Source: Magallana gigas
Lineage: Eukaryota
Length of the DNA stretch: 64,000 nt
Direction: 5' to 3'
NCBI RefSeq assembly: GCF_963853765.1
Contig: NC_088857.1
Coordinates: forward strand, 3,844,001 to 3,908,000
The position numbers and the translations under genes are program-made. The notes below the pieces were generated by a model, which worked only from the letters and a program-made list of their open reading frames with translations, did no database searches and had not been told where the DNA came from. Below are positions 1 through 64,000 of the stretch, one piece after another; within the stretch, counting starts at the first letter, position 1, and each line of letters opens with the position of its first letter.

Positions 1-48
1 AGACATTTCATTTTTTGATAAAGATTTTATCGACGGTAACAAGTAACT

Positions 49-125
49 TACTCCATAGCCGAGTGAATAAATTGTCAAGCTTGTGATTCGTACATCCCGA
101 GCCCGAGTTCGAATCCCGCAGGGGC
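49..125 (+). repeat. Degenerate tRNA-derived cassette (Pol III A-box/B-box), not a tRNA gene
   Basis: A-box TAGCCGAGTGA at 56-66 and B-box AGTTCGAATCC at 106-116; acceptor and T stems are broken. Confidence 0.5.
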
Positions 126-237
126 TTTTGTTGTTACTTACTGAACTGATTTGTTTAAATATTCATTTTCTATCCCCAAACTGCAATTTTTTCGCTTTTT
201 TGACATACATACAGTTTATTCATCATAAAATTATTCA

Positions 238-400
238 TATAAGGAATAAGGAATCATTCTTTGAGCATTATGAGATGATAATTTCGGTCGGGGCGTGATC
301 AAATCCAATAAAGCCCGAAGGGCATTATGATAGATTTGATCACGTCCCGGCCGGAATTATCATCTCATAATTTTCAAAGAATGATTCCTTATTTCTTATA
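238..400. mobile_element. Palindromic (hairpin) MITE-like element
   Basis: Inverted arms of about 75 bp (TATAAGGAATAAGGAATCATTCTTTG... / ...CAAAGAATGATTCCTTATTTCTTATA) around a central GCCCGAAGGGC hairpin. Confidence 0.7.
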
Positions 401-649
401 TTTATATAATTTTAAGCCATTGTACGATTAACTGTTTAAATATAACTAAGAAAACCCCGCTGGCGCCCCAATTTGTAGTTATGGGTTTTATAGTACAAAA
501 TCGATACGTAGTGTTATCACAGGCAAAGACACTAGGAAATGTAAATATAATCAAATAACTTACTGTTAATTTGGGCGACTTCCTCCAGGTGTCTTATTCC
601 ACATTAAAACAAGACAAGCTTTTTACAATCATATTACCCGGACAAAAAA

Positions 650-2370
650 GGGTACCTGTAAATTACGAAACGAAAGGAAATGAAACGAAATCTATCAAAA
701 CGAAACGAAATCTACCGATACGAAAATGAACCTATCGAAAGAAAACAAAAACAAAACGAAACCAACAGAAACAAAATGAAATAAAATCGAGGAAAATCAA
801 GTCAAAGTTATAACAATATGTACCTATTTCGATTCAAAATATATTTTATAGCTTATACTTTCTATTATGGATGTAACGGATTATTCATTAAAATGAATTG
901 CAATAAAAGATAAAAAGGTTTTCGCATTTCTAGACGTGCGCATTTGTAATTTGGAATACACTTTTAATACTTATCGCTCATTTTTGTGCAAAACAAAATC
1001 ATTAGACGGTATCTAAATATAAAACTAAATGCATTCCTTTTCGATTCTTGTTAATACAATCCATTTATATGCATTCATGTACAAGTATAAGCAAAACCAG
1101 ATTTTAAGACCTGGCAATTCTTTATTTGTTGTAATAAAAATATTCATCAGATCACGCACTTTTATAATTAAACAGTAAAATATATGCGGAAAATTTGGAA
1201 TTTTTTAATAAATAATACGGTAAAAGTGCAATTTCAACTACTTCTCAGCAGTTACAATTAATTACTTTGCCATACGTGCTCTTGCTTTTTGAGACACTGA
1301 CTTTTCATATAGTATTTGATTCTAACCAAAAGATTGTTAAAATTTTCTCAGCGAACTATACTAAAGGAGAACCATATTTCATTTTCACTGGGTCTTGACA
1401 TGCTACTTTATAAAGATTTTTTTTTACTATAGAAGCAATCATAAAAGATGGTTACATTCCTTCATACTAGAGATTTTATTTTTAACAATGGTGCATGATG
1501 AACAATGAAAACATAAACCTTGAAACCCACCGTGTGTGCATGTGTGTTTAGAGGTGGGGTGGGGGTAGAAGGGAAAAATTCTTCTAAGAACAACCTCTCA
1601 AAAATAAAGATCCGACAATGATTAGATGTATTTAGTAAGGTTTTTTTTTTATATAATTAATAGCGCGTATAAGTAACAATAATGCACTTTACTTCATTTC
1701 ATTCCTTGTGTACAGTTGTATTTATTTAGCAAGTTTATTTGTAAAGTATTTTTCGATTAAAAACAAAACCACTTACATCTAAATTTTGAAAAAATGGTTT
1801 GTTTTTTTAAATGATTTAGGACTAAAATATGAGTAAGTAGGACATATAGACATTTGTATAACAACAATATTTTATTTAGCTTTATAATATTGCGATTCAA
1901 AGAGAAAAAACATTAAAACCTAAATTTAAACAAATGGTCCTGTTTTAGATGACTTAGGATTAAATATGTATATAAGCAAGACAATAAAAAGGTTAGAGAA
2001 AACTATGCATATTTTTTAAATATAGTACGCCCGCGCATATTTGTAGCTGGCAGTTGGTTTATTGGTCGAACAAAAATGCACAGAAATACAAATATGTATG
2101 TAAATACATAACTAAACAAGAAAGCATTTAACGGTATTCAAATATAATATAAAAAGTGCTTGAACTAAATTTATGAAGTAAATATAGTCCATATGCCAGA
2201 TACGATTTATACAGTCATTATATAAATAATGCATATTGATCTGACATTAGATTTCGTATTTGATTTTGTTTGGTTTTGTAGGTTCGTTTTTATATTGTTT
2301 CGTTTCGTATTTGATTTCGTTTCGCTTTGTTTCGGTTTGCTGGATTTCGTTTCGGATTTTACAGGCACCC
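650..2370. mobile_element. Non-autonomous TIR DNA transposon with (CGAAA)-rich subterminal repeats
   Basis: Left end GGGTACCTGTAAATTACGAAACGAAA matches the reverse complement of the right end (GGGTGCCTGTAAAATCCGAAACGAAA); mirrored CGAAA/TTTCG arrays; no coding capacity; TSD not clear. Confidence 0.75.
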
Positions 2371-2945
2371 TACAAAATAATATTGTGATAATGGAAACGG
2401 AAGACCCTAAAAAGAAACCGTTGAAATACAATAATGTCTTATTGTGGAAACAGAAGACTCTATTGTAAAAAGAAACCGTAGAAAAACAATAGGCCTGGGA
2501 CTTCAGGTGGTAGTGAATGACTCTAATATTAAAGAGAAACCGTAGAAAAACAACTGGGTATTCCGTTGGAAACGGACTGCCTTAATAAGAATACACGAGA
2601 GATAGACATTATTTGAGAAATCTAAACTGTAGGATTGGATACAGTGTAGGTCATAAAGAGAATTAATTTCATAACAGACTTGTCAGTGGGGATGTGTCTA
2701 TAATTAGAGACAAGTCAGAGAAGAGAAAACGATATTAAAAGTTTCATTATGACAAAAATATAGACCATAACTGCAATGCTATCCAAGACATACAAATAAA
2801 TAAGTAATTGATCTACTATGAAACTGTAAAATGATCTACATATCGTACAAGTATATATTACCGTCATGGCTTCCATCAGAGATATCGGGATTTCCATTTT
2901 TTAGTTTTGCTCTTTAAACGCGGTGTATCCAAGCATGTCTGGGCT

Positions 2946-3500
2946 TTAAAGGGACATATAGTCACGATTTTGGTAAAAACTAATTTTTCGATTTTAATAT
3001 TTCCAATGCTTCAGAAATGCATTTTTAATAGGCAACCGGAATTTGAGTGTCATTAGTTGAGTTTTAAACGAGTTTCAGAGCTTGAAATTCTTCGTTATGT
3101 AAACAAAGTGTCTGTTTACATTTCGAACGTTGAAGTAAAAACTTCAGGTTTAAATCTAAAACGAATGTGTTAAACGTTAGGAATTGTTTATCTATGCCTA
3201 AATTGGATAAAAAGATAGTCAAATAAGCTGGAAAAGGATATTTTACTGGTAAATTGAACATATGTAAACAAAAACAGGCCAAGATCTTGTTTACATGACA
3301 AAGAATTGTTAGCCCTGTATCTTGCTTGTAACTCGAACGAACGACTCTCAAATTTTATTTGATCATTAGAAATGCATTTTTTAAGCATTGTAAACAATAA
3401 AAACAGAAAAATAGAATAGGCGTTCTATTGTTGTATCAGAAAAGTTTTACTTTGTACATGCATATATGAACTCTGTTATGTGGCTGCGAATAGATAAAAA
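2946..3500 (+). mobile_element. Truncated TTAA-flanked (Kolobok-like) non-autonomous element
   Basis: Begins TTAA|AGGGACATATAGTCACGATTTTGG; no matching right TIR seen; right boundary approximate. Confidence 0.35.
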
Positions 3501-3525
3501 CTGAGATATTTTAATTATTTGATTT

Positions 3526-3571
<46 letters not shown>
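3526..3571. repeat. (ATCA)n microsatellite
   Basis: About 11 perfect ATCA units. Confidence 0.95.
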
Positions 3572-4249
3572 TAAGCAATTATAACGCTTAAAGTAAGACC
3601 TCTGAATGACCAAAAGTACTGAATGAGCTCATTTGATTCCATAGCATCATTTTAGACAGGGTCCTATAAACTTGAGTTGTAAATCAGCCCCGTTAGGAGG
3701 AGTTCCAATCAAAGACTGTTGCAGGCAGTTGAATCAGTGTTATAAGTTGTTGTAAGAAAGAGAATACCAAAGATTTAATCTCAGGGCTTAAGCATGTAAT
3801 GTTTTGACTAATAGCATTTTTGATGTTACAATTCTTGAATTTACAGAGTTTTGGTTTTTTTTTAACCAAGGCTTATGGGCTAATCTCGCCTTGTCAATGT
3901 TAGTAACATTGTACATTGTTCATTATTGACTTACTTATCTAGAATAGCTATAAAGCTAATTTTATGCAATTAAAATGAGAAGAAATAAAAACAATGTGGA
4001 TTATAAATGTTTTTTTGCATATTGTATATATATACAATATATATATACAATAGGTTTGAACAAATGTTCATACAACTTATCAGGTTTCCACATTGACTAT
4101 GTTCTTGAATACGATTGAAAACAGCTTTCATTTTAAGTAGTTCACGAAAAGGTAACAAAAGATTAAAAAAAGAAGAAGGAGATTTAATACGATTAAATGC
4201 ATTAAGTTATATTTTTGATAAAAATATAACATTTTTGTAAAATCTTCTT

Positions 4250-4620
4250 CTCTTCTTCCACAGCTGGGCGAGTTAAAACTATATGCATGGTAGATATCAT
4301 GAAGTTCTCAACCTAAATTGTGAAATTCATTACGACCTAGGACACGGTTCAGGCCCTCGGATCGGGTAGGGACAATATGATCAATGTGAAAATACATATC
4401 ATATTAAAATATTTTCTTCTGTACCTTCACAGTTGTGGAAGATAAATTAAATGTATTGTTATTATCATGATGTCCATAATGTCCATTTTGATTATGAAAT
4501 TCACTGTCCCAGGCTTTACATTTGGTCGGGATGACAAATATGGCCATGTATTGATCACGTGGTTTTTTTAGTCGTGCATCGTCCGTGAACAATTTAACAT
4601 GTTTAACTTCATCTTCAAAA
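4250..4620. mobile_element. Degraded Helentron/pearl(CvA)-like fragments
   Basis: Segments such as CAACCTAAATTGTGAAATTCAT and GTCGTGCATCGTCCGTGAACAATTTAACATGTTTAACTTCATCTTC resemble bivalve pearl-type repeat modules (recognised from memory, no alignment run). Confidence 0.35.
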
Positions 4621-7266
4621 CCAATTGGTCATATTAAATATGTATTCTTTTTAAAAGAAATCTACTTTACTATAATGAAAAAACTCCGCAAAATACACAG
4701 TTAAATTTGTACCTTGTACAGAATACACCTTTACTATAATATATGGCTTTATTTAGCTAGTGATCGATTCCTGTTGATTGCTTAAAATCAGCTTTTTCTT
4801 AAACCAAAAGAAAAGAACCTAACAAAAACTCTATTGTATACACCTAAGATTTATAATTTGAATAAGCTAAGTTTCTGTGAAATGCTTGCAAACATCCCAA
4901 TGTCAAATTAGCATTTCAACTATAATTTAATATGTTCAGGAATTTTATTATAATAATATTTAAATAAAACCCCGAATTAAAATAAAAAAAAAAAAACACA
5001 CTTCACGTCGTATATACAATTTTATTTGAGTTGAAAGGAAAAGGTATCATAAATTAACTGGCTTCAATATGAGATTAGTTGTAATATCACGCAGTGTTAA
5101 AACTTTTTGGTTGAGGTTGAAAAGTCCATATTGATGATTTATTCATCATAAGTCAGTATCTCAGTACCAAATATCAATACCAATTTTGGAAGTAAAAAAT
5201 CTGAGTATTTAAGAAAAAATTATTATAATGTTTCATAAACAAAATCATAAGAACCGACAAATACTAGTAACATAACACATACCTAATACAATTCACTTTC
5301 TTTATTGTATTCCTAAGTATGATTACATCTATTTTCTGATTGTTATTCACACAGGCATGACTAAACAGAAATCTACGCAATTCAAAGCACGAGAAATATG
5401 TTCGCGGAAGAATATACATATTATTTTATTTGTTAAAACCCGTTAAAGATGTACTTTTAAAATTTTTAAAACAATATATTAATTAATGTGATAAGTGCTT
5501 TGCTTAGCTTTGAAAAAAAATTGTATAATAATAAATAATTGCTACCTCATTCATTGAGCTGTTCCATGTACTTTTGCTGCTTTTTTGCATGAATTACTTC
5601 TTGACTGCTCAGGACTAAAGACATACTATACTCTATTCCAAGATATCCTCGATTCACACTTTGTTTAATTATTCGATAGCTATAAAAACCTCAGGGTTCA
5701 AACGATGTCATTAAAAAGTATAAAAATATACTTTTTTGGTCTCCATTCGGGATACGAAGTTATCTACATGTAGCATTGCAATAAAACAATAATCTTCAAT
5801 ACTAGCTACGTACCTTCACACACCTCACTCGCCAAAAAGGAAGAGGAGGTTGGATGCGGCAGTCTGTATTCCCTCAACTATCAGCCCGATTAGACCATTA
5901 CTTGATGTGGATGGCCCCGCAGTGTTCTTGAAAAAGACCCTTTACCTAAGATATCTGTATCCTCTAGAAGACCTAGACACAGCGTGTCGAGCAGGGCATT
6001 TGCGAGCAAAGAGTCATCATTTGCCATTTGAAACTCTGACCATGTTTTGTAAATATTGTCTGCCAGAAGGACTCGTTTTAAATCTTTTTGTGAGATCGAA
6101 CAGGTCTGGTCTGTTGTAGATTTCTTTTTAAAGTAAATTTCCATTGTTCTCTAGGGATTTTGTAGGATTTCTCTGATTTTTGCAGCAACTTCGCGAGCAT
6201 TCTCCTGAGAGATACATGTATGGGCAAGTAGGTTACTTTCTATGAAATAATGCTGAAGATAAACATTCTCTAAACATTCCGCCATGTAGGTGAGCACATT
6301 TCCGAGTGCTACCAATATTGTGGAATGGCGATCAAAGAGTGATGGATCTTTTTCTCCACACTTGTGATAAAACGCATTGTTCCAGATGAATGTTGTCAAA
6401 GTATCCGAGTAGCATTCCAAAAATCCTTTTTGAAGGGATTTCAACAGCAACAGGCAGAGTCTCTGATCGGGACTGAAAGACTTTGCTAAAATGTGTTCTG
6501 CTTGATTGAAACCCAGACAGAAATCTTTTGAAGGATTGGGGTCGACAATGGCTTGTTTTGCCACTACGTACATCTCTGCGTTATAGATCTCATCGATTGT
6601 GTCCGGTTTCGGCCAAAGCAAGTCTTTCTTGCTCATCATTCGCTGTTTCCATTCCTCTAAACATGGAAGCTTTCCTTCAAGAGAAAATGCTGCAATAAAA
6701 TCATTGCTCCTTTTGTTAACATATTTAATGCGATGTACTTTCTCTGAGTCTGAGCCGGTCTCAGACTCTCGATCACAAATCCTCTTTGAAGGTGGCATAC
6801 TGTTTTTGGAAGAATCCGCTGATTTAATCAAACCACCGATGCTCTGAAACAGCGGCGAAAAGTTGTTATCCTTAGGGACTGTTTCTGCAAGCATACTGCA
6901 AAGAATAGAAAGAAGATCTATCATGTTGTTCGAAAGATTACTTGATTGAACAGCAGATTGAAAGCTCCACGCATTATCTTCTTCTTCTTCTTCGACTGTC
7001 GACAGGATTTCGGGATCAAAATCTTCATTTTCCTCGATAGAATAAAGTACCTGACTTGTTCCAGGTTTGGCTTCCAGATTGATTTCCAGGTGTTTGGAAT
7101 GCCTTTCCATAGATATCTTGGGGGCAGTCAAGATAGGCTTGAGCTCACTAGATATTGGAAAACCTTTATTCGTAACTTCGAATTCTTTCATAACCTTGCT
7201 GTGGAGATACTTTCCGTCCACAACCAGACCTCTTGAAAAAGATGTTTTGAGCTTGTCTGTACGTAT

Positions 7267-9576
7267 CACAGGATGAATGACCATTTTTAAGTCCTCCTTA
7301 AAGATAGCTTAAAGGTGTTTAAAGGTAGCTTAAAGACGATCTTTAAGCCACCTTTAAGCTATATGTGTTGTTTAAAGGTGGCTTAAAGAAAGCGTAAAGA
7401 TGGCTTAAAGGCAGCTTAAAGACTATCTTTAAGCCACCTTTAAGGACAACTTATAGGTCCTTAATGTCCAAACTTCTTTAAGCCACCTTTAAGCCACCTT
7501 TAAGCTACCTTTAAGCCACCTTTAAGCCATTAAAATTTTTTTTTTCAATATTGTGCTTAATTTCCAACAAAATGTATTAACTTTATGAAAGAAAAGGTAT
7601 AAAACGGTTTTTGTTCTAGAAAGAAAAATGAAAAAAAAATAAAAAAAAATCAGCCACGTTGAGAATTGAACCCGGGACCCTTAGTTTACTAGCATCACCA
7701 CACATCCTCTGGGCCACGACAACTTACATATGTGTGAGCGTTTTTATATCCTATATATCAGTGGATATTGAATCACTGTATTGAATGTGTTTACTTGAAA
7801 AGATTTTGACAAACCATTCAGTTTGTAACAATCAATTATATCTAATTTATAAATTACATGCATGCATGTATTAAGAATGAAATACGGAACTAGGTCTTCA
7901 GTGAACAAAAATATATTATACCTAAATGGAAACCGTTAGGTTCACTATAGTAGGCTTTCTTAGTTAATAAATTTAAACCAAGTAGATATACGTTCATCTA
8001 ATTTATAGCTATAAAAATGTAAGAAAGAAAATGAAATCATTTCTTTTATTAAATGCATTGATACTATTAGGGTATTTGTTCAATTTCCCGCAATTTCCCG
8101 GTTTTCATGATCGCGGCGCCGTTCCAATATGTTTAAATATTTACATGTAATTGTATGTACATGATTTTTAAATTATCAATTCTATAACAAACAAAATTAC
8201 CAATTACCGGTGACGTATTTACTGCATGTGGCAATTGCAAATGACTTGTACATACAATTGTATGTTGTGCCAGGCCGGGTATATTTGACATATTTTCCCT
8301 TATACATATATTTAAATAATCAACCCCTATTTATGATCACCGGTATATTAATTAATTAGCCTCAAGATTTTACTCTTACATACACGTATCGTTAATTTGT
8401 AGACGTAACATTTTTGAAACCCAGAGCTAGGAAATAATACTTTGAAAATGAATTACAAATGTAAATTAACTTTTATTCACTAGACTTATCGTATACTCGC
8501 ACATACTAAGATTCAACGCCTTTAGAAACCCCGACGTGCACCTGGGCACATGACACACCTGTTGTGTATATCTTGTATATTCTGTGTTAGTTCCAGGGGT
8601 TTTCTTAAGTTGGACAAACAATAGACTTTAATTAGATATACACAAACATACACCTGGGCACACGACACAACTGTTGTGTATATCTTGTATATTCTGTGTT
8701 AGTTCCAGGGGTTTTCTTAAGTTGGACAAACAATAGACTCTAATTAGATATACACAAACGAACAAAACTATGTCTAGACAAACAAAGCAGTAATATCCTG
8801 CCCGATATAACAAAGGCAGTTGAGAGTCTTTTCATCTTTAACATGTATCTAGCAGATCTAGAGTTAGAAATAATGAAAATTGAAAAAAAAAATACAAACC
8901 TTAAACCGATTAACAAATTAAATCATGCATTTTTTGGTTCATTATCTTTATTTTGTTTAATAACCGGAGAGAGAGAGAGTGAGAGGGAGAGAGAGAGATA
9001 TATTTTTTTCACCGATTAATTTATAATAGGAAACAAACATACTTTAATTAGTTTTATGCACATATTAAGATACAGAGACTGCGCTCAGCCCTACAATAAT
9101 TTTGAAAAATTTTACAAAAATTATAAAGAAATTTATAACGGCAATCTGTGACCATCGGAGCGGTGCTGATGATAGCGATCTGTGTTTAATGGAGCGACGA
9201 TTAAAACCGCCTGGAACACCCCCCCCCCCTTCCTTGGAAATTATATTATCATTCGGATGACCCCCTCCCATCTCTATAAAAGAGCTTTAAATTTGCATTT
9301 AATATATGTTTTTATTGTTCAGCTTGATCAATATTGACTTAAAGGCCACTTAAAGACAGTGTAAAGGCAGTGTAAAGAGAGCATAAATGCCACTTAAAGA
9401 TGCTTAAAGGTGGCTTAAAGGTCGCTTAAAGAAGTTTGGACATTAAGGACCTATAAGCACTTGCTTAAAGGTGACTTAAAGGCGGCTTAAAGGTTGTATA
9501 GCCTTTAAGCTCCTTTAAGTCACCTTTAAGCCACCTTTAAGGACTTAATTGCTTAAAGATGGTTTTTCGCCCTGTG
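7267..9576. mobile_element. Non-autonomous CMC/En-Spm (CACTA-like) DNA transposon, 2310 bp
   Basis: 25-bp TIRs CACAGGATGAATGACCATTTTTAAG / CACAGGGCGAAAAACCATCTTTAAG (20/25); 3-bp TSD TAT at 7264-7266 and 9577-9579; clusters of the 11-bp CTTAAAGGTGG motif in both orientations at about 7287-7532 and 9337-9557; perfect 34-bp inverted match 7450-7483 / 9424-9457; no transposase ORF. Confidence 0.85.
8539..8759. repeat. Tandem duplication with a 112-bp period inside the transposon
   Basis: CACCTGGGCACA...TTAGATATACACAAAC occurs at 8539 and again at 8651, nearly identical. Confidence 0.9.
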
Positions 9577-11030
9577 TATGTGTACAAAACATGCCAAATC
9601 CCCTCTCTGCTCTAGTGCGTCTACGGGTATGGTGATCCCGGATATAATAAGGTAGTCGTTATCTCCCTCATCCTTGAGGGAACGGAGCCGCAATCCTTTA
9701 ACTGTGCTGCCTGTCAGAATAACTCGCTCTTGTCCGAAATGGGAGGCATCATAAGTGATGTATTTACAATACTTTTCTTGCCTATCGTCATTTGGAACTG
9801 GCTAACTCTGGTCTTCCAAAGTTTTGATATAAGACTCTAGCTTGGTTCGTACTTCGGGGGACATCTTATCCATGTGCAAGCTCTGTGTAAACATGCCTCA
9901 GCATTATCAATATCATTGTAAGGCATCATGTACCGAGACGTAAAAGACGCATTCACCATGAAACGTTTATTTGCCAAACAAAATGTTTTTCTGTGTGGAT
10001 TGACAGTTCGTATCGTTTATTGACGTAATGTCGTGTTCATTAAAATTCATGAGAAGAAATTGTGCTTTTATTCTTGTCAAATTGCCGACCAGAGAGATTG
10101 AGAGGACTTTTTCAAAAGGTTTTTTGGTCGCAGTTACTAGCATTTATTTACCATAAAAATCGGCAAAAAATATTAAAACTGGAACCTGTGTCAGATAATA
10201 TTATTAAAAAGAGGTATAGCGCCTTTTCCGATTATTTCGCCTACACCTGTATTAATACGGCAAGTACTGTTCAAAAAAAGCTTCAGGTACCTAGCTGTTG
10301 TGGTATGATTTTCGAAACCTGCATATACAGTACTTATTTTTTAATGGTGTCTGTAACAACTGATTTGTTATAAATTCTGGAAACTCTGTGTATAACAGTA
10401 GTTGATATTCTGAACCGTGATAAGTTCAAGCAAAGTGCACTGGATCTAAGTGTAAATAGAGTACAGTGTTAATGAAGAGAATTGTCTATATTGGGTGTAC
10501 TCATACTCAGACTGAATTAAACAAGGTAATTTTAAAAAAACCCAGAAGATTAGATATGTGTAACTTAATCTCTCTATTCTGTTCATTTTTCAATTTAAGT
10601 AAAAAAAATTTACTACTTAGTGGATTTGATCCAGCGACCACAAAATCAAAAAGACCTCCGCGTTAGCACTAGGCCACGCATCTAACATTTTCAACAGATG
10701 CAATTTCAATATAGATGGCTATAAATATGATTGTATTAGAAAAGACACTACTTGAAATTTTGTCTAAATTTCCGTACGAAGACCACGTTAAACCAAAACT
10801 AATTCAAAACGTGTACTACGATACCTGTAGAATATAATTTTAATCGGATGTGTTTGGTTTAGAGTGGTTCAAATAGTCAAATATCCAATTTTTTATCGTT
10901 TTCTAACTACTTTCCACTATTAATACAGTTTTTTAAATATAATTATGTGGTTACATCTTTTCAACACAAGGTATAGGCTTAAATTGGTATTCTCGATAAC
11001 GATGGAATGTTCATTGTATTAAAATCAAAA

Positions 11031-11115
11031 GTACCTGCAGGAAGAGCTGATGGGAATCCGCCATGTTTGTGCCGTCAATTGATCCCGGTTCTTTCCTCTT
11101 TTCCCGCTGACCAAT
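11031..11115 (-). promoter_or_regulatory. Candidate promoter and short first exon upstream of the cGLR pseudogene
   Basis: Minus strand: CCAAT box (11111-11115), AAACATGGCG with ATG at 11064, 10 codons (MADSHQLFLQ), then donor CAG|GTACTT (GT at 11034-11033). Confidence 0.35.
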
Positions 11116-24128: not shown

Positions 24129-24911
24129 TTTTTATTAGATCACCTGAGCCGATTGTTCAAATGAGCTCTCTTGATCAAAATTTCTCCTTAATTTTCCTGT
24201 TGTTGTCGTTGTAAAATTTTCACATTGTCATCTTCTTCTCTAGAATTTCAACCAAACTTAGCACAACGCATCCTAGGGAGAAGGATTTCAGGGTTTTTTT
24301 TTTTACATATGGGGCCAGATCCCCTTAAAAAAGTGTAAATAATTAAGAATTATTGAAAATTTGTTGGTATTATTCAAAAATCATTTTCTCAAAACCCAAT
24401 CGGCCAAAAGAGCTGTAAAATGTGTAAACGCATCATCGGGTAGTGTAGATTCACTTTTGTTCAAATCATGATCCCAAGAGGTAGGATGAAGCAACAGTGG
24501 GGTCGAATTTTAACATAGGAATATTTAGAGAACCATCTTTAAAAACTTCTTCCTCAAAATCCTTTTTGTCAGAAAATCTTGTACTTGTGGAAGCAACGTT
24601 GGTTCGTGTAGATTCGAGTTTGTTAAAACCATGATCCTTAGGAGTAGGGTGGTGTCACGATTTGGGGGGGGGGGGGGTCAAATTTCACATAGGAATATAT
24701 TAAAGAGAAAAATCTTAAAAAATCTCAAAAACTGAAACATTAAAAGGAGCTCAATGTTTAACTCAAGAAAATGTGGACGAGATTTGAAAATGTTTATAAG
24801 CAAGATATACAAAACTCAGTTGTATTTGATACTTAAGGACGGTCTAAAGCTTCTCTGATCAGTTATGGCTATTGTTGCTCGGGTGAGAGATGTGACCCCT
24901 GGGCCTCTTGT
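24129..24911 (+). mobile_element. Helentron-like non-autonomous element (pearl/CvA-type) with internal satellite-like units
   Basis: 5' TTTATTAGATCACCTGAGC, 3' GCTCGGGTGAG subterminal inverted repeat followed by hairpin GACCCCTGGGCC-TCTTGT; two internal related units (GTGTAGATTC...AAATCATGATCC). Confidence 0.75.
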
Positions 24912-25626
24912 AATATTTATATACACGATCATCCCATCTGTTTCATACATAGTTGCTACATAATAAAGTGAAGTGACTTTTAACAAAAAAACCTTTACTT
25001 AATCATGTAGAATTGAAGGAGCAAAAATCTTTTACGTAATAATTCTATATTCTATAATTCACCTTGTTTCGGTATATACTGTATTGAGGAATAAAAAGGT
25101 GATTTGTTCATGAAAAAGTTGTTGGTAAGACCTCTAATTTATCCCTATAATCACCCCTTTCATTGTACAGTCCATCCTGTCTTTTACCAGCTGCAGCACT
25201 TATCAAATATCTACTACATGTATCTTATTTGAACAGGTTGAGCAATTCAGGTGTATTGCACTTTCTGTTTTATCTAATTTAAGCATTTCACCTATACATA
25301 GATTATTCTATCTATCTCATCATTGACGTTTCAATTGTTCTATTATTAATTTAGGCATCATTTACATGTATTATTAGCTTCCATTGTCATTGAAGTAAAC
25401 ATGTTTTGATCTATTCTTAAACCTTTTTATATCACTTGTACAACCATATAATCATTGTTCAATATTGTTCAATAAGTCACTTCTGTACGTGTTTCATTAA
25501 TTTTCCATTGAATTTCTTCTCTTGATAATGGAGGACTTCATCTTTTACCATTCCAAAATCTCATTCAATTATTTTAGTTTTGGTTCGTTGCATTGAATGA
25601 TTCAGCATTTCATTCACTCTATTGTG

Positions 25627-25837
25627 TACTGTGGTTTCATCAATATTCGTTGAATACCAATTTTCGTGGATTTCGTTGTTTAGTTGATCCACGAAATTAA
25701 ATTTTCATCGAAGTGCAATTTCTATTAACATTTTGTATTGATAGGGTCATTGGCCACGAATTTACCTAACATTGAAACTGTGATTTTCACTTCATCCACG
25801 AAAATTGATACCTTTGAATATTAATGAAACCACAGTA
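25627..25837. mobile_element. TA-flanked MITE
   Basis: TIRs TACTGTGGTTTCATCAATATTC / GAATATTAATGAAACCACAGTA; internal CCACGAA repeats. Confidence 0.85.
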
Positions 25838-26629
25838 TATATTTACGTGTACACCTAAATGACTCAATGTTTCGCTTTTTTCTTCATTGTACAGTATTCT
25901 TCTCTAGCTGACAATTTATCAGTCGCCTTATCTCCTGTCTTCACCACTGATACTTGAGGAAAGGACATTGTAACCTTTCATCATGTTCTTCCTCTCCTCA
26001 TTCTAATATCTTTAAAGGAATTAAAAAGAATTTTCTTATCATTTTGTTTTTCATTTTGAATCAAAATTGATTTAAATATCACGACTCCATAACAATATCT
26101 ATATTCACATTCGTTTCCAGTCTACAGTGTCATAGTATTTCTCTCTTAGAAATCAAAATAAATTGTACATTTTACATTTAAATATGATATTCATATTTTC
26201 TTACCCAATGTCATTATTATACATTTTTTTGTAAATTTAAACTATATATATTTAAATATTGTGATTAAACGGTAACGTTATTGTTTTTTGCATTGTAATT
26301 TTTACACCGTACTCTGAGTGAATAAGAAATCATCGGAAAGGCGTCTTTTATAAGAAGTCGCATGCAATTCATGGCAAAAATCGGAACTTTGTGAGATAAT
26401 ACTGCTGTAAATGAAGGTATTTATGCAGATTAAGTAGTCCCGATCTAAATGTATAGATATACCGGTATCCAAACTTTCCACGCGATTGCATTTCGTATAA
26501 TCACTTCATCAGCGTTAATTAAACTTCGGGAAAGAAAAAAAGAAAAGTTAATCGGTCAAATATATGTGAAAGCTACCATATTTTCCAGCAATAAACTTTC
26601 TAATTTATGTTTTTGCCAATGATTAGAGG

Positions 26630-26930
26630 TTTTCCTCTCGAGGCGGCTTGACCCGGGGACTGATGGATGAGACGAACGCTTCTCAATATTAGATGGAGTG
26701 GCGGTGATCCATCAGGACCGGGCTTTGATCAGGGACGGCGACCGCAGCTCCGTGGTCCCTCACAGAGGACTGGTAGTCCTGGGCAGCCACCGGGAACCGG
26801 GGACCCACGCAGGCGCGAATGATGCATGGCCCACGAACAACACTAGCACGACACCCCCCTGTCAGAGGGGTTACAACACTGGACCCCATAACCCCGTCCC
26901 CCTCACGTACTCATCTGTTACGCAGGAATT
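26630..26930. other. GC-rich island of unknown origin (possible retroelement LTR-like fragment or regulatory element)
   Basis: Sharp GC increase over the AT-rich flanks; contains an inverted CTGATGGAT pair; ORFs have no recognisable motif. Confidence 0.4.
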
Positions 26931-27439
26931 TTTCCGATTTAGGTTATGGTATAGGCATATACAGGTAGTGAGTATTCTTACTACAGGATTTGTGAACTAT
27001 AACAAGTCGGAGTAAGAGACATTTCCGTTTCAATCTATAAACAGAGATTGTATTTCGAGTTCTTAATTTACAAAATTACTTACCTTTCGAGATATTTGTA
27101 TAATTAAGTCAAATACAGTTATATCAACATATCAACAGATGAAATTTTACAAAAAGTTACTGAAAAAAGTTATCATTAGAAAATATAAAGTTTAAGTACA
27201 AAACAAAACGAGTGCCGTTTTCTCGCATGAAATATTAAAATCATTTAATTTAAGCGTGGCCATGTTACATGTTTTATAAACATATTTAATCATTGATAAC
27301 CCAGAAGGATACTAGTATACAACAGACAAAAGTCTTTTTAAACCTTCTGTCATGTTGAAAATTTTGAATGCAATTTTTTTTTTTTTGGGGGGGGGGGGGA
27401 ATTGAATTTACACCACGCCATTTAATTAAAAAGAAGATG

Positions 27440-28170
27440 GGGGAATAAGATGGCGCAAATGCCCATTCGGTTTAGTGGTGAAATACAATTTTGAATTCAT
27501 TTTTTTCCAATTAAATCTATTCAAATATATTATAATACAAGTTTGCAAAAGCACAATTTCTAACTATATTCAGTTTTTAATATATTTAACAAAAGATAAG
27601 AGACAAAAATATTGCCAGAAAATTTTGCGGTATCGAAACCATAACATAAAAACCCTAGATATTAAAGGTTAGCTTATGTCGGGTACTCTAACCACTGAGC
27701 CATTTCAGACATAACAATGTAGGCTGTTTAAATATTATGTGTGACTTCAACCACGAGTTTACGGACTTGTATTATTTTTTTTCAAAACGTTCAATTGTTT
27801 GGATACAAAATGATATTTTTAATGTATAGTGGGTCATCTCTCCACGTTTTTGTGGATTGAAATCGGTTTGTTTTCCAATAGACCTTATTTAGACTATGAG
27901 AAAATATGGAGCAAAGACCCACTTTATGTATGAAAGAAAATGTCTTGAAGTTCTAAAAAATGACAGTATTTGCAGGTTTTGATACGTATACGCCTGTTTG
28001 AGTCAACATATTCCAAGTATTGAACATGTTTATAGGTTAAAAATCAATGATATGTTAAATGTATATTGTTTTAAATGATTTTTTAAAAATATATCAGATT
28101 TGTTGATATTTTTAAAATTTTTCAGTAGCTTGTCCGACCGTGTATGGGCATTTCACACGCCTTATCCACC
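27440..28170. mobile_element. Probable degenerate TIR element carrying a tRNA-like A/B-box cassette
   Basis: AAATGCCCAT (27457) / ATGGGCATTT (28144) inverted pair with weak flanking similarity; minus-strand A-box TGGCTCAGTGG (27692-27702) and B-box-like GTTTCGATACC (27629-27639). Confidence 0.35.
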
Positions 28171-29659
28171 CATCCTCTTTATAACATGACACTTCTTTCA
28201 AATAGAAATTCAATTTGTTGAAATCTTATACATCATGATAAAGTGTTGTCAGTCTACAGATTTATAATGTTTTGAACTTTGTGTACATAAAATGAAAAAT
28301 TAAATTATCTTAGGTTTACTACATAGAAGCTGTATTTATAATTTATTTATTGTCTCTATATGCGGATTCATATCAACATGTATAATGTACATATATAAAC
28401 GCTGCCAACTTCATTCACACTCACAATTATACAAAGAAATTGTTTGGTTTTTTTTACGATCCAGTCCGCTTGAAAAGAAGAACTTTTTATACAATCAACA
28501 ACGAAAAAACAATATGTATTTATAATCGTTAACAATAGTCATACGTAAATCCAAAACCCTTATAAGCTCCGCTGTAGTTCAACACATAGAACATAATATT
28601 TCAGTTTAAGCTGTATGCAAATCTGATCGAGCTGCCATGAAGAATAAGACTTATATGAAAGGGAACACCAAAGCCATTGAATTGCTGCATAAGCGTATCT
28701 CTCAGTTGAGTTTAGTTTGGACATTACAGAAAACAATGGATGCTTTTCCTCGGATTCGAACGTTTACCTAAAATATAAAAACCCAGTCAATATTTGAAGT
28801 TTTAGACGTTGTATATTAAAAACAAAACTTGCTACAATAATGATTTTGTGTATGTTTGAACGACAATTCTCTGGTGATTTTTTCCACACAGAAAATGAAT
28901 TTTTGTGTTTCGTGCTTTTCAGAATTTTTCAAGATATATCAAGTTTCTGTCTTTGACACACTTTTCACGATTACATACTTAAACCAATGTCTCTGTCTTT
29001 TGCACGTATTATAGAAATCAAAATTTATAATTTTGCCTATACATTTAAAACACTTTCTCAGGTCTGATTCATTTATGATAAGGTTTGCATATTCCGTGCG
29101 TGCACATACGTAACTAAAATCATTTTTTTTCTAATTCGTTTAGATTTAAACCCCTTTCAAAACACGAATTAACAAGAGCCATCACCAATTACCAGGAAGT
29201 GAGCATCCAACCCATATTTTCTACCTAAAGAACAAAGGTTGTAACAACTCTCTGGACATTTAGTTTTCGCTCCATACATGTACCTGTGGGCACCAGGTTT
29301 TTAGTTATTTTTTATTCCCTTCCAAGAATGGAAAAATAAAAGTGTTGCATATACATGTATTGACAAATACATGCAATCGGAAAATAATAAGAGAATATTT
29401 TGTTTTTGTTAGTTTGCTATAAAGATTTATTCAAATATGTAGTTAAAGATATAACATTCACGTAAAAATATAATATGATAGAAAACGATAAATGAGGTAT
29501 GATTTCACTGATCTGATTTTGTCTAATTTTCTCAGATTACTTAGATTGAATCATTCCGTGCCTAAACGAGAGAATGCCTGTTCTTTGCAACTCGAAAGTT
29601 TAATAGAGCTATTGGAAGTTGAATAACATGACCGAAGTAAAAAGTTAAAACTAATGCGT

Positions 29660-29799
29660 NNNNNNNNNNNNNNNNNNNNNNNNNNNNNNNNNNNNNNNNN
29701 NNNNNNNNNNNNNNNNNNNNNNNNNNNNNNNNNNNNNNNNNNNNNNNNNNNNNNNNNNNNNNNNNNNNNNNNNNNNNNNNNNNNNNNNNNNNNNNNNNN
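29660..29799. other. Assembly gap
   Basis: 140 consecutive N. Confidence 0.99.
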
Positions 29800-30528
29800 C
29801 TCTGTAGGAGTTGATTGATCATTCCGTCCCTCGGTAATGTATCGCCGATCGTTGACATGTAGAATCAGGGAGGGGTCATTTCAGGCTATGGGGATAACAC
29901 ATCTAGCGAAGTCAGTCTAACACTACTATTGTCTTTTTTTTACTTTCTGTCATGTTTTTTTTGGAAAAGAACTTTCGACGCGTAAAACTTCACTTCTTAC
30001 AGAACTCATATATTTTCCTTGAATATCACATCGCACAAAAAAAAACCCTTGCTTTAAACCACAAAAATCGGTTGTGATACTCTCTTTATGTTTAGTCAAA
30101 CAATTGTACATTATATGAATTGTTATATGAATTTATGAATTTTTAAAAATCTTGATAAAATCCGTGGAAAATAAATAAATAAATAACATCATAACTACCA
30201 CTTTATTGAATTCAGGAGAAATTTTCGTGTTCTTTTATGTCACACATGTATCTTTTCAACTCATGATATAGTCGAATCTATTGATCGAGTTTGCAAAAGA
30301 ACTAAGATTACCAGGTATATACATACTAGTATCCGGTTTTAATATAATATAGATCATATCAGTGGTTTTGATTAATTGTTATTCAAAATTTCTAGAACTA
30401 TACTGGTAATCTTTTTTTTTCTTTTTGTTATTATACGAAGCATATTGTTTTTAAAAACCTTATCTTTAAATACATGGTAATTATAACTTGAGAAGATAAA
30501 TTATAATTAAGATTTCTAGAAATAAAGG

Positions 30529-30891
30529 AATGTGGTATAATCTTTGTAATAAATGTGGTTTACACTATGTTATAAATGTGGTATACACTATGTTAAAAAT
30601 GTGGTATACACTATGTTATGAATGTGGTATACACTATGTAATATGTGGTATACACTATGTAATAAATGTGGTATACACTATGTAATATGTGGTATACACT
30701 ATATTATAAATGTGGTATACACTATGTTATAAATGTGGTATACACTATGTTATAAATGTGGTATACACTTTGTTATAAATGTGGTACACACTATGTTATA
30801 AATGTGGTAAACATTATGTTATAAATGTGGTATACACTATGTAATATGTGGTATACACTATGTTATAAATGTGGTATACACTATGTTATAA
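30529..30891. repeat. 21/23-bp minisatellite, about 16 copies
   Basis: Unit ATAAATGTGGTATACACTATGTT with a 21-bp variant AATATGTGGTATACACTATGT. Confidence 0.95.
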
Positions 30892-31381
30892 AATTTCCCT
30901 TTATAGAATGCTTGTTATGCAACAGATAGTAAATCGTAATGGCTAGTAAACCTAAAAGAAACCTGATAATTAATGGTGGAAAATAAATATACCACGACAA
31001 AAAGTGGCACCTAAGTGGTGTAAATTAAGACAAGGGCGGCACCTACACAGTTCTCTGACCTTTTCCTTTGACAAATTACCTCTAGGACAAAGTCCAAGGT
31101 CATTTTCATCCACTGACCGACAAAAATGATAAAAACATTCAGAGGTTATTGCACCAAAGTTATTTTATTGCTCGCTGATCAAAATAGATAAACAAAAAAA
31201 ACTGATATATAAATAATCATGTTTTCTTCATAAAATTCAATAAATATATATATCCACTTGAGCTAATATGTTCCACATGCAGTTGACAGTTACGTATAGA
31301 TCAAAATAACCCTGTGACAAAACGACCATTGTTATGAACTAACACAATTGGAATCAGGTTGGTCTGCGATAAGACAAAACA

Positions 31382-31556
31382 TACAGTAGAACACGGATAC
31401 ATCTAACACTCATAACGAATTACGCTCACAGTCAATTCACTTCTATCTTCCTTATTTTAGAATTGTATTAAATTATTTTTTTTCAATATCACGTGACGAA
31501 TCACTTTTTAAAAATCGGACGCTTTTGACACATCGTTCAAACAGGGTTTTACTGTA
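31382..31556. mobile_element. Short mariner/pogo-type MITE
   Basis: TA|CAGTAGAACACGG ... CAGGGTTTTACTG|TA ends. Confidence 0.65.
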
Positions 31557-32528
31557 CTGGTATTTTGATTCGGAGTCACTGTGATTAGGTTTAAATGTAC
31601 AATAACAATCTTAATGAACTGCAAAAATCTAAAATATATTTTCAGCTAAATAAACAGGATTTAGTATTTCAAATTTATATTGAAACTTTCCGATACATGT
31701 TTGAACGTAAAACTTTGGTTTCAATCATATTATCAGTTACTTGAATATTTTTTTCGACGGTTTTGAAGTTGCAGTACACTTGGAGCAGACAACCAGATGA
31801 GATTTGGAATGTTTGAATCTTTGAACGACTTTAATGAACACATATGGATATAAATAAGACAGGTTTGACGTGCATCACAAAGAACGGGGATCTACTGCCT
31901 AGTCTGTGTGGTATACATTATGCTTTATTCATGAGTAAACTAATCAGACCAGGCTTATAAAACGCTGGTCACCAAAAAAAAACATTTGTAGGAAACACAA
32001 AAAATCATAATTATCCCTCCTATATGACTAGTACAAATGGCAAATCTAGAAATCACTGCTGGCCGAGCAACCCTCGGAAAGCCTCGGGCCATATCAAAAT
32101 ATAAAGGATAAAAGCTTTATATCAGTTATAACATAATAATCAGATATCAATATCTGACTATATTATACTATGGTTATACGTGTGTGTTCTATATATGATA
32201 GAACTAAGTTTTTATGTTGGATAAACTACAACAATGAGGTTTTATAGTAATAAACACCCTGTAAGACTTCGCATGGTTTGAGCAATGAAAAATGACAGAA
32301 AAAATGATTGTTTTAGACAAAAAAAGTCTTGCGAATAAAATTCACACAAAAGGGACAGTAATCGGGGACTGCATCATTGACGACGGTGAAAGTGAGAGAC
32401 ACGGACTCCATGAACAAGCTTCCACTTGTCAATTCGTACAACAGCAATAAACAGGAACGTATTGCACCATTGTAAAAATAGCACTCATATTCTCACAGAC
32501 TACGGGTACACTCGCTCTTTGGAATCAG

Positions 32529-32863
32529 TTATCTCCCCTCCTGACATAGAGACATGGCGGTCATAGTTAGTCCATCAAGTCCGCTCAGTGAGCAGTTATC
32601 GCCCCTGTTCTGATCAAACTGAGCCTCACGGAGGCGCTTTTTCTGCTTCATCCGTCTGTTTTGGAACCAGATTTTCACTTGAGTTTCGTTTAGTCCAAGC
32701 GCCGCGGCGATCTCGATTCGGCGAGCGCGTGTCAGGTACTTGTTGAAATGGAACTCTTTCTCGAGCTCCGTAAGCTGTTTATTCGTGAAGTTTGTTCGTC
32801 CCATATTAGGCTGTGGAGTCCCGGGGGTGGAGGGATACCCATATTCATTGGTTTGTTTCGTCA
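32529..32863 (-). CDS. Hox1: Hox1/labial exon 2 (homeodomain)
   Basis: [59 protein letters not shown] is a paralog-group-1 homeodomain. Acceptor CCTTTTCTTTACAG (AG 32865-32864), phase 1, compatible with exon 1. Confidence 0.97.
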
Positions 32864-35804
32864 CTGTAAAGAAAAGGAGGTATACATTAAACTAATGTTT
32901 TTTTTAAATTGTGTGTTGACAACATGGCTGAAAAAACTGATTAAAAAATCAACAACAGAAGAAATATTTTATATTTGAAGAGTAATTTGTAAGTATATGT
33001 GTGTATGGTTGTTGAGTGTTAGGGATAATTTTATAAATTGGATCAACAAGAGAAGATATCTTTTGAAGCCAACTGGCCGTTAGAGGCCTTGTGTGTTCGC
33101 TGCTCTCTGTGAGCGACTCCCCCCATACAGTGGACACCAACCACCGGCAACCACAGACTGCAGATATACTGTCTAACCGGTCATTAATTCAGACACAGAA
33201 AGTGACCACAACATATATAATGATATAAATTCCTCACAGAAGCAACAATATGCAACGCGTGTACAAACAGGCGAGAACCACAGCTAAAGCAAACAACAGA
33301 AAATCATTTTCCTTTCGTTTTCATTTTTAAAGAATCGTATAAATTTTGATGCAATGTGAAATTATCATGCATGCGTGAAATATATATTTTATAGAAGATA
33401 ATATAGAAATTAAAATAGTTGTTTCAAACTTTTATTTTAATTCGCCATTTTCACATTTCTCGAAAACACAGATCAGGAAATGTTCTACAGAAGTGAGAGA
33501 ATAAAACAAACAAGTTTTCCGTGTTTTTGAGGTAAGGTTCTATAAATCAACAGGTATCGGTAGGAACCAACCACTTCTGAAGTTCCATTAATTCAAGTGG
33601 CCCTCCACCCTTTTTGTATGCAGTATTTGAATTATTCAAATCAAGTCAGATATAAAGACAATCCCCAATCCCTGTCTAATCACCCACGGTAATGAATTCC
33701 ATTTATCATAAATTCTCCTTTGATCTTTTTTCACAGTTCGATCTATTAATAACAATAGAAAACCCTTTATATTTTAGGTTTGATTGCACACAGCGATCAG
33801 ATTGCCGTACAGACGTACAATGCCTCGTCATACCAGTGTACAGTACGTGTACATTCTAGATTACGACTTAATACCCGTCAGCGCTTCCGGGAATCCCATA
33901 TAACCCGTTATAACCTCTTTTTATGCCTAGCGAGGGCCATATTTATACCCAATATTATTACGATCGGAAGATATTATTTGGAGAATCGGAAAACCATGGT
34001 CATAAATAATAAACATACAAAAAGTGCCTAAATAACTTGTCTAATAATAATAGAATTATTAATAAGGTCGCGACATTATGCAGATTATGTATGTATGCTA
34101 AGCCTGAGACACGGGGACTAAAGCTACCATAACCGCAGGTATAAACAATCCCGGGAGACTTAAATATTTATATCATATGCAGATGACTTCGCCCTTAAAT
34201 ATATCAAAGGATTTTCGATTCCATAAAATATTTCAGGTGACACCGGCGTGTCAATCTCGTCTTGTTAGCAGGGGCCTCCAAATCTTCTGACTTTCTGACA
34301 GACTAATTAACTCCTACATGCATGACAATGGAGCGCTCAGAAAATGTGCACCATCATGCTTATCTTATATAACGGATTTGTTTATTATATATACTGATAG
34401 ATCTAAATACTGTTCAAACAACATCGATGGTCGTAGCCATTTTAAGGCTATATTAATCTCCTTGAAAAAAGGCAGTCTGTATAAACCTATAGGAAAATAC
34501 TGCAATTTTAAAGCTTAAATATAGATATATGGAATTTTACATCAGCAAATCAAGGTTTTGTACTTAAAACATATCTAATTAAGGTGATCTGTAATCTGTT
34601 GACTACCAAGCCTCCTCAGACATACTAAACATACTAGATTATCTAAATAATTGTAAAATTGTCTACAGATGCAATACAATATTGTAATTAAATAAATTTC
34701 GAAGAGTTATTAAAAACCCTAGAATAATTCTTTTCACTCCCCCCCCCCCCCCCCCAAAAAAAAAAACAACAAAAAACAAAGAATTTAACAAACTATTGTG
34801 ATATTTACTTTTCACCGCAAAAATGTATCAAAATACATAGATGTATGATTGAAATTAATTGTACACAAAATAAAAGGCTTCACAACTTATGTTGAGAAAT
34901 AAATATTCACTGTAAAATTGTAAAGGTATTTATCAGTATTTTGAATTTGATTTATCTTGAATATTTTGTTCGTATAAATGACCTCTTTTGACCCCAAATC
35001 CAGGACAACTCTAGAACCGAGACAAAGTCTCAAGGCCCATTTGTTAAAAGGGACCAAAAAAGTCTTTAATTTATGGAAAAACAATCTTTGTGATCAGAAA
35101 ATACTTTTTGTACGGAGTCTCCGTCACAGCGAGGGGGTAGGGGGGAAGGGACGGGTTAATTATGGTCTTGATGAGGCAGTGTGTGTAGAATTATCGCCGG
35201 ATTATTAGAATCTGTCAGCGAGTGATTAACGAGTTCCAACCATTATCATTCTAAAAAGGTTGTCGGGGAAAAATACACAGTTAGAAAAGATCTCAATTTG
35301 CTGAGGAAAAAACTCACAGTAAATTAGAATAACATTCTGATTTGGTACTCTTGTAGCGTCTTAGATGTATATTTAGAATGAAAAAAAAAATGCAATTTTT
35401 AAAATCATAAGGTTATTCAAATTCATCGCAACCCTTGATACCATAAAAAATATGAATAATTTGATTTGCAGAGAAAAACTGTTCAGTTTTTCACGGATTT
35501 ACTCAAATTGAATCAGGGCATTGTGATCGCGATTTCTTAACAGTTTTCTCCTTTTATGAAAATATCCTTCATTTTCAGGTGTGCATGCGCAAATTTACGA
35601 ATTTATTGTTTCTTACTCAGAGAGGCAAGAAACAATAAAATTTATTAGCATTTAAAGAAAAAGTAGTATTCAGTGGAGCTGAAAGTGATATTTTCTTTTG
35701 ATAGTCGGTGAGATGTCCTGCTGGAGCCATTGTCTGTTCTCCTGATTAGGCCTTTCGCTCTGAGAGCTGGGCGCATGTTTTCGCGATCAACCTTTGTGGA
35801 GTCC

Positions 35805-35823
35805 ATTCATCATCATCTGACAG
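35805..35823. promoter_or_regulatory. Candidate Pbx/Hox plus Meis site pair
   Basis: TGATGAAT (minus, 35805-35812) lies 5 bp from TGACAG (35818-35823). Confidence 0.3.
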
Positions 35824-36089
35824 TGAAATAATCACATTAAGTTTAATTTCTGTGTGAAAATTAACTCGAACCCCCCGCCTTACGTGTTAGCGACTGAATC
35901 ACCACTCGCGACACACACAAAAAATCCATATCTTCCAAAAAAGAATCCAGAATAGTTACATGTAGATACTTGATTTAAACAAAAAAATCTGTCATTATGA
36001 TTTTTTTCGTAAAATTCTTTTTATTTAATAAACAGTCATATGGATCCACAAATGCATTTAACAAAACAGTCTCTGGTTTCTTATTATTT

Positions 36090-36300
36090 GTGTCAGGAGT
36101 TCGTGGGATAAACCATTGACGCATTAAGGAGTTCTGGCAGGAAGTGTCCGCCTTCCGTTACCAGTAATCTCCCTTGTGTGTTCCCGAACCCGATGTGATA
36201 AATAGCCATTGTACAAACTGTGTGACCGAAACGTTTAAGAATCAAGATAATTTCATTTAAAAACCCCTGGTGGCTCAAAAAAAGATTTTCCCTTGTCATA
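36090..36300 (-). mobile_element. Highly degraded Penelope-like 3' remnant
   Basis: Translation LSHQGFLNEIILILKRFGH resembles the PLE RT C-terminus seen at 17387-17500; the downstream GGACACTTCCTGCCAGAACTCC resembles the PLE flank motif. Confidence 0.3.
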
Positions 36301-37105
36301 TTTAGTTGTTTTGACTTTCAACAGAATGCATTCAACAAAGTTGAAAAGAATAGCAAGGAGTGTAAGAATTTTTCCCCTTGAATGATGAATAGTTCAGAAT
36401 ATTAAATATTAATTCTCTCGTTAATTAAGAAAACAATTTATTTCGTTTTCATTGCAGAAAAATAACTACAAGTTTTTGTAAAATATATTTTGCATAACAA
36501 AGTTTTGAAATGCAGCTATTGAAAAAAAAATATTTAAAGCATTTAACAGAAATAATACAGGCTAGCAATTTCTGGTTTCCTGGCTTTTGAACTTGAGAAA
36601 TTATTAAATCCTATTTAACATTTTCCGACTCCCCAAATCAGCGCAGACCATCAACGTTTTTTGGGCATTAAATTATTTAACCTCATAGCAAAAGAAATTA
36701 TTTGAATTGAAAACAACCATTGCTCGTGTGCATTAAAATTGGGATCCACCAAATGGCTTAATAAACATTCATCATATTTCTTTTTCATTACTAAAGCTTT
36801 ATGTTATCAACTGATAAAAAAGTATAATTGTTTCCGAAAAGATAAGGTTTTTATGATATATGTTTTCTTATAATTCTCTCCTCCTCTCTTTATTTTATTT
36901 AATTTTTTTAAGGGGGGGGGGTTACTAACAAAATATTGTTTTAGTGTGTTAAAGCAAAACATGTTTTTGTTCACGCCTACAACACGGAACTGGTCAAACA
37001 CTACTAGCACGTGTAGGATCCTTCGCATACAGTCCCGATATGCTTACATACACTCACATGGGTAACATGCAAACTTCCGCTGTATCTTTGGTTTGTTGCG
37101 GAATC

Positions 37106-50492: not shown

Positions 50493-50889
50493 AACAAGTT
50501 GTGGATAAGATTAGTTATCTTTCGCAAATGAATCTGTATGTGATTTTGGAATTGTCAGAAACGCAAGGAATATCTACCAAAAATATATGTAATAGTCTTA
50601 ATAAATCGGACCAAAAAAGTTAGGGATTAAGCTATGTGTTTTTTCAACCCCTATACCTCTCAGTGTTCAGTCCCTTATGCATCTAAAAAAGAGACCTGAT
50701 GGAATTATTGGACGTTTTTCTCCACTAATCGCAGTATAAATCACAAAAAACAACATCAATGATTTCAGGTGCTTTGATTTTTGGGTGAATCACTGATTAG
50801 ATATGCTAATTAGTGAGATCTTCAAAGTAAATTGTCCCAGTAAGGTAGTGACTCCCATCAAACCGGCAAGGCGAAATATTTGTGGCCTT

Positions 50890-51040
50890 CAGGAGAACTA
50901 GCGGCCGGTGTCCCGCCATAAATAGGACTGCGGTCAGTGTCTCCCCGCGGTCGCTAGTCTTCCAGTACGTTGGCGGGAAATTTATACCAAAACACACAGA
51001 AGGAACCGAAATAGTGGTAACCAATGAGGGTAAAGCCAAT
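50890..51040. promoter_or_regulatory. Orphan promoter-like GC island (E2F plus two CCAAT boxes)
   Basis: TTGGCGGGAAA 50970-50980; CCAAT 51021-51025 and 51036-51040; CpG-rich. Confidence 0.35.
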
Positions 51041-54000
51041 CTGAAACAAAGTCGTATCATGCATGGTAAAGTAACGCATTTCAAAATTCAAAGGTACATG
51101 TAGGTGTCCAATTCCTGAAAGTGTTTGAGAAGTCAGCAATTAATGTCATGCTTTTAATTGCTGAAAACAAAAGACCAAAAAACCAGAAGATGTTTTTATA
51201 TCAGAGAGGACCCCCACAGTAACAAACTGGTTTCCTCATGTCGCACTGCTGAATCACAGCGTATAAATGTCATGGACCGGTCCCCTGTAAGACATCCACA
51301 AACCAATAAAGTCATTGAGATTTAATTGGTCCTGTATCGGGAAGGCTGGAGACTGAACTAATGTAAACAAATTACACAAAACCTCGTGACGTATGACGCG
51401 ATTTGTTTGGGCAGATTAGTTATTCATAAGGCCTTAAAATGAAAAAAAAAATGTGTACATATCTTAATGCTTTGCTTTTCAAACTGTAAGTTTAATTCAA
51501 GACATGAAGGTTTTTTATATAAGTTATCATAGCATTGATAACGGTATTTCATTGGTTTCTCTTCTGTTATTGATTGGTCATTTTTCATTCCATTGTGCCA
51601 ACAAATGAAGTTTACTGTACGTAAATTTTTGTAGAATCAATAATTGAAATTTGCATGTATTTGTTGGAAATGTTTTCAGTACCATATTCAATATAAATGT
51701 ACTATCAGTAAAAAATTTATTCAAGCTTTTTACTTTTTGTAATGAATAATGAAAAGTTGTTACATTATTTTCTTTGTACTATATCATATTTCATAATATA
51801 TTGCAGATGAATAAAATTCTAATCGAAGTTTGTTCTAAAAAGGGACAAATGAAAACATAAAAAACGCATTTAAATCAAATTGATAACTAACTATTATAAA
51901 TACGTAAAAACCAATCACATTAATACAAATTAATTTTCTTTATCCGTCTATTATGTTTTATTGATAACGATTTTATATAAAAGTACTTTGATAACCCGGT
52001 GAAAGCAACTTTAATAAATTGCAAAATACTGTAAAACGGTGATCGTTCATACCATTTGCTTTCAGCAATTATGTGGTAGTTGTTTATCAAATAACACAGA
52101 TTGAAATAACGCATAGTAAGTTAAAGTCGTAAATTAACTCCGTATGATTTTTTTTTATATTGATGATTTTCATGTAAGTACATATCGATTAAATGTGTGC
52201 AAATAAACACCAAATTATTGGTGGAAGAAGCACAGCAGTACAAAATATAAAAAGAAAAACTACATGTACCATTTTTTAAAAAGAAGTTGATTGATTGAGG
52301 TTTACAAATTTTCTCATTTAGTTTTATTCATTGATGAAAAAAAATCAGTAAAAAAGTTTTAGGGTGAACTGAGGCTTAGAATCTGAAACAATTCAAATGT
52401 TTGATGTTTAAAGAATAAAATCCAGAACCTTAGAATGTTGGATGGCCAGCAATCGGACCGACAAAAGCCATCTTTCAACTTCCTAAATCTAAATAATTGA
52501 CTACAATCTAAATATTGATGACATGTTCCCACCTCATATAATTGTGAAATTCATACGCCTCTTCTTTGTCCCAGATTGAAAAATACTTATGAATGGTATG
52601 GCTAAAATAACCTTTGAAAGCTGTAAACATACAAAGAGCTAAAAAATTAAAATCATACACATTGAAGTATACATGTATTATGACTACAACATCAACTCGA
52701 TTTGTGTGACTATTTTATTTAAAATAATGTAACTATAAAAAAGAGAAGACTTTACCCCTCTCTAGAATTTTAAGATATTTTAAAATGATAATACATTATT
52801 ACTAATATCGAAACTTAAATCGTAATGACTCGACATTCTCAAACCAATAAAATTGGGATAATAAAAAGGTAATTGTTTCTTAAAGTGAATGTCGATGTAC
52901 GTAGAGATGTTTCAACATTGAAAAATATTTTGATCCTGTATTCCTATGGTAGAAAATGCAATATTGATTTCGAAAGACACATCATGCACAACGAGCAGAC
53001 CTTTGGTAAACTGTCTTTTCTGAGAAAGAACGAGATTTATGTAAAATAATTTGATGACTTGCAGTCTGATTTCTGATTTACAACGAAAGGGGTTTTGGAG
53101 CAGCCTTATTTTTCAAATTGCTGAACATTAGAACTCAACATTCTCAATATGAATGTGAGTGTTTAAATTGGGGGTTAACTTGAACTTAGGATTTTACATA
53201 AAACTTTTATTAGCTTTTAACACCAGTTTTAATTTTATCTGAAAAAAAATGTTTTGAAGTGTATTGTTTTAAAATAAAATGCATTAGAAAAAGATTATCG
53301 GTTAAAGAAGATGCTACATCCTTTTTCGTATATGCTGCAGGTATAGAGCATATTTGTGTTGGAACCATATATTGCGATGATTGACCCCTTGCATCACATC
53401 CTAGGGCTGTTTGATGAGAACTTTAATAATAAAAATTGTGTGAAATAGCTCATCTACATGTAAATGCCATGTTATAAACCTTTATTGTAACGGTCGACGA
53501 GGGTGACTTTCAATATTTTTGATTTTCATGACTGTGACATTTTTACACCATGAGTCATTAAGATAAAAGGGATCTACCACACTTCAAAAAGATAACTGTT
53601 CATTGTTTGTGAATTCCTATTTAAGGTGATTTACATAAATCAAATGTAACACCAAGTTCGTCTGTTAAGCTAGGACAATTCTTTTATTCTAAATGTAGGT
53701 ACTTCAAAGATCAAAACAACGCATTGCTGTTTGATACTAGTACTTAAATAATATCACCCCACACCCTTTACAAAGAAATATAATTACAAAGTTAGGAAAC
53801 TCTTTTTCAAAACAAAATTTTCACCAAAGAATTGCACGTATATCTTACATCTTAGAAATTGGTTGATATTTCTAAATTCAACTTTTATCAAGTATATATG
53901 ATATATTTCACTGAAAGTTATTAACATGCATCGAAAATCACACCAACACCACCAACTGTTTTCTTTAAATAACATAGCATATTTATCTGTAACGTATTGT

Positions 54001-57000
54001 AATACAAGATTTATTTAATAAGGTAATTGTCTGTACTATCTTCTAATAAAAGATTCTCCGGAAAAGAAAACAGTGAAACTGGCTATATAGACTATAATTT
54101 AAAAAATAATTTTAAAAAATCGACTGGAAGGAAATGGTCTGTTGTTTTGCCAAATGCAAATTTTGTCTAAGAAGAAAATTTGTAGTTGGTATCTCCCTTA
54201 AAAAGATGCGTCTAATAAAATTAGTATCGTTTAAAACGAGACTCAGAGAGATTGAATGCATTTGTAAAAAAAAACAACCCACACATTTATTTTAAGCTGT
54301 TGTTATCAAATCACACCGGGCAGGTGTAGCATCGCGACAGAAATATACCAGTACATTAAGCGAACGCCCTTTTGTGAGTTTTTTACTGCATAAATCGACA
54401 CTTAACACATCAGCGCTTTGACCACACAAGCAATATGGCTTTAGTCCTGTCCATTCCCCAAATATTCCCCCCCAAACTTCAAAAAACAAACAAACAATCA
54501 TGGGTCAATACTCGTGCTGACAAGGTTTGGGTTTTAAGGGGTCTGACATAACACTGACAAACTCGACGAATAAAACGTTATTTACGGCACCTTTAAACGT
54601 GAGGACGTTTTCTTGGAGGTTTTATGGTTTAAGATTTGCCAGGCAATGCTTGCAGTAACATCTAGTCCGGCTATATAACGACAGGACAACGTCTCTTGAG
54701 CAGTGATTATTCCCTTGTTTTTACTTGTCACTTTGGGATCAATGTTTTCTATGTATATTGAATAAATAATATCTTTACGACCAAAATAGTTGTCTTCTCT
54801 TTATATAGCCCATCGGCCTGAAGTTACAACCCGGTACCTCGGAAGAACAACAACCACCGGACTCTTACCATTGTACTTGATGGGTGTACTTATTATTTTA
54901 ACTGCATCAGACCTCAAAACTTTATATGTATATTTCTGGGGTTTGAGCCATCGATAAGGCAAGTCTCAGATCGAGAGAGAAAAATGAAATTATGAATTAT
55001 TCACAACTGAATATGAAATAATGTTTATTTAAGAGAAAACAGGCAAAGAAGCCAAAGTACACGATGTATTGGATTGAGCCCGTGCTCGCGTGGTATATGA
55101 CATTTTGTCACATGACAGCCTATGATGGCGGACACTACAAACGACCGAACTTAATGAGTAAGTTATCTCCTGTATATTAAATGTAATGATGGTCATCCAT
55201 TATCAGCAAAGAATCTGTGTTTGACCAATCTAGCTCAGTTATTGCATTCACACACCTATTGCTCTCCAAATTAATCCCACGCTCGTAAAACAGTCCAGCA
55301 AGTGTTGCTATTACACCAGGTGACCACAATAATGATACATCTTTGTCGGAGATATTAGACACCACGTGGACAACTAGTGTTGGAGTAGTTTGCATATCAT
55401 AAATATGTACAGGATCTACACTGCTCATTCTCTTTGTTGTTGAAATGCATTTTTGACATTTTTGGAACGTATCTGCTACAGAGTTAATTATTAAAAAAAA
55501 AGTTGTGCAGTTGTCGAATTATTTATTGTTGAAAAAAATTGTTTTAGGCTTTTCGTTTAAAGCTTTTTCTTTGTTTATCTGATGTGTCTTTTTGCAATAG
55601 ATGAGAATACAAATGTAGAATTTTGCTGTTGTGAAAAACTGTAATAAAGGCGTTTATATGTGAGTACTTATAACTGTGTTTAAATGGAGACAAAATAAGA
55701 GGTAATGGCCTTTCATCAATAATTTTCCATAATAAGAACACATCCAGCCATAAAGTTCATTTTGGTACAAGTCCAAATGACCTTTCGGGCTTGTGACAAT
55801 GCGCTAGTGAGGCCGATGTTTAAGGACGCCTGGCGTGTGATTGAGTTCTGGTTGTCGTAAAACGCTCATGAGCAGGGCCGTAACTCTCGCCACAAAGACA
55901 CTAAAGCCGTCACCGCATTCGTCTCCAAGGGAAGTCAACCATCGAAAAATCATCGCCATCAAACGCAAAAAATAAAACCGAAAGCATCTGAGCAATAGAC
56001 GCCTGTAACAGATGGTGTTAGTTTCTGCAGGGCAAAGGTGCTTTGTCTTTCCTTAATTGCAATTTTTTTTCTATAATCAGAAAAAGAGGACATTATAAAT
56101 GCAATGCAACTGTTTATTGTTAATAAATAACGATGTCATTATTATAATATGCTTGTTAACAGGATTCACCTAATTTTTGTATTGTTCTTTTTGCATAATT
56201 GAAACAACAAATATCGCATTTGGTAACCGCTGTAATGTAGAAGATTTAAGAATTTTTTGTAATAAGGTAAAAAAAAAAGATAAGTTGAAATCACAAAAAC
56301 AAAGAAATGTGTTACAATAAAATTTCACTCTTGACTCTAAACTTCAATATTCTGATCAACTATGAAACATGTTACAATAATCATATTATTGATTGAGTAT
56401 TATTGGACTCAAAACCTTGAACGCTTGCTAAATGAATTATTAATCATGTAAGTAATAAATGGCACATGTCATTTAAAAAACGGACATAAATTCCTAAAGG
56501 TGCCATATTCCGACGTCACTGTAGGTCTATCGAAACATACAGACCTTGCAGAGGAGGTCAGAAGAAAATTTCTGGAAATGTCAATCATAAGAACACCTGA
56601 TTGACCAATACAGTGACATACATAGATGCTTGGGTTATTACATTTATATAACATGGACCATGGACTTAAAGGTCAGACGATACGTTCCTCGAGCATCTGA
56701 TGAAAAAATGATTTTATATATAAATGCCAAAAACGTTTATATCAGCAATTCAAGTGTATTTTCAATAAGATAATATAGGAAATTGCATAATCTATAGTAT
56801 CTTGCACAAATGCCTGATAAGATATCCTAACTTTTTTGCATGAAAGCTTGTCAAAATAAAAGAAAATCATTTTCTGGAAAACGTTGTATAAAGTTGAGGA
56901 ACGTTTCATCTAACCTTAGACCTGTAGATATCTTGTAACATGTTGCTACTGAATAACTAGATTAAGGTAACTATAGTATACAACAGTAGAGACAATGTTT

Positions 57001-60000
57001 TCTAATAACTCAATTTTTCCCACATCGCTTCAAACCTACCATTTCTAGCTCTTTTCAGAGGAGTGAAGAAAGAAAATATAATTGCATGGTAAAAAAAATA
57101 GTTTTTAATACTATACAAATGCTTGTGGTGCTATTTATAAGAGGTAACTTTTCAATACTTTTATAAATGTTAAAAATAAATATTTTAAAAATGTAGTTAA
57201 AATTGTGATGTAACAAAATATATGAATAGTGCTTGTTAAATGCCTACATATATTTTTATTGATAAATTATTATTAAAAGGTCTTTAAAAATGAAGTTGTA
57301 TAATTCAGATTAAAATAAAATTTCACGTTTAATTGTCATAACCCTATTGTTAAGATTTAACAAAACAAGGAGAATTTTCAAATTATATCATTTTTTTTTT
57401 TGGAATTTTAAGGTTAAAACCCATTTGATACAAGTGAAAATCGATAAAAATCGTGGATGAAATGTCACCACATTTAATATAACCTTGAAATTCGATATGC
57501 TTGCCGGAATACTAGTGATGACTATGTCCAAACTTTACTATAAAGGTAAACAAGTTCTTCTTTGTAAGAAAACTACATTGCACAAAGATCCATGCAGTGA
57601 ACATCATTCAGATGATGTTTTTGATAAGTCATGCTCAAAATATCTGATAGCTCGAATTTTTCTTTTTTGAATATAAAGCGTATGGAATGATTGATATTTT
57701 TTTTCAGGAAAAAAATTCAAATTAACTTTATGAACATTATTTCATTACATTTTGTTCTTTGTATATACATGTACAAAAAATATTTCGTAAATTTCATATT
57801 TCGGTTACAGACGCTCTACATAAAACGATAAATTAAATCTTCAATTTCTAACTGGTATACTGTGGAATTAACAACAAATAATTGACAACGAATTAAATCG
57901 GTGTTTTATAATACAGTGTATATGAAACTAACAAAAAGTTTTAATAGAACATAATAACTTTTTTTTTATATTTCTTATTTCTTGCAAAACAGCTATAGAG
58001 AATAACATTTGGAATAGTAATGCAGATACATGTTAATAAATAACATTTTATTGAAGACAATAAATTAAAGAAAAAAAACTCTTACAAGTTTTGAACCTGA
58101 AGAACTGCAAACTGACTGTAAAATGCGTTGAAAAAGACAAGTGAATAACAATTTTGATTATTTTGTAAAATGACATACTTGTATAAAAATCTTAAAAAAC
58201 AAAACAAATTGCATCCATCTTCTTCTCTTTGGGTGTACAGAGAGTAAGGTAAAAACAATTCAAAAGAACACATCAAACATCTATAGCATGCAACATTTTT
58301 TGAAACAGCCTGAATTTAGTCGGTCTATGTAGCATAAAATATAAATTAATAAATATAAACTACAGGAATAGTTTGTGATAGATGCCGATATCAATGATTG
58401 TTAGTATAGTTTCCGTAGAAAGTGGAATTTAGCTAAAACTTATTTCTCAACATTCACAGTTTTGATAAATTAATCTGTCTTCTTTAGAAAAATGACTGCC
58501 CTTACAGAGTGCGGTGTTTGTAAGCACAGACGTGGCATACACGTGACACGCTTCATCGTTTTTGCACATTGAAAACGAAACTTTACAAAAGATACTGACT
58601 TCTCTAATTACATGTATGTGACTTTCCTGAGAATTCATTATGTTATCTAAACTTTTTTGGGGTGATTTTGTGTATTGTTTATTTGTTTACTTTGTAAAAT
58701 GTTTGTTTATTTATCATCATTTGGTTTTTTTTTGCTTTTTATTTATTTTGTAGATATCACTCATTTAACCAGTAAAAAGGCAGGATTTTATATGATGGAT
58801 GAGCACGAGCAAAATTTGTTCAGAATTCGCTGGAAGCTATCGTATGAAGAATGTGCCATGAGAGACAACTCAGATATCTTTGTTACAATAGTTTTTCTGA
58901 AATATGTAGTGTGTTTTTACAGAAGAAATGAAGAAGTTACTTTCTCCATTTTTTTGTGAAAAAAAAAATGATACATTAATAGTATAATATTACTCGACCG
59001 AATTCAAAACAAGTACCTAATTCATTTCAGTTTTTCATTAAAAAAAGAAGACAATAGATGATATATATTTATATAAAAAAAACCAAATATATCGAATGTT
59101 GGCAAGAAAAAATTAGAAAGTGAAAACATTTGCACCATTTTAGTCCATCCTCTTCTTTCTTCCTTTATAGCCGATTATAAATTGTTTCTTTTGAAAAAAG
59201 CATGATCCGTCATTTCTCGACTGAACTCAGTGTAATTACACTTTGCATATGTGAATTGTTTCTAAAGAATCTGTGTTTTTATTTCATTTGCAGATACTTT
59301 TTTACATTCATTTTGCTGATGTTTTTTTGTTTGAATGTTGAAATTAAATGTAAAATAAACTTTTTTAGTAAAGTTTATATAAGTGTTACAAAAATGCGTT
59401 TGTCCACATTTGAATGTATATATCTTGTAAAAATGAAATGAAGAAGTTTTGCTTAAATAGTTAAACAGTATTCCAATAACAGTAAGCGATAGTTACATGA
59501 TTTTTAAGAAACTCAATTTTGGTTGATATATATGAAAAATTTCATATACATATCATTTACAAAAAGTATAGCTAATGTGGCGTTTCCGAAAGAAATATTC
59601 ATGACACAACAATATAAGATAAGAGATAAAACATTCTTCATTTCTTTCACATCACGAGAGAGTATTATGTTGTTTAACATGAAACTAAATGACAGAAAGT
59701 AATAGGAGAAAAATAAACATAAACACAAACATATTTGCAAGCAGTTTGGGGGAAAACAATATTCAATTTACAGAATGGTCCTACAGTAAAGATACAAATT
59801 TCGATACACAAATCATAATTTTTTTTCCACTTTTCAAAAGTAATTTGAGTAAAACTGGTATTCGCAATGTACCCTTATAGAGCCAAATATTGGATTTCGG
59901 TGTCTTGCAAATCAAAAGAAACATATTCAAATACATCTAAAATATCTAATAAATCCTGTAAAAGTTTATCTCTATCATTCATAAATAATAAACAACTGAG

Positions 60001-60415
60001 CATTCAATACAGAATGCAATGAATTCATTTCTTTGTAACATGTATCTTTTATCTCAAAATATTTGTAAAGGGGAATTCAATATAATTTGTGTAATGTTTT
60101 TGATCCACCTGCAACTACTGCTAACAATATCAGAGTAATAAAGACAGAAGAAGCTGAATGGAGTCAAAGACATTGGCAGACATGGAGGATACAGAACCCA
60201 ATTACATTCATATATATCATAGAAATAAACAAAAAAAAAGAGTTGTTAATGATATAAGTTAGTAATCTACATACATCCACAGAACCTGATAACTTCTGGT
60301 AATACATTTATATTCAACATTTACCATTGAGACATTTCTTTTCTTTTTTTAAATTCAATTTTTCCTAATTGCAGCAGTTAACATAATCTTTTCTATTAAA
60401 AAATCCTTTTTAAAT

Positions 60416-61350
60416 ACTAGACTTTGACCCGTGCGTGCACGGGTTGACATTGCATATCGGACATTTCCGAAATAGGTACATCGACACACGTTATTATTTA
60501 CATTTACATAACGAAGCTATAAGCCTACACTAATGCTATTAATTTCACTACACTTTCCTTTTTTTTAATAATCTGTGTCTCGGGAAAGGCCCTCATCACA
60601 GATAGAATGCCCGTAGTGTAGCAGAAAATTGCAGAATCGCTCCGGAACGCTTTTGGAGAAAGTTAATGAAGTTGACTTGAAAATAACAGTCAAATTCATC
60701 ACAACAAACCTTTTTGAGACTGCAAATACCTTTCAACTACAAATTTCAATCCACAGAATGGAAGAATTCAACACTTTTTCACCAATGTACACGTATTTTC
60801 TTTGTAAAACTGGGTCCATAGGACATTATTTTTAATGATAAAACATATTCTATCTTCTTCACTCTCCTAACAAATATAATGTAACTTTTTTGCATGTAAT
60901 CAAATATTTTTGTCATCACGAAGACAAAAGTAAGTACTTAGTTGAAATGTACATCTATATTTGTTATTTTATACTTTCTCTCATCAGAAATCATTATTAT
61001 ATATGAACAGAATATATAGCAAAAGTCCAATGAAAATTTACCCGTATTTCTGAGTTTATTCATGCAGATGTGATATTGTGGACATAAACTAAAGATCCCG
61101 TTAGCGTGAATGTTTTGCGCAAGCGCAAGATTGTAAAATCCAAAGAATCCAGGTGATTTCCGGGATTTTTTGAGGAACTTTCGTTGATTTTTAATTAGCG
61201 AAGCTTAACTAAGAAAAAATAAAAACAAATTGGTAATCTTCAAGTACCAATGATGTTTAAAATATATCAAACAAAAGCCAGTAGTCTTCCGATTTCTCGG
61301 TATTAAAGACAAAAAATTCGAGTCTATTATTTTAATATAGTAGTATTGAT
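60416..61350 (+). mobile_element. Helitron/Helentron-like non-autonomous element
   Basis: Starts ACTAGACTTTGACCCGTGCGTGCACGGG (CCCGTGC/GCACGGG hairpin) and ends TATTATTTTAATATAGTAGTATTGAT, an end pattern typical of DINE/HINE-type elements. Confidence 0.6.
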
Positions 61351-63647
61351 GTTCCATGGGCACAATAAGGATAATAACTTATTTTTATAATGATTTAAAT
61401 CTGGTCGTAACGGCACATTTAATTGGCTAAAACAATTTCAATATATTCTTTTTACATAACATCGCGGTTTATAAAGCCTTAACTGGCCTATATAATGTAA
61501 TACATGTATAGTATAACATAGGTAGATATTGAATTTATTCCTAAAATAAAATATACTTCTTGACATACTGAACAGTTTGTACATAGTAGTTTGTACCTAT
61601 AAGTAACATATTTTAGCAAGAGTATCATAAAAAAAGATCTAAAAGAAATCTCACAGGATGACGCTTTGTCTGAATATTAAATGAAAGGTCTGAAAAGGTG
61701 ACCGAACGGCATAGCTATGTCATTTAGTCACCTTTAAGTTATCTTTTAGTCGCCTTTTAGTTGACCGAATGGCAGACAATCATCATGTAAAGAAATCAGG
61801 TAAACAGAATGACCATGGAAGTATCCATTGATACACAAAATGATAGAAGATCCAGACCGTTTTTTTTCCCATTACAGGTATAATTACCTTCTTGTGTTCC
61901 ATAAATAAGTCTCGTTTTTATATTTTGCATATCAGAATTCATTACTTTCTTTGCCTTTCTGTGCTAAGGGTTTCACACAATTCTCATTTAAGGTTATGCA
62001 ACTTCTAAATGTCGATCAAAAAAGACATATTCAGGACAAAGAAGATCTCATAAAGATGAAACTTGAAATGTGGCTTTCAAACATCTACTGTTTTGGTCGA
62101 ATTAAACCAAAATTCAAATATAGAAGCTTGTTTGATTGACATTTAATAAGCTTACATAATAAGTGTTGACACTCATTTTAATTATGTGTTTCATGATTAC
62201 TTACAGCTGGAATTAATTTTCTTTTTTTTCTTTTCAAAAATAAAAGATAACAACAAACAAGCACTTTTACTAAAGTCCATATCTTATATAAATGTTCCAT
62301 ATATAAATCAACAAATATTCTTTTTTGTTTATAGATCTACATGTATATTTTGTTTGCAATCGATTCTCTGGTTTCTTTTCAACGTCTTTTCCCTTTCACC
62401 TCCGCGAACCTTTTGTAATCAAGTTCTATTAACACACAGTTTGGTTTTGTCTTCTCTGCAATATCGGATGGTCGTAGAAAACAGAAAAGAACCAAACAAA
62501 CTCAAATAAAGCTTTACTTTGTATGTTCTTTGCAATGCTTTTGTAACCGTTATGTTATGAAATAAACACCATACATTATTTTTCTACTTCTCCTCTATAG
62601 ACGACACATAACAAAATCTTATTAATTTTCGAAATCAGAGCAGAAAAGCACGCGTCTACCAAAACATGCACGTGTTGAATACATGTATATTTTAGCGGTC
62701 AATATTGCATGCATATTATTACATGAAAGCTACGTAGGCCTGAGTATTGTAAGAGGAAAAGGGTAGCTGATAAGATGAAAGTACGAAGAATTGATTTAAA
62801 AAAAAAATATTAACCGAAACTAAGAAAGAAATCAAACAGAAGAGTCGACCTATTTCTACTTCCAGAACATTTACAATTGATATCATTTACTCACAATTTT
62901 GCAAGGAAATATCTGCATTACCAAGACAACATTGTTTTGGGAAATTTAGATGACGAACCAACATATTATTTCAACAACAGTTTCCGCATCAAACTAGAAT
63001 CATAATCTAATTAAGGCTACCGCCATGTTAAATTTTAGTATTTCTTAATCATCTGTGTTGTTTCCTTAAAATGACAAATTAGTTTTTGAAAGTAGCTTAG
63101 TCGTTACTTATGCCAAGTCTGTGATCTCCTGGCGACGATAAGTTTTTCCTAGAAATTTGCATTTTCATCATTTATTTAATTAGGTTTGGGTCGTAAATAG
63201 CATCTGTTAAAGCAAGATATTCTCACTTCGGTCCATCCTCCGGAGAACATAAAGATCGGGTTATTTTTGGTATACTGTTGTTTTAGTTGACAGGAAGATT
63301 TATGCTGCAGAAAATGATAACGTTCTTACAGTATAAATATCGAAATTCTGATCTCATTATAATACGAAAATATTTTAAAAGAATATGGAACATGAATACA
63401 CTTCTCATATACAATTAAATGATATTTGCTTGATATATGCTTGAATTTGTAAATACACCATAGTTACAGTCAGTAATAATAATAATATTTAATATCCATA
63501 CAGAAAAAAAATAAAAAGAAAATCGTTTTCATGATTCATACACGAAATTAGAATTCCCTTTTCGAAAGAAGCAAATGTATGACATGATTAATAGAACCAA
63601 ACTAATTCAGATTCATGCCATGGGTTCTAGGAAACCGATAATAGCCA

Positions 63648-64000
63648 GTATAGAGCAGCATTGGTTACGGTGTAGCATTGATAATGATGTTAGTATAGAG
63701 CAGCATTGGTTACGGTGTGGCATTGATAATGATGTTAGTATGGAGCAGCATTGATTACGGTGTAGCATTGAGATTAATGTTTGTATAGAGCAGCATTGAT
63801 TACGGAGTGCAATTGATAATGATGTTAGTATAAAGCAGCATTGATTACGGTGAAGCATTGATAATGATGTTAGTATAGAGCAGCATTGATTACGGTGAAG
63901 TACTGATAATGATGTTAGTATAGAGCAGCATTGATTACGGTGTACATGTAGCATTGAGATTAATGTTTGTATAGAGCAGCATTGATTACGGTGTAGCATT
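63648..64000. repeat. 45-bp minisatellite, at least 8 copies, runs off the window end
   Basis: Unit GTATAGAGCAGCATTGATTACGGTGTAGCATTGATAATGATGTTA with a variant ending GAGATTAATGTTT. Confidence 0.95.

What the first reader, a model, noticed from the sequence alone, without database searches (positions are those of the whole stretch)
5890..9894. Hidden cGAS-like receptor (cGLR) gene, split by a transposon, next to Hox1
Seen: the ORF track shows only a 377-aa fragment. Deleting 7267-9576 plus one TAT copy gives TTT GTA CAC ATA CGT ACA GAC AAG (FVHIRTDK), in frame. This joins an unlisted N-terminal segment with TGSTVKGLRLRSLKDEGDND (hGS..DxD) to a downstream D in NDFIAAF and a Mab-21 C-lobe. The restored reading is about 556 codons with two in-frame TAGs (9802-9804, 6151-6153). 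Known: Mab-21/cGAS-fold cGLRs are cyclic-dinucleotide-producing innate sensors upstream of STING and are expanded in bivalves. Inference: this is a decayed immune sensor that retains all three catalytic acids, and it may be intact in other haplotypes or relatives.
Basis: partly seen in the sequence, partly recalled or inferred. Interest (0 to 1): 0.85.

Follow-up and report, generated by a model that had tools for sequence, protein, structure and literature searches.

The report
Dead oyster cGAS-like gene split by transposon
This is a broken copy of an uncharacterised cGAS-like (Mab-21 fold) gene in the Pacific oyster. A 2.3-kb jumping element splits it, and two stop codons, a frameshift and a lost tail disable it, so it is a well-read but ordinary casualty of a fast-evolving gene cluster.

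Summary
Window 7267-9576 is a 2,310-bp TIR transposon with CACAGG…CCTGTG ends and a TAT duplication. The genome holds at least 35 full-length copies. Removing it plus one TAT joins two minus-strand segments in frame, and the junction (…CFVHIRTDKLKT…) is identical to intact paralogues.

The genome is Magallana gigas. An intact paralogue, XP_019922014.3 (599 aa), lies 62 kb away. Its AlphaFold model matches oyster and coral cGLRs and mouse cGAS best (Z 18-19). The GS, DxD and third-Asp motifs are invariant or nearly so across 24 oyster and mussel homologues, and the window copy keeps them.

The locus is more broken than reported:
- TAG 9802-9804 replaces a Lys codon and TAG 6151-6153 replaces a Glu codon.
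- A 1-bp deletion at 5934/5935 shifts the frame.
- The last ~33 codons are gone.
- The true start lies in an upstream exon (11035-11064).

One public DNA run carries the exact empty site, so the insertion is polymorphic. That run still has both TAGs and the frameshift, so no intact allele was found.

Filing the family as a cGLR rests on fold and motifs. Its DxD-to-Asp spacing (~210 aa) and near-neutral pI are atypical. Overall it is an ordinary pseudogene in a tandem immune-type cluster.

The parts
11035..11064 (-). Exon 1 coding part (MADSHQLFLQ), followed by a GT splice donor at 11033-11034.
   Evidence: tblastn of P0001. The spliced contig L026 matches 11117-11037 and then 9883-9577. Sequence and translation checked.
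9883..11034 (-). Intron (GT…AG) between exon 1 and the large coding exon.
   Evidence: P0003 and P0010 also carry a short upstream exon (MAESSQPT…).
9577..9882 (-). Upstream part of the large exon, the NTase N-lobe. It holds Gly-Ser at 9706-9711 and Asp-Asn-Asp at 9655-9663. 9577-9579 is one copy of the TAT target duplication.
   Evidence: Translation. 85% identical to P0001 residues 34-136. GS and DxD are invariant or nearly so in 24 homologues.
9802..9804 (-). In-frame TAG, where homologues have Lys (AAG in the sister contig L026).
   Evidence: Unchanged in DNA runs X1, X2 and X3.
7267..9576 (-). 2,310-bp non-autonomous TIR DNA transposon. It has CACAGG termini, 11-bp subterminal CTTTAAGCCAC repeats and a 112-bp internal duplication. 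No ORF exceeds 68 aa. The insertion is polymorphic.
   Evidence: Empty-site contig in run X2 (joint 7262→9576, skipping 2,313 bases).
7264..7266 (.). Second copy of the TAT target-site duplication.
   Evidence: 3-bp duplications flank 11 of 12 copies of the family.
6154..7266 (-). Downstream part of the large exon. It holds the family-specific insertion, the third catalytic Asp codon (6700-6702, in NDFIAAF) and the Mab-21_C domain (6172-6462).
   Evidence: Pfam PF20266, E 7.5e-7, residues 269-365. PDB cGAS hits. 80% identical to P0001. Motif coordinates.
7282..7284 (-). ATG inside the transposon end. It opens the 377-aa ORF (6151-7284) that ORF lists show. It is not the native start.
6151..6153 (-). 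In-frame TAG, where homologues have Glu.
   Evidence: Unchanged in DNA runs X1 and X2.
5849..6150 (-). Remnant of the C-terminal helical extension. It has a 7-codon deletion (within 6058-6081) and a 1-bp deletion between 5935 and 5934 that shifts the frame. Homology ends at about 5849-5866, and the last ~33 codons and the native stop are missing.
   Evidence: No gaps at the frameshift in X1, X2, X3 or X15 contigs, so all four share it.

Best explanation
The locus is a non-functional member (pseudogene) of a tandem cluster of bivalve-specific Mab-21/cGAS-fold nucleotidyltransferase-like genes on Magallana gigas chromosome piece C5.

Its intact relatives (for example XP_019922014.3, 62 kb away) have two coding exons. 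They encode ~600-aa proteins with:
- a cGAS-like catalytic core (Gly-Ser loop, DxD, third Asp);
- a ~120-aa family-specific insertion between the second and third catalytic elements;
- a Mab-21_C lobe;
- a helical C-terminal extension.

This copy evolved under purifying selection for most of its history. It then lost function through two nonsense mutations (Lys to TAG, Glu to TAG), a 1-bp frameshifting deletion and loss of the C-terminal end. Separately, a 2.3-kb non-autonomous cut-and-paste transposon inserted into the coding exon. Its 3-bp target duplication and CACAG termini make it CACTA/EnSpm-like by inference. That insertion still segregates in the population, so the element most likely landed in a gene that was already dead.

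Shown: the anatomy, the lesions, the transposon family, the empty-site allele, and the fold and motif conservation of the family.
Inferred: catalytic activity of the intact paralogues, the order of events, and the transposon superfamily.
For: Species and paralogue:
- The neighbouring ORF equals the M. gigas protein P0003 at 100% over 590 aa.

Reading and lesions:
- The joined reading is colinear with intact homologues and the junction peptide is identical.
- The stops lie at Lys and Glu positions of the homologues.
- The frameshift and the lost tail are shown.

Transposon:
- At least 35 full-length copies at 91-96% identity.
- Conserved termini and 3-bp duplications at 11 of 12 copies, with no fixed target sequence.

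Population data:
- Run X2 has a contig that skips exactly 2,313 bases (element plus one duplication).
- Its other contigs cover both TAGs and the frameshift site, and all their differences lie elsewhere.
- X1 contigs span both filled junctions.

Family:
- Mab-21_C passes the Pfam cut-off.
- The Mab-21 NTase profile aligns, below threshold, from the KDFIAAF stretch onward. hhalign puts DFIAAF on QIIPAF of the oyster mab-21 orthologue.
- The P0003 model (pLDDT 68, pTM 0.70) matches Cv-cGLR1 (Z 18.7, 320 aa), Sp-cGLR1 (18.0) and mouse cGAS (17.8).
- D78, D80 and D290 are invariant, and G62 and S63 are at least 90% conserved, in 24 homologues of 40-80% identity.

Selection:
- dN/dS on the window branch is 0.27, against 0.35-0.39 on intact paralogue branches.
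- Since the split from the sister contig L026, the window lineage has 14 non-synonymous and 6 synonymous changes, near the neutral 3:1 ratio.
Against: - Only three DNA runs were laid, and one may be the reference individual. An intact allele at low frequency is therefore not excluded.
- Logan contigs drop rare variants.
- The TAG2 state in X3 and in the RNA run X15 could not be read.
- The low branch dN/dS means the death is recent, which leaves room for functional alleles or orthologues somewhere.
- The order 'stops first, transposon later' is inferred from one empty-site individual.
- Catalytic competence of the family is untested, and residue geometry in the model could not be inspected.
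- The transposon superfamily was not confirmed with a transposase-bearing copy.
Confidence: 0.9

Rival explanations
1. The gene is still functional in part of the population. The reference carries a null haplotype, and intact alleles (no transposon, sense codons, full tail) segregate, as in presence/absence and null polymorphism of other oyster immune genes.
For: - The transposon insertion is polymorphic.
- Branch dN/dS is 0.27, so constraint lasted until recently.
- The nearest relative, contig L026, is spliced, has no transposon and has AAG at the first TAG.
Against: - The empty-site run X2 has both TAGs and the frameshift. X1 and X3 agree wherever they are covered.
- No protein of 204-649 aa more than 80% identical was found in 5.8 billion sequences.
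- L026 is only 94.4% identical. Its source is unknown, and it is itself interrupted by another repeat at the position equivalent to 6928.
Confidence: 0.07
2. The locus makes a truncated, catalytically dead protein. The 377-aa ORF (6151-7284) starts at an ATG supplied by the transposon end and would encode the insertion, the third Asp and the Mab-21_C lobe. Such a product might act as a decoy or regulator of its paralogues.
For: - The ORF exists and begins inside the transposon.
- Low-depth contigs from an RNA library cover 5700-7266.
Against: - The RNA-run contig stops matching exactly at 7266, so it does not read out of the transposon. DNA carry-over in that library is not excluded.
- No promoter evidence was found.
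- The ORF lacks the N-lobe strands needed for the fold.
- The window lineage shows near-neutral change since its split from L026.
Confidence: 0.03
3. The family is not a signalling cGLR. It would instead be a non-enzymatic or differently acting Mab-21 branch, like MAB21L1, MiD49/51 or TMEM102, so the pseudogene says nothing about cGAS-STING immunity.
For: - MiD49 (Z 15.4) and MAB21L1 (Z 14.8) score only a little below the cGLRs.
- The Pfam NTase domain is below threshold and the N-lobe is undetectable by sequence.
- The DxD-to-Asp spacing is ~210 aa, against the X50-90 rule of the cGLR census.
- pI is 6.1-8.0.
- The family's motifs are absent from the held parts of the cGLR census tables.
Against: - The Gly-Ser loop and all three acids are invariant or nearly so from oysters to mussels. 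That is hard to explain without catalysis.
- The top structural matches are active cGLRs and cGAS.
- The census files were truncated when stored, so absence from them is not informative.
Confidence: 0.3

Closest known systems
Animal cGAS-like receptors (cGLRs), e.g. Cv-cGLR1 (PDB 8gjw), Sp-cGLR1 (8gjy), mouse cGAS (7bum)
   Same: - They are the best structural matches of the intact paralogue's model (Z 17.8-18.7, about 320 residues aligned).
- The h[QT]GS loop (LTGS), the [DE]h[DE] pair 14 residues later and a third Asp in a D-h-h-(P/A)-A-F strand are shared.
- A Mab-21_C lobe is shared.
- Lineage-specific expansion in bivalves is shared.
   Different: - About 210 residues lie between DxD and the third Asp, against 50-90 in the published definition. 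The extra ~120 aa are helical or disordered.
- There is a C-terminal helical extension of about 120 aa.
- pI is near neutral, against above 8.5 for dsDNA- and dsRNA-sensing cGLRs.
- The N-lobe is not recognised by Pfam.
- No activity data exist.
- The window copy itself is a pseudogene, with DND in place of D-F/Y-D.
XP_019922014.3, 'uncharacterized protein' of Magallana gigas (P0003), and its oyster and mussel homologues
   Same: - It belongs to the same family and the same tandem cluster on C5, 62 kb away.
- It is 74% identical to the joined reading.
- It has the same two-exon layout.
   Different: P0003 has an uninterrupted 599-codon frame. The window copy has a transposon, two TAGs, a frameshift and a missing tail.
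CACTA/EnSpm-type (CMC) non-autonomous DNA transposons
   Same: - Termini begin with 5'-CAC.
- Subterminal short repeats are arrayed in both orientations.
- Target duplications are 3 bp with no fixed sequence.
- There are dozens of near-identical copies with no transposase ORF.
   Different: - The termini read CACAG rather than CACTA.
- No autonomous partner or transposase was identified here, so the superfamily is inferred only.
- PIF/Harbinger also makes 3-bp duplications, but it prefers TWA targets, which are not seen here.

Membership tests
Mab-21 / cGAS-fold superfamily | Mab-21_C (HhH/H2TH-like) C-lobe | tested here: met
   PF20266 on the window's own 371-aa piece: E 7.5e-7, 29.7 bits against a cut-off of 24.1. 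Also found on all full-length homologues.
Mab-21 / cGAS-fold superfamily | Pfam Mab-21 nucleotidyltransferase domain (PF03281) | tested here: inconclusive
   Nothing on the window's pieces. Below threshold on intact paralogues (E 0.005-0.025, 15-17 bits against 24.1), covering only profile positions 122-194. The N-lobe is not detected by hhalign.
Mab-21 / cGAS-fold superfamily | Bilobal cGAS/OAS-type nucleotidyltransferase fold | tested here: met
   Tested on the intact paralogue P0003, not on the broken copy. VIA-align gives Z 18.7, 18.0 and 17.8 to Cv-cGLR1, Sp-cGLR1 and mouse cGAS over model residues 10-480. Foldseek gives E about 1e-7. The Atlas neighbours are Mab-21 clusters.
cGLR (definition of Li et al., PMC9980059) | G[S/G] activation-loop motif, h[QT]GS | tested here: met
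   LTGS is encoded at about 9706-9717. G62 and S63 are at least 90% conserved in the family.
cGLR (definition of Li et al., PMC9980059) | [DE]h[DE]h located 8-20 residues after GS | tested here: met
   D-N-D-Y lies 14 residues after GS (9655-9663). Both acids are kept, but the middle residue is Asn where paralogues have Phe or Tyr. D78 and D80 are invariant.
cGLR (definition of Li et al., PMC9980059) | Third acid h[DE]h located 50-90 residues after the DxD | tested here: not met
   The Asp that aligns with the third-acid strand (KDFIAAF, D290 in P0003; codon 6700-6702 in the window) lies about 210 residues after DxD. The acid is present and invariant, but the published spacing rule fails because of a family-wide insertion.
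cGLR (definition of Li et al., PMC9980059) | Ligand-activated synthesis of a nucleotide second messenger that activates STING | not testable with these tools
   No biochemical data exist. pI of 6.1-8.0 is unlike that of nucleic-acid-sensing cGLRs.
Processed or unitary pseudogene versus duplicated pseudogene | Disabling lesions relative to intact paralogues, shared by independent individuals | tested here: met
   Two TAGs, a 1-bp deletion and a lost tail. The stops and the frameshift are present in runs X1 and X2, and partly in X3. The intron is retained, so this is a duplicated pseudogene, not a processed one.
CACTA/EnSpm (CMC) DNA transposons | CAC… terminal inverted repeats, 3-bp target duplication, subterminal repeats | tested here: met
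CACTA/EnSpm (CMC) DNA transposons | Related autonomous element that encodes a CMC-type DDE transposase | not tested
   No autonomous copy was sought. The 2.3-kb element has no ORF above 68 aa.

The most novel reading that the evidence does not exclude
The intact relatives of this pseudogene (XP_019922014.3 and its oyster and mussel homologues) may be a distinct, so far uncatalogued clade of active cGLR-type enzymes. Its marks would be a ~120-aa insertion inside the catalytic core, a helical C-terminal extension and a non-basic surface. Such a clade would sense something other than long nucleic acids, and it would have been missed by motif-spacing filters. The window locus would then be a recently lost, still-segregating member that records rapid birth and death in that clade.
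Probability: 0.25. Interest if true: 0.55.

Novelty: new member of a known kind. Interest (0 to 1): 0.25.

Why it matters
For the locus itself, little. Pseudogenes and polymorphic transposon insertions are commonplace in oyster immune-type gene clusters.

It has three modest uses:
- It is a clean, datable example of a cut-and-paste insertion into a coding exon, with both the filled and the empty alleles recovered. That makes it a ready marker.
- It shows this 2.3-kb element family moved recently enough for the insertion to be still polymorphic.
- It points to an uncharacterised oyster and mussel family with a cGAS-like fold, an invariant catalytic triad and an atypical core insertion. The intact neighbour of this locus is a better target for biochemical study than the dead copy.

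Tried and rejected
- Pfam on the 75-aa N-lobe piece and on the small pieces found nothing.
- hhalign of the family's N-terminal profile against the oyster mab-21 orthologue gave no match. N-lobe homology therefore rests on fold and motifs only.
- I looked for XP_019922014 and four family-specific peptide strings in the supplements of the cGLR census (PMC9980059). None was found, but the files are truncated, so this is uninformative.
- I first read the match of the P0001 mRNA 3' UTR to window 5722-5786 as bounding a 345-bp deletion. I rejected this because that stretch is a dispersed repeat with dozens of copies. I claim only that homology ends at about 5849-5866.
- High-depth RNA contigs at 6219-6290 and 9784-9885 first looked like expression and splicing of this locus. 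I rejected this because their overhangs encode IPQKKTREIA and MAESSQPTM, which belong to a P0010-type paralogue.
- I considered a tRNA-derived SINE inside the transposon. ARAGORN found nothing, and all Rfam hits were below gathering scores.
- A literature search for the three SRA run numbers of the relatives' contigs gave no hits, so the source species of L025, L026 and L027 remain unknown.
- Earlier findings of this scan held nothing near this place or under these words.
- The look-up of sequencing runs failed twice as busy before it answered.
Full report
**What is in the sequence**

On the minus strand, an open segment runs from 9882 to 9577. It meets a 2,310-bp insert (9576 to 7267), after which the same frame continues from 7266. 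The insert begins CACAGGGCGAAAAACC… and ends …CATCCTGTG, an imperfect 26-bp inverted repeat. ATA lies on both sides (TAT on the + strand at 7264-7266 and 9577-9579). The two TAGs are at 9802-9804 and 6151-6153, also as stated.

**Is the join real?**

The 371-aa downstream piece finds 38 homologues, all from oysters and mussels. The full-length ones are 540-650 aa. The joined reading, with X at the stops, aligns colinearly with them at 78% identity to P0001 and 74% to P0003. The junction peptide CFVHIRTDKLKT is identical in P0003, P0006 and P0010. The insert therefore sits inside a conserved coding exon, not in an intron. The first TAG falls on a conserved Lys and the second on a conserved Glu.

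**The insert is a transposon**

Over exactly positions 1-2310, it matches at least 35 other places on all chromosome pieces at 91-96% identity. Twelve copies were inspected. All keep the CACAGG…CCTGTG termini (two with a single change), and 11 have a 3-bp direct duplication of variable sequence: ATA, TAA, ATT, GTT, GAA, AAT, TGG and TAT.

The element has 11-bp CTTTAAGCCAC subterminal repeats in both orientations and a 112-bp internal tandem duplication. No ORF exceeds 68 aa. CAC termini, subterminal repeats and unspecific 3-bp duplications fit CACTA/EnSpm-type elements best. That assignment is inferred, because I did not find a transposase-bearing copy.

**Genome and neighbourhood**

The window is C5:3,844,001-3,908,000 of a 564-Mb assembly. 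An ORF 62 kb away (C5:3,787,997-3,789,091) equals the Magallana gigas protein XP_019922014.3 (P0003) at 100% over 590 aa. The genome is therefore the Pacific oyster, and the locus belongs to a tandem cluster.

The cluster also holds:
- a second pseudogene at C5:3,795,505-3,797,229;
- a very decayed third copy inside the window at about 16,169-17,083.

A second cluster of three copies lies on C6. A Hox1/labial-type homeobox is at about 32.5-32.7 kb in the window, so 'next to Hox1' is correct.

**Corrected gene model and full lesion list**

P0003, P0001 and P0010 begin with a short upstream exon. In the window its counterpart is 11035-11064 (MADSHQLFLQ), followed by GT. The acceptor AG is at 9883-9884 and exon 2 starts at 9882. 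The ATG at 9873 is therefore internal.

Besides the transposon and the two TAGs, there are four more changes:
- a 1-bp deletion between 5935 and 5934 that shifts the frame; the homologous reading then continues in another frame to about 5849;
- loss of the last ~33 codons and the native stop, with no counterpart found in the first 20 kb of the window;
- an in-frame 7-codon deletion;
- an in-frame 2-codon insertion.

The 377-aa ORF seen in ORF lists starts at an ATG inside the transposon end (7282-7284).

**Other individuals**

Contigs of four public runs were laid on 5700-10000.

- Run X2 (DNA) has a contig joining 7262 to 9576. It skips 2,313 bases, with 4 ambiguous letters at the joint.
- Run X1 has contigs across both filled junctions (7194-7296 and 9552-9834).

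The insertion is therefore polymorphic. In X2, however, the contig 9629-9934 has three differences, all elsewhere (9667, 9679, 9852). The contig 5977-6195 has two (6008, 6010), and 5811-6002 has none and no gap. The empty-site individual therefore carries both TAGs and the frameshift.

X1 shows the same for all three lesions. X3 shows it for TAG1 and the frameshift.

In the RNA run X15, only low-depth contigs (2-7x) cover 5700-7266. One stops matching exactly at 7266 and has 27 further letters, which is compatible with an empty site but was not verified. The high-depth X15 contigs belong to a P0010-type paralogue, because their overhangs encode P0010-specific peptides. Transcription of this locus is therefore not shown.

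**Nearest relative**

A 1,059-nt Logan contig (L026, run SRR8325616, species unknown) is 94.4% identical in DNA. It is spliced from exon 1 to exon 2, has no transposon and has AAG at the first TAG. It shares derived residues with the window copy, such as YITY, KISMERHS and VLYSIEENEDF. From the position equivalent to 6928 it runs into a different dispersed repeat. It is therefore not evidence for an intact gene.

**Timing**

In a three-way comparison with the genes of P0003 and P0001, the window branch has dN 0.058, dS 0.212 and omega 0.27. That is no higher than the intact branches at 0.35-0.39. The copy differs at 4 of 89 otherwise invariant columns.

Since the split from L026, window-specific changes are 14 non-synonymous to 6 synonymous, close to the neutral ratio. 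L026 has 5 to 4. The numbers are small. The gene was therefore constrained for most of its life and died recently. The point lesions are shared by all sampled individuals and the transposon is not, so the element most likely inserted after the gene was already dead. This order is inferred.

**What the family is**

- Pfam gives only Mab-21_C above threshold.
- The Mab-21 NTase profile aligns below threshold from the KDFIAAF strand onward.
- hhalign places DFIAAF on QIIPAF of the oyster mab-21 orthologue.
- The N-lobe is not detectable by sequence.

An AlphaFold model of P0003 built with 24 homologues has pLDDT 68 and pTM 0.70, with a well-modelled core. Its best matches are:

| Structure | Z |
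|---|---|
| Cv-cGLR1 (320 residues aligned) | 18.7 |
| Sp-cGLR1 | 18.0 |
| mouse cGAS | 17.8 |
| MB21D2 | 16.1 |
| MiD49 | 15.4 |
| MAB21L1 | 14.8 |

Bacterial CD-NTases follow at Z 10-13.6. The Atlas neighbours are Mab-21 clusters of molluscs and cnidarians.

D78, D80 and D290 are invariant, and G62 and S63 are at least 90% conserved, in sequences down to 40% identity.

Measured against the published cGLR definition (PMC9980059), the GS loop and the DxD pair fit. The third acid lies about 210 residues downstream rather than 50-90, because of a family-wide insertion. pI is 6.1-8.0, not above 8.5. I therefore file the family in the Mab-21/cGAS-fold superfamily with confidence. I call it 'cGLR-like with a complete triad', with activity unproven.

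**Verdict**

The biology is ordinary: a recently dead duplicate in a birth-and-death cluster, later hit by a still-polymorphic non-autonomous transposon. No intact allele was found. The more interesting object is the intact, uncharacterised paralogue family.

Noticed in passing
window ~32,500-32,670 (minus strand): Homeodomain of Hox1/labial type (…[53 protein letters not shown]…). The Mab-21-like cluster therefore abuts the anterior end of the oyster Hox region.
   Followed up: partly
window ~16,169-17,083 (minus strand): A third, heavily decayed copy of the same family, at 23% identity to P0001 with many stops. Recognisable GNFDYLII and AFSAKGKL remnants survive.
   Followed up: no
G000:C5:3,795,505-3,797,229 (L031; L005-L007): Another pseudogene of the family lies between the intact P0003 gene and this window. 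It is 87% identical in DNA to the P0001 mRNA and has TAA and TGA stops.
   Followed up: partly
L025 (SRR22371049), L027 (SRR18452390): Full-length transcripts P0001 (639 aa) and P0010 (612 aa) have no locus in this assembly more than 89% identical. They come either from other Crassostrea species or from presence/absence paralogues. P0010-type RNA is abundant in run X15 (depth about 115).
   Followed up: partly
L026:736-1059: The nearest relative's transcript contig runs, at the position equivalent to window 6928, into a dispersed repeat that matches this genome at only 75-77%. This is either an independent disruption or a chimeric contig.
   Followed up: partly
window 5722-5786 and L025:2269-2335: A short dispersed repeat of about 70 bp, often in inverted pairs and MITE-like, lies in the 3' region of family members. 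It has dozens of copies genome-wide.
   Followed up: no
window 29,660-29,799: A run of 140 N (assembly gap or masked stretch). I left it untouched.
   Followed up: no
G000:C6:9,685,053-9,700,573 (L003, L004, L008-L010): A second tandem cluster of the family. Two copies are intact (622- and 626-aa open frames, 39% identical) and one is fragmented.
   Followed up: no
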